Sequence record: KP869112
DNA: 64,000 bases
Direction: 5' to 3' (one strand)
Source of the DNA: Escherichia coli O157 typing phage 14
Shown one piece after another: positions 1 to 64,000 of the stretch. Numbering within the stretch: the stretch's first letter is position 1; the number at the start of each line of letters is the position of its first letter. The notes beneath the pieces are model-generated. The model was not told the origin of the DNA. It ran no database searches and saw nothing but the letters and a program-made list of their open reading frames with translations. Made by a program: the position numbers and the translations under genes.

Positions 1-1
1 G

Positions 2-928
2 GCCGAGGCTAAGTATAATTATAAATATGATTACTCTAAGGTAGAGTATGTAAATGCTAAAACTAAAGTTGTGATTGTTTGTCCTGTTCACGGCGAGTTT
101 GAGCAAAAGCCTTATAACCATCTCCGCGAGGGGGGTTGCCGTAAGTGTGGAGGGACTGAGAGAAAGACTACTGAAGAGTGGATCGCTGAGGCAAAAGCGC
201 TTCATGGCGATAAGTATGATTACTCTCTTGTAAATTATAAAACCTGTAATGATAAAGTGGAGATAATCTGTAATACATGTGGTGCTCACTTCCCACAAAG
301 ACCTCATGACCATGCACCAAGTGGAAACGGTTGCCCCGAGTGCGGGAAGAAGAAGGTGGCCGAGGTTAGTAGGAAGACGCAGAGAAAGAAAGCATCTGAG
401 GTAGCTAAAAGGTTTGAGGCAAGAGCCAGAGCTATCCATAAAGATAAATACGATTATTCCAGGGTGGAATATGTTAATAGGGAGACAGAGGTCACTATCA
501 TCTGTCCGATTCACGGGGAGTTCACACAAAAACCGTTTGTCCACATCAACCAAAAAGCTGGCTGTCAAAAATGTGCTAAAGTCGGCTTCTTATCTCATGA
601 ACATGGTAGCCTTTATATCATGGTTGACGATCTGGAAGTACCAACTATGATGAAAATTGGTGTGAGTGTCCGGGTAGATGAACGAAGAAAAGATGTGTTA
701 AAAAGAGCTAAAAAAGCTGGTGCTAGATTCTCTGATCTACATGTTATAAAAACTTGGGAAGGAACAACAGACGACATGCAAACTTTAGAAAAAGCTATGC
801 ACCAAGCCTTGAGCCAATACAAAATCAACTTCACAGAGAAGTTTGATGGCTGTCGAGAGTTCTTCTACTACAGACCGGAGGTATTCGAGCTAGTAGAAGA
901 ACATTTGAAGAAATTTGCTAATAAATAA
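2..928 (+). CDS. T5orf172/GIY-YIG-like domain protein with tandem Cys/His zinc-binding repeats (homing-endonuclease-like), 5' partial
   Basis: Frame is open from window start; three repeats of KYDYS-V-Y...C-x-x-HGEF...GC-x-x-C; C-terminal LYIMV...KIGVS motif resembles T5orf172/GIY-YIG. Confidence 0.45.
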   Translation, partial: AEAKYNYKYDYSKVEYVNAKTKVVIVCPVHGEFEQKPYNHLREGGCRKCGGTERKTTEEWIAEAKALHGDKYDYSLVNYKTCNDKVEIICNTCGAHFPQRPHDHAPSGNGCPECGKKKVAEVSRKTQRKKASEVAKRFEARARAIHKDKYDYSRVEYVNRETEVTIICPIHGEFTQKPFVHINQKAGCQKCAKVGFLSHEHGSLYIMVDDLEVPTMMKIGVSVRVDERRKDVLKRAKKAGARFSDLHVIKTWEGTTDDMQTLEKAMHQALSQYKINFTEKFDGCREFFYYRPEVFELVEEHLKKFANK

Positions 929-989
929 TAACACACAAAGGGCCAGCTTTATTCTAGCCCTTCAGTCCGTTGTAAATTAAGGAGTTGTT

Positions 990-1115
990 ATGTCATCTGG
1001 TGGCTTTAAAGTAAAAATTTGTAAACACTGCGGTTGTAAGTGCAACCTTCGTTGGTGCAAGTCACTAGACGATTTTATTTGGCATTGCCCTAAATGTGAT
1101 GCGGAGTATCTATGA
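990..1115 (+). CDS. small zinc-ribbon protein (41 aa)
   Basis: AAGGAG 7 nt upstream of ATG; CxxC...CxxC cysteine pairs; stop overlaps nrdG start (ATGA); below the ORF-track size cutoff. Confidence 0.4.
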   Translation: MSSGGFKVKICKHCGCKCNLRWCKSLDDFIWHCPKCDAEYL

Positions 1116-1585
1116 ACATTGTCGGATACACAGAAATATCTTACACCGAAGGGCCAGGTATTAGAACTGCCTTGTGGGTATCTGGGTGCCCACACGCTTG
1201 CCCTGGTTGCTTTAATCAGGCATTTTGGTCAAAAGATAAGGGGAGGGAGTTCACTGAAGAAGATTTGCAAAAAATCTTGTCAGATTTAGATAACCCGTCT
1301 GTGTGCGGTATCTCTCTGCTGGGTGGAGAACCCTTAGCCTACTATAATGAGCCAGATATTATTAGCCTGATGGAGAAAATTAAGGAAAAATTTGGTGACA
1401 AGAAAACTATTCTTGTATATACTGGGTTCACATTTGATCATATCTCTAGTGATGTTCTTAAACTGGCTGATATCATCATTGACGGTAAGTATGTAAAAGA
1501 TTTACCAACCAAGAAACCGTTCCGAGGTAGCGATAACCAAAGAATGTTTAAAAAAGTAGCAGGCGGTTGGGTTCAGGTAGACTAG
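1112..1585 (+). CDS. nrdG: anaerobic ribonucleotide reductase activating protein (radical SAM)
   Basis: GPGIR motif and CPHACPGC radical-SAM cysteine cluster near N-terminus; size 157 aa typical of NrdG. Confidence 0.8.
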   Translation: MNIVGYTEISYTEGPGIRTALWVSGCPHACPGCFNQAFWSKDKGREFTEEDLQKILSDLDNPSVCGISLLGGEPLAYYNEPDIISLMEKIKEKFGDKKTILVYTGFTFDHISSDVLKLADIIIDGKYVKDLPTKKPFRGSDNQRMFKKVAGGWVQVD

Positions 1586-1588
1586 TTG

Positions 1589-1618
1589 TTGACAAAGCTT
1601 TGTTTAGATAGGTATAAT
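1589..1618 (+). promoter_or_regulatory. sigma70-like promoter (TTGACA-N18-TATAAT)
   Basis: Consensus -35 and -10 hexamers directly read downstream of nrdG. Confidence 0.6.
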
Positions 1619-1649
1619 TATCGTAAAATGAAAGCAGAGGAGGTGCCAA

Positions 1650-1763
1650 ATGGCTAAAAAAGCCTTGAAGAAGGCGTACAAAAAAGAGATTGCGCTTGAG
1701 CTTAAGAAAAAACACAAGCGTGAAAAGAAATATCATGAGGATGAAGAGGGGGTGCAACAGTGA
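1650..1763 (+). CDS. small basic protein (37 aa)
   Basis: GAGGAGGTG RBS upstream of ATG; Lys-rich; stop overlaps next start (GTGA). Confidence 0.3.
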   Translation: MAKKALKKAYKKEIALELKKKHKREKKYHEDEEGVQQ

Positions 1764-2110
1764 CACAAGAACGTATCGATTTGGCTAATAAGTTTGTAGA
1801 TCTCATTTTGCCACGGTTAGTTACTCAACATGCAGACGCTATTTCTACTAATCTTGATGGCTTACGCCTAATGCTGAATCGCACAGATGATCCTCGTATT
1901 CGAGCTGATTTAGAAGCCTCTGCCAACAAACTGGAAAAGTTCTTGCAAGTAGATACGCAAGAAGCCTTACACAAGATTATGGTGGAAGGTTTCTCTAAAG
2001 AATTTACCATTAAAGAGCTTAAGGAGCTGATCCACCAAGAAGAGATGAATATCCGAGTTCAGGCTGTTGCAAGCAGCATGGAAGCGGCTATTGAAAAACT
2101 GTTGCAGTAA
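1760..2110 (+). CDS. hypothetical protein (116 aa)
   Basis: GTG start preceded by GAGGGGGT; co-directional array. Confidence 0.5.
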   Translation: MTQERIDLANKFVDLILPRLVTQHADAISTNLDGLRLMLNRTDDPRIRADLEASANKLEKFLQVDTQEALHKIMVEGFSKEFTIKELKELIHQEEMNIRVQAVASSMEAAIEKLLQ

Positions 2111-2148
2111 AAGTACTTGGCACATCTCAATCTGAAAGGAGTCCCAAC

Positions 2149-2937
2149 ATGGGTCGAGCTAAAGAAACAAAACGCATGCGTGATGAAGCTAGAGAGGCTC
2201 GCAAATCTGATCGCCTGCGTAAGGCTGCTGAGAAATTTGCTGACGAACGAGAGCACACCGCTCCAGCTCTCCGACCAATGAATAAAAAGCAGCAAAAGTA
2301 TCTTGATTATCTAGGGTCACGTAAGATTATTATTGTAAACGGTGTGTTTGGATCCGGTAAGACATTCATGGCATCTGCATATGCAGGTGATCTTCTGCGT
2401 AAGAATGAGATTGATAAGATCATTGTTGCACGTCCTTATGTACAGACCGGAAAATCAAGCGGATACAAACCGGGAACGTCAATGCAGAAGCTTTGGCCTT
2501 ACCTTCGTAGTATGATGGACACTATTTGTCGTCGTGTTGGCAAAGGTGCTTTTGCCGCAATGCTGGGAGATGGTCAGAACAGCCGTATCGAGATTTGTGA
2601 AGTTGAAAGCATTCGTGGTCGTAGTTTCGATGAGCGATGCTTTGTCCTGATTGACGAGGCACAGCAAACTAACCCTGAAGAAATGTTGTCAATTATTACA
2701 AGGATCTCTGATCAGGCCACCCTTGTAATTATGGGTGATAATAGTCAACGTGACATCCCTGGTAAATCTGGCCTTGCATGGGTGACGGATTTCTTTACTC
2801 GTCATCCAGATCCTGAGGTTGGAATGATCAGCTTTGATAGTCCAGACGATGTCGTTCGTTCCGGGTTGGGCCGTCAGATTGCTCTCAATCTTATAGAGGA
2901 TCGTGCAAATCATATTTGGACCCCTGTTTCCGAGTAA
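2149..2937 (+). CDS. phoH: PhoH-like ATPase
   Basis: Walker A GVFGSGKT, Walker B VLIDEAQ, overall PhoH-like layout. Confidence 0.8.
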   Translation: MGRAKETKRMRDEAREARKSDRLRKAAEKFADEREHTAPALRPMNKKQQKYLDYLGSRKIIIVNGVFGSGKTFMASAYAGDLLRKNEIDKIIVARPYVQTGKSSGYKPGTSMQKLWPYLRSMMDTICRRVGKGAFAAMLGDGQNSRIEICEVESIRGRSFDERCFVLIDEAQQTNPEEMLSIITRISDQATLVIMGDNSQRDIPGKSGLAWVTDFFTRHPDPEVGMISFDSPDDVVRSGLGRQIALNLIEDRANHIWTPVSE

Positions 2938-2942
2938 TACAG

Positions 2943-2963
2943 AAGGGTGGTTATTCCACCCTT
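2943..2963 (+). terminator. possible hairpin terminator after phoH
   Basis: AGGGTGG-TTATT-CCACCCT stem-loop followed by weak T/A tract. Confidence 0.35.
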
Positions 2964-2981
2964 AAATATCTAAAACAGTTG

Positions 2982-3010
2982 TTGACAAACAGGTAAGCTT
3001 TAGATATTAT
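2982..3010 (+). promoter_or_regulatory. sigma70-like promoter (TTGACA-N17-TATTAT)
   Basis: Hexamers read directly; upstream of ORF 3041. Confidence 0.55.
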
Positions 3011-3040
3011 TATCGGACAAGACAAGTAGAAGGAGATAGT

Positions 3041-3352
3041 ATGGCTACAATACAAGAAAGACTGAATAAAATATACTGCCTGTTTGTCTATAAAGGCGAG
3101 ACAATTTTGGCAAATAAAGGATACAAGAATGTGTGGATCAAGGACAGTGGTGGTAATATAATCAACTTAGCGTTGCTACGTGAGCGCCGACACAGATTCT
3201 TTATCGAGTCTCGGATTATTGAAAGCAGCACCTGCTACAGAACCGGCGATAAAGTAATTGTTGACAATGATACGTGGTATGTGGTAGACTGGCAATCATT
3301 GAGCTGTGATGCTTCTGACAATCGTAAGTATTCCCTAGTGATTGCTAAATAA
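3041..3352 (+). CDS. hypothetical protein (103 aa)
   Basis: ORF with GGAGA RBS; downstream of promoter. Confidence 0.5.
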   Translation: MATIQERLNKIYCLFVYKGETILANKGYKNVWIKDSGGNIINLALLRERRHRFFIESRIIESSTCYRTGDKVIVDNDTWYVVDWQSLSCDASDNRKYSLVIAK

Positions 3353-3412
3353 AGGTAAATGTGAATCAGGTTTAAATAAATAGCTTTCAACTTCCAATAT
3401 TAAGGATTTCTC

Positions 3413-4462
3413 ATGAATTTAACACCTCGCAGCACCATGGTACACGGCATGAAAGAAAAACAGAACGGTTTCGAACCTATGAGTAATAAAATGTTTGGTA
3501 TGCCGGGTGGTATTATGGAAACATACAGCTACCCAACACCTGTTGTTGACCACGTTCTTTATATCGACGATTTGGAAGACTTACAAGATCATATGTCTCG
3601 TCTGCAGACGATCCGTATGGCTCAGCCGGAAGAAAGCATTCGGGTGATCATCAATAGCCCTGGGGGTTGCGTGCACATTGCAATGGCTTATCTGCAGGCA
3701 TTCCGCGAGTCTCAGGCAAGCGTTGTTGCACATGCTGAAGGGATGTGCTGCTCTGCTGGAACAATCTTATGGCTTGGTTGTAAAGAACGTACTGTGGCTC
3801 CGGACACAGAATTTATGTTCCACTACTATCAAGGTGGCACTTATGGTAACGGTGTGAACATGAATACTCAGGTCAGCTACTGGAAAAAACGTTTTGAACG
3901 CCTGATCGAAAAATACTACGGTGGGGTGCTGACAGAAGATGAGATCGCATCCATCACAGCTGGTGGCGAAGTGTGGTTGGACGGAGAAGAGCTGGCAGCA
4001 CGCACTGGAGCTATTATTCTGGATGAAGGCAACATACAACGCATCCAGAACGGACAAAAACCGAAAAAGCTTCTGGCAAAAGGTGATGAAGAGGGCGTGT
4101 TAGGTGAAGCAGGTCTTCCGGAGATTCACCAGTGCACATCTTTAGATGAGTTAGTTCATGCTGTTGAATCTGCAAAAGCGGGTGGTTCGAAAGGTGATGT
4201 TCACACTGTGTTCCTGAATCTGCAGATGGAAAGTGGCGAGACCGTCCGAATTGCCCTGGGTGAGATTACTTCAGAAGATCTGCAGAGATTCTCTGTCGTT
4301 GAACTTCAGGATATTCTGTCTCAATTGAAGACTACTCTGAACGGCGGTGAAGAGGTTAAGGTGAAAGATAAGACTCGCAAGCGTCTGGTGGATAATATTA
4401 TTAAAACAGCAAAAGAGCTCAATGAAAAAATCCTGGGCGCAGGAATTGTCGAAGAAGTTTAA
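3413..4462 (+). CDS. ClpP-like (S14 family) serine protease with C-terminal extension
   Basis: INSPGG motif, candidate active-site Ser in GMCCSAG and His in FMFHYYQGG, matching ClpP catalytic layout. Confidence 0.6.
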   Translation: MNLTPRSTMVHGMKEKQNGFEPMSNKMFGMPGGIMETYSYPTPVVDHVLYIDDLEDLQDHMSRLQTIRMAQPEESIRVIINSPGGCVHIAMAYLQAFRESQASVVAHAEGMCCSAGTILWLGCKERTVAPDTEFMFHYYQGGTYGNGVNMNTQVSYWKKRFERLIEKYYGGVLTEDEIASITAGGEVWLDGEELAARTGAIILDEGNIQRIQNGQKPKKLLAKGDEEGVLGEAGLPEIHQCTSLDELVHAVESAKAGGSKGDVHTVFLNLQMESGETVRIALGEITSEDLQRFSVVELQDILSQLKTTLNGGEEVKVKDKTRKRLVDNIIKTAKELNEKILGAGIVEEV

Positions 4463-4473
4463 ACATTAATTCT

Positions 4474-4497
4474 AAAGCCCTCTTCGGAGGGCTTTTA
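4474..4497 (+). terminator. rho-independent terminator
   Basis: AGCCCTC-TTCG-GAGGGCT hairpin followed by TTTTAT. Confidence 0.7.
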
Positions 4498-4513
4498 TGA
4501 TCTGGAGATTTGC

Positions 4514-5047
4514 ATGACTTGTGCTAGAAAACCTGATGAACAACGTAACGCCTACGATGAGTATGTGACACCGGAGTGGTGTGCAGAAGGGCTGTATGAC
4601 CTTATTCCGTTCCCAGAAGACTGGACCTACTTAGAGCCTTGCAGGAATAGTGCCTCAGGTGTGTTCTACTCCCGTATGCCGTTAGGATCTGCATGGGGAG
4701 AAATCCAAGAAGGTGTTGACTATCTGAATACAGAATACAACCATGTTGACTGTATTATCACCAACCCACCATACAGCTTGGCTCGTGAGTTTGTAGACAA
4801 GGCGTTGAAAGATGCTGACGTAGTTATTATGCTTTTACGTCTTAATTTTCTGGAAAGCAAAGCCAGATTTGAATGGTGGCTTGATAATGCACCTACCACT
4901 GTGATCACAATATCTAAGCGTCCGTCATTTCAATCAAATGGCAGAACTGACGGGCAAGCATATGCATATTTTGTGTGGGATAAGAAAAACCGTTTAGGCT
5001 TGCCGCCATTTATGTGGTTGGCACCCCCAGAGGTAGACCTGAAATGA
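4514..5047 (+). CDS. small phage Dam-like DNA N6-adenine methyltransferase
   Basis: YVTPEW and ITNPPY (NPPY catalytic motif) in a 177 aa protein. Confidence 0.55.
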   Translation: MTCARKPDEQRNAYDEYVTPEWCAEGLYDLIPFPEDWTYLEPCRNSASGVFYSRMPLGSAWGEIQEGVDYLNTEYNHVDCIITNPPYSLAREFVDKALKDADVVIMLLRLNFLESKARFEWWLDNAPTTVITISKRPSFQSNGRTDGQAYAYFVWDKKNRLGLPPFMWLAPPEVDLK

Positions 5048-5328
5048 AAATGAGTGCTAAGGACAAATTACACCAGTTAGCGCTAAAATGTCCTGTAACG
5101 CTCCCTGACGAGCTTAACTCCATTTATGATGCGATTGTAGGGGAGATACAAAATAAAGCGTTAGCAGGCTTTCTGGGATGCGGATTTTCGATAAATCTAC
5201 CCTCGCATCTCTCAGATTACTTCCCGCATATTGTTGGGGATTTGAGGGCAGGAGGTCTGCAGGTAGATGTTGTTGGCATCTCTCCAGAGAAAAATAATAC
5301 GGTTGCCTACTTGACAGTAACCTGGTAG
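5044..5328 (+). CDS. hypothetical protein
   Basis: Start chosen at internal ATG overlapping upstream stop (ATGA); ORF track 5014..5328. Confidence 0.45.
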   Translation: MKMSAKDKLHQLALKCPVTLPDELNSIYDAIVGEIQNKALAGFLGCGFSINLPSHLSDYFPHIVGDLRAGGLQVDVVGISPEKNNTVAYLTVTW

Positions 5329-5362
5329 TAGTGTATTGTTGTTCTCAACAAGGGGGTCATTT

Positions 5363-5602
5363 ATGTACAAGTCATTTTCAATTTACTCAAGACAGGCGAA
5401 ACACTACACAGAGATCCTGATTACTCAGAAAAAATCTGTAGAAGGTGAGTGGGAATATCACCATAAAATGTTGCGTCCAGATTGGGTTTTTGATAGACTT
5501 ATTGCCATGATCCCTCTTGGGGAAGTATACCCTCTGACAGGTGGGAGGGATGCTTGGGATTTAATTGATTACATAGATTCATTTAAGGAGCCCAGTGTAT
5601 GA
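5363..5602 (+). CDS. hypothetical protein
   Basis: Internal ATG with AAGGGGG RBS; ORF track 5336..5602. Confidence 0.4.
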   Translation: MYKSFSIYSRQAKHYTEILITQKKSVEGEWEYHHKMLRPDWVFDRLIAMIPLGEVYPLTGGRDAWDLIDYIDSFKEPSV

Positions 5603-5997
5603 AGATTGAGATCACTAAAGAAGGTAAGAAAGTGTCTGGAGACTATGCAACAGTAATTCGAGATTTAATGTTTGAAACCACCAAGTTCGGCACATCTAAA
5701 GTTGGTCAAACTGTTAGTGTGCAAGGCAATATCACCACAGGGGAGAAGATAATCATTGTAATCAAAGGGCAGGATCCTGTGGAAGGAACAGTGGGCCGAG
5801 GAGGATACCTGTGCATTTCTGAAGAGCCACGTATGCTGGTGGCTGACCACACTACAGGTGGGAAACGTGTGTGCGAGGCGAATGAGGTAATGATTATTCA
5901 ACCTGTTGATCCAGATGATCCAGCAACTTGGGTGGTAGGAAATGAAATCTTCTCCTTAGAAGAGTTATCCTTCCCAGCCCCACGCTCTGTTCAGTAA
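5599..5997 (+). CDS. hypothetical protein (132 aa)
   Basis: ORF overlapping upstream stop by 4 nt. Confidence 0.5.
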   Translation: MKIEITKEGKKVSGDYATVIRDLMFETTKFGTSKVGQTVSVQGNITTGEKIIIVIKGQDPVEGTVGRGGYLCISEEPRMLVADHTTGGKRVCEANEVMIIQPVDPDDPATWVVGNEIFSLEELSFPAPRSVQ

Positions 5998-6036
5998 TAA
6001 TTTATCTTACCATGGACGGTAGAAGCAGGAGGTAGC

Positions 6037-6270
6037 ATGAAAGTTAAATTTCTTACAGATTTAGGGTACCCTTCCTTGGTTGACTGCATTGGTAAAATTG
6101 TGGAAGCAAAACGGCTATCTGCAAACGATAATGTTGTCATGGTTAAGGGAAAAGATTTATTAGCTGCAGGTGCAGAGTCTGGCAGGATCTCTCCTGACTA
6201 TACATATTACTTATCTTTAAGTAATCTACCAGAACGAGGCGGCAAAGGCCTTGAAGTTGTGGAGGAGTGA
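6037..6270 (+). CDS. small acidic protein, MKVK-family paralog
   Basis: MKVKFL N-terminus, KGKDLLAAGA core, acidic EVVEE C-terminus shared with other family members. Confidence 0.5.
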   Translation: MKVKFLTDLGYPSLVDCIGKIVEAKRLSANDNVVMVKGKDLLAAGAESGRISPDYTYYLSLSNLPERGGKGLEVVEE

Positions 6271-6812
6271 CAGGTATGCTTCTGATTAACTGGGAAGACC
6301 TCTATGGGGACAAAGACCCTGTTGCGTTTGTTGATCGTAGATGGAGATACACTGAAGAACAACTGGCTGCAAAAAATTTAACTGCGAAACGCAGAAAGAT
6401 CATCCAGTGCAAGTACAAATACGCACAATTTGCTGCAAAAGTGTCTCCACAAATCGAGAGTTTTGTACTTAAATTGTATGACGAATACCTCAAGTTCAAA
6501 TTGGATTTTGTACAGGTGTACCGTGCACAGGTACGCCCAGATACCAACATATGTAGATGGAAGGTTGTTTGTGACGGTAAAGATTTGCCGCTCAGCTTGA
6601 CAATTGAGTGGCGTTATGGGTATCATGAGTGTGGTCTGTATGATATTTGGGATGTCATTGTAGATCCTGCTAAGTACCTGAACACAGAGGAGCTGGAATA
6701 TATCAATAAGGTTATTCTCGATATGTTTTTCAGATACACCCGTGAAAACTCTGAGAAAGAACGGGATGATTTTCTTGACACCATCAGCAACCATCTGCAG
6801 TATACAATTTAA
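6267..6812 (+). CDS. hypothetical protein (181 aa)
   Basis: ORF, 4-nt overlap with upstream gene. Confidence 0.5.
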   Translation: MTGMLLINWEDLYGDKDPVAFVDRRWRYTEEQLAAKNLTAKRRKIIQCKYKYAQFAAKVSPQIESFVLKLYDEYLKFKLDFVQVYRAQVRPDTNICRWKVVCDGKDLPLSLTIEWRYGYHECGLYDIWDVIVDPAKYLNTEELEYINKVILDMFFRYTRENSEKERDDFLDTISNHLQYTI

Positions 6813-6830
6813 CCTACAAAGGGAGGGCTA

Positions 6831-7067
6831 ATGAGTATAAATGTTGTGCTAATAGGCTACCTGGTAATAGCCGTTATAACAGCGGTATTCTTGACAGGTA
6901 TATGCATCGTGTCTAGACGAAAGGTGAAGTTTGATGATTTTATCACCATCATCACTGCTGCACCTTTTTGGCCTATTGTTATCTTCATCGTAATAATGTG
7001 CCTAGTTGATTACTACAAGAATATTCGTAAGGAGAAAAAGGAGAGTAGGGATGGAGACCGCACCTAA
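6831..7067 (+). CDS. small membrane protein (2 predicted TM helices)
   Basis: Hydrophobic stretches VVLIGYLVIAVITAVFL and FWPIVIFIVIMCL. Confidence 0.45.
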   Translation: MSINVVLIGYLVIAVITAVFLTGICIVSRRKVKFDDFITIITAAPFWPIVIFIVIMCLVDYYKNIRKEKKESRDGDRT

Positions 7068-7180
7068 AGCTGTTTATACTGTTCTTAAAGAGATTGCGTT
7101 CTACGCAGATCTTAGCCAGGCACCTTTATGGGAAAAGAGCATGTATTTAAAATGGTGCGTTAATTTAGGGAGACCTTCCA

Positions 7181-7669
7181 GTGTTTCAAGCCATGTTTAT
7201 TGAGATGCTATCTGGGGTATTGTTACTGGTAGCCATCTTAGGTGGTGCAGTTCTGATGTATAACTATCTTGAAAAAGGAGAAATTTTAACAAAATCTGGA
7301 AAGATAACTTTGATACCTCTTGATAGTAAAGGTAAAGACCCGTCACGACTTGTTATAGATGATTACGTTACAGGTGTGACGTTCGAGGTCTCTGTGGAGA
7401 GGTTAATACGCAGAGCTGGCGGCCCTTATGACCGAAGAGAGTATGTTTTCGATTCCGTTACAGAGATGGGGGAGCATCCGTCTTTAATGTTCAGGATGGT
7501 AATCAGGGATATGAGGTCATCTATAGATAGGATCGTAAAGGACATTAAGGAACCTTTTAGGGTAAAAGTTAAGAAGTTTTTTGATTCTAAGATTAACATA
7601 CTTGCTGTTGTGCTAGGCGTAATTCAACTTCTGTTAATTTTGCACTATTTTGAACTGTTGTTTAAGTAG
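7181..7669 (+). CDS. membrane protein (162 aa)
   Basis: N- and C-terminal hydrophobic helices. Confidence 0.45.
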   Translation: MFQAMFIEMLSGVLLLVAILGGAVLMYNYLEKGEILTKSGKITLIPLDSKGKDPSRLVIDDYVTGVTFEVSVERLIRRAGGPYDRREYVFDSVTEMGEHPSLMFRMVIRDMRSSIDRIVKDIKEPFRVKVKKFFDSKINILAVVLGVIQLLLILHYFELLFK

Positions 7670-7729
7670 TGTGCAACAAGGCACAAAGGATGTGCCATAA
7701 TTAAACAAATTAAGAAAGAGGTAGAGAGA

Positions 7730-8077
7730 ATGTCAAAGATTAAATCGATATTAATGTGGGTAGCTGTTGTGGCTTTTGTAGGATACTGGACTTGGGAAAC
7801 TGAATTAAAAGATATCGGATATACCAGTCTTGAGAGCAAGGCATGCATTGGCATAACCGATGCATTCAGGCAAAATGCTATGGATCACGAATGTGTCGAT
7901 GCAGATATAGATGAGAAACTATCTAAGGACAAGGATTTTTACCATGGTCATGCCTTGCTTGATAGTGGTGACACTGTAGAATTCTGGTCGTGGTTCCGTG
8001 AAGATGGAACAATAAAGACAGCAGTAAAGATTTCCAACAAAGAGTTAATGCTGTTGCAGCAGAAGGAGGCTCAATGA
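7730..8077 (+). CDS. hypothetical protein with N-terminal TM/signal anchor
   Basis: AAGAAAGAGG RBS; hydrophobic N-terminus. Confidence 0.5.
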   Translation: MSKIKSILMWVAVVAFVGYWTWETELKDIGYTSLESKACIGITDAFRQNAMDHECVDADIDEKLSKDKDFYHGHALLDSGDTVEFWSWFREDGTIKTAVKISNKELMLLQQKEAQ

Positions 8078-8361
8078 TCTGGATATCTTATACTGATGGC
8101 ACCATGCTGTATACTGCAGGTACCAGATATGAAGTTCAGGAGAACGATAAAAAATTTATCGTAAGAACATTTGACAAGGACGACAACCTTTTGCTAGAAT
8201 TGACTTACAAGGTTGGAGAGGTATCCAATATCCAATTGGATTGTGGTCATAAAGATAATCCACTCAAAAAACCTGGAATAGGCAAGGCTTCAGAAGAACG
8301 TTTGTCTCGTATTGCAGAAAGCGTTTCTCCCCAAAAATCCAAGAAGAGGATTAGAAAATGA
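8074..8361 (+). CDS. hypothetical protein (95 aa)
   Basis: ORF, 4-nt overlap junctions. Confidence 0.5.
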   Translation: MIWISYTDGTMLYTAGTRYEVQENDKKFIVRTFDKDDNLLLELTYKVGEVSNIQLDCGHKDNPLKKPGIGKASEERLSRIAESVSPQKSKKRIRK

Positions 8362-8558
8362 GTGACAAAATTCTTAAATTTAATACCTACTATGAGAATG
8401 ATTTGAACGATCTGTATTATATAGTGCGTAGCGAAAACCCAAATGTAGTTCTGTTTTGCCGAGAACCTTTCAAAAAAGAGGAGATTGAATCTACCATGAA
8501 TGTGGATCAGATTTCACACCTGCTGCTCCTTGGATCATTAAAAGAGGCAGTATTCTAA
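8358..8558 (+). CDS. hypothetical protein (66 aa)
   Basis: ORF, overlapping junction. Confidence 0.45.
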   Translation: MSDKILKFNTYYENDLNDLYYIVRSENPNVVLFCREPFKKEEIESTMNVDQISHLLLLGSLKEAVF

Positions 8559-8577
8559 ACCAGGGTGGAGGGTTTTT

Positions 8578-8763
8578 ATGAAGCATTATTGTCTGTCTGG
8601 TAGATTGGGTGCAGATTGTGATTGGGTTTTCTTAAAACTTGTCAGCATTCGAGAGTCCATCTCAGAAGAAGAGCAAGAAAGTGAGCTGATGTCATGGATC
8701 AACCATTACGGTAACACTTTTCGGCATGTTAAGGTAGAAGAGTTGCCAAGCGAGGCTGATTGA
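8578..8763 (+). CDS. hypothetical protein (61 aa)
   Basis: ORF with GGAGGG RBS. Confidence 0.4.
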   Translation: MKHYCLSGRLGADCDWVFLKLVSIRESISEEEQESELMSWINHYGNTFRHVKVEELPSEAD

Positions 8764-8858
8764 CTATGATTGCATCAATATTAACGTTTATGGGTGGCGT
8801 GGCATTCGGATTCATTGTTTGCCTGTTTATAGTGATTATGTCTATGCGAGGCTGAATT

Positions 8859-9155
8859 ATGAAACTTTTTGAGTGGTTTAAAAAGTTTAAATATAAAGCT
8901 GTAGCCATCGTGCCGTGGTCCATTCAGTGGGTTGATGAAGGTGGTCTACCAATACCTGGTGACAAAGATACTGGGTACTGGATTATGATGGAGAACGGGT
9001 TTGGAAAGCGAAAGTATACGTGCACAAACTCTACTCGATCTGCGCTTAATAGAGTGCCTGGTTACAAACTTATGGTTGTGTGGAAAATGTCAGGCGTGCC
9101 TCCAGCTAATGCTCAATTTCTTACTGACAATCCGACCACGGTAGAGGGAGATTGA
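8859..9155 (+). CDS. hypothetical protein (98 aa)
   Basis: ORF in co-directional array. Confidence 0.5.
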   Translation: MKLFEWFKKFKYKAVAIVPWSIQWVDEGGLPIPGDKDTGYWIMMENGFGKRKYTCTNSTRSALNRVPGYKLMVVWKMSGVPPANAQFLTDNPTTVEGD

Positions 9156-9439
9156 TAATGAAAAAGATTAACAGTGGTGAAGTTGAGTTTAAACTTGTCG
9201 GGAAAGGCACTTACTGGGAAGTTCGTCAAAAGGTATATTTGTTCGGTCTTATTCCCTATTGGTCTAAATTCTACTGGGGAGCTAACGAGTGGGGAAGATA
9301 CGCCACCAAATCAATGGCACTTATTGGTATAGCAGAGTACATTGCAGCCAGAGATAGGGTTGGAGACACTTATTACTATACTGCGGACGATATTCGTAAC
9401 AGTGTTTACGTCCCACAACCACCTGATGGAGACCGTTGA
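9152..9439 (+). CDS. hypothetical protein (95 aa)
   Basis: ORF, overlapping junctions. Confidence 0.5.
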   Translation: MIMKKINSGEVEFKLVGKGTYWEVRQKVYLFGLIPYWSKFYWGANEWGRYATKSMALIGIAEYIAARDRVGDTYYYTADDIRNSVYVPQPPDGDR

Positions 9440-9663
9440 TGAAAGTTAAAGTTTTAGATTCAAGCTTCTATATTGGTCAGGAGCCTTTAGTAGGAAAAGT
9501 GTTTACTGCTGTCCCTAACGAAGATTACCCTGACCTTTTAAAAATAAAAGGAGCAGATCTTATTGCCGCTGGTGCATCTCAGGAATGCTTTGACAGTCAG
9601 TGGACCTACAACTTTGCCCTAGGTGAGGATGTAGAGGTAGTGGAGGACGATCATGAAGGTTAA
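9436..9663 (+). CDS. small acidic protein, MKVK-family paralog
   Basis: MMKVKVLD...KGADLIAAGA...EVVEDD. Confidence 0.5.
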   Translation: MMKVKVLDSSFYIGQEPLVGKVFTAVPNEDYPDLLKIKGADLIAAGASQECFDSQWTYNFALGEDVEVVEDDHEG

Positions 9664-9907
9664 AATTCTTGATTCTAACGTCTACTTGGGACAATCCTTC
9701 CTGAATGGAAAGGTCGTTCCTGCGGTATACTTTGAAGGGTTGCCGTGGGATGATCCTGTGCGGCAACATCACAGTTATGTAGGCCACAACGTGGTGTTTA
9801 TCTTGGGATCAGACCTGATCACCGCTGGTGCACCTGAATATTATTTCGGGGAAGAGTCCTACTATGCCTTTGGGGTAGGGTCAGATGCAGATATTGTAGA
9901 GCTGTGA
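9653..9907 (+). CDS. small acidic protein, MKVK-family paralog
   Basis: MKVKILD...GSDLITAGA...DIVEL. Confidence 0.5.
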   Translation: MKVKILDSNVYLGQSFLNGKVVPAVYFEGLPWDDPVRQHHSYVGHNVVFILGSDLITAGAPEYYFGEESYYAFGVGSDADIVEL

Positions 9908-9919
9908 TGGGTAACCGTT

Positions 9920-10318
9920 GTGAAAAATAAACTGTTTAAAGTTACAATGAAAATTCGCGGGGCTTGGAGCGTAAAGCAAGGGCGTATTCCAGAATTTGAG
10001 AAAGACTTCTACGTAGTCTCCACCTCGGAGGAGGCTGCATGCTGGCAGGCTGGCTATGCCTATGCAAGAACCTGGTACGAAGGATACCAGACTGGGGGCT
10101 ATGACGGAGAAATTATCAGCAAGGGTGTAGAAGAAATTAATGTGTTGACAAGTGAAAAAGTTTTTGTTATAGTGCATCCAGATTCCAGAGTGAAGCATTA
10201 CTGGAATGCCAGAACAAAAACTTGGACACCGTTTGCAGATTCTGCTACGCCACTTTTAAACCAGAAAGCTCTTGACTCTGCCCCAAGTTATGGGGTTGTT
10301 GAAGAAAAGCTAAACTGA
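9920..10318 (+). CDS. hypothetical protein, paralog of 12125..12520
   Basis: Shared ...HYWNARTKTWTP... / ...YYWDVLNNEWTP... C-terminal region. Confidence 0.5.
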   Translation: MKNKLFKVTMKIRGAWSVKQGRIPEFEKDFYVVSTSEEAACWQAGYAYARTWYEGYQTGGYDGEIISKGVEEINVLTSEKVFVIVHPDSRVKHYWNARTKTWTPFADSATPLLNQKALDSAPSYGVVEEKLN

Positions 10319-10335
10319 AACAGTGAGGTGTCACC

Positions 10336-10626
10336 ATGATGGATTTAATTCTAAATATTGATAACGCAGGAGAGTTTAAAGACGAGGGTGTAACAAGCAT
10401 GGACAAACCCTGCTCTGCTAAGGTTGACTCAAAATGGACCTACAAGTTTGACGGAGAGATCTTCGCAAATGATGAGAAGGTTGTAGATGCTGCAGCCATT
10501 TTAAACGCTCTAGGGTACGACCCTGTGAATTCTTTGATCAAGGATCCTGTTGAGTTTGCAGAGTATGTTCGAAAAATGGCAGATCTTGCTGTGGATATTT
10601 TAAAAACTATCGACAACAAGCTGTAA
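10336..10626 (+). CDS. hypothetical protein (96 aa)
   Basis: ORF with GAGGTG RBS. Confidence 0.5.
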   Translation: MMDLILNIDNAGEFKDEGVTSMDKPCSAKVDSKWTYKFDGEIFANDEKVVDAAAILNALGYDPVNSLIKDPVEFAEYVRKMADLAVDILKTIDNKL

Positions 10627-10708
10627 AAACTGTTGACACAACGCTTCAGATTTAGTATCATTGTTTTCAAAGATGGTTTGGTTCCCTCTTCTTTAAAAGG
10701 AACACGTT

Positions 10709-11026
10709 ATGCAAATTGAAATCACTGGCAACGTAGAAATCACTGAAGGTATGGTGTCTTTCATTTCCCACAAAATGTCTAAGCTGGAGCGTTTGCACCC
10801 CTCTGCCAACTATGCACGTGTGAGTGTAAAAGTTGAAAATGATCACCAGGAAGTTATGGCGCTCATTTTTGACAATTCTGGAAAAGAAGTTATTGCCAAG
10901 GCTAAAGGTAGTGATGCTTACGAGGCAACTGACCGTATGGTAGATGTTGCAGCACGTCAGCTGGCTAAATGCGGTGGAAAGAAAGGTAAGGGGAAAGGCA
11001 AAGTAAAGATTGACTTTGGAGAATGA
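10709..11026 (+). CDS. hypothetical protein with Gly/Lys-rich C-terminus
   Basis: ORF preceded by promoter-like TTGACA-N17-TATCAT at about 10629-10657. Confidence 0.5.
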   Translation: MQIEITGNVEITEGMVSFISHKMSKLERLHPSANYARVSVKVENDHQEVMALIFDNSGKEVIAKAKGSDAYEATDRMVDVAARQLAKCGGKKGKGKGKVKIDFGE

Positions 11027-11163
11027 GGTGCTACAATGGGCGTGATTAAGAAACTAGTCCCAAATGTAGAGATTGCATGCTTTGAAATTATGTTTGCAAT
11101 CGCAGTTGTAGTTAATGTGTTAGGTTACGGCTATTAATATCAAATAATTGAGGAGACCTCTAA

Positions 11164-11433
11164 ATGAAAATTAAATTATTCAAAACTGAGCTGGCAGACA
11201 AAAACTGTGGACTGGTTGAAGGCATGATTGTCGAAGCACAACCAGTTGACTATATGAAGGTGGTTCGTGATGCCCTGGGTGAAGGTTTTGATCTGATGGA
11301 GCCAGCTCTGCGAGAAGATGTTATCGAGATGGCTAAAAAGCACACACCTGAAGGAATGGTGGTGTTTGTTGCACCAGGTAACGGAGAAGAGTTGATTGTA
11401 ACTCCGGATGTGTATGAGATTGTAGAGGAATAA
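11164..11433 (+). CDS. small acidic protein, MKVK-family paralog
   Basis: MKIKLF...EIVEE. Confidence 0.5.
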   Translation: MKIKLFKTELADKNCGLVEGMIVEAQPVDYMKVVRDALGEGFDLMEPALREDVIEMAKKHTPEGMVVFVAPGNGEELIVTPDVYEIVEE

Positions 11434-11524
11434 TCCTGCTTGGATTAGCATACTTCCTCGACAAGGAAGGTTTGTAATTATTTGTGGGAAAGGAATCCCA
11501 ATCTCTTACCATAGGTGATACTAT

Positions 11525-11788
11525 ATGATTGTTTATTTTAAAACTTCAGGTGGATACCCTGATTCTCAAAGCTTGATCGGAAAAACGTGCACAGCATACT
11601 CACCTCTTGATGAGGAGGTAGGCGATATTCTACGAAATATGTATCGGATTGATCCCCAAGAAGCCTTTGATCAAAACCTTGTATTTGTCAAGGGCTCAGA
11701 CATGAAGTCTTTGGGAGCATTCCCTGAAGCAGATGATGATGCCGTTTATTCGTTCATGACCCCTTTTGAAGCTATGGTTGTCGGGTGA
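11525..11788 (+). CDS. small acidic protein, MKVK-family-like
   Basis: VFVKGSDMKSLGAF core. Confidence 0.45.
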   Translation: MIVYFKTSGGYPDSQSLIGKTCTAYSPLDEEVGDILRNMYRIDPQEAFDQNLVFVKGSDMKSLGAFPEADDDAVYSFMTPFEAMVVG

Positions 11789-11792
11789 TAAT

Positions 11793-12125
11793 ATGAAAGT
11801 ACGCTTTATTGGTGAAACAATTCCTGTGCATCTCCGGTCGCCTGAGGATTCTGCAGATCTTGCATCTCAGAAAGCGAGAGGCTATGATAAGAAAGTAACC
11901 TCAACCGGTGTAGTGCTTGAGGCTACTAGTCTACCTGACCCTGCTGCATTCTTTAATCATTATGGGTACTATTTCAGCAATCTTATGAATATCGGTGAGC
12001 TTGTGTTTATTAGTGGTGGAGAGATTGTTAGCAAGCTTGGCGGCGATCCGGATGTCTTTCATGAAACCTGTCCTTTTGCATTTGTGGTAGGTTCAGATGT
12101 GGAAGTTATTGAGGAGGTGCGGTAA
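11793..12125 (+). CDS. small acidic protein, MKVK-family paralog
   Basis: Internal ATG (MKVRFIG) chosen; GSDVEVIEEV C-terminus; ORF track 11766..12125. Confidence 0.45.
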   Translation: MKVRFIGETIPVHLRSPEDSADLASQKARGYDKKVTSTGVVLEATSLPDPAAFFNHYGYYFSNLMNIGELVFISGGEIVSKLGGDPDVFHETCPFAFVVGSDVEVIEEVR

Positions 12126-12520
12126 TGGTAAGCCTATACCGTGTTGAGTATAGCTCAGATACTGTATACAACGTAAGAAGCAAAGATCGCAGCAACAGAG
12201 TGCAAGAAATGTATGTTCTTGCCGACAGTCCGTTATCTGCAGCGTTCAAGGCAGGGGCTCTTGCATCTCGTTGGAAATTTGAAGGCGGATCTTTCTATGA
12301 AGAAACCCTTGAAGATTCTGTTGTTATTTCTTCTGTAGAGGTTTCAGATGACTACGAAGGGAAAAAGTTCGTAATGCGGCACCCACACAGCAACATTGCG
12401 TACTACTGGGATGTTCTGAACAACGAGTGGACCCCAGATCTTCAGAAGGCCACTGTGCTAACACCGTTTTTGGCAGATAAGTTCCCACCAGAAGGTAATT
12501 TATCCGCACTGTTTCAGTAA
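12125..12520 (+). CDS. hypothetical protein, paralog of 9920..10318
   Basis: See 9920..10318. Confidence 0.5.
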   Translation: MVSLYRVEYSSDTVYNVRSKDRSNRVQEMYVLADSPLSAAFKAGALASRWKFEGGSFYEETLEDSVVISSVEVSDDYEGKKFVMRHPHSNIAYYWDVLNNEWTPDLQKATVLTPFLADKFPPEGNLSALFQ

Positions 12521-12596
12521 TTTTCTTGCACACAGGTGTTGACAACACCAACCCTGTGTGAAATAATACCTTCATCTTAACAAGACGGGAGACTGA

Positions 12597-12857
12597 TTGA
12601 TGAAGATTAAACTGAAAAACCTTGAAATGGCAGAGATTCAGGATGGTGTTGATTTCCGCTCTAAAGATGGTGACATCTTAGAGGTAAATCTTCCAACCTA
12701 CGAGCTGATTAAAGGTTTTGGCAACGTTCAGGAAGAGGATATTCCAGAAATTCTTATGATGTTGATTCTTGACGGAACTGTGTTTGTAGGTGAAGGTGAG
12801 AACGCTATTGCAATCCCAGGCCATTTTTATGAAGTAGTTGACGAAGAGGTGCTGTAA
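12597..12857 (+). CDS. small acidic protein, MKVK-family paralog
   Basis: MMKIKLKN...HFYEVVDEEVL; promoter-like TTGACA at about 12539. Confidence 0.5.
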   Translation: MMKIKLKNLEMAEIQDGVDFRSKDGDILEVNLPTYELIKGFGNVQEEDIPEILMMLILDGTVFVGEGENAIAIPGHFYEVVDEEVL

Positions 12858-13208
12858 ATGAAAGTAGAAATTACTGGTTTTGATGTTAGTGTGGTTCCGG
12901 AAGATATTTTAGCTAACTTACCGGAAGGTTTTGGTAACGGTGTTGTGGTGGATGCTGTTCCTCCTACCAAAGACATTCTGCTGCAGTATGGTGTAGCAGA
13001 GGAAGATGTCGATAAAGTTCTTACAATGATGGCAATCGATCGTGTTGTCGTTGTTAAAGGTCTCGATAATTTTGAGAGTGATCCTCTGATTATTCGCGGA
13101 GATGACTACAAAATCATCGATAATGAAGGCCAAGAGTTCTATGAGCCTTGTGCAGAAGATATTCTTAACTTATTACTGGAAGCAGGCACCGAAGAGGAGG
13201 ACGAATAA
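12858..13208 (+). CDS. small acidic protein (116 aa), MKV-type N-terminus
   Basis: MKVEITG...acidic C-terminus. Confidence 0.5.
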   Translation: MKVEITGFDVSVVPEDILANLPEGFGNGVVVDAVPPTKDILLQYGVAEEDVDKVLTMMAIDRVVVVKGLDNFESDPLIIRGDDYKIIDNEGQEFYEPCAEDILNLLLEAGTEEEDE

Positions 13209-13537
13209 TGAAGATTGACCAGTTACTGAAGGCTCGTGCAGAAAAAGCGTACACCATTAAGCTGACCAACCTGGTTCCTACTTGTCATCCGGATGTAGGT
13301 TGGCCCGAAGGTCTGGTAGAGGGAACTGTAACAGCTGCATACCTTCCTAACATCAAGTACCTTATGGAGATCTTAGAGATGGATGAGGAAACTGCAGAAC
13401 AGTTCCAGTTAGATATGAAACAGAGTGGGACTCTGGTTATTCACGGGTGGTATAATACTAAAGATGCAGAAGACCCTCTGGTAACTTCTAATCTGGCATA
13501 TGAAATCTTAGGGCCTTTGAACCTGGAGGAAGACTAA
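13208..13537 (+). CDS. small acidic protein (109 aa)
   Basis: ORF, overlapping junctions. Confidence 0.5.
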   Translation: MKIDQLLKARAEKAYTIKLTNLVPTCHPDVGWPEGLVEGTVTAAYLPNIKYLMEILEMDEETAEQFQLDMKQSGTLVIHGWYNTKDAEDPLVTSNLAYEILGPLNLEED

Positions 13538-13824
13538 TGAAAGATCTGGTTAAGATTAAGATTAAAGATACCAATGGAGAACTCAGCCATTTTGGAATTA
13601 ATGATGGTGACGAGCTGATCGCACACCTGCCTACTAAGGAGGTTGTAAGCAAAGCAGTTGCAGGAGAAGAAGCTGCAATGCAGGCTGCAGGTGTGGATGA
13701 AAACTATGTAGCTATGTGCATGTGCCGAGATCAGGTTGTTCTGTATAAAGCGTATCGACCAAACGGAGCCACGGAGTGGCTTGTATTCCGACCCGAAGGA
13801 TATGAAATCTTAGAGGCACTATGA
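13537..13824 (+). CDS. small acidic protein (95 aa)
   Basis: ORF, overlapping junctions. Confidence 0.5.
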   Translation: MKDLVKIKIKDTNGELSHFGINDGDELIAHLPTKEVVSKAVAGEEAAMQAAGVDENYVAMCMCRDQVVLYKAYRPNGATEWLVFRPEGYEILEAL

Positions 13825-13913
13825 TAAATCTTGCCAAGGTTGCAACGGCACTGCTAATTATTTGCTGGTCAGTAACCTTAACACTGTGTCTTGTATTTCA
13901 GTGAGGTGCTTGT

Positions 13914-14177
13914 ATGAACATCCTGATGTGGGTTATAGCAGTGGCGTTTGTTGCATGTTTTTGCTGCTGGGTTGCGGTGAGGATTTCTGTAGCTACCCTT
14001 CGGAAGTTGGGGTTCTCAGAATGGGATATTAATATCCTTTCTTTTCGCAATGAAACAATCTCAGCCGCCCTGCTTTGTAAGAAATTCAAGTGGGAACCTT
14101 GTGAGGTCATGAGCTATCTAAGAACAGGCGATATCCCTGAAAGATTTAAAAAAGTTCTTGACGGCAAGGATAAATGA
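13914..14177 (+). CDS. small membrane protein
   Basis: N-terminal hydrophobic helix ILMWVIAVAFVACFCCWVAV. Confidence 0.45.
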   Translation: MNILMWVIAVAFVACFCCWVAVRISVATLRKLGFSEWDINILSFRNETISAALLCKKFKWEPCEVMSYLRTGDIPERFKKVLDGKDK

Positions 14178-14332
14178 CAGTATAGTGACTAACAAGAGGT
14201 GAGGAGTGACTGATTTTACTGAAGCTTTAATGATGGCCTTGTCTGTTTTAGCGCTATCGGTGTGTTTTGGGGCGTTATTCACATCTCTGGTTAAAGTTTT
14301 ACATACAATATTATTACCCAAGGAGCGCAGTA

Positions 14333-14584
14333 ATGACGAAGATTGACTTGAATGCTGGCGATCATGTTGTTGTCAAATGCATTGGAGATTATCTTGGATT
14401 CACAATCGGCAATACTTACGAGGCGGTAGTGGCGAAGGTTTATCATGATAAAGTCCTCAGTCTTGTATTTGACTGCGATGATGATGGGGATGACCGATAC
14501 GTCTGTGAGGTGCTGGCACGAGACGATAGTGAAGACCAGAAATTTCTGGTTATTGAACTGAACGGTATTTTTGTAGAACGTTAA
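14333..14584 (+). CDS. hypothetical protein
   Basis: Internal ATG with AAGGAG RBS; ORF track 14267..14584. Confidence 0.45.
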   Translation: MTKIDLNAGDHVVVKCIGDYLGFTIGNTYEAVVAKVYHDKVLSLVFDCDDDGDDRYVCEVLARDDSEDQKFLVIELNGIFVER

Positions 14585-14612
14585 TTTAAAACAACATAAG
14601 GAGACTCTTACT

Positions 14613-14918
14613 ATGGCTAAATCTAAAGTTGAACTGTTCACCTCTCTTCCTTCTGACACTGCAGAGCGTGATCGCCTTCGCAAAACAATCGAAGAACTGG
14701 TGGAACTCCAACTTCAGATTAAAGATCTGAAAGATGCCATTAAGGATATCATTCTTGTTGAGAAGCAGGATCATTTGTATTCTCCTAAATTCATCAAATC
14801 TCTGGTGGCTACCGAGTTCGATATTCGATATGAGGCTGAAAAACGTCGAGCTAAAATCGAAGAAGAGGTTGAGCACATGTCTGAGGCAGACATTCTGTTC
14901 AAACGCTCTGTAGAATAA
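14613..14918 (+). CDS. hypothetical coiled-coil protein (101 aa)
   Basis: AAGGAGA RBS; charged heptad-like sequence. Confidence 0.5.
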   Translation: MAKSKVELFTSLPSDTAERDRLRKTIEELVELQLQIKDLKDAIKDIILVEKQDHLYSPKFIKSLVATEFDIRYEAEKRRAKIEEEVEHMSEADILFKRSVE

Positions 14919-14923
14919 TGACA

Positions 14924-14950
14924 AAGAGGGGGGGCTTAGGCCCCTCTTTT
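14924..14950 (+). terminator. rho-independent terminator
   Basis: AAGAGGGG...CCCCTCTT hairpin followed by T tract. Confidence 0.6.
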
Positions 14951-14974
14951 TACTATCTATGAAGGAGATTTGAG

Positions 14975-15307
14975 ATGGGCATGCCGATCACTGTAAAAGA
15001 ATTGAATGAACGTGATGCAGGTGGTCTATGGCCTGCACGAAAAATCCGTTGCATCCGTATGAAAGAGAACCTTGAACATCTTGAGCAACAGAAACGGATT
15101 GAGGTTGGTGATATTTTCGAAGTATTTTATTCTGATCGCCGTAACTGGGAAACCATTCAACCTTCCGGTCTTGTTCTTGCTAAGCTTGACACTGGAGAAG
15201 TGATTGTTCCTGGGTTGGATATTGTCTTCGAAATTATCCAGGAGTGGGATCCGGACAAGATTAGATACGAAGAGTTATTCGGTAAAGGTATTATCAAACC
15301 TGTGTGA
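14975..15307 (+). CDS. hypothetical protein (110 aa)
   Basis: AAGGAGA RBS. Confidence 0.5.
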   Translation: MGMPITVKELNERDAGGLWPARKIRCIRMKENLEHLEQQKRIEVGDIFEVFYSDRRNWETIQPSGLVLAKLDTGEVIVPGLDIVFEIIQEWDPDKIRYEELFGKGIIKPV

Positions 15308-15615
15308 GGTGGATTATGTCTACAAAGGCGGCTAAATACTCCTACATACCATCAACCTCTGCAGAGGTAGACTTTAGTTTCGATGTGTTTCCACTGTTTG
15401 AGGTGGTTCTGGCATACCCAACAATACTATCTACTCCTGAGTCACTTGTGCCTGTTAAGTTGCAGAACGCTATGCATTCTATGCACTACAACAATAAATG
15501 TAGGCACAGATGGTGTCAGGACGAGGAAAAAGATCTGGATAGTTTGAGAGATTTTGACAATCACCTTTTGACACCTTTCAGCTACTCCAACCTTGATAAG
15601 CCCTCATGGGTATAG
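15304..15615 (+). CDS. hypothetical protein (103 aa)
   Basis: 4-nt overlap with upstream gene. Confidence 0.5.
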   Translation: MRWIMSTKAAKYSYIPSTSAEVDFSFDVFPLFEVVLAYPTILSTPESLVPVKLQNAMHSMHYNNKCRHRWCQDEEKDLDSLRDFDNHLLTPFSYSNLDKPSWV

Positions 15616-15639
15616 CAAAATATCAAATTTAAGACACCT

Positions 15640-15668
15640 AGGACGCTCTGTGGCGTCCTTTTCTTTAT
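15640..15668 (+). terminator. rho-independent terminator
   Basis: AGGACGC-TCTGTG-GCGTCCT hairpin followed by TTTCTTT. Confidence 0.7.
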
Positions 15669-15828
15669 CTGGTGCACGATTGCATACCTTTGACAGATAA
15701 TCTCATTACAGAGCGTTTAAGAGCTTCCTACAAACAAATCTCTCTTTCGAGCGTAGCGAGAACGCACGTCCGTTTTGACCCAAATCACCATACGCTCGGA
15801 TTTTAACCAAACCCTCGCGGCGTTTCTA

Positions 15829-15857
15829 TTGACACATTACCGCTCCAGTGATAATAT
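15829..15857 (+). promoter_or_regulatory. sigma70-like promoter (TTGACA-N17-TAATAT)
   Basis: Hexamers read directly; a 29-codon hydrophobic ORF (15890..15979) and ORF 15976..16188 follow. Confidence 0.5.
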
Positions 15858-15975
15858 CCACACATAGTTTGTAGAATATGGGGTACACTATGAGAACATT
15901 GTCCGAAGTTTTGGTGGTGATCCTGATGATCATTACGTCCATAGCGGCTGTTGCCGGAATACTCACGGGTGGAAC

Positions 15976-16188
15976 ATGATAAACACACATGCATCTGAAG
16001 AGACATCCAAAGGAGTGACTATATGTCCCTTGGCTGAGCCAGTGAAAGAGGAAAACTTCGATTCTGAAGATTCTCCATCTTCGCTCCAGGTAGATCCTGA
16101 GGCTGATGACCTAACGTGGGAAGACATCGTAGATATCTGGTTCTCTATTATGCCTGAGCACGAAGAGTTCAGGGGTGGTAGACTATGA
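15976..16188 (+). CDS. small acidic protein (70 aa)
   Basis: ORF overlapping upstream mini-ORF stop (ATGA). Confidence 0.35.
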   Translation: MINTHASEETSKGVTICPLAEPVKEENFDSEDSPSSLQVDPEADDLTWEDIVDIWFSIMPEHEEFRGGRL

Positions 16189-16309
16189 AGCACCGAGCCC
16201 ACACAGGTTCCTCATGCTAAAGCATGGCCTGAAGAGGCAAACGTGCATAATTCCTGTACATTGGGACGTATAAAACCCTGTTCACATTCTCATTTCCAGA
16301 GGAGATTTC

Positions 16310-16525
16310 ATGAAGATAGAAATATTTGGTGGAGCTGACAATACTCGTGGCCTGATTTACCTTGAATTCGATGAATCATACCTGCCAGAGGTGTTAAATA
16401 TGGACTCTGTTGCTGATGCTTTGGGAGTAAGTCCTAAAGATCTCTACTCTGGTGCTGAGATTGATGGTTGGGAGGAGACCATGAACATTGATTTCAGTGA
16501 AGTAGGTGATGAACCACTGGACTGA
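16310..16525 (+). CDS. small acidic protein, MKVK-family-like
   Basis: MKIEIFGG...acidic C-terminus; GAGGAG RBS. Confidence 0.45.
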   Translation: MKIEIFGGADNTRGLIYLEFDESYLPEVLNMDSVADALGVSPKDLYSGAEIDGWEETMNIDFSEVGDEPLD

Positions 16526-18049
16526 CACACAATTAGCTACCCGGCTAAAGTGCTGGGAGCACCTATAACACATCTTTCAACTAAATTTCCTACCACCACA
16601 ATCACTTACCTCCCACACATGACTGTTTGCTTGTTTAGTGAGCAGTCATGCCTTGACATTCTTGCCTATCCTGATAAAATTAAGTTCTTCTCTTTTCTTT
16701 TACCGAGTAATTCGGGTTTTCTGTTCTCTTCGGTTTGAAGGGGTATGGAGATACACCTGAGTGAACAGGGTGAACAACCGAACCATTGGCTATGGCATTA
16801 GCATGGCGAAGCGGACGGGTGACGAAAGAGGGGCCGGAGGACACCAGTCACTGCCATATGATATATAGGTGATAACCTGAAGAGTCTGAATAAGTGTTTA
16901 AGTACCAGTCAGAGGAAAAGGTGAATGGTAGCCGAAGGGGGAGGGGGGTTTCTTGTATCTTTAATTTGTATATTATGTATACACTTGTAAACCAACACCA
17001 TCTGAATTTGCTTACCACACAAAGCGGATAGAGACAAATATTACCTATTAAACTTGAATTATTTATAGAAAATACCACAACACCACTTAAGTCTTTGATT
17101 TTACACATAAATCCTACAGATATTCACCCTCCATATTTAACATACTTGTAACATATCTATACCCAACCTGTCTGATCAACTCACCCAACTACATCCTCCA
17201 TATTTCCCCTGTCTGTACTACCCCTGCCCAGCCGGGAGTCCCGTCATATCTGGCTTTCCAGCAAATATCACACCCACAAATATCATTGCCTGAAGAGGGT
17301 TTCATCCCATAATACATGCCTTACCTGAAGAGCGCTTCATACACCACGTAAATTTTTTAATTGACCTGCAATTTTCCCGTCATGACCCCCTGCCCCGCCA
17401 GAGAGGTTGACTTTTCCCACACAGACCTGAAGAGCCAGCCAGAAATATCTGAACAGGTCCAGTTATACCACGATTTTGACCTGACCGACAGGAGTGCCTC
17501 CCTGTCAGGAGCCGGTAGCGACTGGAGTGCTGCCAGGCGGACGAAATGGGAATACTTCTCATTCTTATAATAATTCTCAAATATCGAGGCAGTGAGGCAA
17601 ATTAATAGGTGAGGCCGTTCACACAGTGGCACAACATTTGCAACCTATCTTGTGGGGTGAATGAGAATACCTATCATTGTGAGAATAGTTATCATTACGG
17701 GCAATTTAACATAATACCCATTATGCGCACCACTGGCGATACATACAGGGGTTGATAACATGAGTTACTGTTTACGCACATAACAATTATATTTCTTACT
17801 ATTTGTGTGGGATATAGTTAGCAGCCGATAGATTAGATATTGACCTGTAGACTTCCAACCGTCTAGACGTCTAAACGCCCACACAACAAGGCTTATACAT
17901 ACATCACTGAATGTAAACAGGACCGCAAAAATGCTACCATACAAGCTTGTAAATTTTTCATGCAGCACTTGACAAAGAGGAGGAAAACTTGTCTGACACA
18001 CTGGGCACAACATAACATACTGCAGCACAATATGACACAATAACGACTG

Positions 18050-18400
18050 TTATTATTTCATGTTTCACTGTTCACGTATAGATTGTTCCCGCATAGACTG
18101 TTTACGCCTGGATAGTTCACGCATAGATGATAAGCCATGCCATTCGTTTGCATGACAATAATTAACTTGTTTACAATAGATGACATAATATAAAAGCAGG
18201 GCAACTATTAGAAGATCATAGTTGCCTTGCTTGTTATGTCATGATTAACTAAATACAAGGCAACTATGATCTGATTAATAGATTGCAGACAAACTATCAC
18301 GGGGGTGATTGTTACTGCTTTTATATTATGTCGCGACTCCGTCGCGCCATGCCATTCGTTTGCATAGTTGCCTTATTGTTACAGATAAAATAATTGTATT
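18050..18400. repeat. cluster of direct and inverted short repeats in large non-coding region
   Basis: Four GTT(C/T)ACGCATAGA-like direct repeats at about 18060-18130; GGCAACTAT/ATAGTTGCC x4; CATGCCATTCGTTTGCAT x2; GACATAATATAAAAGCAG inverted pair. Confidence 0.6.
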
Positions 18401-18985
18401 GTTAATTATTTCTTATCTTTCTATTAGTCATCTAATGATTTCAGTTAGTATAGTAACGTACAGTAAACATTAGACGACTAAAGATTTCTCTGCTTATAAT
18501 AACCTAACGTGACAATTCCGGACTGTTTACGAAAAATGTTGACACCTGAGCTGATTTATGTTATGCAGTTTACACGAATAATTATTTTATGCAGGTATTG
18601 ACTATTCTGTTATTCTATGGTTGGAATAAATACTTAGCAGGCTATAGAATGGTGAGCGTACGTAAATTCTAAGATCTGGCGGCTATAGTTATGCCCGATT
18701 TTTCACGTAGAAAACGCTTTTATGAGTGTGTAAGTGTATGACTTATAAAGATTTTTAGTTGTTGACAAGATACTGAAGATGTGCATCAGGTTAAATTTTG
18801 TGCAATAGCGGCATTACGTGCAATTTTGGAAGGAAAAACGTGTAAAAAATGGCGCTGCTACCACACAATGAAAGATTATGCAATAGCTATTTTACATGTA
18901 TGTTTGTACAGTGGTGGTAATTGATGGCTTGTCGATTATTCCACTTGCCAGGCTGGGCCGTTTGTGGTAGGGGAAATACAGACAA

Positions 18986-19012
18986 AAAGAAAGGGGCCTT
19001 TTAAAGCCCCTG
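18986..19012 (-). terminator. rho-independent terminator (minus strand)
   Basis: GGGGC...GCCCC hairpin followed on minus strand by TTTCTTTTTG. Confidence 0.6.
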
Positions 19013-19029
19013 ATAGTTTAGTTAATAAA

Positions 19030-19449
19030 TTATAATGATTCGTATATTTCAAAAATCCGATTTGCCAGGTCGTTACGGTACCGGAATTTTTCTTCACGTT
19101 TGATCATTAGATCTTTGAAGCCGTATTCTTTAAGCACTTCATTAACTTTATAGCGGCATACCCTCATATTGTCTTGCGCGTCACCGATAAACTTGTTGCT
19201 ATGGTGCATGGCTTTAATTTCTTCTTCCAGGACCAGGGCAACTATGCGGACCGGATCAAGCTGATAGGCGGTAACATCCATGCGGCATTGTAAACGGCTT
19301 TTTACGTCTGCCACCGGGTATACTGCAACCTCTTCCCCGTCAACATTGACAATAATTAGTTTACCATCGATTTCGAATCCTTTCGCCGCCGGACCGTGAC
19401 AAAAAGCGTTATCAAAGCTATATGCCGGATTATTAGATTTGATGTTCAT
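19030..19449 (-). CDS. hypothetical protein (139 aa)
   Basis: ORF at distal end of minus-strand array; terminator downstream. Confidence 0.5.
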   Translation of the reverse strand: MNIKSNNPAYSFDNAFCHGPAAKGFEIDGKLIIVNVDGEEVAVYPVADVKSRLQCRMDVTAYQLDPVRIVALVLEEEIKAMHHSNKFIGDAQDNMRVCRYKVNEVLKEYGFKDLMIKREEKFRYRNDLANRIFEIYESL

Positions 19450-19596
19450 GGTGTTTTTACCTCTTAGTTAATTTTCTTACAACTTCCCTTCAAAAAAGAA
19501 TATAGCAAAACTGCCGATCCTTGTCAACCAAGGATAGCATAATTTTTATGTGATCAAGGGGCTTTATTGCCCCCTCTGATCGTGCAACTTGTTGTA

Positions 19597-19860
19597 TTAT
19601 TTGTTGCTCATCCAGTTTTCCCAGGCTGCCTGATAATCTGCCTCACTGCGGCGGATCTCTTCTTGCTCTTCAAGTCGGATCTCTTCTTCCAGGTACCCCA
19701 AGATGTCAGCCTTTTTGGTCTGGCGTAGCATCCAGTCATCTTTTTTGCGGGTAAAGATCTTATAAGCTTTCTCGCAAACCTCTTTTTTGCTACCTTTTTG
19801 GACTTCAAGAATTCTGTAGGCCATGTACTGAACTAATTTAAGCTGATCCAGACGTTTCAT
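19597..19860 (-). CDS. hypothetical charged protein (87 aa)
   Basis: Conserved leader (AGAGGAAACATC-ATG). Confidence 0.5.
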   Translation of the reverse strand: MKRLDQLKLVQYMAYRILEVQKGSKKEVCEKAYKIFTRKKDDWMLRQTKKADILGYLEEEIRLEEQEEIRRSEADYQAAWENWMSNK

Positions 19861-19937
19861 GATGTTTCCTCTTTATGTGGTTCGTTTTGATTAGTTGATA
19901 ATACAGCAGTTCGCAGATCAGTCTTTAGCAATTCATG

Positions 19938-20156
19938 CTATTTACTCACAAGGGTGTCGAAAACAAATTTTTCTTTATTGTCTAAACTCACGTATCCGAT
20001 TCGACCACGCAAGCCGCAAGTAGTGCCGTACTCGTAACCATTAAGGCCTTTAACCTTCCAATCCGTACCCATTAAAACCGCATTATATTCCTGACCAACT
20101 ACAAAAGCGCCCCCAGTCGATTCAATGCAAACAACTTTAATTTTACGGGTTGTCAT
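19938..20156 (-). CDS. hypothetical protein (72 aa)
   Basis: Conserved leader motif upstream. Confidence 0.5.
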   Translation of the reverse strand: MTTRKIKVVCIESTGGAFVVGQEYNAVLMGTDWKVKGLNGYEYGTTCGLRGRIGYVSLDNKEKFVFDTLVSK

Positions 20157-20216
20157 TTTCTTTCTCTCTTTGTGTGGTTCTGATTAGTGGGCCTTTTGGC
20201 CCGTGTCATTATCTTA

Positions 20217-20489
20217 TTACTTGCGGCGGCAGAATTCAAGCGTTTTTAATTGATAATCTTCCTCAGCCTGGAGTACGACCGCCTCGATCATTTCGTTGGC
20301 ATTGTTAAAGCCATAACCTTTAGCGAACTCATCCGCGCCACCTTCGTGATCATGTTCTGCGTTCATCGCTTCCACAAAATGGAATTCCAAATTGTTGAGG
20401 TAGGGGCTTGATGTTCCGTCCTCTTTTTCGATGAGATCCCAAATAGCATTAAAACGTGATTCGACTTCTTGATTAATCCAGCTTGACAT
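20217..20489 (-). CDS. hypothetical acidic protein (90 aa)
   Basis: Promoter, hairpin, CACACAACAACCAGAAGAGAGGAAAACATT leader, ATG. Confidence 0.5.
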   Translation of the reverse strand: MSSWINQEVESRFNAIWDLIEKEDGTSSPYLNNLEFHFVEAMNAEHDHEGGADEFAKGYGFNNANEMIEAVVLQAEEDYQLKTLEFCRRK

Positions 20490-20543
20490 AATGTTTTCCT
20501 CTCTTCTGGTTGTTGTGTGGGCACTTTTGCCCCTTCAAGATAA

Positions 20544-20572
20544 ATGTTACCCCACCCCCTGGCAGATGTCAA
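20544..20572 (-). promoter_or_regulatory. sigma70-like promoter on minus strand (TTGACA-N17-TAACAT)
   Basis: Hexamers read on reverse complement upstream of 20217..20489. Confidence 0.5.
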
Positions 20573-20700
20573 CGGTTTTTATAGTTCTTATATGACAGGC
20601 ACCCCCGGTGATTGTCTCCCCCCGTCGCCAGGTGCCTGCCGTGGAATAAGTATAACAAAAAACAGGACCATTGCAAGCCCTGTTTTGTAGTTTATAAATA

Positions 20701-20892
20701 TTATATTTTTTCGCCTATGTAGTCCGGTCGGTTTTTCTCTGTCATGCGCTTTAGCAATTCTTGAATAATCCATATTGCGGTCAATGTCTCATCTTCACGC
20801 TTTGAGTCAACATAATCAGGATCGTTTATAACCTTTGTTTGATTATGATATCTCAATACCGCCAACACTTTTACAGCTTCATCAGTGGTCAT
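20701..20892 (-). CDS. hypothetical protein (63 aa)
   Basis: ORF in minus array. Confidence 0.4.
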   Translation of the reverse strand: MTTDEAVKVLAVLRYHNQTKVINDPDYVDSKREDETLTAIWIIQELLKRMTEKNRPDYIGEKI

Positions 20893-21037
20893 TATCGCAC
20901 CTAAAACAATGAGTTAATATATAACACCAGATCGCTGACCACTAGAATAACACTGATCAGCACATACCTAACCATAAGGGGAAAGAGCGCCAATATTGCC
21001 ACCACAATCCCCAAGGTGATGATTATCTTTTTCATGG

Positions 21038-21322
21038 TTAACGGTTCACGTAAGTTTTCCCGTTCACGGTTATGGGCAGATCCTCCAGGTCTGGGTCTTC
21101 CTTAAGGTCGCGAGCAAGCTCACCGCACCGGATACCCTCGAATCCGTAGTACTCTGTTGTACCGTCATTAAAAGTTTTAGCGGCAAGGCATAAGCGATAA
21201 GTAACCCCGATTTGATTGACGGCATGGATATCCGTTAGATCAACCTCTTTTGCCAGCTCTTTAGCCATTACAGGCGCATTAAGTCCAACAACCAGGGCAA
21301 CCACTGCGATCATCTTTTTCAT
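21038..21322 (-). CDS. secreted/periplasmic small protein with signal peptide
   Basis: MKKMIAVVALVVGLNAPVMA N-terminus resembles Sec signal peptide. Confidence 0.5.
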   Translation of the reverse strand: MKKMIAVVALVVGLNAPVMAKELAKEVDLTDIHAVNQIGVTYRLCLAAKTFNDGTTEYYGFEGIRCGELARDLKEDPDLEDLPITVNGKTYVNR

Positions 21323-21413
21323 TGTGTCTATCCTCTTTCTGCTACGTTTAAGGCGGCGGTAACCGCCTGTTTATGCTTTGTTGGTTAATTTTCAGGTATC
21401 TGTATAAATTAAA

Positions 21414-21638
21414 CTATGCTGTACGCTCAACTATAACAACGGTTTGGGGGATCTCACCTTCCACCACTAGTAAGGCCTTTTTCTGCGTGATGGATATCTT
21501 TACCCGTTGCAGCGTGGCGGTGAAGTCTTTCATTTCGTCACGTGGTGTTTTAGTGCAATGCCAGATCTCAGGCTTACCTATTTGCAAGCCGCGTAAAAAT
21601 TCTGTTTTACCTGTCTTATTCGTGATCATTTTATTCAC
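21414..21638 (-). CDS. hypothetical protein (74 aa)
   Basis: ORF in minus array. Confidence 0.45.
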   Translation of the reverse strand: MNKMITNKTGKTEFLRGLQIGKPEIWHCTKTPRDEMKDFTATLQRVKISITQKKALLVVEGEIPQTVVIVERTA

Positions 21639-22086
21639 CTTAACCGATACCGTGGGAAGATAGGATCATGTTAGCCATAGTTGCAACCACTCCAACCGAT
21701 AATGCCAGGCCAACTACTACAACCGTGAAAATTTTCTCTAACATGATTCTACCCTCATTAATGGGCGTTGCCTTATTGCCCCGCCCTACGAAATACATTC
21801 TACCCGATTTGTAATTGTTGTCAAACTATTTTAACGATAATCATCATATGCTTTATTTACCTGGCGAATATAACATTCAAAAGCCAGATCAATAGATTTA
21901 TATTCACGAATATACTCACCATAGGAAACCACATACATTTCTATAGCTTCCTCATATGCGAGGAGAATAGAATCTAAGCCTACGATCTCAGTCTTTGCAA
22001 TAATAGCCATGATTTTTATCCTCTTTGTGGTTGGTGGGGCTTGTTGCCCCCCTTTGATTTATATATTACAGTCTTATATGGTCATG

Positions 22087-22320
22087 TCAACTATTTTCAA
22101 AAAATTTTTCTGCTGTGATATTTTTCCCGGTCGGATTCGCTACTTTCAAAATTTTATCATGTACTGGACGCCCAAAAGAATAAGATCCGTATACAGTAAA
22201 CCAATAATCGCCGTCAGGCTGTACTATTACCGCCGCATATGGTACGCCTTTTTCGTTTTTGCTGACAAAATAGATCACATTGCCATTAATAGCCTCAGCG
22301 CGTTTAATTTGTTCCATCAT
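22087..22320 (-). CDS. hypothetical protein (77 aa)
   Basis: Leader motif (AAAGAGAGGTAAATCATC-ATG). Confidence 0.5.
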   Translation of the reverse strand: MMEQIKRAEAINGNVIYFVSKNEKGVPYAAVIVQPDGDYWFTVYGSYSFGRPVHDKILKVANPTGKNITAEKFFENS

Positions 22321-22374
22321 GATGATTTACCTCTCTTTATTTTCATAATTGGGGCCTTTTCGGCCCCGCCAGGT

Positions 22375-22659
22375 TTATTTATTGATAGCGTGCAGCGGGA
22401 AAGGTACGCCAGGTTGATAGATAACTTTTACAACCTCATCAGGGCAAAAGAAATTGCAGAATTCCCCCTGATAAGCCTCATCCTCTTTCAATTCTTCATC
22501 AACATACTCAAAAAAGTAGTCAACACTTGGATAATCTTGCCCTGGGTTATAGTCAACCATTGTCAGGACCAGTTCAAGATCGTTGCGTAGGATATGCATA
22601 CCCGCTTTTAAGTATTTTGCTTCCATTTCTACTACATCGCCAGCGGTAACAATAGCCAT
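22375..22659 (-). CDS. hypothetical acidic protein (94 aa)
   Basis: Leader hairpin plus RBS upstream. Confidence 0.5.
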   Translation of the reverse strand: MAIVTAGDVVEMEAKYLKAGMHILRNDLELVLTMVDYNPGQDYPSVDYFFEYVDEELKEDEAYQGEFCNFFCPDEVVKVIYQPGVPFPLHAINK

Positions 22660-22861
22660 GGTTTTAACTCCTATCTATCCGGTTAATGATTGGGGGGCCT
22701 CCCCCCTGACACGTCCTATTATCCATATTGTAGGGCTTGATGCAAGTACTTCTTTAAAAAATTTTTAAGCGCCTTGGGGCCGCTGTAACGCTAAAATAAT
22801 AAAGGCCATGCAACCGCATAGCCTTTATGTGATTATATCACTGCAGGACCTGCTAGAGGCC

Positions 22862-23212
22862 TTATTTTGCATTCTTGCCTGTATTGCCGCCACGGTACCA
22901 GCGTTTGCGGTGAAAATGGTAATAATCACCCTCGGCATTAAACATCAGATGATTTTCAATAACCAGCTTACGAAGGTGGGCCGGATCTTGTTCCATTCTT
23001 GCCAGATTCCGGCGGCTGTTACGTAAGCGTATAAATTCCATATTCAGGCCGTTGATTGCAGCATGGATGTCAAAGTAACCACCTTTGAGACGTTCACGCA
23101 TGGCGTTAAGCTCAACACAATATACAGATTTCTCACAAATCAAGGTATTAGCTAGGGCGCGGACCTGGGCAAGGGGGTTAAGCTCATTAAGGTAATATAG
23201 TTTGACTTTCAT
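22862..23212 (-). CDS. hypothetical basic protein (116 aa)
   Basis: ORF in minus array. Confidence 0.5.
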   Translation of the reverse strand: MKVKLYYLNELNPLAQVRALANTLICEKSVYCVELNAMRERLKGGYFDIHAAINGLNMEFIRLRNSRRNLARMEQDPAHLRKLVIENHLMFNAEGDYYHFHRKRWYRGGNTGKNAK

Positions 23213-23229
23213 AAAATCGCCTGCTGAAA

Positions 23230-23538
23230 TTAGTTTGAGAAAACATCGTTCACAATAGCGATCACAATGCCGCCCACCTTGTCACGGTCAACAATGCACA
23301 AATCACCATGGATCATGCGGTAGTCTGGATGATCTTTCACAGAATAGTCAATAAGTGTTTTCTTGTCGTCCAGCTTCGTAACTTCCATTCTCATAACGAT
23401 ATGAGAATCATCAAAGGCATTATTCCGAAAAGTCATAGCCTGACCGCCAGGGCACCCGGTGATCTCCACTTCCACACCATCTACGATCTGACCATCAAAG
23501 AAATAAAGATTATTAGCCTGGATAAACATGTCTATCAC
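23230..23538 (-). CDS. hypothetical protein (102 aa)
   Basis: Downstream of conserved promoter-operator element. Confidence 0.5.
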   Translation of the reverse strand: MIDMFIQANNLYFFDGQIVDGVEVEITGCPGGQAMTFRNNAFDDSHIVMRMEVTKLDDKKTLIDYSVKDHPDYRMIHGDLCIVDRDKVGGIVIAIVNDVFSN

Positions 23539-23573
23539 TCCTTGTTAACTGCGTGGTATTTTAACAGGGTTTA

Positions 23574-23620
23574 AATTTACTTTATTGATGGCCCTGGAGT
23601 CAAGGCCATCTAAAAATAAA
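23574..23620 (-). promoter_or_regulatory. conserved promoter-operator element (copy 1 of 3)
   Basis: TTGACT-N18-TAAATT on minus strand with 24-bp hyphenated palindrome GATGGCCCTGGAGTCAAGGCCATC over the -35. Confidence 0.5.
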
Positions 23621-23622
23621 TT

Positions 23623-23823
23623 TTACAGGCCTACAATCTCTTTGATTCGTTTAACCGCTGCCTCAGCGCCTTGGGGGTAAAAATTATGGTAACCAATCAC
23701 GCGAGTGATACTAATCGCCGTTTGATGATCTTCATAGTCGCCCTTGAAGATTTCTTGACCGTCAATCAGCACGGCAATTTTTTCTTCTTTTTTGAAGTTA
23801 ATAACGCGGATATTGTTGCTCAT
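23623..23823 (-). CDS. hypothetical protein (66 aa)
   Basis: Leader motif AGGAGAAACAAA-ATG. Confidence 0.45.
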   Translation of the reverse strand: MSNNIRVINFKKEEKIAVLIDGQEIFKGDYEDHQTAISITRVIGYHNFYPQGAEAAVKRIKEIVGL

Positions 23824-24078
23824 TTTGTTTCTCCTTTCTGGTTTTTGTGTTGGTGGGGATGTTTCCCCGTTGATTGTTATTATCCATATTGCGGACCAGA
23901 TTGCAACACCCTGGAAGAAAAATTTTTTGAAAAAGTTAAGCCCCCCATGATCGGGGGCGTTATCAGTTACTTATAGCAATAAAGTACATTCCTACCCCTA
24001 ACAATATTTCAAGGGCGATGATCTCAAGCCATACCATAACCTGGCGCACCTTATCGGTGCGGGGCTTATCCTTGGTTG

Positions 24079-24324
24079 TCATCGTCTCCCCCTTTCCTCC
24101 TGGTAGTAGTGACGTAGTTTACAATGGCCCCCAGGAGTACCATCACCACGCACATCATAAGAAAAATTATCTCTGTCGTTGTTCGATCCATTGTTATAAA
24201 ATTCCTCAAGATCAGGCCTGAAAATAAAGCGTTCGTTATTGAATCCATCACGCCAGGCGGCTGGCTTCAAATCTTCATTAAAGGGATTAATTAACGTGGT
24301 ATTATTTAAACGGCTGGCCCACAT
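24079..24324 (-). CDS. hypothetical Asn/Asp-rich protein
   Basis: Internal ATG with GAGAGG RBS chosen; ORF track 24079..24342. Confidence 0.35.
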   Translation of the reverse strand: MWASRLNNTTLINPFNEDLKPAAWRDGFNNERFIFRPDLEEFYNNGSNNDRDNFSYDVRGDGTPGGHCKLRHYYQEERGRR

Positions 24325-24673
24325 ATTTTCTATTCCTCTCAAATAGGCGATCCGCCTCAGTTAAACATATCTCATGGGCTTGATCTCTGGTTTTAGCCTC
24401 ATCAAAAACTTGTTGTGCCAGGCTGCAGCGCAAGGAGACCGGAAGATCACTATAATAGGCGTTAACAAAAGTTTGGGCGTCATACAGGTCGGAAAATACT
24501 TTACCCTTCTTATTATTATCCTTGTCAACAATTGCAAGGATAACTAGTACAATGGTTGCAACCACCCCCAAGAAAATAGATATAATAAACCATAAAAAGG
24601 CGGATCTACCCATCTTGCCAGCTATCCAGGCGTTGAACAAGGCAACTACTACAGCCAAAATAATAAATTCCAT
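24302..24673 (-). CDS. small membrane protein (2 TM helices)
   Basis: Start at internal ATG (MEFIILAVV) with AAGAGG RBS; ORF track 24302..24811. Confidence 0.45.
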   Translation of the reverse strand: MEFIILAVVVALFNAWIAGKMGRSAFLWFIISIFLGVVATIVLVILAIVDKDNNKKGKVFSDLYDAQTFVNAYYSDLPVSLRCSLAQQVFDEAKTRDQAHEICLTEADRLFERNRKYVGQPFK

Positions 24674-24740
24674 TCTATGTACCTCTTTTGCAGTTCTGTT
24701 TAACAATAAGGCGGCAAATATGCCGCCGCCTGTTACCTGA

Positions 24741-25121
24741 TTAAAAACTATCGCCGTAAATCTTCCCGCTTTCTGCCCACACCACCACGCGGGGCATACT
24801 ATCCCACACATCTTGTTTTAGATTGAGCGCGTGCAATTCTTCGATGGTGCCCATACCGGGCACGGGCTGATTGTATACTGCAAAACGACCACCCGCATAA
24901 TCATAGGCTAGAATTAAATCACACTGGATCATCTTTTTGATCATGGCATTAAGCATGGCGTTAGCCGCATACTGATCACGTTTTAAAGGCAACTCTTTGA
25001 TTAGTTTGCGATAGTTTTCGATATGGTCGCACACTGTTTCACGCGGAAGATCTTTCATATCCTCGCGAAAGGTAACCAGGTTAAACATAACGGTGTAAAT
25101 AGCTTTGGTAGTGTTTTTCAT
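24741..25121 (-). CDS. hypothetical protein (126 aa)
   Basis: Leader motif upstream. Confidence 0.5.
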   Translation of the reverse strand: MKNTTKAIYTVMFNLVTFREDMKDLPRETVCDHIENYRKLIKELPLKRDQYAANAMLNAMIKKMIQCDLILAYDYAGGRFAVYNQPVPGMGTIEELHALNLKQDVWDSMPRVVVWAESGKIYGDSF

Positions 25122-25210
25122 GATGTTTTCCTCTTTGTTTTGTGTGGGGGCAAACGTCTTGCCCCTTGAGTTTTAATATAGCAGGTTTTTAGGTTATTGC
25201 AACACTTTAT

Positions 25211-25834
25211 TTATGAAAAAGTCATCTCGCCATATTCATCCACATCAAACCGCCAATCATTGGCCTCGATAAGGCCGATCAGGTTTTCGGTGGTGAATTG
25301 TTCAAGATAGGCTTGCTCCAGGTCTACGTAAACCTTGCGGGATAACTCCCGTACCGTCTCGGTGATCAGCTCTTCCAGCTCTTCAACTTTATCCTCTTGC
25401 TTGGTGGTCAGGTCTAGCCAATTGGTATCGATGCACCCGCCTATTGTGTTTTCGTGATGATAATGGCTAAACGGGATACGTTCAACGCTGGCTGACAGTT
25501 CGCCATCATGCATTGTGCCGAACAAGTGTCTAATTAAGCGGAATTTTGTAAGCGCTTTAACCTTACGCAAGAATTTTTCTAAGTTTACATTTTCAGCGCT
25601 AATTGATGCGCCGTCGCCTTGACACCAAAAGCCGGACCAATGTATTTCGGTATCTTCAAGGCCATACTCTGGAAAAACATATTCTTTATAGTACTCAATT
25701 ACACTTTCTGCAAAAAAGTTATCCCCGCTGTGTTCTTCTCTTTCGCGGACCATTTCAACAGCTTTTTCTTTTTGTTCGTCGGTCAGCACGTCGAAAGATA
25801 AATTGTAACCTGTAGTAATGTTAACGGTGGTCAT
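25211..25834 (-). CDS. hypothetical acidic protein (207 aa)
   Basis: ORF with leader motif; Glu/Asp-rich. Confidence 0.5.
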   Translation of the reverse strand: MTTVNITTGYNLSFDVLTDEQKEKAVEMVREREEHSGDNFFAESVIEYYKEYVFPEYGLEDTEIHWSGFWCQGDGASISAENVNLEKFLRKVKALTKFRLIRHLFGTMHDGELSASVERIPFSHYHHENTIGGCIDTNWLDLTTKQEDKVEELEELITETVRELSRKVYVDLEQAYLEQFTTENLIGLIEANDWRFDVDEYGEMTFS

Positions 25835-26142
25835 GATATTTTCTCCTATTTTCTTTGTTAGTGGCGGGNNNNNNNNNNNNNNNNNNNNNNNNNNNNNNNN
25901 NNNNNNNNNNNNNNNNNNNNNNNNNNNNNNNNNNNNNNNNNNNNNNNNNNNNNNNNNNNNNNNNNNNNNNNNNNNNNNNNNNNNNNNNNNNNNNNNNNNN
26001 NNNNNNNNNNNNNNNNNNNNNNNNNNNNNNNNNNNNNNNNNNNNNNNNNNNNNNNNNNNNNNNNNNNNNNNNNNNNNNNNNNNNNNNNNNNNNNNNNNNN
26101 NNNNNNNNNNNNNNNNNNNNNNNNNNNNNNNNNNNNNNNNNN

Positions 26143-26295
26143 TTTAATCACTGGACGGCCTTGCCAGTGCCCTTGGAGAAAGCGCGCTTTAACTTTATCG
26201 GTGGAACTATCACGCCACCAAACGGCTTTATTATTGCAGTAGTAAAAATTATTCAGGACAACATCGACTTTATCAAAATTTTTTAATTTACGCAT
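26143..26295 (-). CDS. hypothetical protein, 3' end lost in assembly gap
   Basis: ORF runs into N-run 25862-26142; leader motif upstream. Confidence 0.35.
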
Positions 26296-26506
26296 GGCGT
26301 TTACTCCTTCCTTCTTGCTTTGATGTGGTTAGTATATCCGGACTATCCCAAGGTGTCAAGCTTTAAATAGAATCACTGTCAATAATATTTTTAACGCCAT
26401 AAAACGGCCCTAGACGCTGTTTTCAGGTTAAGAAAGGGGATTGCATAGGTAGGGGCCTTTATGGCGCTTGTAGGGCCAACCAGGGGCGCTATCGGCGGGA
26501 TAGAAA

Positions 26507-26532
26507 TAAAAAGCCCCGCACAATGGCGGGGC
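26507..26532 (-). terminator. rho-independent terminator (minus strand)
   Basis: GCCCCGC-CATTGTG-GCGGGGC hairpin followed by TTTTTATTTC on minus strand. Confidence 0.7.
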
Positions 26533-26540
26533 GTTGGTTG

Positions 26541-26738
26541 CTATTTGTCTTTGTGGCGGTATCGTTCCGCCTGTCGTTCACGTTCCAAAAGCAGGCCCGG
26601 TAATTTGCGATCATAGTGATTTCTCCAGATCTTCCCGAACCTTTTCGGTTTATTCGGTTTATTGTTACGCTGGCGGCGTTCCGGCAGCTCTTCGGAATCG
26701 TGGGGGCGCTTTACAATTTTTTCGAAATTAATTTTCAT
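26541..26738 (-). CDS. small basic protein (65 aa)
   Basis: Internal ATG with AAGGGGGCG RBS; Arg/Lys-rich; ORF track 26541..26762. Confidence 0.45.
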   Translation of the reverse strand: MKINFEKIVKRPHDSEELPERRQRNNKPNKPKRFGKIWRNHYDRKLPGLLLERERQAERYRHKDK

Positions 26739-27081
26739 AAACGCCCCCTTTACTGATCTCAATATTTGCCTGAATCGCCCGGATACGACGTTTTATAGTC
26801 TCCTGATCCTTGCAATCATATCCCCAAAAGTCTACGATTTTTGCGCCGCCAGCCTTTAAGCGGTATAATGTTTCTTGCATCTTGTAAGCTGGGATCGGTC
26901 TCGGTGTTACCTGGTCCCCTTTCTCATCCTTGTACTTGATAATGTAGTCTTCATTGTCGTTGAATACCCAAAATGGGTATTCTGTAAGCGCGTTGCTCTC
27001 TTTTTCGTTTTTGGATTGGATCTTGTTTACAATTAAAGCCGTAGCAATAGCGCCAATAATAAAACTTGCCCCGCTGATCAT
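26728..27081 (-). CDS. hypothetical protein with N-terminal TM helix
   Basis: Internal ATG with AAGGAG RBS; ORF track 26728..27099. Confidence 0.45.
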   Translation of the reverse strand: MISGASFIIGAIATALIVNKIQSKNEKESNALTEYPFWVFNDNEDYIIKYKDEKGDQVTPRPIPAYKMQETLYRLKAGGAKIVDFWGYDCKDQETIKRRIRAIQANIEISKGGVYEN

Positions 27082-27157
27082 GTTACTTTCTCCTTTCATT
27101 GTGCTGATAAACTATCTTTATAGATGGCCCTGCTACCAGGACCACCGAAAAAACAGT

Positions 27158-27403
27158 TTATTTGACGATACCGACAAAACAGATCCCGCCTTCCCCTATA
27201 TAGGCAACATCGGTAATTTTATAATTTGTCAAGATCCGCGTGTTCAGATCATTAATAAAATCGGTCATCGCGTTGGTGTAGTTGTCTTCCGTGTCTAAGG
27301 CATAATCCCAGGTGTAAACCTTTTTACGTCCGAAGCCTTTTACCATGATACGGGCGCTTTTGGTGTTGGTAGGGGCATAATATTTGGTGATTAGTGCTGC
27401 CAT
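27158..27403 (-). CDS. hypothetical protein (81 aa)
   Basis: Downstream of conserved promoter-operator element. Confidence 0.5.
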   Translation of the reverse strand: MAALITKYYAPTNTKSARIMVKGFGRKKVYTWDYALDTEDNYTNAMTDFINDLNTRILTNYKITDVAYIGEGGICFVGIVK

Positions 27404-27444
27404 GGTTTTAACTCCTCTGAATTAGTTCAGTGTTAACAGTATAA

Positions 27445-27490
27445 AGTTTACTTTATTGATGGCCCTGAAGTCAAGGCCATCTAAAAATAA
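27445..27490 (-). promoter_or_regulatory. conserved promoter-operator element (copy 2 of 3)
   Basis: 46 bp identical to 28055-28100; TTGACT-N18-TAAACT with palindrome GATGGCCCTGAAGTCAAGGCCATC. Confidence 0.5.
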
Positions 27491-27492
27491 TC

Positions 27493-27834
27493 TTACTCGT
27501 TTTCTTCCAGCTCTGCAAGCTCTTCTTTTGCTTCTTCTAACTCTGTCTGTAGTTCCTGGTATTCTTCATCGTCCTCAATATCCAGGCTGTCGATGTAGTC
27601 GCTAAATCCGCAGCGGTAAGCGATAGGATCTAGCTCCTCGAGGATACGCGACGGAAGAAAAGAAATGTTTCCGATCATAATTTCGCCGTAGATCTCGTCT
27701 AACCATTCATCATAGTTTTCGTCGTACTTGTCCTCGTCGATTTCAAAGTTATCGATCTTATTCTCAAGGTCTGCGATCTGTTTTTTCAGCGCGGCGATCT
27801 GCATGGCTTTTTCTGCGGCGGTCATAGTAGTCAT
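27493..27834 (-). CDS. hypothetical acidic coiled-coil protein (113 aa)
   Basis: Leader motif upstream. Confidence 0.5.
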   Translation of the reverse strand: MTTMTAAEKAMQIAALKKQIADLENKIDNFEIDEDKYDENYDEWLDEIYGEIMIGNISFLPSRILEELDPIAYRCGFSDYIDSLDIEDDEEYQELQTELEEAKEELAELEENE

Positions 27835-28054
27835 GGTGTTTTTCTCCTTTTGTGTGTTCTGGGAAGTTTTCCCGTCTATGTGTTTAGTATACTGATCTAA
27901 GTTAGCTTGTCAATTAAAAGTTTAAGAAAAATTTTGCGATACCGTTGGCGCTACCCATCAACATTTGCGCCAGGATGTAACCAATGATGCAAACGATAAT
28001 AGTTACCTTTGTGTGCTGGCGTGTAGTACTCATCTTTAAGCCCCCTTTCCGCTC

Positions 28055-28100
28055 AACTGTGGTTAGTTTACTTTATTGATGGCCCTGAAGTCAAGGCCAT
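28055..28100 (-). promoter_or_regulatory. conserved promoter-operator element (copy 3 of 3)
   Basis: Identical to 27445-27490; a 36-codon hydrophobic ORF follows on minus strand (about 27925-28033). Confidence 0.5.
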
Positions 28101-28112
28101 CTAAAAATAAAC

Positions 28113-28517
28113 TCAGTAAGTTTTCAGTACTTTACCGTCCAACCTGTCAAGCTGGATCTCGATAGCTGCAGAAAACCTATTGTAAACCACATCGCCCATA
28201 GAATCCAACCAGTCTATGACATTATACACTTGCTCTTTGTTCTTGCAGGTCCGGATCCGTTTCATGATGTAAGCCGGATCAATATTGGTACTCTCGTTGG
28301 TGTTCCCCTGTACCTGGTTTGCCGTATTAGTTACATCTTTAATGGCCTTTACCACCACCTGGAATGGCTTTAAGGTGCCTTTTGCGTTCATCTCACGCGC
28401 TTTTGCGGCGCGGTTGTTATATGTTACACAACGGCGGCAAATGTTGACCAAATGCATATCAATAATTTTTTCATCGTTTGCCAGTTCGTTCATGATGCGG
28501 CGTACGTTCTTATTCAT
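28113..28517 (-). CDS. hypothetical protein (134 aa)
   Basis: Leader motif with hairpin GGCGGGAATGTTTCCCGCC. Confidence 0.5.
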   Translation of the reverse strand: MNKNVRRIMNELANDEKIIDMHLVNICRRCVTYNNRAAKAREMNAKGTLKPFQVVVKAIKDVTNTANQVQGNTNESTNIDPAYIMKRIRTCKNKEQVYNVIDWLDSMGDVVYNRFSAAIEIQLDRLDGKVLKTY

Positions 28518-28600
28518 GATCTTTTTCCTTTGTGTTGGCGGGAAACATTCCCGCCTTTTGTGCCTAGTTTACTTTAATTTTGCAGCGTGTCAATAATTTT

Positions 28601-28999
28601 TTATTCATGGGCGCATGTTACAATGTGCTTTTTATAGCCCAGGTGGTCAGCAAGTGCCGACAAAAACTCTTCTTCGTAGATCCAGCCGTCGGCAGTGATC
28701 CCCATAGCATTTAATGCGCTCTCAAGTGCTGCGTTAGCTTTATCATAACCGTGACCGCTCGCCTTGCCGCCAGTATAGCCGTACTTATTGTTCTTGTTGT
28801 CGTGTATCCAAAAAACGCAGTAGTAAGTGTTCCCGCTGGCGGCGGCATAATACCGGATCTCAGCTACTTCGTGCAAATTATTGTCATCGTCCAGGCCCAC
28901 CAGATTATAAGCCTTGTAAAATCCACGATCACGGCGGCAGTTCTTGACATCAGAAAAAGAAAAGTCTGCATTATCAAAATTAAAGGTAGTGGTTTTCAT
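28601..28999 (-). CDS. hypothetical protein (132 aa)
   Basis: Leader motif upstream. Confidence 0.5.
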   Translation of the reverse strand: MKTTTFNFDNADFSFSDVKNCRRDRGFYKAYNLVGLDDDNNLHEVAEIRYYAAASGNTYYCVFWIHDNKNNKYGYTGGKASGHGYDKANAALESALNAMGITADGWIYEEEFLSALADHLGYKKHIVTCAHE

Positions 29000-29063
29000 G
29001 ATTTTATCCTCTTAGTGTCTTTTGTGCTTTTAGTGTATTTGGTGTCGGACTATATGTCAATAC

Positions 29064-29261
29064 TTATTTTTTATTAAACCAGTGGTTGATCTGACCTTTT
29101 GTCAGGGCGCAACGATTAAGCTGTTGCAGGGTATAGCTATGACCGCGACGAAATTTATAAAGGCCTTGCCCGTTGTTGATGGTTACATCCACCCGGCAAA
29201 TCACTTGATTGGTGACCACCTGGCGAGTGTTGCGACGTACTTTGATCCCGTATGCGTTCAT
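29064..29261 (-). CDS. small basic protein (65 aa)
   Basis: Internal ATG preceded by AAGAGGATAAATTT leader; ORF track 29064..29339. Confidence 0.4.
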   Translation of the reverse strand: MNAYGIKVRRNTRQVVTNQVICRVDVTINNGQGLYKFRRGHSYTLQQLNRCALTKGQINHWFNKK

Positions 29262-29946
29262 AAATTTATCCTCTTTACTGGTTAGTGCGGTGTTGTTCAC
29301 CTTGTAGGGTAATAATACCATGATTAACCTTGTTGTCAACGACTATTTTAAATTATTTTTATGATAGAATCCACCTGCCGCCCCCGCCAGGTTAACCACC
29401 ATTTTTTCGTACTCTTCTTTATGTTCCAACGCTCCCGCCATAGCCTTTTCAACCAGGGCGATAGCCTCAGCGTCATTAATCGCTACATTTTCCAGGGGAT
29501 CATATTACCTTTCATTTTTGTACCTCCTCTCCAGTTGTTGCCTACCCTATAGCATAGCCCTACCAGGTTTGCAAGCTTTCACTCTCCCCTGCCAGGCTGG
29601 CCCCGCCAGGTCCTGGCAGTGGGCGCACCTGGTTATAATTTTTTTTTTGAAAGGTGTTGACAGCGGCCCCGCCAGGTGGCACAATATACCTATCGAAAGG
29701 ACGGCAGGCACCGGTGACGGGGGAGACAACCACCGGGGATGGGCGCTGCATAAAATGAGAACGGTTATCATTATCATTTAAAAATTTATGCAAAAAATCC
29801 TTGCTTTCTTTGTCCTGTGTGATACTATAATAACAAGCCGGGGCAACAGGGGCCGGGAGACAATCACCGGGCCTGCCCGTTATTCTGCAAACGAGAATGA
29901 TTATCATTCAAAATTCTAAATGAGAACTCCTCACATTTAATAAATT

Positions 29947-29964
29947 TAATTAGCATGCTAATTA
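29947..29964. repeat. 18-bp perfect palindrome TAATTAGCATGCTAATTA
   Basis: Read directly; lies in AT-rich intergenic region. Confidence 0.7.
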
Positions 29965-30019
29965 CCCTCCGTAACAATTTCCTATAAAACAGTATCCCAT
30001 AAAATATTCCCATATAGAA

Positions 30020-30480
30020 ATTTTAAAAATCCATTTCTGAAAACGAAAAATCGATTTCGTCCCCAAAAATTTCAGGTCGAGATCCGGAACGATTTCCAGA
30101 AAATCCGATTCAGAAAACGAAAAACAGATCGAGTACTGAGAAATTTATCGAGAAAAATTTTCAGAAAATCCAAGCCCTGAAATGAAAAGTAGATCGAGTA
30201 CCTGGAAAGCTGCACCGCAACTTCAAGATAGTGGTTAGATTGTTACCATAGAAGGTCAAGGGTAAGTGGAGGAAGTTCTGGTAGAGGGAGGTTAGCATGT
30301 GTGGGAAATCTATAATGGTGGCCTGGAATATGGTGCAAACGATAGGATGAGTTATTCAGCTTGTCGCGCCTACTCTGAAAAATCCATTTTAGTTTTCGAT
30401 CCATTTTCTGATTTTCTAAGAATTTTAAAATATCCAGCCTGGTGAAATATCAAAAGGAGGAAATCCATTTTAGAAATCCC
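30020..30480. repeat. cluster of degenerate direct repeats (GAAAATCC / CTGAAAACGAAAAA / AGATCGAGTAC)
   Basis: At least seven related copies in 460 bp of non-coding DNA. Confidence 0.55.
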
Positions 30481-30513
30481 CCTTATACTTGATATGCCAG
30501 GAATTTTCAAGTA

Positions 30514-30843
30514 TCAGTTGTCTTTGTTTTTAGGTTTGTACATGCGCAGAGGTATGGTCTTTGTAACATTCCATTTCCTCAACCCTTCCCAGCTCCAGTT
30601 GTGGGCGTGGTATCCGGTTATGCATGCACTACTGGGGTGATCGTAAGCATAAGAGAACGCTAAGCGCACCAGGTGGGGCCAGTCCTTCCATGGTTGTGGA
30701 CCGTAAGCTTTTCTCCAACACCGACACAAACTAAATGTCTCAAGGATAGGAAGGATAACAAACCCATACACTGTCACCAAAATAGCCAGCGCAATGATTG
30801 TCAGGAATACATACCCTGCAGTTGAAACGATGATCTCTGTCAT
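30514..30843 (-). CDS. membrane protein (109 aa)
   Basis: N-terminal TM helix VFLTIIALAILVTVYGFVILPIL. Confidence 0.5.
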   Translation of the reverse strand: MTEIIVSTAGYVFLTIIALAILVTVYGFVILPILETFSLCRCWRKAYGPQPWKDWPHLVRLAFSYAYDHPSSACITGYHAHNWSWEGLRKWNVTKTIPLRMYKPKNKDN

Positions 30844-31043
30844 TTGTCGTCCCCTTTCTTACGAATATAGATGTGAGAGCCTGCCTGTATATAAATTTCT
30901 CGACCATCCTCTGCAAAGATATGAAATACACGATCACCTTCGTACTCGATACGAGATATCTTCATAATGGTCTTTCCACCTGGGATACGGATCTCGTCTC
31001 CCACAGCGATGTTCCATGCAGATTTAAGCTTAAACATCTGCAC
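30840..31043 (-). CDS. hypothetical protein (67 aa)
   Basis: Overlapping-junction ORF. Confidence 0.45.
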   Translation of the reverse strand: MQMFKLKSAWNIAVGDEIRIPGGKTIMKISRIEYEGDRVFHIFAEDGREIYIQAGSHIYIRKKGDDK

Positions 31044-31275
31044 CCTCCTTTGGGAACTTAAACTCTGGCATAGCCATATACGCTACAACAGGGTTGTGAT
31101 CAAAGTAGAACTGACCGTTAATTATCCCGGTTTTGTCCACATAGTTACCAGATCCTGCAAGAACAACCTCGCAAGCTCCGAAATCCACCTTGCCATTCTC
31201 ATCTGCCATGGCTACAATATACTTTCCTAGAGGCATGTTTTTAACGCCGTCTACAAATGTCCACCCTTTGTTCAT
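31030..31275 (-). CDS. hypothetical protein (81 aa)
   Basis: ORF in minus array. Confidence 0.45.
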   Translation of the reverse strand: MNKGWTFVDGVKNMPLGKYIVAMADENGKVDFGACEVVLAGSGNYVDKTGIINGQFYFDHNPVVAYMAMPEFKFPKEGADV

Positions 31276-31296
31276 AACTTTATCTCCTGCATTCTC

Positions 31297-31629
31297 TTAA
31301 GGTAACCAGTAAACAATCTCACCTTTCAGCTTCATGTCGTTTCCAACATAAATTTGCCAGCCATCCATCTTAGCAACTGTAGGCCCAAAGTCATCCGCAC
31401 CTCTTACCTCTTTCCAGGCTCCGTAGTCAGGTTGCCAGATATAGAATCCACCTTCTTTGTCCCATGCTCCGTACACTACGTTTAACAGGTTTCCCATTGC
31501 AACAATGGTGGGCCGTGGGAATAATACATCTACAGATGCGCCACAATTTCGGGTATCTTTTAAGTTGCAATCCCAAAAGATGTCTGCCAGTGTGGCAGCG
31601 ATAGCTTTACGTCTTTCTAATGTTACCAT
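31297..31629 (-). CDS. hypothetical protein (110 aa)
   Basis: ORF in minus array. Confidence 0.5.
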   Translation of the reverse strand: MVTLERRKAIAATLADIFWDCNLKDTRNCGASVDVLFPRPTIVAMGNLLNVVYGAWDKEGGFYIWQPDYGAWKEVRGADDFGPTVAKMDGWQIYVGNDMKLKGEIVYWLP

Positions 31630-31638
31630 ATATCATAC

Positions 31639-31830
31639 TCACTTGTTGTTAATAAGTTCTAAAACTTTCTGTCTTACTTTGTCAAGGTCTGTTGATTCAA
31701 AAACTGTACGATATCCCCAACTTTGCCCATAGGAGTGACTGCAATCCCCGTAGCACCATTGCTCAATTTGATAGTATTCAAGGAACGGGTGCTGTCTAAC
31801 TATGATACCATCCCGGTTAAAAATTACCAT
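31639..31830 (-). CDS. hypothetical protein (63 aa)
   Basis: ORF in minus array. Confidence 0.4.
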   Translation of the reverse strand: MVIFNRDGIIVRQHPFLEYYQIEQWCYGDCSHSYGQSWGYRTVFESTDLDKVRQKVLELINNK

Positions 31831-31893
31831 AATACATCACTCTCTGTTAGTTTATGCGTATATTATACACTGCAGTTTTCAGATGTCAACCTC

Positions 31894-32145
31894 TTACAGA
31901 TTGCTCCAGTACAATCGGCATTTACATTTTGGGCAATGAGGTTCTTTTATGTAATAACCGTCAGTCTTTGGAACACTTTTTGGTGCAGTTTTAAGATTGT
32001 ACCTGGTAAAACATCGGAAGCAGGTTACCTCTCCCACCTGTTGATCGTTGATCCACTCACCGGAGTAAAGTTCTTTCTTGTTTCTCATAATTCTCTCCCA
32101 AATCCTCTGCAATCTTATACCAAAATCTCCAGCCAGAAAGCACAC
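31894..32145 (-). CDS. small zinc-ribbon-like protein
   Basis: CxxC...CxxC pairs (CFRCF...CPKCKC). Confidence 0.45.
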   Translation of the reverse strand: MCFLAGDFGIRLQRIWERIMRNKKELYSGEWINDQQVGEVTCFRCFTRYNLKTAPKSVPKTDGYYIKEPHCPKCKCRLYWSNL

Positions 32146-32339
32146 GGGAACACTTTGAGGATTGAATCTTTACCTGGTTCAGCAGTTCTTTTTCCGTAGG
32201 GTAGGTAGAAATACCCTCCTGCAGATTCGAACACAGCCCCTTCGGTTGTATCTATCACAGCTAGAATTAAGATTTTAGTCTCCACAGTGCTCTCCTCTCT
32301 TAGTTGTCGTGGAAACTATATCACCTCAGAAGATGGCCG

Positions 32340-32798
32340 TCAACACTTTTTGTACTCCACCACGACAATATCTATGTCGAAAGTGGCAAGGTTAATAACG
32401 TCCTCTACGTGTTCCCACTTCAAACCGCCTATGCCGCACCCGATCTTAGGGATGTAGAATGGTAAAGTCGATCCGCTGAATACTTCATTGACTAGCTCAA
32501 AGCCTTTCAGGATTGAGAAATACTCAGCATTAGGTCCTGGGTAGAACTGGGTATATAGATTGATTCCGTAGACAATACCTATCGGAGATAAGTGCTCCCA
32601 TCGGGAGAACGCACCCAGTTTACTTAGGCAACCGTATCTAGTCTCTTTGTCGGCTGACAGTGCTTGAGGAAACTCACGGGCAATCTGTTTTGCTATACCC
32701 TTGCCCATTGTGTGGAAGCAGTTACAACCGTGGATCAGGTGACCAGCACCGCTCTTAAAAAGGGAGATTAAATCTCCCTCTACAGTATCAATAATCAC
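32340..32798 (-). CDS. macro domain protein (ADP-ribose binding/processing)
   Basis: V-EGDL...HGCNCF...MGKGIA and C-terminal IPKIGCGIGG match macro-domain signatures; GTG start with GAGGAG RBS chosen (ORF track 32340..32879). Confidence 0.5.
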   Translation of the reverse strand: MIIDTVEGDLISLFKSGAGHLIHGCNCFHTMGKGIAKQIAREFPQALSADKETRYGCLSKLGAFSRWEHLSPIGIVYGINLYTQFYPGPNAEYFSILKGFELVNEVFSGSTLPFYIPKIGCGIGGLKWEHVEDVINLATFDIDIVVVEYKKC

Positions 32799-33213
32799 GG
32801 TAAGCCAGCTCCTCTTCCGCAATTTCAAAAAACTCAGTCCAGCACTGTGGCATATTGGAGTTACCGAAGTGGCTTTCATAGTAAAGGTTCTTACCGCTAG
32901 GAAGGTAGAAATCTGTTACCTCATAAAATCCACAATCGTCGCACTCACCTTCTTCAAACTTGGCCTTAACCTTAATACCGAGGAAGGTGAAAAGTTTATG
33001 GACATCTTCAGTTTCGAACTCCCAGGGAATGTTGTTTTCCGCATCGGTGTAGAACTGGATCAGCAGACCATTGTCCAGTTTACCAAAATACTCTGTGAAG
33101 TAACTTCCTTCCCAGAAATCTTTATGACAAATAATATCCATGCGTTTGCCCATAATAATGGTGTGAGCGTTTTGGGCATCGTCACGAATCAGTTTTGGCA
33201 TTTCATAGATCAT
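32788..33213 (-). CDS. hypothetical protein (141 aa)
   Basis: ORF in minus array. Confidence 0.5.
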   Translation of the reverse strand: MIYEMPKLIRDDAQNAHTIIMGKRMDIICHKDFWEGSYFTEYFGKLDNGLLIQFYTDAENNIPWEFETEDVHKLFTFLGIKVKAKFEEGECDDCGFYEVTDFYLPSGKNLYYESHFGNSNMPQCWTEFFEIAEEELAYRDY

Positions 33214-33281
33214 CTTAGTTCTCCGGGTTCAACAGGTGGTGGCGCTACAGGAAGATCATAAAACATAGCTATCACAGTCTC

Positions 33282-33479
33282 TTACACAGGAATTGCTTCA
33301 AACAGGCCGTTATCTATACCGTCCTTCAGATAGAGATTATATTCTATGTCGGTATCTGTGTAAAGGGCAGCATCCAGCATTCTATCTGTGAGTCCATCCA
33401 TTGGGTGGAGAAACCACCACCCACGCCAGTCAAAGTAACAGCCTGGTGCATCTTCTCTTACACGGATTCGATAAATCAT
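33282..33479 (-). CDS. hypothetical protein (65 aa)
   Basis: ORF in minus array. Confidence 0.4.
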   Translation of the reverse strand: MIYRIRVREDAPGCYFDWRGWWFLHPMDGLTDRMLDAALYTDTDIEYNLYLKDGIDNGLFEAIPV

Positions 33480-33575
33480 GGGCAGTGGCCTCCTGTCAGT
33501 TATACATCCCAGTTTTCTTCGTTCATCACGTCCTCCCGTTCTATGAAGTTATAATTGCACACCTTTCAACCTGTG

Positions 33576-33992
33576 TCAACAGAAAACTTCAACAAATTCT
33601 TCCACAGTTTTAATGTCGTGGGAAAAAGGTTTACGGCTATAACGGGCAATAGCACTATCAACCACCGCCCGGTACTCTAAATCTTCAGAGTATTTCATGA
33701 AGCATTGTAGCGTCTCTGGACAGATAGCTAAATAGCTCCACCACCCCTCTTCAGATTGGTAGTCGAATCCCATACTCTCCAACCATGAAGCGTACACACC
33801 TGCACCCTCTAGCCAGTGGGTATTTTCATCAAGAAATTTATTCACCGACATGTGTGCTTCCAGGCACTCGTCAAGCTCTTTTCCGTTAACCAGCCATGCA
33901 CTGACTGTGGCGCATCCGAGGTCTACAGATTGAGTTGACAGGTTATATTGGTCATAGTTCTCAGGTTTAACAATGATATCTTCTAATGTCAT
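33576..33992 (-). CDS. hypothetical protein (138 aa)
   Basis: ORF in minus array. Confidence 0.5.
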   Translation of the reverse strand: MTLEDIIVKPENYDQYNLSTQSVDLGCATVSAWLVNGKELDECLEAHMSVNKFLDENTHWLEGAGVYASWLESMGFDYQSEEGWWSYLAICPETLQCFMKYSEDLEYRAVVDSAIARYSRKPFSHDIKTVEEFVEVFC

Positions 33993-34054
33993 TTTTCAGA
34001 TCTCCTTATACAAAAATGCCCCACCCTTTCGGGCAGGGCTATGTTAACTAGATG

Positions 34055-35281
34055 TTAAAACGGTATGTCATCATCAAAGGCGTACTGTGCTGGATTCTGA
34101 TCCATCGGGTCATCTTCCTCATCATTTACAGGAGGAGCGTCTACAGTGTTTTGCTGTGGAGCTGCTTCCTGTTTGGCAGCCTGAGGTTCTTGATGGTCAG
34201 TTGACCCAGCACCGTTCTTGATCCAATCGTACAACGGCTCAGCCAGATTAGTCAAGACATCTTTTGCTTCTGCAGTAATTGCCACTGCAAAATCATCAAC
34301 TTTCGTTTTCTTGTCAATACGGCGACAAGCGTTCAACACCGCATTACCGACACTGGCACCTACTTCATCTTCAGTTCGGTTGGTGGCTTGAGCATACTCT
34401 TTCTTAAGCTCAATAGTGACTACGTGTAGTGTTTTAGCCACTCCTAGTGGGTCGTCTACCTTAAACCCGCGATCCAGGATGATTTGCAACGCATTGATGC
34501 TATGCCCCGTTTCCACACCGATAGGGTCGTAAGAGGATTTACGCTTGCCACCAGAGCCTTGAGTGCCGTTCTCTGCCTTAGGAGGATAGGCCTTGAAACC
34601 ACTGATAATGTTTCCGGTGTCTTTGTCAACAATGGCTGCAACACGACCACCTACCACCAGGTCTTTAAGCTGCTCATCAGTTACAACCATAGCACCTTCG
34701 CCAATCTTGTGGTCATTAACAGTAACCACGTTGCCAACAATCTGAGTCACATCACCATAGATGCGTAAAACGTCCTGATTGGCATTCTGCTGAGGTTTCT
34801 GCTTCTGGCCTTGTGATTGTGCACCTTGTTGCTGTTTTTGCTGCTGAGTCGCTGCTGGAGCCTCTCCTGCACCCAGCTTAACCATCTTAGCCAGTGAGCC
34901 CTTGTAATAGGTCTTACCGTTATGCTCGTTTGCCTTCAAAGGGATATTTACGATCCATCCTGGCGTTACGGTTTCCCACTTGTCATCAATCTTAACAGAG
35001 ACAGAGTCTTGATGACCTGGTTTAAGCAGCTTATCACCCATGCTGATCCAGACTTCTTCACCACCTTGAAGCAGGTTATCAGAGGAATCCAGTTCAGAAA
35101 TCAGTAAAGAGATGGTGTGGCTGGATTCAATTTTCTTACCTTGCCACACAGTGGTTTTAATACCTGTTGTAGGATCAGCACCTTTGATAGGCTTGATGCT
35201 AACACGTTTAATCATGCCGTGAGCCAGTAAAACAGTTTCACGCGGATTCATTGGGTTAGCGAATTGTTGAATAACGCTCAT
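34055..35281 (-). CDS. single-stranded DNA-binding protein-like, with SSB-type C-terminal tail
   Basis: Terminal DDDIPF hexapeptide identical to the bacterial SSB tip; Gln/Gly-rich linker; sits in replication block. Confidence 0.5.
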   Translation of the reverse strand: MSVIQQFANPMNPRETVLLAHGMIKRVSIKPIKGADPTTGIKTTVWQGKKIESSHTISLLISELDSSDNLLQGGEEVWISMGDKLLKPGHQDSVSVKIDDKWETVTPGWIVNIPLKANEHNGKTYYKGSLAKMVKLGAGEAPAATQQQKQQQGAQSQGQKQKPQQNANQDVLRIYGDVTQIVGNVVTVNDHKIGEGAMVVTDEQLKDLVVGGRVAAIVDKDTGNIISGFKAYPPKAENGTQGSGGKRKSSYDPIGVETGHSINALQIILDRGFKVDDPLGVAKTLHVVTIELKKEYAQATNRTEDEVGASVGNAVLNACRRIDKKTKVDDFAVAITAEAKDVLTNLAEPLYDWIKNGAGSTDHQEPQAAKQEAAPQQNTVDAPPVNDEEDDPMDQNPAQYAFDDDIPF

Positions 35282-35646
35282 TATTTGTCTCCTTGTTCTT
35301 CGTTAGTGCTTGCCGTGTGTGCGAACCCTGCTTGAATTAATTTGTCCTGAACTTGAGCCAACAGGCCCATTGCAAAACTTGTGGTCCCAGAGAGGGCCAT
35401 CAGCATATCCCGTTGTTGAGCTACCCAACCTAAGGCATAGTCCAAACGACGATATTTTTCTTCTTCACGCAAAGCTTGGAATAATTGTTCAGCCTCTGGC
35501 TGTTGTGTGAGCTCCTGAAGTCTTCCCATGAAAGAAGAAAGCACTAGCAGAAGAGACACTTGATCTTTACTTAACCCTAAGAAAAATTCTTGAGGTTGTT
35601 CTTGCTCGTTCATCGCAACCGACGCTTGATCGTTCATTTGTTCCAT
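35281..35646 (-). CDS. hypothetical protein (121 aa)
   Basis: Overlapping junction with SSB-like gene. Confidence 0.5.
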   Translation of the reverse strand: MEQMNDQASVAMNEQEQPQEFFLGLSKDQVSLLLVLSSFMGRLQELTQQPEAEQLFQALREEEKYRRLDYALGWVAQQRDMLMALSGTTSFAMGLLAQVQDKLIQAGFAHTASTNEEQGDK

Positions 35647-35729
35647 TATGGAATCTCCGATTTTATTTGAACAACATAGAAGGAGACACTATTTTAGCAT
35701 CCCCTTCTGTAAATTACAATAGGTATTTG

Positions 35730-35975
35730 TTAGCCAATCACTTCGAAAGTTCCCCAATTCCCGTCCAGCAGGCAGGTGATCGGATCTCCATCGTCGTCAA
35801 AGATTTCAAAGTTTTCAGCATCCAGGATGTGGCCCTCGAACACAATACTCTCGTCGCCACCACCAGAAATAACAGCGTATTCCTTACCTTGAGTCAAGTT
35901 TTGACACCCTTTGCCACCAAAACCTACTTCCACACAACGTACTTTCTGTCCTGCGCGAGCAACTACTTCAGCCAT
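35730..35975 (-). CDS. small acidic protein (81 aa)
   Basis: ORF in minus array. Confidence 0.45.
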   Translation of the reverse strand: MAEVVARAGQKVRCVEVGFGGKGCQNLTQGKEYAVISGGGDESIVFEGHILDAENFEIFDDDGDPITCLLDGNWGTFEVIG

Positions 35976-35992
35976 CTTAAGGTCTCCTGATA

Positions 35993-36313
35993 TTAATCGT
36001 CAAGTTCAAAATAGATTTTAACAGCTTCATCAAAGATTGGAATCCCGATGTTGTTGATAAGCTGCCAAACTACCATATCTTTACCTGGGTCTGGGAGAAT
36101 GTCAACCTTTCTCCATGCGCTGTATATCCAGTTCGGACCACCTTCTGCACTAACTGGCAGATTTTCACCAGCCTCCTGCAGATACTTATACAGCAAAAGA
36201 TATTCTGGATACTCTAGAACACTGTCCTCTGTAGTGTATAGCAGTTCACGGTATACTTTTAAGAACCCTGCGGGGGTGATGTTTTCAGTCTTCATTTGCT
36301 GCCTCTCCTGCAT
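35993..36313 (-). CDS. hypothetical protein (106 aa)
   Basis: ORF in minus array. Confidence 0.5.
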   Translation of the reverse strand: MQERQQMKTENITPAGFLKVYRELLYTTEDSVLEYPEYLLLYKYLQEAGENLPVSAEGGPNWIYSAWRKVDILPDPGKDMVVWQLINNIGIPIFDEAVKIYFELDD

Positions 36314-36677
36314 TCATCAGATCTGCCATAGCGTCACCAACGAAGAGAACAACCACATCGTTGACAGCGTCAGTATCATCTTTGTTGACGTTGCTGAATT
36401 TAGGACACACAGCAATGATCATATAGACACCGTTACCCACCTGAACTGTCCGTGTGGTGCACATCATGGCGGTATTTGTGCCTTCTTTGAAGGCGAAGCC
36501 TTGAAGACGCTCCTCTAAAGTGTTACCGGTAGATTTCAGAAGCGCCAGCTCGTCCAAGGCATAGATGATGTCTCCGGAAGTTAGTGTTGCCTTGCCATCA
36601 GACACCATAATCACTCCATCAGCACCGTCAAGCTTAGAGGCTTCAAAGATATCAATATCCCAAATATTTTTCATCAC
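36285..36677 (-). CDS. hypothetical protein (130 aa)
   Basis: ORF in minus array. Confidence 0.5.
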   Translation of the reverse strand: MMKNIWDIDIFEASKLDGADGVIMVSDGKATLTSGDIIYALDELALLKSTGNTLEERLQGFAFKEGTNTAMMCTTRTVQVGNGVYMIIAVCPKFSNVNKDDTDAVNDVVVLFVGDAMADLMNAGEAANED

Positions 36678-36994
36678 GCTTCCTCGTCGTCTAAGGAGTT
36701 GAAGATTTCACCGAAGTATTCTAAGACTTCTAGCTCCCGTGTGGTGCAGAAAACACAGTCACCGTTGTCATCCTCGATAACGGCCTCTTTACCCAGAATA
36801 TCTACTTCAAGTTCATCGTTCAACAGGACGGCCCCTGTGTAAACTTTGTCAGCTGTGCAGTCCCGAAAAGCAAAGTCCTTCTCCAGATAGTCTGGCTTAA
36901 CCTTGGCTTTAATTCGTTGGTATTGTTTGGTCATTGCTGTGGTCCCCTTTCGTTTTGATAGGGCCATTATATTAGGCCCTATCACTGTTGTCAA
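36674..36994 (-). CDS. small Cys-containing acidic protein, paralog of 36998..37252
   Basis: Shared AF(K/R)DCT...(D/G)D(C/S)V(F/W)CT motifs. Confidence 0.5.
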   Translation of the reverse strand: MTTVIGPNIMALSKRKGTTAMTKQYQRIKAKVKPDYLEKDFAFRDCTADKVYTGAVLLNDELEVDILGKEAVIEDDNGDCVFCTTRELEVLEYFGEIFNSLDDEEA

Positions 36995-36997
36995 GTA

Positions 36998-37252
36998 TTA
37001 ATGTTCAGGTTTTACAAAAACGACTTCATTAACAGTGCACCAGACAGAGTCTCCTTCATCATCTTTAAAGGTAAGGCACTGTGCCGAGTTTTCCAGCTCA
37101 TCGATCTCTTCTTGTGATAAAGGGGCCCCTTCTTCCAGAAGGGCTTTTACCAGAGGGTTCTCACAAAACTCTGCTTCATAAATTGCACCGACTGTGCAAT
37201 CTTTAAAAGCTCGGTCATTTGCAACGCATTCTGGCTTCAAAGTAATTTTCAT
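36998..37252 (-). CDS. small Cys-containing acidic protein, paralog of 36674..36994
   Basis: See 36674..36994. Confidence 0.5.
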   Translation of the reverse strand: MKITLKPECVANDRAFKDCTVGAIYEAEFCENPLVKALLEEGAPLSQEEIDELENSAQCLTFKDDEGDSVWCTVNEVVFVKPEH

Positions 37253-37328
37253 CTTGGCAGTCTCCTTAGTTATTTAAAAATCAACGCTCTGTTTGTGTGA
37301 AGCATCTTATATCTAATCTTACTTCTTG

Positions 37329-37727
37329 TCAATGGCTATTTTCAATCAGCCACACAGGGTCGAGGTAAATTTGTTGGCGTGTTGCCCAATGACAAACTTC
37401 ATTGTACATCTGAATCTCTTTGTCCGTCAGTTCACGAATAGGCTCATCTATACCCTCATTTTTGTGGTAATCCCAGTCGGCATCGATTTCCCACAACCAT
37501 GACTTGTTGTCACCACGCTTACGCACACAGAAGTCACCAGGACGGCCTGCCAGTGCATTTAAGAACTCGTTCTCCGCTCGCTCCTGGAGAATACTAAGGA
37601 GCAAAACGTTGGAGCATGACCGTAAAATATGCTTCAGCTCACAATCATCAATCTCAACTTCAATACGTTGTTTGACTGTGTGGGTACCTTTTACTAACAT
37701 CCTACCTCCTCTAAACGAACTCTGCAA
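37329..37727 (-). CDS. hypothetical protein (132 aa)
   Basis: ORF in minus array. Confidence 0.5.
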   Translation of the reverse strand: MQSSFRGGRMLVKGTHTVKQRIEVEIDDCELKHILRSCSNVLLLSILQERAENEFLNALAGRPGDFCVRKRGDNKSWLWEIDADWDYHKNEGIDEPIRELTDKEIQMYNEVCHWATRQQIYLDPVWLIENSH

Positions 37728-37905
37728 GAGTTGTGTTGTTCACTGCACCGCAGTAAATGGAATATCCCAGCCCATTATAGTGTAAAAACCACGGCGTGCC
37801 GAAATTATCTTTCACGTAGACATCGCCGTTGTTTGTAAAGGGCCAATATTCTTCACCAAGGGTAAAATACCTATTCATACCCTCAGCCAGATACTTTACT
37901 TTCAT
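37711..37905 (-). CDS. hypothetical protein (64 aa)
   Basis: ORF in minus array. Confidence 0.4.
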   Translation of the reverse strand: MKVKYLAEGMNRYFTLGEEYWPFTNNGDVYVKDNFGTPWFLHYNGLGYSIYCGAVNNTTLAEFV

Positions 37906-38129
37906 AGGCCCTCTTCAACAGCTACAAACTTGGCAAGCAGGCTGGTTCCGTAGATATGATACTCACCGTTTGCCAGATGGGAGATAAACCAGGCAATCCC
38001 TTCCTCGTCTTTAATCATCTTGTTTGCACGATTTTTATCGTAATAAACCTCGTAGGTCTCTCCTTCTTTAAAGAAGGACAGGTCTGTCATCTTTTCTTCT
38101 ACAAAAGTAGCTTTAACCAAAGTTGTCAT
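37902..38129 (-). CDS. hypothetical protein (75 aa)
   Basis: 4-nt overlap junctions. Confidence 0.45.
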   Translation of the reverse strand: MTTLVKATFVEEKMTDLSFFKEGETYEVYYDKNRANKMIKDEEGIAWFISHLANGEYHIYGTSLLAKFVAVEEGL

Positions 38130-38410
38130 TGATCGGTCTCCTTCTTGTTAAGTCTGAATACTGCAATAATAGCATTCCCAAGGTGCAGTGTCAAGTCATT
38201 TCCAAGATACCACAGCATCCCACGGTCATCTTTAATGAAAGGGTAACAATCTGGTGCCTTCCAGACATTGTACACTTTCCCAACCTGAAAGAAATCAGGA
38301 CCTGTTGGGATTTTGGTGCCAGGCCACACTTGAGATACCTGAACACACTCCACCTGCATAATAACAGGAATGGTCATGGATGTAAATGTTTTTGTTGGCT
38401 CTACTACCAT
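38126..38410 (-). CDS. hypothetical protein
   Basis: Internal ATG with AGAGGAG leader chosen to avoid overlap with polymerase 3' end; ORF track 38126..38500. Confidence 0.4.
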   Translation of the reverse strand: MVVEPTKTFTSMTIPVIMQVECVQVSQVWPGTKIPTGPDFFQVGKVYNVWKAPDCYPFIKDDRGMLWYLGNDLTLHLGNAIIAVFRLNKKETDQ

Positions 38411-38459
38411 AAAAGTCTCCTCTTTGCTCAACAGCACCTCCCTGTGCTGATAGTTTACA

Positions 38460-41237
38460 TTAGTGACAATCACCCCAGTTACGACCACACAAGTATTCAC
38501 CTGTGATCTGGAACGGGACTCCCATCATTTTAGAAGCTTGCCAGAAGCAATGCACCACCATTTCACCTACAGGGCTCCAGATAAGTTCAAGCTTTCCGTC
38601 ATCGTTCAGGATAGGATCGTACACCGTGTTTCCGTCTCTGTCAACCACTTCGTTTCCGTCCTCATCCTTGCGTGCCTTTTTGTACTTATGACCGTCGAAC
38701 ACATGAAGTTTGGCCTCCTGCTCTGCCTTAAATGCTTCCAGTTCTTCAATTGTGTCGAAGGTGTACACAGTCTTATACTTCGGTGTGTCAGGCACTTGAA
38801 GCTGATATTCGTCATGGTAATAGATAATACGACGGACACCTTCATCGTACCACCCACGCTTCACCATTTGGTGGTGCATGAGTATCCCAACTAAGTCACA
38901 CAGCGATGCACCACCATTCTGTTGGTATGCATTAAGTAAAGAGTGTTTAGATCGGGTCCAGATAGCATGACCATCAAAAGAGTAGATAAACTTCTTACCT
39001 GTTGCTTCCCAGAATTTCTCCAGATCCTCTTTGCGCCCCTTAAGACCAGGGTTGGCATCCCAGAGTGCATCGATTACCCTTTGTCCCAACTCTGGAGAGA
39101 TGTCCAGCATATCTGCAACTTTATCTTTTTGTGCCCCGTACATAACCCCATACGTGATAGGTTTACCGTCGTTACGAGACACCTCTCTGCCTGCTACTTT
39201 TGTATATGCCTCAGCATTGTTTTGGTGTGCGTCCCCGTTACTTACAACATCATAATACAAGCCGTTGTCGAACTCAAAGGCACCCCAAGCCCCGATAAGC
39301 TGCTCTAAGTTGGACCCGTCAATACCGATCTCAAAGTATCCAGGAGGAACACCCCACAAGCTACGCATCTCCTTACCCATAACCACTTTAGGAGAGGGTT
39401 TAGGCATGTTTGCACAAATGCTGTGTTTCTGTCTGGAAGTGTTTGTTAATCCGGAGCTTTTAGCAGGAAGCTTATGGTCAATCTTCAAGCGTGGGTGATT
39501 AAGAAGACCAGTATCAACCTTATCCTCCTTGATTGGATCAAGGACCGATCTGCGGTTTCGCAATGATAACCACAAGACGATATCCTTAGCCATCTCTCCG
39601 TTCAATTTTTCAAGATTCGGACATAGGTGTCCAAACGTATCTTTCAGTTGCGGAGAAGTAATAAGTGCCCTAGCTTTTCTACGTATTTTCCCGAATACTT
39701 CCTTTTTAATCCTTTCGGAGTTAGGAAAGCTTCGGAACTTGTGCACTGTTGTCTGAAACTTAGCATCAGTTTTGTTCCAGAAGTTGATAATTAGGTCACA
39801 ATACTCTGACTCTAAAAGCTCGTCCATGTATGCATATACTCGTGCATCAACATCTGCATCAGGTAGAGCTTTCTTCTTGCTGTCTTTAGTTACATCCTTA
39901 GTTCTCCACATTGTCGGAAGCCAACCAGCACTGATCAGGTATCGCTTAATGTCGTCCTGATTGCTGATTTTCATAGGTATCTTGCAGTCCGGCATTCGCT
40001 TCTGCTGTAGATCACTTATTGCCTGATCCATCAGCTCTTTAGGTAAAGGTTGTGGTGTGGAAGTGCCCTTAATATAGCCTCTCAAGAAATCAGCCATCTT
40101 ATCAGGGTCTTTGCAGCCCATCTCTTCACACCATTTTATCCCCATCTTACTGACATCTCCTGTGGAGGTAAATGCTCGCTTAGGCTGGGCTTTGAACTCT
40201 AAAGCGCTCATGTCTACAGGATAGCCAAGCTTATCTTTTAACCATTTCCAACCATTATTGGAGATTGTCCCATCTTGGTTAAACGGCTTTTCAGGGAACT
40301 TGGGCCGCTGAGACATTGACAGCTCTTTTAAAGGTAGTTGTGGTTCAACACGATCAGCTATTTCTTTCATCCACGCATCACAACGGTCACGTAAAGCAAT
40401 AGCTCCATCTATGTCAAAATACACACCCTGACGGGCCTGCAGCTCCATCAGGAAGTGCTGCAGCATGCCTCGGCGTAGTGCGTTCTTCCAGGTGATCTTC
40501 TTGAACCCTTTCGGCTTCTCTTTGGCAGGATCGTACATAAAGTTCTGCATGTCAGATTTGCCGTAGAATACACCTTTTGATTCCGCTACCAGCTCTTTCC
40601 AGAGCAGCTCCTGGATGATAACGTCCTCGAATACACGATCCACATACTTCCACAATGGAAGATCGCGCCAGTCATCAATTTGAACTTTCTGGTTACCAAG
40701 GGCGTAGCCCCATGCCATAAGGCCGTGAGGACCAACAGGCTGCATTTTCTTAGTAACCGGGTTGAATACGGAGTCCGGACAACCTTTTGGTAAAGGGCGA
40801 TCAGGCCACAAGATTCGGCTCATCGCCAACGTATCAAACAGGTTAACCTGGTGGTCGTTGATAGTCCCCATACATTTAGGATCACGGAACATATCAAAAT
40901 GAATACCGGATAATCTCTCCATCAGCATAAAGTCATAACTGTAGCAGTTATGGCAGTTCAAAGCTGTTGGTGACCAGTCGGAATTTCCTGTAAGCCAACC
41001 TTCCAACTCCGAAAAATCTGCTATGCGAACTTCAAAATCCTTATAAAGAGTTTTCTTTGCCAGAATAAAGTTCTTGGCCTTCTCTATATCCTCCTCGGAG
41101 TAGTGTGTGCGGTCATTCAGAGGAAGGAACAGCATAAAACGGTTCTTATTCAGCTCTTTAAACAGGCCGCAGTGATAATAAAGATCTGGGTCTTCCAGCA
41201 AACCGGATGACTCAAAATCGAACGACCACATGCTCAT
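38460..41237 (-). CDS. family A DNA polymerase with 3'-5' exonuclease domain
   Basis: N-terminal FDFE (Exo I DxE), KPITYGVMYGAQ (motif B YG) and YYHDEYQ (motif C HDE) characteristic of Pol I family. Confidence 0.85.
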   Translation of the reverse strand: MSMWSFDFESSGLLEDPDLYYHCGLFKELNKNRFMLFLPLNDRTHYSEEDIEKAKNFILAKKTLYKDFEVRIADFSELEGWLTGNSDWSPTALNCHNCYSYDFMLMERLSGIHFDMFRDPKCMGTINDHQVNLFDTLAMSRILWPDRPLPKGCPDSVFNPVTKKMQPVGPHGLMAWGYALGNQKVQIDDWRDLPLWKYVDRVFEDVIIQELLWKELVAESKGVFYGKSDMQNFMYDPAKEKPKGFKKITWKNALRRGMLQHFLMELQARQGVYFDIDGAIALRDRCDAWMKEIADRVEPQLPLKELSMSQRPKFPEKPFNQDGTISNNGWKWLKDKLGYPVDMSALEFKAQPKRAFTSTGDVSKMGIKWCEEMGCKDPDKMADFLRGYIKGTSTPQPLPKELMDQAISDLQQKRMPDCKIPMKISNQDDIKRYLISAGWLPTMWRTKDVTKDSKKKALPDADVDARVYAYMDELLESEYCDLIINFWNKTDAKFQTTVHKFRSFPNSERIKKEVFGKIRRKARALITSPQLKDTFGHLCPNLEKLNGEMAKDIVLWLSLRNRRSVLDPIKEDKVDTGLLNHPRLKIDHKLPAKSSGLTNTSRQKHSICANMPKPSPKVVMGKEMRSLWGVPPGYFEIGIDGSNLEQLIGAWGAFEFDNGLYYDVVSNGDAHQNNAEAYTKVAGREVSRNDGKPITYGVMYGAQKDKVADMLDISPELGQRVIDALWDANPGLKGRKEDLEKFWEATGKKFIYSFDGHAIWTRSKHSLLNAYQQNGGASLCDLVGILMHHQMVKRGWYDEGVRRIIYYHDEYQLQVPDTPKYKTVYTFDTIEELEAFKAEQEAKLHVFDGHKYKKARKDEDGNEVVDRDGNTVYDPILNDDGKLELIWSPVGEMVVHCFWQASKMMGVPFQITGEYLCGRNWGDCH

Positions 41238-41295
41238 ATACAGTTCTCCTTAAAGGGGAGGCAGTTGTACTACCCCTCCCACTCTTTGTTAAACA

Positions 41296-43374
41296 TTAAA
41301 AAGGTGTTTCATCATCCTCAAAACCAGGAACATGGTCAGAGGACGGATCATCGTACTGGAGGTCTTCCTGCGTGTCAACAGGCTTAACAGTAGGAGTTAC
41401 AACCTTATCAGCCACAACCTTGCCCATAGGTGTTTCTACAACTGCATGCTCCTGATCCTCAAACATAGCCTGAGGTCTCCAAACAACCTCCCCACCTTCT
41501 CCATCTGTAAACATTTGCATTTCTTTGTCCCAGTACCAATTACTGGCATCATGGAACTTACCTGTATGTGGGTCCATAACCAAAGTGTCTGCAATACCCA
41601 ATGTTTTTGCTGGACGGTTTTTAAGACCTACTAAACGGACACGCCCACGAGAACGATCCACCATTTCTTCGGCCTCGACACCTATGACTACCCAACTCAA
41701 CTGTTCAAGCCCAGCCGATCCTCGCAAATTCTCTTTTCGCACAGGATACCAGAAAGGTAACGGGTTACCATCCTTGTCTTTAGGAGGCACAATCTCTGTA
41801 CGTTTGAGGTGAGCGATCACCAAGATAAACACATTAAACTGCTTACAAAACGCAGCCAGTTGGGTCATAGCTATGTCCAGTTCTTTTCGCTCATCCTTAA
41901 CATTAAGACCTGAAATTACCATGGACAGGTGATCCAGCACAATATAACGACAATGGTACAGGCAAACCATTTGCTTAAGCTTGGTAATCAACTCGTCCAC
42001 CGGAATAGATCCGAAATGTTTGAACACTTTGATTTTTCCAGCTTTTGCCCATGATTGGTGAATCTCTGCGTGTTCTTGATCAGTTAAAAACTGGCTAGGA
42101 TCTTCAACAAACTCTTTAACATCAAACCCTAACTGGTTTGCATACAAGGAGTTAATTGCTTCCTCTGGGTCCTCCTCAAGATGGATCATGCATAGACGAT
42201 CATCCTCTTCGTAGTCATCGGCCTTCGGGCATGTCGGGTCCATCAAGTATCTTGCAATACAATGTTCCAGTTTTTTAGCTACAGTTGTTTTACCGCCCCC
42301 TGATGGCCCTGTAAGCATTACGAGTGTCCCTTTGTGCAAGCCTTTTAGCATTTTTTGCAGTTTTGGGAACTCTGCACTGATATCTACCCCGTTGGAAGTC
42401 TTTTTCCGCAAAGACTCGATAGAGAAGTCTTCTAAATCCGACACAGCATCAGGCACATATTTAACAGGGTGCCGGAACATGTTGACAATATCTTCCAGCT
42501 TTTTAGCCTTCAGCATGTCTCGGATATCTTTTACACCGTCAGGGTCATTTACTTCACCAGGGTATTCTACGTGGTAAACGTTATCAGCCATCAAAAATGC
42601 TGCGATATTGTGCGTGGCCTCAACACCTTTAATGACGTGTTTTTGCTTCTCTACCTCGTTAGCTGCATCGTTATCCATTGCCAGCACAACTGTTCCATAG
42701 CTACGGATAAACTTCTCATTGTTTGCAAAAGTATCTACTGCGTTTGCACATCCACAGTTAATTCCAACAAAAGGCAGGCAGGGTTTTCCTGCCAGATCAC
42801 CACCGTTGATAACTGCGTCGATCCCGTCCTGGACCTCTTTAGCCCACTGCTTCACCTTTGCCGGGGCTTTAGCGTTGGTGAGAATCCCTTTTACTTGTAT
42901 CTGATATGCAGCCTGCCATGCTGCAATAACATCACCTTCTCCCTCACAAACGTTAATCTGCTTACGGTTGTTGGAAGATGCACACAGCTTTTGACCAAAC
43001 ATCTGGGAGTTGGCCTTTACGATGCCAACAACGGAGAAATGGCCCCTTTGCTCTTTAGGAATAGTCCAGTCACGCTTTTTGAAACCAGACAGATTTCCAT
43101 AGCGGTCGTAATATGGGAAATATGTTGCAGTGACTGTCACACCGTCTTCTTGGGACAATGCTGATCGCACACCAAAATATTGTGCAGCCATAAGACCGAT
43201 ATTTTGTTGTGGGACAGGGACAATTTTAGTATTTTCTAAAACAGTCTCTACAGTTTCAACTTCTTTTTCATCACGATAGTCTCGTTTCACACTTCCCCCA
43301 CTTTTATACTTAGTTGCTTTCGGGTTTGGCTCACCGAAACGGTTGTATGCAGATGCCATAAATTTACTTCCCAT
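41296..43374 (-). CDS. bifunctional primase-helicase (Toprim plus DnaB-like helicase)
   Basis: Walker A LTGPSGGGKTT, Walker B-like, N-terminal EGEGD Toprim-like motif; immediately upstream of the polymerase gene. Confidence 0.75.
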   Translation of the reverse strand: MGSKFMASAYNRFGEPNPKATKYKSGGSVKRDYRDEKEVETVETVLENTKIVPVPQQNIGLMAAQYFGVRSALSQEDGVTVTATYFPYYDRYGNLSGFKKRDWTIPKEQRGHFSVVGIVKANSQMFGQKLCASSNNRKQINVCEGEGDVIAAWQAAYQIQVKGILTNAKAPAKVKQWAKEVQDGIDAVINGGDLAGKPCLPFVGINCGCANAVDTFANNEKFIRSYGTVVLAMDNDAANEVEKQKHVIKGVEATHNIAAFLMADNVYHVEYPGEVNDPDGVKDIRDMLKAKKLEDIVNMFRHPVKYVPDAVSDLEDFSIESLRKKTSNGVDISAEFPKLQKMLKGLHKGTLVMLTGPSGGGKTTVAKKLEHCIARYLMDPTCPKADDYEEDDRLCMIHLEEDPEEAINSLYANQLGFDVKEFVEDPSQFLTDQEHAEIHQSWAKAGKIKVFKHFGSIPVDELITKLKQMVCLYHCRYIVLDHLSMVISGLNVKDERKELDIAMTQLAAFCKQFNVFILVIAHLKRTEIVPPKDKDGNPLPFWYPVRKENLRGSAGLEQLSWVVIGVEAEEMVDRSRGRVRLVGLKNRPAKTLGIADTLVMDPHTGKFHDASNWYWDKEMQMFTDGEGGEVVWRPQAMFEDQEHAVVETPMGKVVADKVVTPTVKPVDTQEDLQYDDPSSDHVPGFEDDETPF

Positions 43375-44158
43375 TAATTCTGCTCCTTACTACAGGCTCG
43401 TTTGCTAAGAATACGGCTTTTGCCCAGCCACGTGGTGTGAGGCTTCGGATCATCTTCGTTCTTGCACTCTTTCCACCCAGCTTGGCGTGTTGCATGGAAT
43501 ACCCGCTAACCGCGTCAACTATTTGCGGGACAGGTTTTGTGGCCGGGATTATAAATCCATTACCTATCCAGCCGCAAGTTATTTTTGGATAGGCATCACG
43601 TGGAGCTATAAATTCAGGAAACCAAGGGTTTACATCATCCTCCGGTAAATACCCGCCATAGTCAGAAGGATGAAAACGGTAATCAGGTTTGCGCCACAGT
43701 GTGGACATAACACCAACAGGATTCTCTACATGCCACGGGCAATCGTAAATCTCTCCCAGCTCTTCCGCAACCCGAGCATCCTTTACAGCATTAATTTGGA
43801 TCATGGGGTCCTTAGCCAGCTTTTTCTTAAAATGTGCAGCACCTGATACCGCTAAATGCGTGCACGGAGGAAATGCAAGAATAAAGTCTGGGGCTGGGTA
43901 CATGCAAAAAGTTTCCTGAGGGAACCATGGGTCAATCCAATAATCCACATAGTGGATGTTGGGATGATCGGTTATCACCTCTGCATAACTGCCGTGATCA
44001 GCACCTTCTGCATTGAAGCATAGGCACAGGTACCCAGCTTTTGCCCAGTCAATGACTGCACCACCAGACCCGTCAAATAGACTCCACACAACACCTTTGT
44101 GGTGGTGTTCTTTGTAGATAAATTTCAATTTGCTGTCTCCTAATGCAAAAAGCCCCAC
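43364..44158 (-). CDS. DNA cytosine-5 methyltransferase-like protein (divergent)
   Basis: LFDGSGG (motif I-like), FPPCTHLAVSG (PC catalytic motif IV-like), VENPVG (ENV motif VI). Confidence 0.5.
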   Translation of the reverse strand: MGLFALGDSKLKFIYKEHHHKGVVWSLFDGSGGAVIDWAKAGYLCLCFNAEGADHGSYAEVITDHPNIHYVDYWIDPWFPQETFCMYPAPDFILAFPPCTHLAVSGAAHFKKKLAKDPMIQINAVKDARVAEELGEIYDCPWHVENPVGVMSTLWRKPDYRFHPSDYGGYLPEDDVNPWFPEFIAPRDAYPKITCGWIGNGFIIPATKPVPQIVDAVSGYSMQHAKLGGKSARTKMIRSLTPRGWAKAVFLANEPVVRSRINGK

Positions 44159-44179
44159 CCTTTCGGGCAGGGCCTAGTG

Positions 44180-44662
44180 TTAAACCCGGATACCTATTGT
44201 ATACTCGGTGGATACCAATGTCAAATCTAAATTTAAAATTTCTTGCATCTCATAGTATGCGTCCAGGGTGAGATACATTTCCCCATCCTTTTCTACATAC
44301 TTGTCCAAGTGCTTGAGGCATTTCGGATAACTATCGAGTGCAGCTTTCAGACACTCAAACTCTGTGCTGTTGATGAGTCCTTCCATCTTGGCTACCCGTT
44401 CTGGGGTAACGATAGCACTGTAGTGAGATTTAGCTTCCTGAATGCAATGGGTCCAAGCATCAACTTTCTCTTCGAAAAGTCCGAAGAATTTCTTTTTGGT
44501 GAGCTTCAGATTCTTTAAGTGCTTAAGCACTCGGTTGCCGATCACAGCCACATCACGAAACTTAAGGATCACTTTGTCGATATCCTCGCGGCCTATTTTC
44601 ACAAAGCAAGCCTCACACATTTCAGGAGCTGCGTAACCTACTTTCCACATAAAATCTGACAT
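44180..44662 (-). CDS. hypothetical protein (160 aa)
   Basis: ORF in minus array. Confidence 0.5.
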   Translation of the reverse strand: MSDFMWKVGYAAPEMCEACFVKIGREDIDKVILKFRDVAVIGNRVLKHLKNLKLTKKKFFGLFEEKVDAWTHCIQEAKSHYSAIVTPERVAKMEGLINSTEFECLKAALDSYPKCLKHLDKYVEKDGEMYLTLDAYYEMQEILNLDLTLVSTEYTIGIRV

Positions 44663-44674
44663 AACACTATCTCC

Positions 44675-45073
44675 TTATTCTTCCTGAAAAGCAACGATAT
44701 CATATGAACTTGCAGACGATCCTGGTGAAGAATGACTCCAGTCTAGGTCATCAGAGTAGTCAGCGTACTGTGCACCACTACGTAGTTTATATTTTACCCA
44801 CTTACCTGGTGCAGGGTTTTCACCACCTTCCCATACTTCCCAGCCTTCTGGCAGGCCGTCCTGGGGATAGTCATCCACCTCACTAATAATCTTAGGGTTT
44901 GGCACCAAGATCCCTGCAGGCTCTTCCTTACGGATAAGTGTCCACACAACGTAGGTGTCTGAGCAGGCGCATGATAGCAAAGTATATCCACTATTCAGAA
45001 CTTCTGCAAGCTCTTTTTCAGCATCTTCCAATTTGGTTAAGTGGTATTGGATAACCTTCACACCTGTAATCAT
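44675..45073 (-). CDS. hypothetical protein (132 aa)
   Basis: ORF in minus array. Confidence 0.5.
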   Translation of the reverse strand: MITGVKVIQYHLTKLEDAEKELAEVLNSGYTLLSCACSDTYVVWTLIRKEEPAGILVPNPKIISEVDDYPQDGLPEGWEVWEGGENPAPGKWVKYKLRSGAQYADYSDDLDWSHSSPGSSASSYDIVAFQEE

Positions 45074-45378
45074 CAGAAACCTCCCACTTCTTCAGCAAAT
45101 GCAGCTGCTGTCGTCGCTGCATCCAGATAGGACTCTAGTTCACGGGCTGCACGTTTGTAAATTGAGTGTCGCAAATCGTTTGGCAGTTGGTGGAAGTCCA
45201 CCTCTTCACCGTTGTGGTAAACATGCACATCGGTGATTTGTCTAAATCCGTAACAGTCAACATCAGAATCCCGGCACTCCGGATCTGGCAACTGAACAAC
45301 TGCCTGAGCTTCCACAGTAAACATATCGTCAAGTTCGAAATCGATTTCAAAAGTGTATGGTTTATAACGTTTCATCAT
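45073..45378 (-). CDS. hypothetical protein (101 aa)
   Basis: ORF overlapping junction. Confidence 0.5.
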   Translation of the reverse strand: MMKRYKPYTFEIDFELDDMFTVEAQAVVQLPDPECRDSDVDCYGFRQITDVHVYHNGEEVDFHQLPNDLRHSIYKRAARELESYLDAATTAAAFAEEVGGF

Positions 45379-45391
45379 TTGATTGTACTCT

Positions 45392-45676
45392 TTATTGATC
45401 AGAATTATCTTTCGTAATTAAGGTCTGGGTAAGTTTGTAATAGCGGAAGCCACCGCCACCTTGCCAGCTTGCAGACTTAGAAATACCACCTTGATCTTCA
45501 CCATCAATCACTTTTTGCAAGCGAGGGATAATATGGGTATGACAATGATCACCCAGTTCGATCAAGATCCAACGTCTTTTCATCTTGTGGGCTACAGCAG
45601 CAGTAGTTCCCGAACCGCCGAATGAATCCAATACCAAATCACCTTCTCGCGTACACATTTCGAGAATCCGCTTCAA
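45392..45676 (-). CDS. C-terminal segment of split N6-adenine/N4-cytosine DNA methyltransferase (SAM-binding motif I)
   Basis: Frame contains WKKPEALLKRILEMCTREGDLVLDSFGGSGTT (FxGxG SAM-binding motif); no plausible independent start. Confidence 0.5.
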   Translation of the reverse strand: MKRILEMCTREGDLVLDSFGGSGTTAAVAHKMKRRWILIELGDHCHTHIIPRLQKVIDGEDQGGISKSASWQGGGGFRYYKLTQTLITKDNSDQ

Positions 45677-46716
45677 AAGCGCTTCTGGTTTTTTCCATTT
45701 TTGAAACTAACGCCGCCTTCATTTGCTATTCCATTCCAACTAATGTCTGTCCAAACATCAGTTATTAGTTCCGCAGGTCGCATCTCACCGTCAATTTCCA
45801 AAAGCCTGTTGGAGTAAAAGACCATTTGCCTACCATTTGCGATATAAAATCCTTCAACATCCTCATTCGGATGTACATAAACCTTATCCCTATCTTTCTT
45901 TGACTTCTCGATAGTTTCTTTTCTCTTTATTTTAGCGCCACCACCAATTGCAACAGATTGAAATACACGTTCTGCATTATCAATTGCGAATTGTGCTAAT
46001 TCATCATCGAATGTGTCAGGCAGTTTTTTCTTAGCTTCTTTTGCATCTTTATAGCCATTGGCCTTTGCAAACGCATCGGCAATACCGCACCACGTCCAAT
46101 TTTTATAATGGTCATCCGGGTTTAATAGGTATTTGTTATATCCTGTATCATACCCTTTAGGTATATAGATTTTGTTAAGCGGTTTCTGGGTGCGATCTTT
46201 TGCATATACAAGCAAAAAGTTTGCTGTGGAGAAAACTGTGGCTCCTGTTGCCTTAAATCCCGAAGGGAAATTTGTGGTCATCGATATGGTATTTAACTGA
46301 TTTGCACGACCAAAAATCTCGTCCATCAAAACTTTTAAATACGCCATTTCGCAATCATCTAAGTGAACGAATATTACCCCATCATCACTTAGAAGATTAC
46401 GAATTATTTCTAACCTATCCCTCATTAAGCCCAGCCAAACGGAATGCTCCAGGCTATCATCGTAGTGCTCAAAAGCCCTCCCGGTATTGAATGGTGGGTC
46501 TATGTAAACACACTTCACTTTGCCTGCATACTCTTGCTCTAGCGCCTTCAATGCTAATAAGTTATCTCCAAAAATCAGTTTATTATCAAAAATATCGTTT
46601 TCGGTCACTTTCTGGCTGTGGTAAGACTTGCTAGAATCTTCTAACAAAATGTGCTGCTCTAACTTTTTGCGCTCGTTTTTACCTATCCAGGTAAGTTCTA
46701 ATTTGGTTTTACTCAT
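45673..46716 (-). CDS. N-terminal segment of split beta-class DNA methyltransferase (DPPF catalytic motif)
   Basis: VYIDPPFNTG motif IV; ends 4 nt into the downstream frame carrying motif I. Confidence 0.6.
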   Translation of the reverse strand: MSKTKLELTWIGKNERKKLEQHILLEDSSKSYHSQKVTENDIFDNKLIFGDNLLALKALEQEYAGKVKCVYIDPPFNTGRAFEHYDDSLEHSVWLGLMRDRLEIIRNLLSDDGVIFVHLDDCEMAYLKVLMDEIFGRANQLNTISMTTNFPSGFKATGATVFSTANFLLVYAKDRTQKPLNKIYIPKGYDTGYNKYLLNPDDHYKNWTWCGIADAFAKANGYKDAKEAKKKLPDTFDDELAQFAIDNAERVFQSVAIGGGAKIKRKETIEKSKKDRDKVYVHPNEDVEGFYIANGRQMVFYSNRLLEIDGEMRPAELITDVWTDISWNGIANEGGVSFKNGKNQKRF

Positions 46717-46774
46717 CGTTTGGTGCTCTCCTTAGTTTTTGTGGGGAGGAGTGCCTCCCCTTTATACTCACATC

Positions 46775-47119
46775 TTACTGCTCAAGGTCTTCAGAGTCAA
46801 GCTCAAAAAGAATCAAACTGTGCATGCCTGCAGAGAGATCAACACACCCTGCAACAATAAGGGTTTGATAGTAAGGTTCAGCACCCTCAATGTCTTCGTT
46901 AAAATCCACAACAAGGTAGTCACCTTTGTTAAAGGTGTATTTGTCCGATGTAAACGCAAAACCTGCCCAGTCCCCTACTGCAGGATCTTTATCAGTCACC
47001 TTTGTTAGCAGTAGATCTTTTTCACGAGATCTTTTAGTAAAATCGTGAATCACAACATCCTTCTCTTCAGGAGTTGGATTGCCGCACACGTAGTTAACGA
47101 TATTTCTCCACAAACTCAT
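46775..47119 (-). CDS. hypothetical protein (114 aa)
   Basis: 4-nt overlap with helicase gene. Confidence 0.5.
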   Translation of the reverse strand: MSLWRNIVNYVCGNPTPEEKDVVIHDFTKRSREKDLLLTKVTDKDPAVGDWAGFAFTSDKYTFNKGDYLVVDFNEDIEGAEPYYQTLIVAGCVDLSAGMHSLILFELDSEDLEQ

Positions 47120-48486
47120 ACGTCCCCCTCTTCTGCTCTGGTTTCAAAATCTTTCCTGACAATTTTGTCTAAGTCAGGGAATGTTGTATTGTAAAACTCT
47201 ACGACTCGCGGGTCAACAATAATGTCAACCTCTCTTAGTGGACGCAACAAGTTTATTCCTTGTATTGTCTTAACTCTACTCAAAGCGACATACGTCATCC
47301 CAGGAGAGAAAGCTCCGTTCTTTCCAAGGTCTAGGTTGTAACAATCTAGTGTAAGTCCTTGACTTTTATGAGATGTTACGGCGTACCCAGATTTCAGAGG
47401 AAGTTGCTTGTATGACCCAATCACTACCCTCTCTATAAACTTCTCCATCTTCCTTTCTGCAATGTTGTATCTCTGAGATGGCTTATACTCGTTATTCTCC
47501 CACAACCTCTGCTCTATGTCAACCTGTGTTCCATCTTCAAGCTCTACCACCACCGCCTTGTTCTTAAATTTAACAATTGTAGCACGTGTTCCGTTAACAT
47601 AATAAGGTACTTTGTGCGTCGGGTCAACATCGTTGGCGGTTATCATAACTTTCATGCCAATTTTCAACTTCATCTCCTGCTCAACTGGCAGGGTGGAGGG
47701 AAACTTACCCTTCATTTCACCAGTGTATACCTTCTCTGGGGCGTTGATGGCATCATAGAACCTTCTGTTCACTTCCTCTGCTTGTTTGTTGGTGGCGCAA
47801 ATTGTGAGAGCGTCTGTTGGTACACCTCCTTTGTAACAGCGAGCATTAAGTTCTGCTACAACCTCTTTTATGCGACGACCCTCACGAACACAGTTGAGCA
47901 TTGTAGCAAATCGAACAGACTCCTGTCGGAACTGATCTATTAGGGCTATGTTGTGGAGGTCAAGCTCTTTCCAAGATTCGGTATAGCAACACAGGTCCGT
48001 ATGGTAGAAGTTGAAGTAGGCTTCCTTCTCCATAGAAGAGACAACAGGAGGTGCCTGGTAAAAATCGCCAAACAATATGACCTGTATGCCTCCGAAAGGT
48101 TTGTCATTTTTTCGAAGGAAGCGGAGTTTCCTATCCATCTCTATAAACTTATCAGCACGGATCATAGAGATTTCATCGATAATTAGGATGGTAAATGCCT
48201 TGCTTTTCAAAGGCTTTGCTGTTTTTGCCCTTATTGCGGTCCAGTCCGACTCCATGCTCACACCTGCTGCAAGATCGAAGGTTCGGTGTGCTGTTGCTCC
48301 ATTAACGTTTAAAGCGGCTACCCCTGTCGGGGCAACCGTTATGCAAGAGTCTCCATACATTGACTGGATCATGTTGATGAGGTACGTCTTCCCACAACCT
48401 GCGGGTCCTGAAACGAAGACATTCTCACCGCTCATGATTGCAACGAGGGCAGCATCTGTGCCTACATCATACTGCCCTTTTTCCAT
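47116..48486 (-). CDS. SF1 DNA helicase (Dda/RecD/PIF1-like)
   Basis: Walker A SGPAGCGKTY, Walker B ILIIDEISM, C-terminal SH3-like region typical of Dda-type helicases. Confidence 0.7.
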   Translation of the reverse strand: MEKGQYDVGTDAALVAIMSGENVFVSGPAGCGKTYLINMIQSMYGDSCITVAPTGVAALNVNGATAHRTFDLAAGVSMESDWTAIRAKTAKPLKSKAFTILIIDEISMIRADKFIEMDRKLRFLRKNDKPFGGIQVILFGDFYQAPPVVSSMEKEAYFNFYHTDLCCYTESWKELDLHNIALIDQFRQESVRFATMLNCVREGRRIKEVVAELNARCYKGGVPTDALTICATNKQAEEVNRRFYDAINAPEKVYTGEMKGKFPSTLPVEQEMKLKIGMKVMITANDVDPTHKVPYYVNGTRATIVKFKNKAVVVELEDGTQVDIEQRLWENNEYKPSQRYNIAERKMEKFIERVVIGSYKQLPLKSGYAVTSHKSQGLTLDCYNLDLGKNGAFSPGMTYVALSRVKTIQGINLLRPLREVDIIVDPRVVEFYNTTFPDLDKIVRKDFETRAEEGDV

Positions 48487-49691
48487 TACGCCTCCTCGTA
48501 AAGAATGTCGATAGTGTTACCGTCACGATCAACTACATATTCAATAGGGTCTCCATCTTTGCGTGCTTCCGGAGCTACCACAATCTCATAGCGGCATGCA
48601 CGGCACTTAGCGCTATTGTGTTGGTATGGCACACTAACCACATCTGCAGGATCAACCATAACAGTCATTACAGTGCCGTAGCTCTTTGCATACTCTTTGC
48701 TGGCGCAGTGTAAGCCATAGGAGCACGCAGCTTCCGGATCATCCTCTACAAAGTTACGAGGCATGGATACAAAAGCACCCTGGTATTGTGGAACTTTACC
48801 ACTGTGCCAATCCACCCACTTGCTGCCGTTAAACTGAACCCCTTTGTAGCAAATTATTCGACCATCTTCTGCAATCTGGATATCGTTGGCCTGCATAAAA
48901 TCGTAGAGCATGTTTACAGATTTTGCAGAAGGATTGCGTAGCAGGCGAACGAGGAATTTCACATAGCGGTCATCCAGCGTTCCGTCTGCATAATCTTTCT
49001 CAATTTTCTTTGCAATGGTGGATCGCATCTCTACACCGTAGTAGTAGAGCTTACCATCTTTCATGATCAGGTTGTCTGCAAGTGTGGTGAACTCATTCTT
49101 GCGTTCCAGCCAGACAAGGATTTCACCAATTGCCTCATCATATTCCTGAACAGAGATATGGTCGAAGACTTTCTGGTAAACTTCCTCACTTTCGCTGCGG
49201 CGAATTTCAAAAATGCCTTCGTTGCAGGTGATCTGGAGGAGTTCCCCACAAATAACTACCAAAGGCTCGATGCTTCGAGTCTGTTGCTGAGACACACTGC
49301 TCACCACCTCCAGCACCGGATCTTTGACTTCTACTAAAGGTTCTTCTGACTTGATTGCTACCCCAGTGAACCCCACACCGTGAACAACACACAGTGGGTA
49401 TACCACGCCCCAACGTTTAACGGAACCTTCGCCTAAATCTAAGATCATAGCGTACTTACCGTTATCTTCCAGACCGTATCGAAATAAACGGGCCTCTTCG
49501 CGGGTTTCAAAATCCTCACGGGTGTAGCAGACGCTGTCACGGTCAGGATCGAACAACTCTGGGGCACCAACTGCCAGTGTCCAGGTTGTGTCGCCTTTCT
49601 CAATGGCACATGTGAAACCCTTCTTCTCAAGTTCTGCACGGCGGTCTCGTGCTTCTTTACGGGTTTTGAAATGTTCGTAGATGAAAATCAT
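48486..49691 (-). CDS. hypothetical protein, possible rIIB-like by position
   Basis: Directly downstream of the rIIA-like GHKL ATPase gene in the same orientation, as in rIIA-rIIB pairs; no motif evidence. Confidence 0.3.
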   Translation of the reverse strand: MIFIYEHFKTRKEARDRRAELEKKGFTCAIEKGDTTWTLAVGAPELFDPDRDSVCYTREDFETREEARLFRYGLEDNGKYAMILDLGEGSVKRWGVVYPLCVVHGVGFTGVAIKSEEPLVEVKDPVLEVVSSVSQQQTRSIEPLVVICGELLQITCNEGIFEIRRSESEEVYQKVFDHISVQEYDEAIGEILVWLERKNEFTTLADNLIMKDGKLYYYGVEMRSTIAKKIEKDYADGTLDDRYVKFLVRLLRNPSAKSVNMLYDFMQANDIQIAEDGRIICYKGVQFNGSKWVDWHSGKVPQYQGAFVSMPRNFVEDDPEAACSYGLHCASKEYAKSYGTVMTVMVDPADVVSVPYQHNSAKCRACRYEIVVAPEARKDGDPIEYVVDRDGNTIDILYEEA

Positions 49692-49701
49692 CTTGGTCTC
49701 C

Positions 49702-51684
49702 TTATTTGATGTTATTCTTTGTATCGATCAGTTCACGGTATTCAATCATAGCAGGAGTGTCCCAATATTTCAAGCCCACATGCTTCAAAAGTGGATATTT
49801 CTTTTCCAATCTTGCAATATAGGCCTTCCCGCACTTAACCCGGTTGGCGATTAAGATTTTGGCACGATGATTTAGCTCACTGTGCTTCCACGCGGTGTTA
49901 CCTTCCCACTTGTGGAAATGTGGCCGATAATTTCCAAAATCCTGCATGGGGATAATTTTCCCTAATTGTCTATACAGGCTGTCATATGAAGTTTCATTTG
50001 CTGCGCGAGTCAGTAAGAATTTCCAAGCATCCTCTTTCAACAAATGTTCCACATTCTTCTCTGTAACATACTGGCAATCAGGATCAGTCCAAAGCAGACG
50101 AGATTCTGATACCAGGTACAGATCTTCACCTTCAGGAATCTGGAGTGCAGCACGCACACGGTCATAATTTTGCTGGTAGATGTTACTCATCTGGCCCAGC
50201 CAGCAGCTTCCCCGTTGGATATCCCCCTCATAAGGGATGCAATGCTTAATCTTCTTGAACTCTGCCTTCGTGAGGCGCTCACGATGGAAGTAGCCATCCT
50301 CTCTAAGCTTCTTAACCCAGTAGCCTGGCTCGTAACGAGTTTTGGTTTCACCTTTCTTCGCAGGTCGGCGTGGAAGCTCCGATAACAATTTGACCGTATC
50401 TGCAAAGAACGGATGGTGTGCCGCCTCTTTAAACTCTTTCACCAGATCCTTGTTCCGGCAATAGAAAACGTTGCGTCCGGTGATCTCGCTTAAGTAGTTA
50501 CACTTATTCCGGTTATATTTGCCGTCTCCGTCGTTAAATACAAGGTATACACCTCGTAAGAACTCCGACTTTCCGTAACGAGCATAGCCTATGCGGCCTT
50601 TATTTAAGCCGCCAGCGAAAATTTCACAATCGCCTAAGTCGCCAAGCCCTGTTTCTTCCCAACGGTTCCACATAAAGTTTTTGCCGAAGATGTGTCCGAA
50701 CACTCCACTGTTCTTCATCATCTCACGTGCTTCTGAGGATGTTTTTGCTGTCTCCAATTCCGCAACAACTTCTGCCCCACGAAGACGTATACCTTCTTTG
50801 ACAAAGGCCTCCAGGCGATCCTGGAATCCACCATCGTCGTGCCCCTCTATGGTCCATTCGCGCCCAGGGTTAATATTGCAATCCCCGATAGGGATCTCTA
50901 CACAGATTGCAGGGTAGTCTGTCAATGTTTCCAGAAACTTAGAGCGGTAAGGTTGGTGTCCCATCACCACACGGCTCTCATCAGAGCTGGTATAACCTTT
51001 CAGGATGGTCATTTTCCAACCATCTTTCTCGTAGTGATACTGCGCCTCAACCTTGTCACCTTCCAGCATCTTACTGGTCATAGGGTCGGTAACGGTAAAC
51101 GGAAACTTTGCATAGCGTAGGCATGACGCAATAGCAGTGCGATATTTCAGAACATGCTCTTTCTTAACATGGAACTGAACTTTTACCCCGTTGTGCTCTT
51201 CAGTCTTCCGCTCGCGGATCTTGGTAACGTTTGGGATACCCTGATCCAAGAACAACAGATATGTGCTTTCAACACCGTTGTGCACACTGATCACATCGAA
51301 AGTGTCCACCATGCTGAACGGGGCCTTTGAACCTACACCTTTATTACCTACCAGAGCGTTGCTGTTGCGCTTGGTTGACTCCCCGAGGTTCATGAAAGTG
51401 TTGCGGACCATCTCTTCCGACATGCCCAATCCAACGTCCTGCACAAAGAAGTATGGTTCAAGGTCTGTAGGAGAGTGAATGATGATCGGTACATCACCCC
51501 GTCCAGACTCAACATGGGAGTCCACAGCATTGAAGATTGGTTCACGGCAGCTTGCCAGCACCTTATCTTCGTAAATCCCTTTAATGATTAGCCCAAAAGT
51601 CTCTTTGTTCAGAGAAATTGAGCCCCTGGTGACCTCCATATTTCCGGTTAGTACTGCTTTAGTTTCATTACTGTTTACAATCAT
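49702..51684 (-). CDS. rIIA: GHKL-family ATPase, rIIA-like
   Basis: Bergerat-fold motifs EPIFNAVD (N box), DVGLGM (G1), GNKGVGSKAPF (G2) in N-terminal third of a 660 aa protein. Confidence 0.5.
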   Translation of the reverse strand: MIVNSNETKAVLTGNMEVTRGSISLNKETFGLIIKGIYEDKVLASCREPIFNAVDSHVESGRGDVPIIIHSPTDLEPYFFVQDVGLGMSEEMVRNTFMNLGESTKRNSNALVGNKGVGSKAPFSMVDTFDVISVHNGVESTYLLFLDQGIPNVTKIRERKTEEHNGVKVQFHVKKEHVLKYRTAIASCLRYAKFPFTVTDPMTSKMLEGDKVEAQYHYEKDGWKMTILKGYTSSDESRVVMGHQPYRSKFLETLTDYPAICVEIPIGDCNINPGREWTIEGHDDGGFQDRLEAFVKEGIRLRGAEVVAELETAKTSSEAREMMKNSGVFGHIFGKNFMWNRWEETGLGDLGDCEIFAGGLNKGRIGYARYGKSEFLRGVYLVFNDGDGKYNRNKCNYLSEITGRNVFYCRNKDLVKEFKEAAHHPFFADTVKLLSELPRRPAKKGETKTRYEPGYWVKKLREDGYFHRERLTKAEFKKIKHCIPYEGDIQRGSCWLGQMSNIYQQNYDRVRAALQIPEGEDLYLVSESRLLWTDPDCQYVTEKNVEHLLKEDAWKFLLTRAANETSYDSLYRQLGKIIPMQDFGNYRPHFHKWEGNTAWKHSELNHRAKILIANRVKCGKAYIARLEKKYPLLKHVGLKYWDTPAMIEYRELIDTKNNIK

Positions 51685-52181
51685 TTATTGCGCTCCTTGT
51701 AGTAGATATGACTCCCGAATTGAGCTGTCCTCTGCATCTTTTTTGCCCATTTCGGTCGTACTTTGGTTGTATGGTAGTGTGTTGCTCCACCTGTTATGTC
51801 CATAGCCATGTATGCAACATGGTTGTTATTATAGACCTTTAGAAGCATCTTTGCAAGACTTTTAGCGTGATCCCATGAATCTTTTTCTGTCACCTTAAAA
51901 GTTTTGCCGTGGTTTGTCCACGAAAACTGGTTAGGTTGGTAGACAATCTTTCTTATAGTGTCTGGGTATTTGGGGTGAGATTTCCTGTTTAGTGTGGCAA
52001 ACCCTGATGCCAGCATACCCATCGTGCCATCCCCTCTAGCCTCCCTGTAGATATTGCATGCCAGAATGTTTTCCTTAGTAGCTGAGGGCTTGCAAGTATG
52101 ATATACTTTTTGTTTTGGTGCTGCAACAACAGGCAGCGATAAAAATGCGCTCAAAATAATAGCAAAGATCTTAATTTTCAC
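51681..52181 (-). CDS. SleB/CwlJ-like cell wall hydrolase with signal peptide
   Basis: N-terminal signal sequence MKIKIFAIILSAFLSLPVVAA; NIYREARGDG motif typical of the family. Confidence 0.55.
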   Translation of the reverse strand: MKIKIFAIILSAFLSLPVVAAPKQKVYHTCKPSATKENILACNIYREARGDGTMGMLASGFATLNRKSHPKYPDTIRKIVYQPNQFSWTNHGKTFKVTEKDSWDHAKSLAKMLLKVYNNNHVAYMAMDITGGATHYHTTKVRPKWAKKMQRTAQFGSHIYYKERNK

Positions 52182-52230
52182 AATAACTCCAAATAGAAAA
52201 TCCCCGCCGAAGCGGGGGAGGTCTTAGAAA

Positions 52231-52611
52231 TTAATCGTAGTGTGCCAAAATCTCTCCATCGTTGCAAGTTCCCTCTACAAAGTTATGAAGATTCATGCAC
52301 TCATCTTGATAGAAGAATTTACCGCTTTTCAGCCGTAAGCCAAACAACTCCGCATCTCCACGATGGCAAGCCTCTACAAGTTCATAGATTTCATACGGCA
52401 ACTCTCCGTCGTCATGGAAGAACCCAGCCTTATCGTTGACATAGATGAAGAAATAATCACTGCTGTCGCAAGCGTCCAATATTTTAAACCAGATTTCATC
52501 TACATCTTTTTCTCGGATATCGATCACGCAAGTGGAGCTGCATTCGTACTCCTTCTCCGGCTCCTCGGTCAATACCACCAGGTAGTTTCCCCGCTTACCT
52601 ACTTTAGCCAT
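52231..52611 (-). CDS. hypothetical acidic protein (126 aa)
   Basis: ORF in minus array. Confidence 0.5.
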   Translation of the reverse strand: MAKVGKRGNYLVVLTEEPEKEYECSSTCVIDIREKDVDEIWFKILDACDSSDYFFIYVNDKAGFFHDDGELPYEIYELVEACHRGDAELFGLRLKSGKFFYQDECMNLHNFVEGTCNDGEILAHYD

Positions 52612-52620
52612 ACAACCTCC

Positions 52621-53805
52621 TTAAGCTTTAGCCAAAATGGCGCTAAACTCTTCACCAAACTCTTTTACAATCTTCATCAGGTTTGGGTATGCTTTGATCA
52701 GCTGAGCAACGATCTTGTCACGACCTTTACCGATAAGCAAGGCATTTCCTAAGGCATTAGGTTTCATCATCGCCATAAAGACTGAAAATACAAAATCTCG
52801 GTTCTCGTCCTTGAAGTTTTCCCAAAGGAAATCGAGAAAGTTTGCCACACAGCTAACAAGATCTTCGTCGGAGATACTTGCATTTTCCATCATATTACGA
52901 ATAGCGATGCAACCTTCAGATCCAAGAATCCACAAGATGTCTGGCTGTTTAGGACCTACGTATTCTTTGCAACCTCCTGCCATAATCCGACCGATTTCCG
53001 GTAAGTTGCGTTTCTTGGTGTGGTAAGTCCAGATCTCTACCGCTGCAGTGTGACCAATAGCACCTTGCAGAAGAACACGGGCCATAGCGTCAGAAATAAT
53101 ACCGCTGTCAAAATCGTGCAAGATATCAGATGCAGCAACCCAAGATCGCGGTGTGGCAAAAGATGGACAATTAATCTCAGCCATGGCCTCATAATTATCG
53201 ATAGCTGATGGAACTCTTTTCAGATATCCAATTACAGAGGAGTGCACCCCATTAAGGAATGCGTAGTCCTCAATAAACACCTCTGCATTGCTTGTAACCT
53301 CTACAATGATAAAACGGTTAGCCAGAGGGGCTTCGAGCGCCGAAAGAACCGCACCATCTGTAGAACGGTTACCAGCAGCCACAAAAACAGAACCCTTAGG
53401 GAATGCATAGGTACCGCACTTGTGGTCAAGCATAATTTGCATTGCAACCTTTTGCAGGTAGTTATCTGCATGAGTGAGCTCATCCAGAAAGATAATTCCG
53501 CTCCAGTCAGGATCCGCAGGCCAAAATTCTGGAATTGCAAACACTGTACGTGTAGTTCCATCCGCTTCTACAGGGATAGGTAGCCCAGATAAGTCGGCAG
53601 GATCTTTATCTGACAGTCGCACGTCAACAAGGTTGTCATCTCGCTCACCGAACATATTATCAGCGATCTGCTTCATCACCTGGCTTTTACCCACACCCAT
53701 TGGTCCCAAAATTAGGACAGATCGGCTATGACGTTGGGCAAACTGAATAATAGCTGGCAACTCACGGACAGTGATTTGACCACTTTCGAATACGTTTCTT
53801 GACAT
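52621..53805 (-). CDS. MoxR/AAA_5-type AAA+ ATPase
   Basis: Walker A LILGPMGVGKSQ, Walker B IIFLDELTHA. Confidence 0.65.
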   Translation of the reverse strand: MSRNVFESGQITVRELPAIIQFAQRHSRSVLILGPMGVGKSQVMKQIADNMFGERDDNLVDVRLSDKDPADLSGLPIPVEADGTTRTVFAIPEFWPADPDWSGIIFLDELTHADNYLQKVAMQIMLDHKCGTYAFPKGSVFVAAGNRSTDGAVLSALEAPLANRFIIVEVTSNAEVFIEDYAFLNGVHSSVIGYLKRVPSAIDNYEAMAEINCPSFATPRSWVAASDILHDFDSGIISDAMARVLLQGAIGHTAAVEIWTYHTKKRNLPEIGRIMAGGCKEYVGPKQPDILWILGSEGCIAIRNMMENASISDEDLVSCVANFLDFLWENFKDENRDFVFSVFMAMMKPNALGNALLIGKGRDKIVAQLIKAYPNLMKIVKEFGEEFSAILAKA

Positions 53806-54074
53806 TAGTAAAAGTCCTCTACTTGTGTGTAAGTGTTTTCAAAGTTTTCCAAAACAGATATCACATCGGATCTGTCAATATCATACGTGACTCTCCAGTT
53901 GTACGCAACCCTTTCTGCTGTTGCCTCTTCTGGCGCTAGTCGTCTGCTGGCATAAAAGAGTGTTGGAGTACACTTTCTTGCTTGCCCTCTAACTTTCCCA
54001 TAATAATATCTGTGAATATCTTTGTCAAAATTTAACTCTTTTTCTGCACGAAGTTCATATTGCTGGTATAACAT
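53805..54074 (-). CDS. hypothetical protein (89 aa)
   Basis: ORF in minus array. Confidence 0.45.
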   Translation of the reverse strand: MLYQQYELRAEKELNFDKDIHRYYYGKVRGQARKCTPTLFYASRRLAPEEATAERVAYNWRVTYDIDRSDVISVLENFENTYTQVEDFY

Positions 54075-54118
54075 CTCTACTACTCCTTAAGCAGCATCCT
54101 TGCCGCCATTCCTGCCCA

Positions 54119-54499
54119 CTAAAATGCAGTCCGAATCCAGACAAGGTTCTTATCTGCCCAATCATAGAGGCAAGTCATTGCACTATTGAATTGCTCACAC
54201 GGAGGATAATCTTCTTCCATCTGACGCATAGCAGAGCCTTGTGGGTAAAGCTCCCGTGCTGCAAACCACGCGTCGTAGTCATCAACGGTGTCGAAGTAGT
54301 ATACAACATCCTCCAACTCAGGATCGAACTTTGAACTATCAGGATCCAGTTGTTCAGGGAACTTGGAGCGTAACTTGCCAGCCACAATACTTGCCAACTC
54401 GCTAACATGCTTATTGTCCCACTCCACTAGCTTCCCGTCTTCAGTGATGCGTCCTAACCACTGATCATGAAGGTCAACTGTTGTCTTCCACAGGGCCAT
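54119..54499 (-). CDS. hypothetical acidic protein (126 aa)
   Basis: ORF in minus array. Confidence 0.5.
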   Translation of the reverse strand: MALWKTTVDLHDQWLGRITEDGKLVEWDNKHVSELASIVAGKLRSKFPEQLDPDSSKFDPELEDVVYYFDTVDDYDAWFAARELYPQGSAMRQMEEDYPPCEQFNSAMTCLYDWADKNLVWIRTAF

Positions 54500-54501
54500 T
54501 A

Positions 54502-54759
54502 TCAGTCCACCTCTTCTTCTCGTTGTAGTTCAAGATACCCGTAGGTCTGGACATCTTCAAGGGTGTGGAACTCCCCATCTGCCGCTAATGCACGAACAAC
54601 TTGGCACAAAACCTTATGAGGAACTTCATCCAGACCAAGATTCAGTGCAGGGAACACCTTATCTAAGTCAACAAAATAAATGAACTGTAGCTCACCAGCT
54701 TCAAAAGGTGTATCTTCAATAAACATCTTCTCGGCATTAGTCAAGATCTGCACTTTCAT
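54502..54759 (-). CDS. small acidic protein, MKV-type N-terminus
   Basis: MKVQIL...REEEVD resembles the MKVK family. Confidence 0.45.
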   Translation of the reverse strand: MKVQILTNAEKMFIEDTPFEAGELQFIYFVDLDKVFPALNLGLDEVPHKVLCQVVRALAADGEFHTLEDVQTYGYLELQREEEVD

Positions 54760-55136
54760 TATTCTACCTCCTCTTCTTTTTCTTCGGCATTAGTTTCATG
54801 GCTACCCCACTCTGGAGTTTCCACCTCGATAGTAAACTCACGCACTACACGGTAATTGCCCATGAAGCGCTCCACTTCGTCAAGGCTTATGGAGAAGCCA
54901 TTGGCAACCAGGTCTGCAGCACCCTCTTCTACCAGGTAGTCCAGATTGGCTTCCAGAGCTTCAGGTTCAAACCCTGTCAATGCAATCAGATAACCTTTCC
55001 CTTCATCAGGGAGGACAATACAGCCCAACTGATTTTCTTTAAAAAGGCAGTGACCATCATTATTGATTGGGTGTTCATTGCAGTAAATAGCTGCACGATA
55101 AGTAACTTTAGACATCGGTAAGGTCTCCTTAGGCAA
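54759..55136 (-). CDS. hypothetical acidic protein (125 aa)
   Basis: ORF in minus array. Confidence 0.5.
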   Translation of the reverse strand: MPKETLPMSKVTYRAAIYCNEHPINNDGHCLFKENQLGCIVLPDEGKGYLIALTGFEPEALEANLDYLVEEGAADLVANGFSISLDEVERFMGNYRVVREFTIEVETPEWGSHETNAEEKEEEVE

Positions 55137-55407
55137 TTGTCATTTTACATTCTTGAAATTTTAACACAAGACGGTGATTGTGTCTAGTGTCTAAAAAGAT
55201 TTTTTCAACCATCAGGTACACGGTATAACCGTCCATCTTGTTGACAACAAAATCTCCAGGGTAAGGGAGAGTGTCCCCTGGGCTGGGAAAACATAACCCG
55301 CTCAGAAAGGCATCGTCAGTGGTGGACTTAATAGATTTCCACACACTGTCTGCCTGAACATGCTCACCGACGTAATATACATTACCACATGCCTTCATCA
55401 TAGTCAA
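55129..55407 (-). CDS. hypothetical protein (92 aa)
   Basis: ORF overlapping junctions. Confidence 0.45.
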   Translation of the reverse strand: MTMMKACGNVYYVGEHVQADSVWKSIKSTTDDAFLSGLCFPSPGDTLPYPGDFVVNKMDGYTVYLMVEKIFLDTRHNHRLVLKFQECKMTIA

Positions 55408-56303
55408 ATCCCCGCATAAATTAAACTTGTATCAGTATACTTCTTTAACGGGTAAATATCCTGTCCGTAAATGTAGTCATTAAACACCTCATCTACCCAA
55501 AGACTGCATTTATACCCCATCATTTCTAAAACGCCCATCTCTTCATCAGTGAATTTATCACCACTCTTGCAGGATGTCAATACCTCATTTTGTACTCTTG
55601 CCAGTTCAAAAATGTTGTTAGCAATGTCACTATTAACGATCAGGTATTCACCCAAAGGGTGTGCGGCATTAAAGATGCACAGTGGGAGGTTGACGTAATA
55701 GTCCCCAGGTGTATAGAAATTGTTGAGGTCCTTCACCAGAACATTCTTATCAGTCACTTCATTTATAACATCGTGCATATCGCACATCTTTATATGCTTG
55801 AGGATTCCATCTCCCATCACAAAATAAAAACTTGCTGAGATACTCTCGGCATAGATCTTACTGGACCCGTTGTAGTTGTATTTTACGCGAATACTCACGG
55901 GAGTTTTTCCTGTCGCGTTAGCCATCATCCAAAGGAACGGAAGTTCAAACTTCTCTTCTGAGGAAACAAAAGGTGAAGTTGCCAGAGATCGGAAACCTCC
56001 AGAAAAGTTGAAAGTCACAGAACCGCTCCGGCGGTATGATACCGCGTATTCTACTTTTATATCGACATACCCGTTGGAATAGGTGTGTCCTTCATTATCT
56101 AAATATGTCCACTTATCAGACCCAGATACCAATCTACGCTCAATAACCTTCATCACTATAGGAATTAGTGGGTTGGTACAAACCGCTTTTGAAGTAGCTT
56201 TAGCATCTAAAGCCTCGTAAATTGCAGAAAGGATGTCTCCAGCTGAGAGATTGGTTGTTATATCCTGTTGCCACCGAGTACTAAAACTGTTAAGATTTGC
56301 CAT
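55404..56303 (-). CDS. hypothetical protein (299 aa)
   Basis: First gene of minus array; promoter upstream. Confidence 0.55.
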   Translation of the reverse strand: MANLNSFSTRWQQDITTNLSAGDILSAIYEALDAKATSKAVCTNPLIPIVMKVIERRLVSGSDKWTYLDNEGHTYSNGYVDIKVEYAVSYRRSGSVTFNFSGGFRSLATSPFVSSEEKFELPFLWMMANATGKTPVSIRVKYNYNGSSKIYAESISASFYFVMGDGILKHIKMCDMHDVINEVTDKNVLVKDLNNFYTPGDYYVNLPLCIFNAAHPLGEYLIVNSDIANNIFELARVQNEVLTSCKSGDKFTDEEMGVLEMMGYKCSLWVDEVFNDYIYGQDIYPLKKYTDTSLIYAGI

Positions 56304-56343
56304 GAGTGAGTGCTCCTATGTTGGTTTTCTTTTGAATGGGTGC

Positions 56344-56372
56344 ACTATATCGGAGATTTAGAGTAAAGTCAA
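56344..56372 (-). promoter_or_regulatory. sigma70-like promoter on minus strand (TTGACT-N17-TATAGT)
   Basis: Read on reverse complement upstream of 55404..56303. Confidence 0.5.
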
Positions 56373-56385
56373 CACGTTTTTGATG

Positions 56386-56414
56386 TTGACATCTGTTGAG
56401 ACAATTGATACGAT
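56386..56414 (+). promoter_or_regulatory. sigma70-like promoter on plus strand (TTGACA-N17-TACGAT)
   Basis: Divergent from the minus promoter; upstream of 56446 start. Confidence 0.45.
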
Positions 56415-56445
56415 TTCTTCACTTACAGAGCACGAGAGACAACTC

Positions 56446-57423
56446 ATGAATCTTGAAAAATATTATACACCAGAAGAGTTAGAGCGCTTGCTCAAAAAAT
56501 ATAGACGCAAACAGAATAACGCACGGAAACGAGATATAGAGTTCGACCTGTCGTGGGAAGAATACCTCCTATTTGGTAAAAAACTTTTAGGGGAGGGGGT
56601 ATGCGACTACACCCTTATACCTTTCGACATGCACACAGATGAGAACGGACTGGGAAATCCTTTCTACCCATCTTTGGAGCGTATAGATGATGAAGGTCCT
56701 TACGCAATTGACAATTGTTGTGTGGTAGGGTTGAGGTGCAATGCTCTGAAAGACTGTCTGGTAGATAAAAAGACTGCAATCCTGATTAAAGACAAAACTG
56801 ATCGAAAAATTGTCCAGCAGATGATGCTCCACCTGAGCGAAGAGCGTATGGAGAAATTGAAAGGTGATTATACTTTTGAAGATTTCATCTTGCAATACGG
56901 GACAGAAGAAGATAAACTAGCACTATTTGACGAAGAGGAAGAAGATATGTCACCGATGCAGGATTTTAAAAATTTCATGGCTGATCGTGCAGCCAACAAA
57001 CACATTTCAGACATCGTAAACGAGACTGTGACAGAAGAAATTGAAGAACAGACCTCTGAAGAAGAAAAAGAGCCTCAGGAGGTTGAAGAGGAGATTGCAG
57101 AAGAGGTTCCTGCACTGCCTGATGATGTTGAGATTGCTAAGGCTTACACTTTCTATTGTCAAACGTTCTACGATGCAGGTATGAAAGTTGATCTGTCGTT
57201 CAGCCAATTTAAGAGTTCGTATATTCGCAAATGCTGTGCTTTAACTGGTGAACGTCTCGGAGCTGGACTTAAACCACTGTTGGTGACCGACTGGAATAAA
57301 GGTTTCACTAAAGGAAACTTTATGGTAGTATCTCCAATTATGGAGAAAGCTATGACAGATCTTATGAAGACCACCCGCATGACAATGACCGAGTTGGCAG
57401 GTATTTTCAAACACGTTAAATAA
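56446..57423 (+). CDS. HNH-type (HNH_3-like) endonuclease domain protein, possible free-standing homing endonuclease
   Basis: PSLERIDDEGPYAIDNCCVVGLRCNALK resembles SLDRIDxxKGY...N HNH_3 motif, a second degenerate copy near C-terminus; start at internal ATG downstream of promoter (ORF track 56380..57423). Confidence 0.4.
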   Translation: MNLEKYYTPEELERLLKKYRRKQNNARKRDIEFDLSWEEYLLFGKKLLGEGVCDYTLIPFDMHTDENGLGNPFYPSLERIDDEGPYAIDNCCVVGLRCNALKDCLVDKKTAILIKDKTDRKIVQQMMLHLSEERMEKLKGDYTFEDFILQYGTEEDKLALFDEEEEDMSPMQDFKNFMADRAANKHISDIVNETVTEEIEEQTSEEEKEPQEVEEEIAEEVPALPDDVEIAKAYTFYCQTFYDAGMKVDLSFSQFKSSYIRKCCALTGERLGAGLKPLLVTDWNKGFTKGNFMVVSPIMEKAMTDLMKTTRMTMTELAGIFKHVK

Positions 57424-57435
57424 TGACAGGGGCCA

Positions 57436-58917
57436 ATGGCCCCTTCTGGAGTTTTAATGGATAGCAGAAGTTCAGAAATCATTGCCTCACAGAAAGATGA
57501 TGCCCTGAGAATGTTGCAGGCTGCACGTATGTATCTCCTTGAAAAGCTGCCGTTTTATGGCACACTACTGTCAGGGTTGCAGTTCGTAGAAAACCACACA
57601 TGGTGCTCCACCATGGCAACCGACCATAAACGCATCTATTACAGTCCTGAGTTCATTATGGGATTGGCTGATGAACGCAAGGCTATTCTTAAGGCTTCTC
57701 TAACTGACGAGCAGTTTGAGATGGCTGAAGTTTTCTATTCCCCAAAATCTGTGAAAGAGGTGGCCTTCCTTCTGTCACATGAGGTGGGACATATTATCTG
57801 TGATCACCTGGTCCGTGGTAAAAGCTTTGAGCCGGAACTGTTCAATATTGCTTGTGATCACGTTATCAACACAGGTCTTGTGGTTGACTTTAGCAAGCCC
57901 CCTTGTGTTTTCTTCCCGAAGGGGAAAAGCACTACGTTCGTGAAAGGTAAGCCTTTTGGATTCTTAGCCAGCTGCTACTGCGACATGAAGTTTCATGGAT
58001 GGATTGCTGAGAACGTCTATGCAGTTCTTGATAAGCAAAGAGATCAGAATAACGGTAAAAGTAAGAGCGGTAAAGGTGAGAACTCTCAAGGAGATAAGCG
58101 ACAAACCGATGATCACATGAGTGGTAACGGTGGCACCAGTGATGATCTTGGAAAGGCTATGGGGTATGATCAGCCACAACCTGTAATCAGTCAATCTGAT
58201 AAAGATCAGGCCATGCAGGACTCTGGCGATATGCTGGAGGCAGCAATGCAAGCTTCCGGAGGCCGTTGCCCTGAGGCGGTTCGTGAGTTTGTCAAGAATA
58301 GAGGTAAGCCTGTAATCAATTATATAGACATCATCAAGCAACGCATGTTGTCTAAACGAAAGGCTGAACTGACCTACAGAAAACCTGGTCGCCGATCTGG
58401 GTCTTTGACCAGCACAATGCGAAAAGTTGGGGCTATAAACAAGAACCAGCACGTTATTGTTCCTGGTCGTAATCCGGAAAACACCATAGATATTGTGGTA
58501 GCTTTAGACGTTTCTGGCTCGATCTCTCAAAGAACTTTAAAGAAAATGTTCAATGAAATCACCGGATTGTGCAATCTGTATAAAGAGTTTAAGGTTACAA
58601 TGTTCTGTTGGTCAACCGAGATTGGAGAGGTCAAAGTATACACTCGCGGCAACATAGACGAGATGATCAACTATGAGGTCCACTCAACATGGGGCACAAC
58701 AGCTGCTTGCGTGTTCGAGTATCTGGATGCCAACATACCAAATGCAAAAGATGTCATCGTCCTGACCGACCTATACTTTGAGCATAACTTTGAACAAAAG
58801 GCTGTTGACAACAAGTGGAAAAAGTACGATACTTTATGGGTTCTCACCGAAGGGTATAATAAAAATTATATCCCGAGCTTTGGGAAAACTGTGGAATTAA
58901 TCGAGTACGCCAAGTAA
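57436..58917 (+). CDS. metallopeptidase-like (HExxH) plus von Willebrand factor A domain protein
   Basis: SHEVGHIICDH zinc-binding HExxH motif; C-terminal LDVSGS MIDAS motif of VWA domains. Confidence 0.6.
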   Translation: MAPSGVLMDSRSSEIIASQKDDALRMLQAARMYLLEKLPFYGTLLSGLQFVENHTWCSTMATDHKRIYYSPEFIMGLADERKAILKASLTDEQFEMAEVFYSPKSVKEVAFLLSHEVGHIICDHLVRGKSFEPELFNIACDHVINTGLVVDFSKPPCVFFPKGKSTTFVKGKPFGFLASCYCDMKFHGWIAENVYAVLDKQRDQNNGKSKSGKGENSQGDKRQTDDHMSGNGGTSDDLGKAMGYDQPQPVISQSDKDQAMQDSGDMLEAAMQASGGRCPEAVREFVKNRGKPVINYIDIIKQRMLSKRKAELTYRKPGRRSGSLTSTMRKVGAINKNQHVIVPGRNPENTIDIVVALDVSGSISQRTLKKMFNEITGLCNLYKEFKVTMFCWSTEIGEVKVYTRGNIDEMINYEVHSTWGTTAACVFEYLDANIPNAKDVIVLTDLYFEHNFEQKAVDNKWKKYDTLWVLTEGYNKNYIPSFGKTVELIEYAK

Positions 58918-58923
58918 GAGAGG

Positions 58924-59190
58924 ATGTTATTTATGGCAACAGAGGTAGTAATCAAAGCTGAACGCCCAGTTAAAAAAGCTATCAACACGTTCCCTGTAGG
59001 AACAATTGTGAGCATGATCACAGAGTCAGGCCGTATATCTACACTGCTGATTGTGAAATCTGCATGTTCTTCTTGTGTGTGGGCTTACGATCTGGACGAG
59101 AAAGAACTAAAAGATTTTGTTGGGGAGCTGAAAGCAACCGAGCTCGATGCTCGTATCGAAGTATTTGGTGAAACTATGGAGGAGGAGTAA
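58924..59190 (+). CDS. hypothetical protein (88 aa)
   Basis: ORF in plus array. Confidence 0.5.
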   Translation: MLFMATEVVIKAERPVKKAINTFPVGTIVSMITESGRISTLLIVKSACSSCVWAYDLDEKELKDFVGELKATELDARIEVFGETMEEE

Positions 59191-59453
59191 TGACCACGAA
59201 AATCACTATTGCAGAACCGAAAGCTAACACGCAACCTATCGAAAAATTTAAATGTGGTGAGGTGGTAACATTTACACCAGACAATGAAGATGCTAAGATT
59301 TTCGCCATGGTCACAGCTGAGTGGATGTGCGACAATACCACACAGGTTCTGCGTTTTGACACCTATCTTACCGATGAAATCAGGAACGACAAGATCGTGA
59401 CTGGTGTTGATACTGAGATTGTTTTCTACAAGAGCTTTTTAGAGGGTTTCTAA
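59190..59453 (+). CDS. hypothetical protein (87 aa)
   Basis: ORF overlapping junction. Confidence 0.5.
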   Translation: MTTKITIAEPKANTQPIEKFKCGEVVTFTPDNEDAKIFAMVTAEWMCDNTTQVLRFDTYLTDEIRNDKIVTGVDTEIVFYKSFLEGF

Positions 59454-59454
59454 T

Positions 59455-59688
59455 ATGGCGAAAATTCGTAAATTATCCAACAATCAGGTTGTGAAAGACT
59501 TTGAATCTGGAGAGATTCTATATGTTCGTGATGCAGATGACGAAGGTGAAGATCTTGTTATGTTGGTGGGGCACGCTGAGGACGGATGCATCCAAGCTGT
59601 TTTTCTTGAAACAGCTATGGTGCACTGGATAGAGCTGGACTTGAAAGCACGAAAACCTAAAGCAGAAATCCTGATTTACGAAGATTAA
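59455..59688 (+). CDS. small acidic protein (77 aa), duplicated in inverted repeat
   Basis: Near-identical copy encoded on minus strand at 63792..64000. Confidence 0.5.
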   Translation: MAKIRKLSNNQVVKDFESGEILYVRDADDEGEDLVMLVGHAEDGCIQAVFLETAMVHWIELDLKARKPKAEILIYED

Positions 59689-59768
59689 CAAAAAGGAGAT
59701 AGCCGTGTTGAGCAAGCGTGAATGCGACAGCATTAGCCTGAATTCTTATAAGAAACAATGGTTTGGGG
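59480..59768. repeat. inverted repeat, copy A
   Basis: Reverse complement matches 63712-64000 with one mismatch (59624 vs 63856); repeat runs beyond window end and into the N-gap. Confidence 0.85.
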
Positions 59769-60154
59769 TAGAAGTTTGCCGACTGCGGCTAGGCTCCTAC
59801 CTGAACTTCGTTTATTATGAGAGCGATAGTCGTATCGTTTCTTATGAAGTGTTCTACACTAAGAACACCTTCGAACTGCGCCGTAAAGTGGAGGGTGGGA
59901 GAACTACCCCCCAGAATAATTGGGAAACTATCCTACCTACAGATGTTATAGGAAGTCCCCTGAATGTATCTGAAGATGAAAATCTTATGGTTCATGCTAT
60001 GATGGGACTTGACAGCTTAGAGCTGGCGATCTATGATATGTCCATCGAAGCAGTTAAGCTGGACTACATCGAAAACACTTTAGAGGAAGGTATCAAGAGG
60101 TTTCTCAGTGAGAAATTAAAAGACCACTTTCATAAGGAGCTATACCTGTTATGA
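59705..60154 (+). CDS. hypothetical protein (149 aa)
   Basis: GTG start with AAGGAGA RBS; partly inside inverted repeat. Confidence 0.45.
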   Translation: MLSKRECDSISLNSYKKQWFGVEVCRLRLGSYLNFVYYESDSRIVSYEVFYTKNTFELRRKVEGGRTTPQNNWETILPTDVIGSPLNVSEDENLMVHAMMGLDSLELAIYDMSIEAVKLDYIENTLEEGIKRFLSEKLKDHFHKELYLL

Positions 60155-60396
60155 AGACCCGTAAAGAACGTAACAAAATTTTACCTGGAGCTCTAGAACA
60201 CCTGATGAAGTGCAGATCTATCTGGCACTCTGCCAAGGAAGGGCAGAAGGTGGTTGTGGTTAGTGACAATACCAACCCGTTTGGAGATTATACCACCATG
60301 ATGGCCCCATATGTCCGTGATGGAGTTGTGGAAGTGGTCCCTTACAACGGTCTGCATGAACGGCACTTTGAAAGCACTTTGCTAGTGGAGCTATAG
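60151..60396 (+). CDS. hypothetical protein (81 aa)
   Basis: 4-nt overlap. Confidence 0.45.
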   Translation: MKTRKERNKILPGALEHLMKCRSIWHSAKEGQKVVVVSDNTNPFGDYTTMMAPYVRDGVVEVVPYNGLHERHFESTLLVEL

Positions 60397-60398
60397 TC

Positions 60399-60965
60399 AT
60401 GGCGGTCAATGTGGCTTACAACACAGGAAAGCTTGACAGAGACATTGGGTGTCTTGTCCTTTCAGATACAGAAGAGTATTGGGGTTATGGGTTGCTGTCA
60501 GACCCACACCCGAGCAACCTTGTATCAACAGTGCTATACCGCTACGACCCTGTGCCAACGGTACACGACAAAGACATTCACGACCTTCGGATCAAGTGTC
60601 TGGAAGATCTGCTGAACAATGGTTGCAACGATCTGCGGGTAGCCAAAGAGAAGCTTACAAACATTCACAAAGAGGAAGTGATGAGCACTCTCAGTAAGAG
60701 ATCAGTGCACAAAAAGATGATGCTGAACTTTGCAATGGGTATCTACATGGACGGGTATAAGGGCGGGGACCCGATTCTCAAGCTTCGCTGCCCAACACTA
60801 TGGGAAAGAGTGGTTGACAGTAAGGACGGTACTGCCCTGCTCGAACTCCACACTGCAGGTTGGATTTGGCGGTACGTAGACGGATACCCTCTGTGGGCAT
60901 GTGGACCTGGGGAATTTGTTGACAGACCTAGCGCGGTGGTGGACTTACTATTGCAGTTTGAATAA
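60399..60965 (+). CDS. hypothetical protein (188 aa)
   Basis: ORF in plus array. Confidence 0.5.
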   Translation: MAVNVAYNTGKLDRDIGCLVLSDTEEYWGYGLLSDPHPSNLVSTVLYRYDPVPTVHDKDIHDLRIKCLEDLLNNGCNDLRVAKEKLTNIHKEEVMSTLSKRSVHKKMMLNFAMGIYMDGYKGGDPILKLRCPTLWERVVDSKDGTALLELHTAGWIWRYVDGYPLWACGPGEFVDRPSAVVDLLLQFE

Positions 60966-61022
60966 AAAGGTGGGTTATAAGGTATTCATACACCTACCAA
61001 CAATACAACAGGAGAGACTGAG

Positions 61023-61298
61023 ATGACGAAAGAAGAGGCCGACGTATTAGATTTTGCACTAGAGGCTACGCAGGAGGCTTTGGTGTTAGCTTGGAAAATG
61101 AACCAGCGTGCTGCAGAATGCAACCGCCGCATCAATGAGATTCTAGGCATGTCTATGTATGATTTCACTATGCATGCCGGGGAGATTCCTGAATTAACTG
61201 CAGAGATGAATGATCTTGACAATAAAATTAATATCATTCTGAAGACGGCAGAAACAACTCACCAAACCGCCCGTAAATTTATCAACGAGAAGGTGTGA
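61023..61298 (+). CDS. hypothetical protein (91 aa)
   Basis: GGAGAGA RBS. Confidence 0.5.
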   Translation: MTKEEADVLDFALEATQEALVLAWKMNQRAAECNRRINEILGMSMYDFTMHAGEIPELTAEMNDLDNKINIILKTAETTHQTARKFINEKV

Positions 61299-61765
61299 AT
61301 ATGGACTACAGCTACTGCGGGGAAGAAGTTCCTTTTAACTACAGCAATCTTACCACAAGCAATCCGTATGAGACTCGCCACGGCACGCACATCATTGCCA
61401 TTGACTTTGATGGAACGTTTAATGCGAGCCCTTTCATCTTCTCCCGCCTGATCAGGGATCTGAAGAAGGAGGGGTGGACAGTCTACCTTGTGACTTTCCG
61501 ATTCATCACTCAAGACAACGTAGACATTGAGTATTGGCGCAAGGAGTTGGACGTAGGTGTGTTCTACACAGGCGGTGTGCAGAAGGCAGCCTACTTGGCG
61601 CAGTTTGATATCTACCCAGATATCTGGATTGATGATTCTCCGGCATGTATTCCGGCTAAGAATCAGTTAGAGTTTGCAATGAAGGAGATCGAGTATAAGT
61701 CTGCGGCTAAGCGGAACGGATGGCCCTTTATTATTGAAGATTACCCAGATCCTGAACCGGAGTAA
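61295..61765 (+). CDS. HAD-superfamily hydrolase, 5'(3')-deoxyribonucleotidase-like
   Basis: IIAIDFDGTF (HAD motif I DxDGT) and IWIDDSP (motif IV DD). Confidence 0.55.
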   Translation: MNMDYSYCGEEVPFNYSNLTTSNPYETRHGTHIIAIDFDGTFNASPFIFSRLIRDLKKEGWTVYLVTFRFITQDNVDIEYWRKELDVGVFYTGGVQKAAYLAQFDIYPDIWIDDSPACIPAKNQLEFAMKEIEYKSAAKRNGWPFIIEDYPDPEPE

Positions 61766-62010
61766 GAGCCATGAGGCGAAGATATCATTACCTGATGTGG
61801 AAGTTATATCAAAATGCTGCCAAAGCCTATCATATCATGTTTGGCAATGACGATCACCACATCATGTTACATCTCACCGCTATTGAGCATCACAATGAGT
61901 GGATTCATGCAATCGTGGCAGGTGATAAAGACTTTAAGTAAAATATACCTCAAAAACGTATAGTGCGGCTTTCTCTAGACGGAGACTGATTAAATGTGCA
62001 AGTGTAAATC

Positions 62011-63258
62011 TTATAATTGGAAAGTTAAAGGTGCCAAGCGCCCAAATGTTGTCGTTGATGTGCCTAAGAAACCTTCCCTGTGGATCCCTTGAAAATAAAC
62101 GCTTTCTGTCCAGCTTACTGGCTCTGTCTGTTCAACAAACTTAGCTGTTGCCAGCGCTCTGTAATGAATAAAATTGGCCCTAGGACTATTATTAGCAGAT
62201 TGAGCACCAATATCGTTACACAGGTTTCTGGAGAAACCACGGTACTGTTTTGTACCATTATTGAAGAAAATTCCACTAGTCCCGTACCCGCGAGCCATAA
62301 TTACTTCATGGGTATAGGTGATGTTAAGGCTTCTCCACGTGTCGTCACCCCAAACATCCTGACCATAAAACACATTAACAAGCTGTTGGTCATCAGGTTT
62401 GTGCATCCTTTCTGTGGCTATAATTGCACCATTAGGTCCACACATGAACCCTTTCCATGTCTCGCCCACCGGGATGCCTTTAAACTGGTCAAGAGTCACA
62501 TGCTCGGCTGGATAAACTAGTGTGTTTTTGCTGTTATTTCTTAAGAAATCGTAACCTGCAATCCAGAATCCGTTAGGACCACCAAAAATAACCGAGTTGT
62601 CATGAACTTCACAATTAATTCTTGGATTTTTCCAAGGACCTGTCTCTGGACTTTCAGATGTTTCACCGATCTTAACTGGAGTAGCGTGTTGACTTTTGTC
62701 AACATGAAGAGAGCCGTAAGTATTATTGCCAGAGCCGTACAGGTGAAGCATACCATCAGCCTCTGGTGCAGCAATTACCCACACTGTATTGTTTACGCCA
62801 CCCATTACTTCAACAAGTCTCTCAGGATGGGTGTCCAAATGCAACCCTGTTACGATCTGTTCCGGCAAAGGTGTCCACTCTCTGACACAAACATCGTTTC
62901 CACCTGCTGCCTCCGATCCGATAAGACCAGCTGTGCAACCAATATAGAAAAATTTATTATCGAATGTGCGGATTACAAATGCACGGTCAGCTCTCCAAAC
63001 ATGGTCTACGTTCCAAGCTGCCTCATTAGGATAGTTTATTGTATCAAGATCTCCAGTCCGACACTCTCCGAACCTATTATAGCCAGTAATATTAAGCTGA
63101 CCATCATCAAAAAGTATAGCTAAGCTATTTACATAGGATACTGTGTTGCTTGTACCATCACTGTTGTCTATTGGGTATGACAGAACAGCAAGTTCCTTAA
63201 TTCCACCCCTCTTATCGAGGAAATGACGACCAAGTTTTAGCAAAGGGATTGGAAGCAT
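62011..63258 (-). CDS. hypothetical Gly/Asn-rich protein (415 aa)
   Basis: Long ORF; composition reminiscent of beta-rich structural or carbohydrate-binding proteins but no diagnostic motif. Confidence 0.5.
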   Translation of the reverse strand: MLPIPLLKLGRHFLDKRGGIKELAVLSYPIDNSDGTSNTVSYVNSLAILFDDGQLNITGYNRFGECRTGDLDTINYPNEAAWNVDHVWRADRAFVIRTFDNKFFYIGCTAGLIGSEAAGGNDVCVREWTPLPEQIVTGLHLDTHPERLVEVMGGVNNTVWVIAAPEADGMLHLYGSGNNTYGSLHVDKSQHATPVKIGETSESPETGPWKNPRINCEVHDNSVIFGGPNGFWIAGYDFLRNNSKNTLVYPAEHVTLDQFKGIPVGETWKGFMCGPNGAIIATERMHKPDDQQLVNVFYGQDVWGDDTWRSLNITYTHEVIMARGYGTSGIFFNNGTKQYRGFSRNLCNDIGAQSANNSPRANFIHYRALATAKFVEQTEPVSWTESVYFQGIHREGFLGTSTTTFGRLAPLTFQL

Positions 63259-63306
63259 TGTGTTCTCCAGATAAGAAAACCGCCCCGTCAGGAGCGGTTA
63301 GATATA

Positions 63307-63611
63307 TTAACGTTGTGCAATTACTACGTCTACAATATCACCAACACCACAATACGTTAATTGCAGCAAGGTAACACTGTTAGCCTTGTTGTTAATAACA
63401 GGTGTTGCCGACAGGATAGCATACTTATCGTGCAAAGTCACGTTGTGACCTACAGCATCCTGAATGACATAGATAACTGCAGTGAATGGATAAGGTTTAT
63501 CTTCCGCTGATGTCCCAGGCCACTGTCCTATTGTAAAATCCCCTTTCGCGTGGACAACATACATGCTGGCCTGCCCGTTAGGTGTCCATGTCCCACTGGA
63601 CGCGTCAACCT
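63307..63611 (-). CDS. hypothetical protein, 5' end lost in assembly gap
   Basis: ORF runs into N-run 63612-63711. Confidence 0.4.
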
Positions 63612-63711
63612 NNNNNNNNNNNNNNNNNNNNNNNNNNNNNNNNNNNNNNNNNNNNNNNNNNNNNNNNNNNNNNNNNNNNNNNNNNNNNNNNNNNNNNNNN
63701 NNNNNNNNNNN

Positions 63712-64000
63712 CCCCAAACCATTGTTTCTTATAAGAATTCAGGCTAATGCTGTCGCATTCACGCTTGCTCAACACGGCTATCTCCTTTTTGTTAATCTTC
63801 GTAAATCAGGATTTCTGCTTTAGGTTTTCGTGCTTTCAAGTCCAGCTCTATCCAGCGCACCATAGCTGTTTCAAGAAAAACAGCTTGGATGCATCCGTCC
63901 TCAGCGTGCCCCACCAACATAACAAGATCTTCACCTTCGTCATCTGCATCACGAACATATAGAATCTCTCCAGATTCAAAGTCTTTCACAACCTGATTGT
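63712..64000. repeat. inverted repeat, copy B
   Basis: Reverse complement of 59480-59768; starts immediately after N-gap. Confidence 0.85.
63792..64000 (-). CDS. small acidic protein, duplicate of 59455..59688 (5' partial at window end)
   Basis: Translation identical to copy A except His to Arg at one position. Confidence 0.45.
   Translation of the reverse strand, partial: NQVVKDFESGEILYVRDADDEGEDLVMLVGHAEDGCIQAVFLETAMVRWIELDLKARKPKAEILIYED

Follow-up and report, generated by a model that had tools for sequence, protein, structure and literature searches.

An orientation-fixed, promoter-proximal leader motif conserved in early-gene cassettes of rV5-like coliphages and an unrelated phage group

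Introduction

What is the short element that lies between the end of one early gene and the promoter of the next in an rV5-like coliphage, and does its recurrence in the same genome reflect a function or a coincidence of base composition? The question is raised by a locus (minus strand, 20594..20640; site 1) in a 64,000-nucleotide stretch of DNA from sequence record KP869112, referred to in its entirety as the window. The ordering of early transcription in large virulent phages that depend fully on host RNA polymerase is poorly understood outside T4, and a short sequence that never varies and keeps a constant spacing from a promoter would provide both an easily mutated handle on this process and a bait for its reader.

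Results

Three copies of one core in the window

Searching the window with the 17-mer GGGAGACAAYCACCGGG returns three matches, one of them with a single mismatch, where 0.13 are expected; none of 100 shuffled sequences reaches three. A profile of 48 distinct family copies also finds exactly three sites in the 64 kb, with E = 7e-8 for site 1 (20624..20594), 2e-7 for site 3 and 5e-5 for site 2, the next match having E = 21. A preliminary description of this DNA had reported a third copy of the core at 20596-20644; its sequence is as quoted there, and both the 17-mer and the profile recover all three sites. Alignment of the three reveals that only about 17-21 nt are shared and that the flanks are unlike.

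The same description had named two outcomes that would speak against the element, namely the absence of further copies genome-wide and a similarity explained by chance GC-rich composition. The complete 137,947-bp V5 genome contains exactly three copies, so that formally there are no others to be found in it; the element nevertheless stands, because it is conserved in four genera and in an unrelated phage group, as detailed below. Chance similarity of GC-rich sequence is contradicted by the excess over expectation and by conservation, together with the promoter context, over genera. The element is in fact more general than first noted, extending beyond the window to several phage genera and an unrelated group.

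Site 1 and its upstream promoter

The window derives from an rV5-like coliphage (Vequintavirus) with 95-97% identity to V5, naswa, EmilHeitz and others. In V5, ORFs 164-208 are the counterpart of this region, and every one of them lies on the minus strand. They belong to a unit, 'genes 10-1-238-164', that the rV5 genome paper proposes to be transcribed together, and the site-1 region belongs to the early unit of genes 238-164. The location of site 1 at a regulatory junction, as had been claimed, is confirmed: it is flanked on one side by the terminator of the ORF169 homologue (20686..20659) and on the other by P168 (20572..20544). The ORF169 homologue (20701-20892, minus strand) is the gene ahead of the site, while P168 serves the ORF167/168 homologues (20217-20489, minus strand).

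Site 1 itself (20594..20640, minus strand) comprises GGGGGGAGACAATCACCGG and GCCTG within a 10-11-bp stem formed by GGCAGGCACC and GGTGCCTGTC. The minus strand from 20640 to 20596 reads GGCAGGCACCTGGCGACGGGGGGAGACAATCACCGGGGGTGCCTG, and the core 17-mer GGGAGACAATCACCGGG (20604..20620, minus strand) is present with no mismatch. Immediately ahead of it we find an unannotated sigma-70-like promoter (20649..20676, minus strand) of the form TTGCAA-16-TGtTATACT, with a TG-extended -10. The -35 of this promoter sits in the loop of the terminator hairpin, AAAACAGGGCTTGCAATGGTCCTGTTTT followed by a T-run (20659..20686, minus strand), which ends the ORF169-homologue transcription unit, and terminator and promoter are thereby fused. 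Because this promoter lies upstream, site 1 is, as read from the sequence, a transcribed leader and not a spacer upstream of P168. The latter, annotated in V5, has the form TTGACA-17-TAACAT (20544..20572, minus strand), such that the site-1 element lies between tandem promoters, the unannotated one and then P168.

We note that the P168 transcript is predicted to carry a small hairpin, GGGCA-AAAG-TGCCC, a few nucleotides after its start (20519-20532, minus strand), an indication that many early transcripts of this phage start with a 5'-terminal hairpin.

Sites 2 and 3

The other two copies are arranged in tandem in a stretch of about 500 bp where the sole annotation in V5 is ORF198, on the opposite strand. 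Site 2 (29715..29748, plus strand; profile E = 5e-5) carries the core as GGGAGACAACCACCGGG at 29721-29737, with one mismatch, and is preceded by a promoter at 29657..29685 (plus strand) of the form TTGACA-17-CACAAT with an upstream TG. Site 3 (29845..29882, plus strand; profile E = 2e-7) carries the core GGGAGACAATCACCGGG at 29855-29871. The -10 region of site 3, TGATACTATAAT (29820..29831, plus strand), offers two options, either TATAAT at 29826-29831 or a TG-extended TACTAT at 29823-29828. Both sites are directed away from, or antisense to, the local genes, and neither has a downstream gene. ORF198 of V5 (116782-117060, corresponding to window ~29,560-29,907, minus strand) is the sole CDS annotated over them; its sequence is mostly the reverse complement of both repeated elements and their promoters, and it is probably a spurious ORF call.

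The surroundings of these two sites contain several further features. Fur-box-like, AT-rich palindromes lie behind them, GAGAACGGTTATCATTATC (29757-29775) and GAGAATGATTATCATTC (29893-29909), agreeing at 15/19 and 14/19 positions, respectively, with the E. coli Fur consensus; a palindrome of this kind occurs too in L002, L014, L031 and L032. A perfect 7-1-7 palindrome, GAATGAT-T-ATCATTC, is contained in GAGAATGATTATCATTC at 29895-29909, and the GAGAACGGTTATCATTATC palindrome can also be read as a mini-ORF running from an ATG at 29755 to a TAA at 29781 (MRTVIIII-stop). In Certrevirus and Seunavirus copies, the block GCAAATGA(G/A)AAT(G/A)GTTATCATT is kept 3' of the motif. A near-perfect long GC-rich hairpin, CCCCTGCCAGG...CCTGGCAGTGGG (29586-29626), is followed by TTATAAT and a ten-T run (29634-29649), and the 13-mer GGCCCCGCCAGGT occurs twice, once in this hairpin (29599-29611) and once in the -35/-10 spacer of the site-2 promoter (29666-29678).

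A portable cassette in four genera

With site 1 and its flanks as the query, distant relatives match window positions 20605-20685 alone, at 80-86% identity. These matches fall in unannotated intergenic DNA and cover terminator, promoter and motif, the terminator of the ORF169 homologue and the motif being kept jointly. They come from Phapecoctavirus (ESCO13, ZCKP1 and EP57), Seunavirus (EspYZU14) and Certrevirus (DU_PP_IV); SSBI34 was put with Seunavirus by likeness to the EspYZU14 copy, its own record placing it only in Vequintavirinae. The arrangement terminator-promoter-motif is thus kept in four genera, Vequintavirus, Phapecoctavirus, Seunavirus and Certrevirus, and the extended -10 of site 1, TGTTATNCT, is retained in the homologues from the latter three. 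Overlap of terminator and promoter, as at site 1, recurs in six other genomes and in the cassettes of the second phage group described below.

The upstream gene block is conserved, and the downstream gene varies between genera. Because the downstream genes differ in this way, we regard the unit as a portable cassette at a variable junction. The alternative that the motif is the leader of one particular gene is ruled out by the same unlikeness of the downstream genes.

A second, uncultured phage group

A second lineage, uncultured and here called group 2, emerged when contigs from viruses and metagenomes were scanned, and its members include Ga0255090_1000022, Ga0228700_1000372 and a 215-kb contig from ERZ650304; the IMG/VR contig L043 probably belongs to it as well. 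Group 2 holds 37 motif copies in ~101 kb, about one per 2.7 kb, and its cassettes repeatedly consist of a terminator and TTTATAAT, followed by the motif. Since a same-strand gene lies 85-260 nt downstream in 20 of the 26 evaluable copies, the motif of group 2 is an mRNA leader. In the copies inspected, a second promoter is located between motif and gene. Group 2 also displays a partial direct repeat, in which CGGGGGAG(A/C)C occurs twice with ~16-nt spacing.

No protein shared by group 2 and the 64-kb window was detected in the sampled DNA, no GenBank relative of group 2 was found, and PHROGs yielded generic matches only. The leader of L043 is intermediate between rV5 and group-2 leaders. The 548(-) leader of L043, ACAGCACUGGCACUCGGUGGAGAC, resembles the site-1 leader ACGGCAGGCACCUGGCGACGGGGGGAGAC (window 20642..20615, minus strand), a likeness that suggests shared ancestry, and not convergence, of the whole cassettes of the two phage groups. 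In group-2 cassettes, (A/T)TGTAAC appears ~20-25 nt 3' of the motif, with TGTAA ~11 nt further on (L008, minus strand, downstream of 476; L063, L068 and L076); this pair could be a start-stop pair (AUG/UUG, then UAA) or a direct-repeat protein-binding site.

Beyond phages, BLAST against 5,426 E. coli genomes found no match to the motif, and the only four matches in 185,579 bacterial and archaeal genomes are chance matches within long ORFs of unrelated MAGs. On these grounds, the presence of the motif in bacterial genomes, prophages included, was rejected. Membership of the family is uncertain for L006, an actinophage-like contig with one intergenic hairpin; the match linking L006 to Microbacterium phages was discarded, as it lies 1.4 kb away from the core and does not cover it.

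Sequence conservation of the motif

The motif is ~30 nt long, with GG(G/U)GGAGACAAWCACCGG-N4-GCCYG as its invariant part and GG(G/U)GGAGACAA(U/A/C)CACCGG as its consensus. Over the 48 distinct copies, columns G17, A19, G20, A23, A24, C26, A27 and C28 are invariant, and several others are nearly so. In both phage groups, a second block, GCCYG(U), follows 7-12 nt after CACC, and 42 of 56 copies have a Y-G step 10-11 nt beyond CACC. Variation within GACAA is confined to position 2 (A/G) and position 3 (C/U) and is sparse: 43 copies read GACAA, and the remaining 5 of the 48 read GAUAA (2), GGCAA (2) or GGUAA (1). Column 16 holds G in 41 copies, U in 7 and nothing else. U16 is seen in one rV5-like copy (L039), several group-2 copies and L043, and in the GGUG/CACC register it makes a Watson-Crick pair with A27, which never varies.

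Some 13 core positions are invariant, whereas divergence has left the terminator, the -35 region and both flanks (5' and 3') unrecognizable. Comparison of the copies indicates that the core is under purifying selection in unrelated virulent phages.

Orientation and spacing relative to the promoter

All 54 distinct hits of the profile in 274 kb of DNA from related phages have a -10-like hexamer upstream in the sense orientation, counted with a lenient -10 criterion and with no promoter filter applied; the same criterion finds such a hexamer on the antisense side in 29 of the 54. Site 1 had been described as lying in the opposite orientation to the other two sites. This is correct for genome coordinates only and does not hold relative to its own promoter, given the sense -10 upstream of every hit.

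The distance from the sigma-70-type -10 to the motif is 22-36 nt over the copies, always in the sense orientation. When measured to GGAGACAA, the spacing equals 22-23 nt for 30 of the 33 copies from group 2; rV5-supergroup copies range from 24 to 36 nt, most often 29. Because the transcription start is assumed to lie ~7 nt after the -10, the motif would span roughly +13 to +45 of the transcript. Its distance to the downstream promoter is variable, from about 44 to >100 nt.

At Phapecoctavirus and Certrevirus loci (L028, L029, L031 and L033), AATCTTTACAA recurs ahead of TTGACA-type promoters, ~10 nt from their -35, and also just upstream of the cassette terminator. This sequence could serve as an UP-like element or as an additional -35.

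Secondary structure

At site 1, the stem that had been reported is present: RNAfold gives -24.6 kcal/mol for 20640..20594 (z = -2.2), and its arms compared with shuffled arms give z = -3.9. As a trait of the element, however, the long stem does not survive comparison, being no better than shuffled or non-cognate arms over 25-48 copies. RNAalifold predicts two base pairs from 21 mixed copies. Distal arms compared with dinucleotide-shuffled arms give a mean z of -0.2, and distal-arm pairing is significant only in site-1-type copies of Vequintavirus and Certrevirus. Similarly, the proximal closing helix formed with the GCCYG block does not distinguish cognate from non-cognate arms in a permutation test (p = 0.60 and 0.38). 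A long closing hairpin as a family trait, which fails the RNAalifold, shuffled-arm and cognate versus non-cognate tests alike, was therefore rejected. The sense strand folds better than the antisense strand in 18 of 25 copies, which are not independent of one another.

The small apical stem GGGGA/UCACC has a G.A mismatch or a bulge in most copies, and the preferred register changes from copy to copy; because this stem is invariant in sequence, it cannot show covariation. A T-run begins 11-14 nt after CACC in ~20 of 33 group-2 copies and in no copy of the rV5 supergroup. The RNA ahead of the group-2 T-run folds weakly and inconsistently (-7 to -8 kcal/mol), often not adjacent to the run. With no T-run in the rV5 supergroup and a weak fold in group 2, a canonical intrinsic terminator or attenuator was also rejected. 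The family is defined by primary sequence, orientation and promoter distance, with at most a small apical hairpin.

Discussion

The motif is an orientation-fixed, promoter-proximal sequence inside a portable terminator-promoter-leader cassette, and this cassette sits at junctions between small early-gene cassettes, often before a second promoter and gene. At gathering thresholds, Rfam 15 returns no match in the whole window; for 29500-30100 at E <= 10, it returns four chance-level matches only, of 10-14 bits. A literature search on the motif sequence gave unrelated eukaryotic matches only, and the rV5 and Certrevirus genome papers list generic sigma-70-like promoters only.

Relation to known regulatory elements

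The closest architectural likeness is to the promoter-early stem-loop (PeSL) cassettes of the T4-type phages RB49 and phi1 (PMC2839356), defined as a sigma-70 early promoter with a stem-loop terminator, intergenic and in ORFan-rich regions (PMC2839356). Site 1 has both the promoter and the stem-loop, with the terminator (20686..20659) overlapping the promoter (20676..20649). Like PeSLs, which lie in plastic regions between small ORFan genes, it is flanked by small hypothetical ORFs, and further resemblances are the frequent G-run/C-run stems, the many copies per genome (here in group 2) and the placement at junctions where gene content varies among relatives. Several RB49-like ORFs are present nearby in rV5. 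The differences are that PeSLs as described (PMC2839356) have no invariant transcribed sequence, whereas a ~20-30-nt invariant motif is found here, and that rV5-like genomes carry only three motif cassettes among ~33 predicted promoters. As to PeSLs as recombination substrates in modular shuffling or mini-circle formation, the only counterpart here, an indirect one, is that the cassette is kept between genera where the downstream gene differs. What is new is therefore an invariant leader motif added to an early regulatory cassette of an already known type.

Lambdoid nut sites share with the motif a promoter-proximal, transcribed and orientation-dependent placement. The loops of P22 boxB-left and boxB-right are GACAA, identical to the apical G-A-C-A-A of the motif. 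The GNRA-like pentaloop of boxB, with its extruded third base, tolerates changes at loop positions 2 and 3, and the motif loop G-(A/G)-(C/U)-A-A fits such a pentaloop, as a functional analogy and not as membership of the boxB family. The stems differ: boxB has 5 bp, whereas that of the motif is irregular, with a G.A mismatch or bulged A, and invariant, with no covariation. A boxA (GCTCTT[TA]) is found within -60..+40 of 0 of 54 copies, and there is no profile similarity to P22 nutL or nutR. A crude scan of the window ORFs for Arg-rich windows returned doubtful ORFs only. The hosts of the motif are moreover large virulent phages and not lambdoid temperate ones.

The put site of HK022, which is ~70 nt long and combines a triplex with two long stem-loops (PMC9378689), acts as nascent RNA on the transcribing polymerase, aided by a pause (PMC9378689). 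It resembles the motif in its location just downstream of early promoters and differs from it in that the motif family has no conserved two-stem fold. When the whole HK022 genome is scanned with the profile, the best match has E = 0.93 and lies at 35.3 kb, a short way ahead of the annotated Q gene (36211-36834). A sequence relationship to put or nut was rejected, as the profile detects none.

Pause hairpins of the his type and the consensus elemental pause are not sequence-specific, the consensus comprising three bases. The motif recalls them in its 4-5-bp stem, its 6-8-nt loop, the Y-G ~10-11 nt later and the G at -10, and in group 2 also in a U-run starting 11-14 nt after the hairpin. It differs in being invariant, whereas pause hairpins are sequence-independent.

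Other candidates were considered and set aside. Mimicry of ToxI or of the pseudo-ToxI of phiTE was rejected because the likeness, 11/14 bases to the ToxI sequence (a 36-nt tandem repeat), is on the antisense strand only; the 25-kb phiTE region with the pseudo-ToxI locus, among tRNA and structural genes, contains no motif copy. RNAduplex z-scores of +1.1 to -1.9 against 16S, 23S and 5S rRNA eliminate rRNA antisense or 16S 3'-end mimicry, and the BLAST search of 5,426 genomes eliminates a host mimic or E. coli target. Sigma-54 and CRP sites, Chi, RfaH ops and CsrA sites, as well as a short reading frame that is translated and a primer of the G-quadruplex or R-loop kind, were set aside, their fit seeming poor or inconsistent from copy to copy.

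A nascent-RNA recognition site and its rivals

We tentatively favour a role in cis as a nascent-RNA recognition site, a boxB-like GNNAA hairpin read by a candidate protein, a reading that we hold to be possible and short of probable. The motif would act in cis, on RNA initiated at the upstream promoter. On emerging from RNA polymerase, it would fold into a hairpin, GG(G/U)G(G)/(Y)CACC, that is short and irregular, with an apical G-N-N-A-A loop resembling the GNRA-like pentaloop of P22 boxB. A trans-acting phage or host protein would read the hairpin and the adjacent G-rich sequence, and a protein bound this early, with the polymerase not far from the promoter, would mark the transcription complex or the transcript. 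The outcome could be (I) read-through of the many terminators that separate early cassettes, (II) a polymerase held at a pause, for which the step from CACC to GG and the Y-G step ten nt on would fit G-10/Y-1/G+1, or (III) protection of the 5' end, to which the extra long stem at site 1 may add. As support, the three-base pause consensus is weak evidence.

The G/U alternation at column 16 and the confinement of loop tolerance to positions 2 and 3 would favour the nascent-RNA reading, as would the sense -10 ahead of all 54 hits, the spacing from it, the same-strand genes behind most group-2 copies, the Y-G step after CACC and the better folding of the sense strand in 18 of 25 copies. Against it stand a conserved secondary structure that is not demonstrable, the lack of a boxA and a candidate binding protein that was not found, and invariance of sequence over unrelated phages is equally expected of a DNA-binding site. 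A pure mRNA-leader role fits poorly with sites 2 and 3, which are antisense to local genes and have no downstream gene. We propose, with considerable doubt, that the motif represents a type of promoter-proximal control signal not described before, spread among unrelated virulent phages probably by horizontal transfer of entire cassettes.

The main and serious rival to the nascent-RNA reading, though in our estimate a rather unlikely one, is a double-stranded DNA operator for a sequence-specific, probably phage-encoded regulator, which would block escape or elongation at +13 to +45 and thereby shut off a subset of early promoters, or else act from about -55 to -100 on the downstream promoter. 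Conservation of primary sequence with no demonstrable RNA structure is what such an operator would predict, as are the fixed distance to the upstream promoter, the partial direct repeat of group 2 and the tandem promoters that flank the element (seen at site 1, in L043 and in those group-2 copies that were inspected); V5 moreover encodes a putative GntR-type regulator, ORF79, and many early proteins with no assigned role. Yet the motif is asymmetric and has one orientation relative to the promoter (54/54), neither of which a roadblock needs, its distance to the downstream promoter varies, no candidate protein is common to both phage groups in the sampled sequence, and the G/U alternation and tolerance at loop positions 2 and 3 are more naturally features of RNA. 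Alternatively, the product itself could be a short 5' RNA, acting as an abundant small non-coding RNA or decoy that ends, by termination or processing, soon behind the motif, or as a 5'-terminal stabiliser against 5'-end-dependent decay. T4 Srd stimulates RNase E, and a Srd-like ORF11 is annotated in V5. The stable site-1 hairpin, starting ~2-3 nt after the predicted transcription start, agrees with this idea, as do the small hairpin with which the P168 transcript would also open, the T-run 11-14 nt after CACC in ~20 of 33 group-2 copies and the units with no downstream gene (sites 2 and 3, L011a and others). We consider it unlikely all the same: the weak, inconsistent fold before the T-run and the lack of a T-run in the rV5 supergroup leave no canonical terminator, a generic stabiliser hairpin needs no invariant sequence of ~20 nt, neither rRNA complementarity nor an E. 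coli target or copy (by BLAST) was found, and most group-2 copies precede genes.

The remaining two explanations deny the core a function of its own. It could be hitch-hiking in a recently spread, mobile PeSL-like terminator-promoter module, in keeping with the PeSL-like architecture, the location in small-ORFan regions at points of differing gene content and the intermediate leader of L043; the ~13 core positions that remain invariant in 48 copies, against a diverged remainder of the cassette, make this very unlikely. Finally, the three copies could be a chance likeness of GC-rich intergenic hairpins, since the flanks are GC-rich islands in an AT-rich genome and isolated core matches occur in GC-rich contigs. 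With three copies against 0.13 expected, profile E-values of 1e-5 to 1e-8 and conservation over genera in the same promoter context, we attach practically no weight to it.

If the nascent-RNA reading is true, the motif would play in lytic phages the part that nut, put or ops play elsewhere, marking a defined subset of early transcription complexes or transcripts. It would then be served by a dedicated factor, with antitermination over cassettes, programmed pausing or protection from phage-induced RNA decay as its possible roles. The motif is present three times in rV5-like therapeutic coliphages and about once per 2.7 kb in the uncultured lineage, and its distribution illustrates that regulatory cassettes, and not genes alone, are common to unrelated phages.

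Annotation of related genomes

In practical terms, the motif points to promoters missing from the annotation of widely used phage genomes and to one ORF call in them, V5 ORF198, that is probably spurious. Separately, a 2.6-kb stretch of the window (~16,400-19,030; V5 104,014-106,617) has no annotated gene in the V5 record and separates the two transcription units that run towards each other; Figure 2 of the rV5 paper presumably shows this stretch as its 'non-coding' box. We also note that ~20 GenBank 'Campylobacter phage' records, MG0656xx (e.g., MG065635, MG065647 and MG065658), with Campylobacter jejuni as the listed host, have 92-97% identity to rV5-like coliphages over the regions searched. 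The host assignment is odd, and the label may reflect contamination or mislabelling.

Follow-up and report, generated by a model that had tools for sequence, protein, structure and literature searches.

What kind of signal is the 46-nt block that recurs between small early genes of this phage, and what does it do there? The window, i.e., the whole 64,000-nt stretch of DNA analysed here, comes from a Vequintavirus, an rV5-like coliphage. In a preliminary description, three copies of the block were taken for promoter-operator elements, in which a 24-bp hyphenated palindrome would be the shared site of a regulator controlling three small early genes; a cis-acting RNA hairpin was mentioned in parentheses. 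Spelled out, the operator reading would have a dimeric regulator from phage or host bind the palindrome as double-stranded DNA, occlude the -35 hexamer and co-regulate three early promoters. The explanation leaned toward here, as probably but by no means certainly correct, is that the blocks are intercistronic cassettes of the rV5-like early gene cluster resembling the promoter-early stem-loops (PeSLs) of other phages, with an RNA processing or stability hairpin as the core, a possible overlapping promoter, and sequence that serves as recombination homology.

Copies of the element and their gene context

The palindrome GATGGCC-N10-GGCCATC is indeed present three times, at the upper-stem positions listed below (with 1 mismatch in element 1), and none of 100 shuffles matched it. 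Of the coordinates first given, those of the third element need correction: it lies at 28065-28110, 10 nt from the earlier 28055-28100. The cores of elements 2 and 3 are identical at 46 of 46 nt, as had been described, with a single difference over 49 nt. The three copies are not the full set: a search for more found a fourth, diverged member (65% identity, structure as in elements 1-3). A covariance model recognizes only these four members in the 64-kb window, all within one 4.6-kb stretch, and BLAST places the element three times per genome.

23574-23619, minus strand: element 1, 46-nt conserved core (full hairpin approximately 23573-23623; upper stem and loop 23587-23610; lower-stem arms 23613-23623 and 23573-23583), with the ORF66 stop codon (23623-23625) on one side and the ORF99 start (23529) on the other
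27445-27490, minus strand: element 2, 46-nt core (upper stem and loop 27458-27481; lower-stem arms 27484-27494 and 27444-27454), with the ORF113 stop codon (27493-27495) at the stem base and the ORF81 start at 27403; -35-like TTGACT at 27474-27469 in the apical loop/stem and -10-like TAAACT within the lower stem's 3' arm at 27450-27445
28065-28110, minus strand: element 3, 46-nt core (upper stem and loop 28078-28101), between the ORF134 stop codon (28113-28115) and the start of a 39-aa ORF (28033)
27107-27161, minus strand: copy 4, the diverged member (core 27110-27155), in which a 2x3 internal loop separates the 13-bp lower stem from a 10-bp upper stem (GGUGGUCCUG/CAGGGCCAUC) that is closed by a GUAG tetraloop (27123-27146), between the ORF81 stop codon and the ORF123 start (27099), without TTGAC

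All four copies lie on the minus strand between a stop codon and the next ribosome-binding site; each starts 2-3 nt past the stop codon, and the next start codon follows 31-45 nt on. This is a PeSL-type layout, with the upstream stop codon in the AT-rich 5' part and a Shine-Dalgarno sequence and start codon at the 3' end. The operons holding the copies are headed by canonical promoters. Elements 1-3 each precede a small gene of the early arm, which is driven by sigma70, in agreement with the preliminary description.

Tight conservation amid divergent flanks, which had also been claimed, is evident in 48 copies from 17 genomes, in which the 46-nt block is invariant except at 5 sites; variation within it falls on the unpaired positions 18, 32, 33 and 44 or on the pair 9-55, and nowhere else. 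This invariance bears on the simplest reading, that the elements have no function and are duplicates left over when a cassette was duplicated, persisting by hitch-hiking. The small size of the family (four copies in a single 4.6-kb stretch) and the fact that the identical elements 2 and 3 flank a cassette would fit such an origin. Conservation of the block while its flanks diverge, the presence of compensatory changes (see below), retention of the element in a different phage subfamily and the existence of homologues in distant phages make it extremely unlikely.

Fold and covariation of the conserved block

All of the conserved block, and not the 24-bp palindrome alone, takes part in a longer hairpin, of which the palindrome forms the upper portion. 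Read as coding strand, the 46 nt fold into an interrupted hairpin of ~20-23 bp. Its AU-rich lower stem begins at the upstream stop codon and contains the proposed -10 hexamer; above it follow a 2x3 internal loop, a GC-rich upper stem of 10 bp and a tetraloop. Folding energies are -21 to -28 kcal/mol on the coding strand (z -5.4 to -7.6; copy 4, -28.2 kcal/mol, z -7.6), compared with -13 to -16 on the other strand. The covariance model likewise gives ~80 bits on the coding strand and ~40 on the other (element 1, 79.1 bits on the minus strand versus 41.5 on the plus strand; element 2, 79.8; element 3, 80.7; copy 4, 73.1). G·U pairs render the structure strand-specific, and a U·G wobble is conserved.

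Pairing is maintained through sequence change. Among 40 distinct copies from 18 genomes, 94.8% of cells are paired, compared with 36-56% when the partners are slid, and double changes occur in four pairs (29 cells), a level reached by 0 of 500 shuffles. In the same copies the upper helix is 99.8% paired, all changes there being wobble-compatible. At pair 9-55, element 1 has A-U where elements 2 and 3 have G-C, and the difference between TAAACT and TAAATT is matched by a compensating change 46 nt upstream; in copy 4, seven further pairs differ and pairing is kept in all of them. Rfam has no match at gathering score in the whole window, with only sub-threshold chance matches within 22.5-29 kb.

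These features have to be weighed against the operator originally proposed. The perfect 7+7 dyad around a central TTGACT that three copies possess, the invariance of TTGAC and both arms in 48 copies, and a -10-like hexamer at 18-nt spacing together with an AT-rich upstream tract are all consistent with regulator binding to DNA. However, the dyad is broken in copy 4, whose arms (GGTGGTCCTG/CAGGGCCATC) lack DNA symmetry at 3 of 10 positions, yet pair as RNA through G·U. The AT-rich flanks covary as a stem, which is not required of an operator, and fold and model scores are strongly strand-asymmetric. Half-site centres 17 bp apart, or ~1.6 helical turns, would be awkward for a simple dimer; none of the 10 neighbouring ORFs has a recognisable DNA-binding domain; and homologues elsewhere have wholly changed arm sequences with the hairpin kept. 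A shared operator is thus improbable. The strand-specific fold with G·U pairs, the compensatory changes and the homologues that keep the hairpin without TTGAC instead favour the alternative that had stood in parentheses, in which the selected core of the cassettes would be a coding-strand RNA hairpin.

Possible transcription through and from the elements

In the record of phage Murica, element 1 and copy 4 are annotated as intrinsic (Rho-independent) terminators, which would close each single-gene unit. A stable GC-rich hairpin directly after the stop codon and the position of elements 1-3, each closing a promoter-gene unit in moron fashion, are in line with this annotation, as is the published report that PeSL stem-loops lowered downstream reporter expression (PMC2839356). 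Nevertheless, no U-tract lies 3' of the hairpin, either on the coding strand (AAUAAAGUAAAC) or on the other strand (UAAAAAUAA); the U-run sits 5' of it. A scan for hairpins with T-runs omits the elements; genuine terminators of this region, at 26532-26513, 24731-24709, 23958-23940 and 22828-22799, have canonical T-runs, and the elements are missing from the ARNold/MFOLD list of the rV5 authors. Since a U-tract is absent from both strands, the elements do not qualify as intrinsic terminators, and an exclusively terminating role, against which the preliminary description had set its own proposal, is very unlikely. Phage morons are similar as promoter-gene-hairpin units, but end in true terminators.

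Whether the elements also start transcription is a separate question. The minus-strand sequence TTGACT-N18-TAAACT/TAAATT is present in elements 1-3 as first reported, but is only a marginal promoter match (9/12, spacer of 18 nt). Over 19.5 kb around it, shuffles yield ~40 matches of this 9/12 type, and ~20 minus-strand sites score 10-12/12. The hexamers are missing from copy 4 and from the homologues in other phages, and the promoter list of the rV5 authors does not contain the elements. PhagePromoter marks elements 1 and 2 as promoters in the Gotham record, and in three copies an AT-rich tract lies upstream of the hexamers. Promoter activity of elements 1-3 is still plausible from their sequence, because all 48 copies keep TTGAC, whereas the two loop bases after it are free to vary. 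Two canonical promoters head messages that end in elements:

27886-27913, minus strand: equivalent of rV5 P192, a canonical sigma70 promoter (TTGACA-16-TATACT, 11/12) heading ORF113, with the message ending in element 2
28566-28593, minus strand: equivalent of rV5 P194, a canonical sigma70-like promoter (TTGACA-16-TAAACT, 10/12) heading ORF134, with the message ending in element 3

In the PeSL-like explanation, early operons would be read from canonical sigma70 promoters, and each 46-nt block would fold in the RNA. Transcription would pass through the hairpin, as read-through is expected of a hairpin without a U-tract. The hairpin might then act post-transcriptionally on the upstream cistron, either as a T7-type RNase III processing signal or as a barrier to 3'-exonucleases; the message would be segmented and stabilised, and neighbouring single-gene units insulated from each other. 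Elements 1-3 might in addition fire as weak-to-moderate sigma70 promoters for the downstream gene, in a composite promoter/stem-loop logic like that of PeSLs, because in these three copies an AT-rich tract is followed, in the same DNA, by TTGAC(N)-N18-TAAAYT.

The possible role of RNase III is suggested by architecture. The RNase III sites of T7 early mRNA, R0.3, R0.5, R1, R1.1 and R1.3 (positions after Dunn and Studier, 1983), fold to the same plan as the elements when the folds are set side by side. Both are non-terminating coding-strand hairpins in gaps between early genes, often adjoining promoters, and in both, ~19-23 bp overall are divided between a lower stem and an upper stem of ~9-12 bp that ends in a small loop, the interruption being asymmetric and on the 3' side. 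Unlike the T7 signals, the elements have a lower stem that is almost purely A-U and conserved in sequence, and no sequence similarity between the elements and the T7 RNase III sites was found. Promoter-coupled terminators of bacteria, in which the DNA of an RNA stem-loop doubles as the downstream -35 (Fletcher et al., bioRxiv 10.64898/2026.08.19.745784), provide a parallel for the promoter part, as stem-loop DNA is the -35 of the next promoter and adjacent transcription units are coupled; those, however, are working terminators in which the T-tract acts as spacer before the -10, whereas here the T-tract is missing.

Cassette exchange and relatives in other phages

The repeats also coincide with boundaries of gene content, and two segments are relevant:

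27491-28110, minus strand: 620-bp cassette containing element 3, the 39-aa ORF, promoter P192 and ORF113, bounded by elements 3 and 2
27441-27914, minus strand: portable module from the P192 -35 through ORF113 to element 2, with 93.5% identity to Justusliebigvirus KKE7M

The cassette is present in most genomes; the site is empty in 5 of 113 records, and all others break exactly at the element edge. A single chimeric element is left where the cassette is absent (ECP26, ECP32, phiWec189, ime, A147 and one IMG/VR contig), and chimeric single-element junctions are seen in ECP26, ime and L013. The comparison shows that the near-identical repeats serve, as DNA, as portable homology, recombination between elements 2 and 3 removing or inserting the 620-bp cassette. 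The homology with KKE7M is limited by the outer element edge and the promoter -35 hexamer; to judge from this alignment, the promoter-ORF-element module has moved to another phage subfamily. In rV5_ev146, neither of the two deletions has the elements as its bounds, and therefore the elements are not the sole recombination substrates. Elements 2 and 3 have the same loop in 6 of 12 genomes, which is only suggestive of concerted evolution. Overall, the elements mark points of gain, loss and swapping of small early genes. The preliminary description had overlooked a role of the repeats as recombination joints.

Exact boundaries of this kind could also mean that the elements are recombination or mobility signals at the DNA level, i.e., single-stranded or cruciform hairpins for a recombinase or nuclease, like attC or REP, or plain homology patches, with any RNA or promoter effect incidental. 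The indel bounded exactly by elements 2 and 3, the KKE7M module ending at an element edge, the loop variant often common to both elements within a genome, and hairpins around the ORF81 homologue in the unrelated phage slur01 are compatible with this idea. Homologous recombination between 46-bp repeats, however, accounts for the indel without a dedicated enzyme, and no integrase, RAYT or HUH-type gene is found among the neighbours. The consistent coding-strand orientation, the placement from stop codon to ribosome-binding site and the conserved U·G wobble argue for RNA, and the element was not found in E. coli genomes. A primary function as DNA signal is accordingly rather unlikely. REP sequences and intercistronic stabiliser hairpins (e.g., malE-malF) are likewise repeated extragenic palindromes within operons, able to shield the mRNA upstream of them and to serve as substrates for recombination; the present elements differ in their absence from E. 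coli genomes and in having no RAYT-type partner.

PeSLs, known from the T4-type phages RB49/phi1, T4/PST and KVP40/nt-1, combine sigma70-like -35/-10 hexamers at ~17-nt spacing with a stable stem-loop able to overlap the -35 box (Arbiol et al., 2010, PMC2839356; Comeau et al., 2014, PMC4122927). As in PeSLs, intergenic cassettes lie among small ORFs of a plastic early region, with a stop codon in an AT-rich tract followed by a Shine-Dalgarno sequence and a start codon; a stable stem-loop lies with candidate -35/-10-like hexamers (9/12 in three copies here); and neighbouring copies bound indels between close relatives, modular shuffling being proposed for both. The elements differ in occurring in a Vequintavirus rather than a T4-type phage, in number (4 copies per ~64 kb versus dozens per T4-type genome), and in structure, namely an interrupted helix of ~20 bp whose 5' arm is rich in U and whose 3' arm is rich in A, and which lacks a U-tract. 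The "-10" is part of the stem here, and copy 4 and the distant homologues have no promoter hexamers. In the nt-1 PeSL region, nothing matches the covariance model (best score 10.5 bits), and the hairpins are canonical A-tract/hairpin/U-tract terminators. The best reading is that the elements are PeSL-like, but not homologous to published PeSLs.

In a marine T4-like contig and in others there are homologues that share the lower stem, differ in the upper stem and have no TTGAC, although the identical flanks of the metagenomic ones are partly imposed by the search pattern. In the Seuratvirus slur01, hairpins of the same plan lie on both sides of the ORF81 homologue, with weak matches (E 0.004-0.065 in a 6.5-kb search). 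A broader, decidedly tentative and rather doubtful view is that the elements represent an undescribed family of intercistronic RNA hairpins, non-terminating and spread across lineages, in which the AU-rich lower stem is conserved and carries the invariant U·G, and the upper stem is free. In the unrelated rV5-like, Justusliebigvirus, Seuratvirus and marine T4-like phages, such hairpins would mark off single-gene cassettes. They would unite an RNA processing or stability signal with a portable exchange joint, analogous to the attC sites of integrons but based on homology.

As candidates for therapy and biocontrol, rV5-like phages are in wide use, and their ~100 small early genes are mostly, and their regulatory punctuation wholly, uncharacterised. 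If the elements are processing or stability signals with overlapping promoters, this would explain how single-gene units are expressed independently inside long early operons, and phage engineering would gain compact natural parts that combine insulator and promoter. The exact cassette and module boundaries at the elements extend PeSL-style modular shuffling beyond T4-type phages, and point to a concrete mechanism, open to testing, by which accessory genes turn over.

Copies and surroundings of the repeat

The window contains three occurrences of the 24-nt hyphenated palindrome GATGGCC-N10-GGCCATC, which was matched in none of 100 shuffles. A 46-nt minus-strand block is conserved around each occurrence. 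The preliminary description had reported three such copies, the last two identical. The blocks of elements 2 and 3 are indeed identical, and all three copies stand, but its third coordinates (28055-28100) are 10 nt too low, and a repeat search of the window reveals a fourth, diverged copy that had been overlooked (copy 4). The genome-wide search for more copies that it called for, performed with a covariance model over the 64 kb, finds four members including copy 4, and none further. The repeat observation is real, bar one coordinate error and one overlooked copy. The copies and their gene order (small early minus-strand ORFs) are as follows.

23574-23619, minus strand: element 1 block; palindrome at 23587-23610 with one mismatch; ORF66, element 1, ORF99
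27110-27158: copy 4, 65% identity; ORF81, copy 4, ORF123
27445-27490, minus strand: element 2 block; palindrome at 27458-27481; ORF113, element 2, ORF81
28065-28110, minus strand: element 3 block; palindrome at 28078-28101; ORF134, element 3, ORF39

Genes between ~17 and 56 kb lie on the minus strand. Every element begins 2-3 nt past the stop codon of a small ORF and ends 31-45 nt ahead of the next start codon. The neighbouring ORFs all belong to PHROGs of unknown function, and no significant Pfam domain is found in any ORF flanking the four elements. A host origin is rejected by the lack of any match among 5,426 complete E. coli genomes, as is a known RNA family by the lack of any Rfam match. 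The RefSeq record is blank at the elements and the promoter and terminator tables of the rV5 paper do not include them; software has labelled them 'terminator' in the Murica record and, via PhagePromoter, 'promoter' in the Gotham record. The literature search yielded nothing usable on Vequintavirus transcript maps or earlier accounts of the motif.

Over 100 genomes of Vequintavirus (rV5-like) coliphages match this region of the window at 93-95% identity. Seventeen 'Campylobacter phage' records (e.g., MG065659 and MG065647), labelled as Campylobacter jejuni phages, match E. coli rV5-like phages at 93-100% identity throughout it, which suggests that their submission series contains mislabelled or contaminating coliphage sequences.

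Other repeats are present in the same region. A GC-rich motif, GGCAGGCACC-N-GGNGACGGGGGGAGACAAYCACCGGGG, has one minus-strand copy and two plus-strand copies ~9 kb off; the hairpins that they form are of moderate stability (z -1.3 to -2.8), and no Rfam family matches. A short GC-rich motif, GCCCCGCCAGGT, has at least five copies in intergenic DNA of the early region that is AT-rich otherwise, with a cluster at 29.4-29.7 kb beside the former motif. Three imperfect direct repeats (~65-74 nt, 61-73% identity) sit in an ORF-poor stretch at ~29920-30240, which may be the 'non-coding' box of the published rV5 map.

~20590-20650, minus strand: GGCAGGCACC-N-GGNGACGGGGGGAGACAAYCACCGGGG motif
~29700-29745, plus strand: GGCAGGCACC-N-GGNGACGGGGGGAGACAAYCACCGGGG motif
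~29835-29885, plus strand: GGCAGGCACC-N-GGNGACGGGGGGAGACAAYCACCGGGG motif
22363, 29381, 29600 and 29666, plus strand: GCCCCGCCAGGT, with a variant at 17392
30008-30208: three imperfect direct repeats

Coding-strand hairpin and the terminator and operator readings

On the coding (minus) strand, the RNA of each element folds into one extended hairpin that takes in all of the conserved block. Its lower stem is AU-rich and 7-13 bp long; the 5' arm of this stem starts at the stop codon, and the proposed -10 hexamer makes up the 3' arm. Above it come an internal loop (2x3), an upper stem of 10 bp (GAUGGCCUUG/CAGGGCCAUC) and an ACUY tetraloop. Fold energies are -21 to -28 kcal/mol on this strand (z -5.4 to -7.6) and -13 to -16 kcal/mol on the opposite strand. 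An MFE scan in sliding 64-nt segments across the window was uninformative (277 segments at <= -19 kcal/mol) and was superseded by a covariance model built from the alignment of the copies. Under this model the four window copies reach 73-81 bits on the minus strand versus 32-42 bits on the plus strand.

The copies collected number 67, from 18 distinct genomes and the window. In the 48 main-class copies, positions 11-56 are near-invariant while the flanks vary freely, bearing out the conserved core amid divergent flanks that had been described; the exceptions are the unpaired positions 18, 32, 33 and 44, one change at 36, and the pair partner 55. At pair 9-55, element 1 has A-U where elements 2 and 3 have G-C, so that a change 46 nt upstream compensates the TAAATT/TAAACT difference. 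Seven further pairs distinguish copy 4 from the other copies, and all of these are still paired. In a set of 40 distinct sequences, pairing holds in 94.8% of cells, versus 36-56% with the partners slid, and four pairs change on both sides (29 cells), a result reached by none of 500 shuffles. The upper helix is 99.8% paired in the same set, its four variable pairs changing to wobble pairs only. G·U pairs, which occupy ~100 of 840 cells and include the invariant U14·G50, would be mismatches on the other strand.

The hairpin has its U-run on the 5' side and its A-run on the 3' side. The elements cannot be canonical intrinsic terminators because neither strand has a U-run after the hairpin, and a hairpin-plus-T-run scan does not list them. 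Genuine terminators of this type close operons at the following positions.

26532-26513: hairpin-plus-T-run terminator
24731-24709: hairpin-plus-T-run terminator
23958-23940: hairpin-plus-T-run terminator
22828-22799: hairpin-plus-T-run terminator

A binding site for a shared regulator had been put forward to account for the conservation. A double-stranded DNA operator of this kind is unlikely, because in copy 4 the dyad symmetry of the DNA is lost at three of 10 arm positions while RNA pairing is kept, the AT-rich flanks covary as a stem, and no regulator-like gene is among the neighbours. The other possibility raised at the time, a cis-acting RNA hairpin, is supported by the strand asymmetry of folding and model scores and by the compensatory changes.

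Promoter sequences and cassette exchange

The minus-strand TTGACT-N18-TAAACT/TAAATT promoter of the preliminary description is present as sequence, but its match is marginal (9/12, with a long spacer). About 40 matches at this level are expected from shuffles of the 19.5-kb region, in which ~20 minus-strand sites score 10-12/12. Two canonical sigma70 promoters on the rV5 authors' list precede ORF134 and ORF113.

28593-28566, minus strand: P194, upstream of ORF134
27913-27886, minus strand: P192, upstream of ORF113

Promoter activity of the elements stays plausible because TTGAC is invariant in the main class (48 copies; of the two loop bases after it, the first takes all four values and the second takes two), the conserved block has the extent that a promoter footprint would cover, and TAAACT is also accepted as the -10 of P194. 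Against such activity, the 18-nt 'spacer' does not vary, a constancy that a promoter alone would not demand. The -35 is missing from copy 4; TTGAC is also missing from the homologues in other phages, whose next RBS is so near that a start site would fall within it. The hairpin is thus concluded to be the family-wide feature, to which the promoter hexamers would be at most a lineage-specific addition.

A BLAST search with a 61-nt element query matched 120 phage records, nearly all at three places and the exceptions at one or two. ECP26, ime and one IMG/VR contig carry a single element, flanked upstream as element 3 is and downstream as element 2 is, and are without the intervening 620 bp (element, ORF39, P192 and ORF113). 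With the empty-site junction as query, five of 113 records match end to end and the rest break exactly at the element edge. In six of 12 genomes, elements 2 and 3 have the same loop variant, no more than a hint of gene conversion between them. From these patterns, the repeats are best described as cassette boundaries.

KKE7M (Justusliebigvirus), of the different subfamily Stephanstirmvirinae, shares window 27441-27914 at 93.5% identity, a block with one end at the outer edge of element 2 and the other at the P192 -35 hexamer. Four small blocks (21416-21834, 21829-22022, 24755-25088 and 27441-27914; 74-93% identity) are scattered and reordered in KKE7M. Several of their ends fall on promoter -35 hexamers, which indicates that single early genes have been exchanged between the subfamilies in mosaic fashion.

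Two deletions, of ~6 kb and ~0.5 kb, distinguish the phage rV5_ev146 in this region (breakpoints 20613/26591 and 28021/28524). Both had been expected to be element-mediated, but they are bounded by 14-18-nt microhomologies elsewhere, in repeated 5'-UTR/RBS-like sequence, so that the elements do not account for every rearrangement; the 6-kb deletion begins within the first GGCAGGCACC-N-GGNGACGGGGGGAGACAAYCACCGGGG copy.

Relatives in other phages and comparison with known systems

In slur01 (Seuratvirus), an unrelated siphovirus, the covariance model finds hairpins of the same plan at 511-574 and 833-894, either side of an ORF81 homologue (47% identity), with weak scores of 22 and 17 bits; the stop-codon, AU-stem and GC-stem plan is kept, and the upper-stem sequences are unrelated. 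Stronger matches (34-39 bits) occur in two IMG/VR contigs, one with two copies. A first IMG/VR flank-pattern scan gave three loci, of which L006 is a real homologue by the covariance model and L007 and L008 are chance matches. A looser pattern gave more than 120 loci, mostly chance matches in AT-rich viruses; the model retained only L006, L101, L047 and L035, with weaker matches for L035 and L047. These homologues share the lower stem (UUUAUUUUUAG...CAAUAAAGUAAAY) and the base of the upper stem, the identity of the flanks being partly imposed by the search pattern; the apical parts are unrelated. Compensatory changes are seen at U22-A41 (to G·U) and C25-G38 (to A-U). One homologue-bearing contig is judged, from weak tail-fibre and baseplate matches, to be a marine T4-like myovirus. 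A search of IMG/VR and metagenomes anchored on the ORF81 protein found six loci only, all close Vequintavirus relatives.

The promoter-early stem-loops (PeSLs) of T4-type phages (Arbiol et al., 2010, PMC2839356; Comeau et al., 2014, PMC4122927) resemble the elements in having an AT-rich stop-codon region, an SD and start codon, putative sigma70-like hexamers (in the elements a 9/12 match, absent from copy 4), a stem-loop able to overlap the -35, and associated indels. PeSLs number dozens of copies, whereas the elements number four and reside in a non-T4 phage. The PeSLs of nt-1 are canonical A-tract/hairpin/U-tract terminators followed by a -10. Because these hairpins are canonical terminators and the covariance model reaches at best 10.5 bits over the nt-1 PeSL region, the elements are not homologous to published PeSLs. 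An A/G...C/T stem consensus had suggested KVP40/nt-1-type PeSLs for the L006, L101 and L035 hairpins, which inspection of nt-1 refuted, its PeSLs being true terminators of opposite polarity. In bacterial promoter-coupled terminators, stem-loop DNA also serves as the -35, but a T-tract is needed (Fletcher et al., bioRxiv 10.64898/2026.08.19.745784).

When the early RNase III signals of T7 are folded from its reference sequence, they show a similar overall plan: a 9-12 bp upper stem, a 3' asymmetric interruption and a lower stem, ~19-23 bp in total, between early cistrons. Because of this likeness, RNase III processing or 3' stabilisation would be the most economical mechanism for the elements.

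Overall, the elements are best described as a PeSL-like variant in Vequintavirus, with a non-terminating coding-strand RNA hairpin as the probable core. The principle is already known; the structure, its polarity and its relatives in other lineages are previously undescribed.

Follow-up and report, generated by a model that had tools for sequence, protein, structure and literature searches.

Tandem units within a non-coding island

The window (the whole stretch of 64,000 nucleotides that was analysed, from sequence record KP869112) originates from Escherichia coli O157 typing phage 14, an rV5-like E. coli myophage of the genus Vequintavirus. An island of approximately 1.0 kb without a conserved ORF (from about 29520 to 30510) was identified as a conserved non-coding gap within a long gene cluster that also encodes DNA polymerase and helicase. 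The neighbouring genes are located on the minus strand throughout and could be assigned only to PHROG families whose function is unknown, and no Pfam domain was found in them; the minus strand, on which these genes lie, had been left out of the earlier reading of this DNA. Comparison of the region 29300-30500 to phage records showed that 101 of them match over at least 80% of its length, the top identities being approximately 94-96% (EdH4 and Gotham).

The island holds two units in tandem (unit 1, 29657-29781; unit 2, 29801-29911), which have in common a 17-nt core and a second motif resembling the operator of the host iron regulator Fur (Table 1). All of the elements from which the earlier note had composed these two units were recovered in their places. 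The core, GGGAGACAA(C/T)CACCGGG, was found to have three exact matches in the window compared to 0.18 expected from shuffled sequences, with the third match situated at 20604-20620 on the minus strand. The second motif lies inside a direct repeat (D5, 29753-29785 and 29889-29921) whose two copies are 73% identical. A profile HMM derived from 20 homologs identified exactly three copies in the 64 kb, namely the two units and a third copy, which is inverted relative to the units and runs in the same direction as the genes.

Table 1. Coordinates of the features of the island and of the third copy of the core, given as positions in the window
Feature	Position	Strand	Details
T10 run	29639..29648	+	directly upstream of the unit-1 -35; UP-element-like
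Unit 1 promoter, P(+)u1	29657..29685	+	TTGACA 29657-29662, 17-nt spacer, CACAAT 29680-29685; 10/12; TG before the -10
Unit 1 GC-rich leader	29704..29749	+	core GGGAGACAACCACCGGG 29721-29737 and imperfect hairpin
HMM match, unit 1	29716-29759	+	E 1e-5
Unit 1 candidate Fur-box cluster	29751..29781	-	best 19-mer GATAATGATAACCGTTCTC at 29757-29775, 16/19
Unit 2 promoter, P(+)u2	29801..29831	+	best -35 TTGCTT 29801-29806, long 19-nt spacer, TATAAT 29826-29831
HMM match, unit 2	29835-29895	+	E 2e-15
Unit 2 GC-rich leader	29841..29878	+	core GGGAGACAATCACCGGG 29855-29871 and imperfect 13-bp hairpin
P(-)u2, weak convergent promoter-like sequence	29882..29911	-	TTGAAT 29911-29906, 18 nt, CAGAAT 29887-29882; 8/12
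Unit 2 candidate Fur-box cluster	29887..29911	-	TTGAATGATAATCATTCTC at 29893-29911, 15/19
AT-rich region	29912..30510	.	degenerate 62-74 nt repeats (D1, D4, D6) and GATC sites; follows the plus-strand promoters directly
Copy 3	20583..20676	-	promoter TTGCAA 20676-20671, 16 nt, TATACT 20654-20649, then core 20620-20604
HMM match, copy 3	20643-20583	-	E 5e-12

Both units were found to possess a sigma70-type promoter on the plus strand, in agreement with what had been claimed for them, and that of unit 2 is conserved, in both position and quality, across nearly all related lineages examined. A plus-strand promoter scoring 9-11/12 was present in 16 of the 18 sequences scored, lying 22-28 nt upstream of the core in most; one of the two exceptions is an Aeromonas locus whose -35 was cut off by the extraction of its sequence. 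In the relative L021 the -10 of unit 1 reads CATAAT, giving a promoter score of 11/12. The early-promoter consensus described for Certrevirus is AAAA(N3-4)TGTTGAC(N17-19)TATAAT (PMC7344957). The T10 run preceding the promoter of unit 1 may be the tail of a weak terminator following a hairpin at 29586-29622.

The region had previously been described as lacking convincing ORFs over about 1.2 kb. No conserved ORF was found in it, while its length was determined to be the approximately 1.0 kb given above. Records of close relatives in GenBank do not agree on the short ORFs annotated within the island. A protein-coding reading of the units was considered and rejected. The stop-free stretches that span core and box are inconsistent and short, Vequintavirus and Seunavirus are separated by an indel of 2 nt, and no reading frame is maintained through these elements from one genus to another.

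Conservation across phage genera

Among four genomes of the genus, the segment 29655-29935 was found to be nearly invariant, while that at 29500-29654 is rich in substitutions and indels. The near-invariance of the former beside the variable 150 nt to its left indicates that the units are under constraint. The stretch 29853-29926 was the only part of the island to align in distant relatives using sensitive BLAST. It was found at 80-89% identity in Seunavirus (GAP31, PVP-SE1), Mydovirus (Klebsiella phages), Certrevirus (Pectobacterium and Cronobacter phages), Avunavirus, W70 and Aeromonas phages, with Phapecoctavirus (Stephanstirmvirinae) matching over a longer stretch at approximately 72-76%. 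The primary sequence conserved consists of GAGACAAnCACC, then CTGCCCGTnATTCTGCAAATGAG leading into the first box. Unit 1 occurs neither in the divergent relative L082 nor in any other genus, and is thus a duplication specific to Vequintavirus, with unit 2 being, on this distribution, the ancestral one. A scan of IMG/VR with the core alone (CCGGTGNTTGTCTCCC) returned mostly a coincidental stretch of a prophage gene, with only L082, L097, L101 and L142 being possibly relevant.

The order of elements on the plus strand was constant across the related loci, namely promoter, core, one to four boxes and AT-rich repeats. Read along the strand of the genes, all loci present genus-specific AT-rich repeats, Fur-type palindromes, a -10-like (C/G)AGAAT, the core and a reverse-complemented sigma70 promoter. 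As this promoter is reverse-complemented relative to the genes, it would fire on the plus strand and be directed at the core and boxes. The palindromes of the related genera number one to four, are mostly 29-36 nt apart (range 23-58) and each possess partners offset by 6 nt.

Other origins and identities for the conserved segment were examined and rejected. Recent capture from the host is one of these, as a search of 5,426 E. coli genomes gave no meaningful match. Another is a tRNA or tRNA-like element, with ARAGORN being negative both in the window and at a 'tRNA-Met' annotated over a homolog in a Klebsiella phage record (OY978796). The rV5-like phage phiTE has been described to carry a pseudo-ToxI non-coding RNA (PMC3475682). 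A link to this RNA was discarded, as the syntenic position of phiTE spans only approximately 200 nt without the cassette, and nothing resembling ToxI was found in the 35 kb examined.

RNA structure of the GC-rich core

The two units had been proposed as small non-coding RNA genes, in which each promoter would give rise to a short, GC-rich, structured RNA acting in trans during infection. Several observations are consistent with this. The promoters look genuine and are conserved, the units hardly vary inside the genus, and the loop of the predicted hairpin holds the G-rich, Shine-Dalgarno-like GGGAGACAA. In addition, a transcript from the minus-strand promoter-like sequence (P(-)u2) would pair over 17 nt with the leader of copy 3.

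The imperfect stem-loops described earlier for the core can form, although they were unremarkable when compared to shuffled sequences. The plus-strand fold of unit 1 has a free energy of -23.9 kcal/mol (z -0.45 to -1.3) and that of unit 2 of -27.9 kcal/mol (z about -2.0 to -2.1). In copy 3 the core is contained in a strong hairpin (-24 to -26 kcal/mol, z -2.3 to -3.0). Besides unit 2, clearly stable hairpins, with z of -2.3 to -3.5, were obtained for L025, DU_PP_I and copy 3 with its orthologs, and such individual folds are likewise consistent with the small-RNA proposal. Values of z close to 0 were obtained for most copies, these being unit 1, L015, L082, Mydovirus, L010, ESCO13, PVP-SE1, W70 and 24-2-1.

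Conservation of a fold was assessed for each strand, using three sets of sequences and two modes of MAFFT. RNAalifold returned 0 consensus pairs for the alignment of 20 sequences on either strand, and energies of only -0.7 to -2.4 kcal/mol on better-aligned, curated subsets. Furthermore, in unit 2 and copy 3 of close relatives, one arm of the stem carries a GG/CC swap that breaks predicted pairs without compensation. No intrinsic terminator was found on either strand between 29690 and 30030, and hence none after either unit, and a search of Rfam with permissive thresholds gave no match with E of 1 or below in or near the units, nor in eight homologous loci. The core is conserved as sequence and not as structure, with GAGACAAnCACC and CTGCCCGTnATTCTGCAAATGAG being retained rather than pairing partners. 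The proposal of a structured small RNA is not supported by these results, and we consider small-RNA genes an unlikely explanation of the units; any transcript made here may be an unstructured or processed one.

Three dispersed copies, one of them inverted, also recall the promoter/stem-loop cassettes (PeSLs) of T4-type phages, which similarly combine a short repeated early promoter with a GC-rich hairpin among small genes of unknown function (PMC2839356, PMC4122927). Modules of this type would serve mainly as recombination points for gene shuffling. Close relatives vary at the same GG/CC patch in both unit 2 and copy 3, a pattern suggestive of exchange between the copies. However, PeSLs, which lie in early-gene regions, combine a terminator and a promoter in one motif (PMC4122927) and occur in many copies per genome, while only three copies are present here in 64 kb of early region, with the stem-loop placed downstream of the promoter and lacking a terminator tail. 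This explanation also does not account for the Fur boxes of the one syntenic copy or for its conservation across genera at that site, and we regard it as highly improbable.

Fur boxes and a possible iron-responsive cassette

Fur boxes were scored by counting matches to the 19-bp consensus GATAATGATAATCATTATC, supplemented by a test of the context in which the motif occurs in bacteria. In unit 1, further matches were found 6 nt to each side of the best 19-mer (members at 29751, 29757 and 29763), and this box, GATAATGATAACCGTTCTC, was the sole match in the window with three mismatches or fewer (0.03 expected). In unit 2, a second match of 14/19 lies 6 nt away (members at 29887 and 29893) and the box contains a perfect palindrome, GAATGAT-A-ATCATTC, at 29895-29909. 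Sites with at least 15/19 numbered four in the window compared to 0.46 expected, the best two being those of the two units, and a third cluster of boxes was located at 17657-17699. Footprinted Fur clusters of E. coli consist of overlapping matches offset by 6 (or 3) nt, of which 83% overlap sigma70 promoters (PMC2189734). The same 6-nt offsets between boxes were present in every related genus examined.

The exact 18-mer TGAATGATAATCATTCTC was found at 79 bacterial loci across many phyla (one genome per species), 66 of which lie outside long ORFs. The 18 flanking genes tested included those for an FTR1 iron permease, Peripla_BP_2 proteins (n=2, siderophore-type), a TonB-receptor Plug, nicotianamine synthase, ZnuA, SBP_bac_6/8 binding proteins (n=4), an ABC ATPase and a ferredoxin. 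The SBP_bac_6/8 family includes ferric-iron binding proteins. With the identical 18-mer occurring at bacterial metal-uptake genes, the motif of the phage is indistinguishable from a working bacterial Fur operator. By sequence, the second motif is a canonical Fur box (Fur operator), which fits the alternative raised in the earlier note that protein-binding sites are present here. The AT-rich repeats differ wholly between genera while the boxes are constant, including those of the Aeromonas phages, and this combination would be expected of a conserved host protein rather than a co-evolving phage protein. A tblastn search using E. coli Fur as the query identified no Fur homolog in the window.

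A promoter-like sequence on the minus strand, P(-)u2, overlaps the Fur box of unit 2 and faces the plus-strand promoter. Its score falls under the cut-off of the promoter scan and it was read directly off the sequence. Its hexamers are kept in GAP31, PVP-SE1, DU_PP_I, 24-2-1 and W70 (at least five genera), and may be conserved simply because the array of Fur hexamers includes them. The plus-strand promoter, which is well supported, has the boxes on its downstream side, at about +50 to +90. Such a position is unusual for Fur repression, and its effect is weak in E. coli examples (PMC2189734). Copy 3, on the other hand, was found to have no Fur box or second motif. It consists of promoter and core without a box, indicating that the core has a function that is linked to the promoter and does not require Fur, perhaps that of a 5' leader element.

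The explanation that we favour, and to which we would give about an even chance, is that the units represent copies of a conserved iron- and Fur-responsive transcription-control cassette, and not folded small-RNA genes. Such a cassette would comprise a strong plus-strand promoter for host sigma70, a GC-rich leader of approximately 50 nt and one or more candidate operators for host Fur. When iron is plentiful, Fur-Fe2+ would occupy the boxes and shut the leftward promoter, and bound Fur may also impede rightward transcripts approximately 50-90 nt past their start. When iron is scarce, Fur would leave and the balance between the two competing convergent promoters would shift. Transcripts would be expected to start near 29692 and 29838 on the plus strand and near 29875 on the minus strand, the last of these arising or increasing in the absence of Fur or iron. 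As output, the cassette could add leftward transcription to that of the early genes at and below 29515, produce a convergent antisense RNA against the plus-strand transcript, or regulate the transcripts that enter the AT-rich repeats (29912-30510) on the plus strand; leftward and rightward effects may also be combined, and a replication origin is a further candidate target. A literature search found no report of Fur control, or of a conserved Fur-operator cassette, in virulent or strictly lytic phages, nor a transcriptome of an rV5-like phage.

The boxes could alternatively act as a decoy, in which clusters on the replicating phage genome would titrate Fur and de-repress host iron uptake, thus supplying iron-dependent enzymes on which the phage relies. 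Multicopy Fur boxes are known to de-repress the Fur regulon in vivo, an effect that the Fur titration assay exploits (PMC2189734), and the decoy idea agrees with the presence of three box clusters in the window (17657-17699, 29751-29781 and 29887-29911) and of up to four boxes in the island of related genera. A decoy would, however, have no need of a fixed place relative to a promoter and core, yet this arrangement is strictly conserved, while the number of boxes varies from one to four. We judge titration as the main function to be very unlikely.

Directly beyond the units, GC content falls to 28-33% (29900-30200), and the AT-rich region as a whole (29912-30510) is a candidate for an origin of replication or a repeat RNA. 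Tandem Repeats Finder reported only a 12-nt trifle in this region, and other genera were found to have analogous, genus-specific repeats at the same place. An origin is an attractive reading because the tandem promoters point into the AT-rich repeats and related genera have arrays of four palindromes. The palindromic boxes would then bind a phage initiator, with the tandem promoters providing activating or priming transcripts into an AT-rich unwinding region. In keeping with this, as many as four palindromes with a spacing of mostly 29-36 nt stand beside sequence of low GC content with degenerate repeats and GATC sites, and the island lies within the long gene cluster in which DNA polymerase and helicase are also encoded. 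The rV5 genome paper could not locate the origin and its map bears an unexplained 'non-coding' box (PMC3606486). Conversely, the boxes match bacterial Fur operators exactly and, unlike the repeats, are constant between genera and the Aeromonas phages, GC skew tracks gene orientation only and no initiator was identified. We find it quite unlikely that the boxes are initiator sites of an origin, although an origin in the island is compatible with Fur binding and both could be true.

The proposed cassette can be compared to known systems. The Fur boxes of E. coli (fhuA, fhuF, iucA, ryhB) likewise exhibit the 19-bp consensus, a central palindrome, 6-nt overlaps and overlapped promoter-like hexamers. 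The putative phage operator differs from them in belonging to a virulent phage and in having no iron gene downstream; its best promoter faces the boxes rather than overlapping them, and the related genera possess arrays with a spacing of approximately 30 nt. RyhB, a Fur-repressed sRNA, similarly has a Fur box over a promoter, which here would yield a non-coding transcript, although the phage locus has no sequence similarity to RyhB, no terminator, no conserved fold and no Rfam match. The stx1 promoter of Shiga-toxin prophages is reportedly Fur-regulated, as Calderwood and Mekalanos are said to have described in 1987, and would be alike in being a phage-borne promoter under host Fur control, which is putative in the present case. 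It belongs, however, to a temperate prophage and has a single operator and a toxin gene, while the cassette described here is non-coding and conserved across subfamilies of strictly lytic myophages.

Face-to-face promoter pairs are found in pR/pL of coliphage 186, Pe/Pc of P2 and pIN/pOUT of IS10. These are similar in having convergent promoters approximately 50-100 nt apart with overlapping transcripts and possible interference. The present locus differs in that good support exists for only one of its two promoters, neither a repressor gene nor a transposase accompanies them and the weaker promoter is putatively gated by a host metal sensor. Transcription-activated origins include the primary origin of T7 (two tandem promoters and an AT-rich region), oriF and oriG of T4 and the lambda ori (four iterons). 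The island shares with them tandem promoters directed into AT-rich repeats and an array of palindromic sites, with the difference that its palindromes match the operator of a host regulator.

A further-reaching proposal is that the conserved array of host Fur operators in virulent myophages of enterobacteria and Aeromonas makes a key early decision dependent on iron, to which we attach a low probability. In one possible version, a Fur-gated antisense promoter would oppose a primer or activator transcript into an adjacent AT-rich origin, with a logic like that of ColE1. In another, amplified boxes would titrate Fur, resulting in host iron uptake being switched on for the phage.

Fur boxes, like the promoters that Fur represses, are textbook elements of bacteria, and the recurrence of a putative Fur-operator cassette across several genera of virulent phages suggests a known kind of element in a new setting. 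If Fur binds these sites, the rV5-like phages and their relatives of Salmonella, Klebsiella, Cronobacter, Pectobacterium and Aeromonas would sense host iron directly. The rV5-like phages are widely used in biocontrol and in therapy cocktails, and with iron being limiting in the gut and in infected tissue, iron sensing could affect phage performance there. Binding of Fur would also provide a first handle on the 1-kb non-coding island, which may contain the replication origin.

Sequence beside the plus-strand units

Between 29382 and 29678, a family of CCCCGCCAGGT-like 12-mers (family D2) was identified, at least two of the five copies of which fall in early-promoter spacers, and the motif contains CCWGG, the Dcm methylation site. 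A GC-rich hairpin was also found here, with a T10 run 16 nt after it and, directly downstream, the promoter of unit 1 (the first of the two tandem promoter/core/Fur-box cassettes). The hairpin and T10 run could terminate plus-strand transcription, act as an UP element, or do both. In most genera other than Vequintavirus, the −35 of the conserved plus-strand promoter was found to be abutted on its upstream side by a direct repeat, TGTAAAGA(N3-4)TGTAAAGA (loci L003, L004 and L157-L160), which is absent from the window and may act as an UP element or be bound by an activator.

The AT-rich stretch beside the units was found to include short repeats, among them AAATCCATTT and GATCGAGTAC, and its degenerate longer repeats were not detected by Tandem Repeats Finder. 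At the equivalent position, every related genus possesses its own family of 65-80 nt repeats (e.g. ggttctcgatcg...gatcgtatttg), and the stretch in the window is a candidate for an origin or a repeat RNA.

Elements of the island in related genera

An element of approximately 75 nt, with the layout ACCGGCGATCcACCTTCC ... CCAGG-loop-CCTGG ... GTTAGCCCCGCCTTTtCGCCGTGGGGTGGCG, was identified as being almost unchanged among Seuna-, Mydo-, Certre-, Avuna- and Phapecoctavirus and phage W70, while Vequintavirus lacks it. In ESCO13, the one locus read for a promoter, it is preceded by a strong one (TTGACA-17-TATACT). Its consensus fold was calculated at approximately −17 kcal/mol (RNAalifold), and no match to it was found in Rfam. 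As a candidate structured RNA it outranks units 1 and 2. ESCO13, W70 and 24-2-1 were found to share a conserved ORF of 87-88 amino acids, with the pattern MT.TTLHLMH..WQGGT.HQVASATGLKVET..NL ... FWLGVL.WQENK, located at the island's edge (in the window, the island is the gap of about 1 kb that lacks a conserved ORF and holds both units). The window has no homolog of this ORF.

Coordinates of the features described in the window and in related or unrelated viral loci
Feature	Locus	Position	Description
D2 12-mers	Window	29382-29678	Five copies
GC-rich hairpin, CCCCTGCCAGG / CCTGGCAGTGG, + T10 run	Window	29586-29648	About −35 kcal/mol, z −2.7
AT-rich stretch	Window	29912-30510	Degenerate 62-74 nt repeats; 28-33% GC at 29900-30200
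Third Fur-like box cluster	Window	17550-17564 and 17657-17699	Four overlapping 13-14/19 matches, mostly 6-nt offset
Fur-type boxes	L012	9084-9135 and 9354	Four or five in tandem
~75-nt element	L157	1380-1460	
~75-nt element	L159	1340-1420	
~75-nt element	L160	1270-1340	
~75-nt element	L161	1330-1400	
~75-nt element	L158	1340-1410	
~75-nt element	L004	1330-1400	
87-88 aa ORF	L157	1074-1340	Strand opposite flanking genes
87-88 aa ORF	L161	1007-1273	Strand opposite flanking genes
87-88 aa ORF	L160	950-1213	Strand opposite flanking genes

Cassette copies and Fur-like boxes

Immediately 3' of the core, an identical GG/CC dinucleotide swap was found in unit 2 (29872-29873) and in copy 3, the inverted promoter and core lacking a Fur box (20602-20603), in a comparison covering close relatives, L015, L162 and L097. 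This shared swap suggests gene conversion between the dispersed copies. Among relatives, the record of a Klebsiella phage (L003, OY978796.1 10349-11044) annotates three tRNA genes, Lys, Ile and Met. These annotations look misplaced, as ARAGORN found none of the three and the 'tRNA-Met' coincides exactly with the Fur-box/core cassette. The Certrevirus phiTE (L242, JQ015307.1 60897-61101) has only approximately 200 nt where its relative DU_PP_I has an island of 900 nt; the cassette is thus dispensable in phiTE, or has moved.

A third cluster of Fur-like boxes was identified in the window, inside approximately 650 nt without a convincing ORF (about 17110-17760) and near a switch in gene orientation (~15-17 kb). 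Exact Fur-type 22-mers were also found in unrelated IMG/VR viral contigs (L012, L007, L008, L020, L029 and L033). Judging by such matches, Fur boxes may be more widespread among phage genomes than has been recognised.

Follow-up and report, generated by a model that had tools for sequence, protein, structure and literature searches.

The ~1-kb gap between positions 29517 and 30513 of the window (the whole 64,000-nt stretch of DNA that was analysed) contains a composite module that is tentatively interpreted as a replication origin of the transcription-activated kind, combining iterons with a DNA-unwinding element. Of the interpretations considered, this is the most likely one, although it falls somewhat short of an even chance. 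The window belongs to a Vequintavirus (an rV5-like E. coli myophage); the region matches rV5-like myophages along its entire length, with 84-95% identity, and the phages Gotham and EdH4 best of all (~95%). The gap, which holds the repeats flagged in a preliminary description of this DNA, interrupts a long series of small early-type genes that point leftward. The genes of a DNA polymerase (38460-41237) and a primase-helicase (41296-43374) are found ~8-13 kb rightward of the gap, on the same strand, and the primase-helicase of the rV5-like phage is T7-like according to the rV5 genome study. The elements of the module are the following (the strand is given where one applies).

29556-29680: GC-rich left border with GGCCCCGCCAGGT repeats (a GCCAGGT/CCWGG cluster), 38% invariant columns in the genus
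29641-29650: T10 run, an UP-like element for P1
29657-29685, plus strand: predicted promoter P1 (TTGACA, 17-nt spacer, CACAAT, TG ahead of the -10 hexamer), found by the promoter scan, invariant in 9 genomes
29704-29749, plus strand: hairpin copy 1 with the loop GGGAGACAACCACC, found as a repeat family, invariant in the genus
29757-29775: Fur-box-like operator 1, 16/19 matches to GATAATGATAATCATTATC by consensus scoring
29801-29831, plus strand: predicted promoter P2 (TTGCTT, 19-nt spacer, TATAAT), hexamers kept and spacer varying in other genera
29841-29878, plus strand: hairpin copy 2 with the loop GAGACAATCACC, found by blastn similarity in distant genera
29887-29911: Fur-box-like operator 2, two overlapping registers with 14-15/19 matches (29893-29911 has 15/19)
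29918-29927: degenerate half-site AAATGAGAAC, following operator 2 (the joint entry spans 29887-29933)
29947-29964: perfect 18-bp palindrome TAATTAGCATGCTAATTA, symmetry not kept in relatives
29965-30051: AT-rich, easily melted stretch, a candidate DNA-unwinding element by its composition, overlapping iteron 1
29980, 29995 and 30008: three TCCyATAwA repeats in the AT-rich stretch
30009-30064, plus strand: composite iteron U1, with the degenerate end ATCGATTTCGTCCCC
30065-30137, plus strand: composite iteron U2 (GAAAATCCGATTC, AGAAAACGAAAAA, CAGATCGAGTAC), nearly invariant in the genus
30138-30203, plus strand: composite iteron U3 (GAAAATCCAAGCC, CTGAAATGAAAAG, TAGATCGAGTAC)
30204-30370: variable non-coding spacer including the purine-rich tract, 42% invariant columns
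30380, 30399 and 30461, plus strand: three copies of (A)ATCCATTTT, core CCATTT, in the right-hand array (30371-30480)
30428 and 30445, plus strand: two copies of AAATATC in the same array

This layout is that of an origin, because promoter(s), unwinding element and initiator repeats follow each other in this order. The segment 29972-30051 is 78% AT, which in a compositional test ranks it second in AT content among the 80-mers of the 64-kb window, and the third least stable 60-bp duplex of the window starts at 29971. A direct-repeat search finds three ~62-nt copies at 30008-30208. The seven repeats previously counted in this part are real and far from what is expected by chance, but they are the sub-motifs (GAAAATCC, GAAAACGAAAAA and GATCGAGTAC) of one ~40-nt composite iteron that is present three times, rather than separate repeats; similarly, the sequences GAAAATCC, CTGAAAACGAAAAA and AGATCGAGTAC listed at that time are present, but as three sub-motifs of this single unit. 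When 15 iteron units from 5 phage lineages are aligned, the unit reads GAAAAT(A/C)C(G/A)wTTy, GAAAAyGAAAA, N2-3 and GATCGAG(T/A)ACC. Tandem Repeats Finder reports only a 12-nt mini-repeat, being blind to the long units because these differ by indels. In the 136-kb genome of Bas54 (phage MaxBurger, MZ501093), AAATCCATTT occurs three times, always inside the gap, and the three exact copies in the window are likewise all in the gap. The array at 30371-30480 was inside the span flagged before, but it was overlooked that it is of a different kind from the first array. Pairs of AAATATC within 40 bp are limited in Bas54 to the right-hand array and a 2.5-kb non-coding region. An assignment of AAATATC(C/A) as a DnaA box or IHF site was dropped, being inconsistent between phages.

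Two other elements of the preliminary description have a different standing. The perfect palindrome TAATTAGCATGCTAATTA is indeed present, and it is perfect over 18 bp. However, its proposed use as the site of a dimeric regulator is not borne out, as the symmetry is lost in most relatives: it is perfect in three of the nine Vequintavirus genomes (the window, Gotham and ECML-10), five have TAGTTAGCATGCTAATTA with a mismatch in one arm, one has the broken centre CACG, and at the equivalent position in other genera there is no palindrome. Palindromes of at least 18 bp are expected 0.24 times per window (order-1 Markov model, with at least one in 65 of 300 simulations, or 22%), and a second perfect one is found in the window at 38061-38078; the palindrome alone is only weakly non-random. 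The tract at 30230-30340 is purine-rich as described (65% purine, within the top 1.2% of 111-nt windows), but it lies where conservation in the gap is lowest, with 42% of the columns invariant, compared with 84-92% for the iterons and hairpins. A long-range pairing of 29954-29983 with 30270-30299 was also considered and rejected, since the right arm drifts freely in relatives while the left arm has no compensating change.

The span flagged in the preliminary description left out linked elements upstream, between 29657 and 29911, where two predicted early promoters, the hairpin RNAs and the Fur-box-like operators are located. P1 and P2 are predicted to be rightward sigma70 promoters, opposed to the flanking leftward genes, and downstream of each is a G-rich hairpin whose loop is GAGACAAnCACC. 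P1 agrees with the TGTTGAC early-promoter consensus published for related phages; P2 is passed over by the promoter scan because its spacer exceeds 18 nt. Single-sequence folding of the hairpin RNAs gives an outer stem together with a short inner one, which closes the conserved loop, and the inner stem has compensatory variants (CCGG/CCGG, UCG/CGA and GCG/CGC, identified by visual inspection and not by a program). The fold of copy 1 has an energy of -20.1 kcal/mol (z = -2.5), and over the hairpins the z-scores are mixed (-3.1 to +0.1), with single folds just moderately above shuffled sequences. RNAalifold, applied to a MAFFT alignment of 14 hairpin copies in which the 5' arms are misaligned, returns no consensus helix. 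Neither the window nor any of four related loci gives a credible match to Rfam, at gathering or at permissive thresholds, and the tRNA scan finds no tRNA. In distant genera, blastn detects only the P2 hairpin and box (window ~29840-29944), always in unannotated DNA, and the P2 hairpin is 72-88% identical in Phapecoctavirus, Seunavirus, Mydovirus, Certrevirus and others. The Bas54 genome has three copies of the hairpin core: two are in the module, and the third, corresponding to window 20569-20693 on the minus strand, is the 5' leader of an early operon. The left flank of the module also contains the densest CCWGG windows of the whole Bas54 genome.

The Fur-box-like operators are located downstream of the hairpins, ~+55 to +75 nt from the P1/P2 starts, and do not overlap the promoters. 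Nine sites with at most 5 mismatches to GATAATGATAATCATTATC are found in the window, against 2.6 expected, and the two best of these (3 and 4 mismatches) are in the module; the Bas54 box, with 17/19 matches, is the best match to the Fur consensus in that genome. The same scoring recovers the fepD-entS and fepB-entC operator regions of the E. coli K-12 ent/fep cluster at 3-4 mismatches (15-16/19), and because these score alike, the phage boxes are within the range of real operators. Arrays of one to six such boxes occur at the same place in other enterobacterial phages. A blastn search of the box array against E. coli genomes gives weak matches on plasmids and beside IS elements, and no iron promoters.

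The conservation of the module, when compared over nine Vequintavirus genomes, is highest in the functional candidates, with 92% invariant columns in the promoters, hairpins and boxes and 84% in the iterons, whereas the ends of the flanking genes (16-69%) are below these values. Beyond the genus, anhysbys, PVP-SE1, KPP-1 and twelve IMG/VR loci retrieved by the loop pattern were examined. The recurring order begins with a sigma70 promoter (hexamers kept, spacer varying) and the hairpin, after which come between one and six AATGAGAATsATTmTCATT boxes and then three long direct repeats; a variable spacer of ~170 bp separates these from three CCATTT motifs and two to four copies of AAATATC. This full architecture is present in Vequintavirus, in Seunavirus PVP-SE1, in Mydovirus KPP-1 and in two IMG/VR contigs, with the long repeats ending in GATCGAG(T/A)ACC. 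A Phapecoctavirus variant has the same layout with a different repeat motif, AAAAACTTTAAATA. In the Pseudomonas Nankokuvirus phages PAK_P3, PAK_P5, CHA_P1 and Ab03, the same promoter and hairpin are followed by three copies of the short repeat GAAAATCTGTCGAGTACC and four of AAATATC; this simpler version lacks the Fur-like boxes and CCATTT, and a small ORF (gp80) is located in the PAK_P3 spacer. The architecture recurs across genera even though the sequence does not.

The records of several relatives place mini-ORFs of 34-115 aa in the gap, and the choice of ORF differs between annotators. In the nine-genome alignment, the bas54_0101 frame is cut short by a stop codon in FV3, SYGMH1 and YN3 and has non-synonymous changes; in six of the nine genomes, stops and frameshifts disrupt the gp194 frame; the ORF annotated in rV5 and FV3 in the spacer is interrupted by stops and frameshifts in relatives; and the gp193/bas54_0102 frame has ~11 substitutions, essentially all non-synonymous, with frameshifted ends. 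The latter frame is open across ~87 aa only because the DNA is almost invariant. Four different mini-ORFs are annotated here among the relatives, and a coding function was rejected for all of them on the basis of the stops, frameshifts and non-synonymous changes. For ten flanking proteins, Pfam and PHROGs give no informative family match and no initiator candidate.

The gap is also marked by its response to transposon insertion. Bas54 has been subjected to a HIDEN-SEQ transposon screen, with the saturation tabulated at gene level (10.1101/2025.11.20.689424, Extended Data Tables 2 and 8), and its region 80,600-82,800 aligns to the window with 89.6% identity in reverse orientation. According to these tables, bas54_0101 (window 29962-30066, with TA sites at 29964-30025) has none of its 11 TA sites hit and is classed as essential. 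In bas54_0102 (29633-29907, covering the promoters, hairpins and boxes), 5 of 15 TA sites are hit and a strong fitness defect is assigned, and bas54_0100 (30072-30218, iterons 2-3), with 1 of 3 sites hit, is not classed (NA). The flanking genes take up insertions: bas54_0099 (30513-30843) at 18 of 21 sites, classed as non-essential, and bas54_0103 (29343-29515) at 12 of 14, classed as intermediate. The authors of the screen do not comment on bas54_0100, 0101 or 0102. Because the ORFs are not credible, the insertion phenotype is read as that of a non-coding element, and bas54_0101, together with bas54_0100 and bas54_0102, probably represents a non-coding element that acts in cis rather than an essential hypothetical gene. 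The insertion-free core at 29964-30025 comprises the AT-rich stretch and the first iteron, not the hairpins. The partial tolerance of the two-promoter part fits with redundancy of P1 and P2.

These properties suggest how the module could function. Host sigma70 RNA polymerase would fire the tandem promoters P1 and P2 right after infection, rightward and against the surrounding leftward genes, and the transcripts would start with the G-rich GAGACAAnCACC hairpin, cross the Fur-box-like operators and enter the ~80 bp that melt most easily in the region (29972-30051). The three phased ~40-nt composite iterons (30009-30203) would be bound by a protein that is probably phage-encoded, and DNA looping may bring this array together with the right-hand one, beyond the freely evolving ~170-bp spacer. 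The AT-rich stretch would be melted by the iteron-bound protein acting along with transcription or an R-loop, after which the T7-like primase-helicase and the DNA polymerase could load. The replication, R-loop, protein-binding and Fur steps of this scheme are all inferred. The earlier suggestion of iterons and of a candidate origin or packaging/regulatory site is upheld by the architecture shared across genera, by the non-coding character of the region and its uniqueness in the genome, by its position beside an AT-rich stretch and by the insertion intolerance in Bas54. Packaging is nevertheless the less likely of the origin and packaging functions, the known genome ends of related phages being elsewhere.

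In favour of an origin are the at least three same-orientation direct repeats conserved among relatives, the adjacent AT-rich element, the fact that the 80-mer ranking second in AT content falls between P2 and the iterons and, as in T7 and T4, promoters that appear to be aimed into the candidate unwinding element (P1 from the scan, P2 from its conserved hexamers). Against it are the 19-nt spacer of P2, the failure to find an initiator candidate among the flanking proteins, and the iterons themselves, whose length and spacing (65-95 bp) are unusually large next to classical iterons of 17-22 bp. The strict insertion intolerance is not predicted by the T4 and T7 models either, because the origins of these phages are individually dispensable. 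Furthermore, a skew inflection at the module is seen neither in the window nor in the rV5 study, and the skew analysis of the rV5 genome paper did not locate an origin. The origin could instead be in the 2.3-kb non-coding region at 16.7-19.0 kb, which also has AAATATC pairs and Fur-like boxes and is likewise insertion-free in Bas54.

An essential regulatory or RNA locus is the alternative that survives best, although it is unlikely. In this case, P1 and P2 would produce small hairpin RNAs, or longer RNAs antisense to the leftward early genes from 30514 onward, and regulators of the phage or the host, possibly Fur, would use the repeats as operators to set the timing of early gene expression. 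The promoter and hairpin are not specific to origins, since they are also found at 20569-20693 (minus strand) as an ordinary early-gene 5' leader, and in one IMG/VR phage they occur at a second place without iterons (L017 compared with L008). No sequence is conserved better than the hairpin loop. In PAK_P3 a U run comes after the hairpin, as at the end of a short terminated RNA, and antisense RNAs are annotated beside it; the Fur-like boxes match as well as real operators do. Insertions between P2 and a downstream target would be lethal here too. However, the insertion-free core coincides with the AT-rich stretch and iteron 1, whereas the hairpins tolerate insertions (5/15), and the genes that would be the antisense targets are dispensable. 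Three phased 40-nt repeats with a second array across a free spacer would also be an unusual operator layout, and the RNA-structure evidence is mixed, given the range of the z-scores, the RNAalifold result and the lack of an Rfam family. A small part of the probability is kept for readings other than those listed here.

It is improbable that the iron sensor of the host gates the module, as an origin or as an essential control switch, through binding of Fur-Fe(II) to the box array. If so, Fur-Fe(II), located downstream of the early promoters and ahead of the unwinding element, would control whether transcription gets through to the origin, and phage DNA replication would be tied to the host iron status, likewise across several enterobacterial phage subfamilies. 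Conversely, amplified box arrays could titrate Fur, leading to de-repression of the host genes for iron uptake and ribonucleotide reductase. The ligand of the boxes could also be a phage protein instead of Fur.

There is a slim chance that the module is a pac site, in which both arrays would wrap a small-terminase ring, as in SPP1 pacL/pacR or lambda cosB, and the variable spacer or its vicinity would be cleaved. Two phased-repeat arrays with A/T tracts do surround a less conserved centre, the transposon data suit a site that is essential in cis, and AAATATC pairs are common to the module and the region containing the KPP-1 terminal repeat. Pac sites are usually in or beside terS/terL, whereas in Bas54 the terminase gene (terL) is ~55 kb from the module, and known pac sites do not have early promoters directed into AT-rich DNA. 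Vequintaviruses are reported to be circularly permuted, which counts for headful packaging from some pac site, but the 514-bp terminal repeat of KPP-1 is 8.5 kb from its module, in another, larger non-coding region, and the PAK_P3 terminus is at gp113, while its module is between gp79 and gp81. Small protein-coding genes (rV5 gp193/gp194; bas54_0100, 0101 and 0102), for which the essential call would refer to a 34-aa protein, are exceedingly improbable despite the annotation of such ORFs in several records and the essential rating of bas54_0101, as the frames of bas54_0101, gp194 and gp193 are neither intact nor under purifying selection among relatives and the ORF calls in the gap vary from annotator to annotator.

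The candidate origin bears on phages that are of practical importance. Large myophages of the rV5-like group and its relatives have been isolated widely and serve in biocontrol and therapy, and their replication origin has never been located; the literature searched makes no mention of iterons or of an origin for these genera. The module is a precise, testable origin candidate with defined parts, and the architecture of the element is common to phages from E. coli to Pseudomonas. In the engineering of these phages, the DNA of the module must stay undisturbed. Given the Fur-box-like arrays, it is also conceivable that the iron regulation of the host is read or manipulated by a phage that is strictly lytic.

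When compared with packaging sites, such as SPP1 pacL-pacC-pacR and lambda cosB R3-R2-R1, which are essential in cis, the module is similar in having phased repeats and A/T tracts around a central segment and possibly in being required in cis, but it is far from the terminase genes and from the mapped genome ends of related phages. The phage boxes resemble the 19-bp E. coli Fur operators in their match to the consensus (14-17/19, equal to or better than real operators) and in their tandem or overlapping arrangement, in which Fur sites also occur. They differ in not being placed over the -35 and -10 hexamers, in preferring GAGAAT to GATAAT and in being missing from the Pseudomonas version of the module.

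The iteron origins (lambda ori, P1 oriR, F oriS, pSC101 and RK2 oriV) have classical iterons of 17-22 bp at a spacing of ~22 bp. The module shares with them the same-orientation direct repeats next to an AT-rich element, two arrays split by a spacer and, possibly, a requirement in cis. In P1 and F a rep gene is located between the arrays, and the PAK_P3 spacer has the small ORF gp80. Unlike these origins, the module has ~40-nt units of three sub-motifs, 65-95 bp apart, and other motifs in the second array, with no recognisable Rep, O or initiator gene nearby and no clear DnaA or IHF sites. The primary origin of T7 consists of tandem promoters and an AT-rich region, and T4 oriF and oriG of a promoter and an unwinding element. 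The module is like these in having promoter(s) that lead into an adjacent AT-rich stretch, in its location in the early/middle region and in being accompanied by a T7-like primase-helicase and a polymerase of the phage itself. It is unlike them in that its promoters are of the host sigma70 type, rather than dependent on T7 RNA polymerase or MotA, in the structured hairpins at the transcript starts, in the long iterons and second array, and in that it seems to be indispensable. As judged from its sequence elements, the candidate origin would thus depart from the known ones in its long, composite and widely spaced iterons, in its heterologous second array, and in the hairpin and Fur-like array placed between the promoters and the unwinding element.

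A third copy of the promoter-plus-hairpin unit of the module (the ~1-kb non-coding gap at 29517-30513) occurs elsewhere in the window, as listed here with the other features considered.

20569-20693, minus strand: promoter and GAGACAATCACC hairpin, copy 3
16740-19030: 2.3-kb non-coding region, at the changeover from rightward to leftward genes
17263/17278: AAATATC pair within the 2.3-kb region
17545 and 17660-17699: Fur-like boxes within the 2.3-kb region
26728-27099, minus strand: bas54_0110 homologue, 2.6 kb from the module
30033-30070, minus strand: terminator-like AU-rich hairpin and T run, within iteron 1
29556-29680: CCWGG/GCCAGGT cluster, with many motifs within promoter spacers

The outer stem of the hairpin in the third copy pairs perfectly over 10 bp, with an RNA folding energy of -24.6 kcal/mol, and the early genes that start at 20489 have this copy as their 5' leader. 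Neither a Fur-like box nor iterons are found at this early-gene leader, which shows that the promoter-plus-hairpin unit is a general early-leader element.

The region 16740-19030 has AAATATC pairs, Fur-like boxes and CCTGAAGAG repeats in common with the module. Its counterpart in the close relative Bas54 received no transposon insertions in the published screen, and the terminal repeat of the Mydovirus KPP-1 falls within the KPP-1 equivalent of this region. It is a likely packaging/terminus region, and is probably the 'first' candidate site of the preliminary description, in which the palindrome and iteron cluster of the module was called a second candidate origin or packaging/regulatory site.

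A second perfect 18-bp palindrome, TCCTTCTTTAAAGAAGGA, is observed at 38061-38078, directly downstream of the stop codon of the DNA polymerase gene, which is on the minus strand. Naive palindrome and composition scans of the window are corrupted by masked sequence (N runs at 25869-26142 and 63612-63711).

The orientation of the terminator-like hairpin in iteron 1 suits the halting of leftward transcripts ahead of the AT-rich stretch, and the number of terminator-like sites in the scan is not above chance expectation. In Bas54 no part of the genome is denser in these motifs than the CCWGG/GCCAGGT cluster, and a Dcm-like methyltransferase is among the proteins of this phage; the motif is also abundant in the Pseudomonas version of the module (PAK_P3 locus L032, ~3300-4300). 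A candidate protein that could possibly act at the module is encoded at 26728-27099: its Bas54 counterpart, bas54_0110 (117 aa), is in the essential class in the transposon screen, and the protein falls in PHROG 12734, with no match in Pfam.

In other genera, hairpin copy 1 is replaced by a conserved, ~100-nt GC-rich element with its own promoter, carrying …GAGGAAACGCCACCCCACGGCGAAAAGGCGGGGCTAAC…GGAAGGTGGATCGCCGGTAG, in the following loci:

L004, 2335-2480
L005, 2290-2440
L023, 9095-9240

This element is also present in L008, L009, L011 and L012. An Rfam search with it gave no match. Apparent compensatory changes are seen in one of its helices. Upstream of it lies a small rightward gene (PVP-SE1 gp201, KPP_12301, anhysbys_79).
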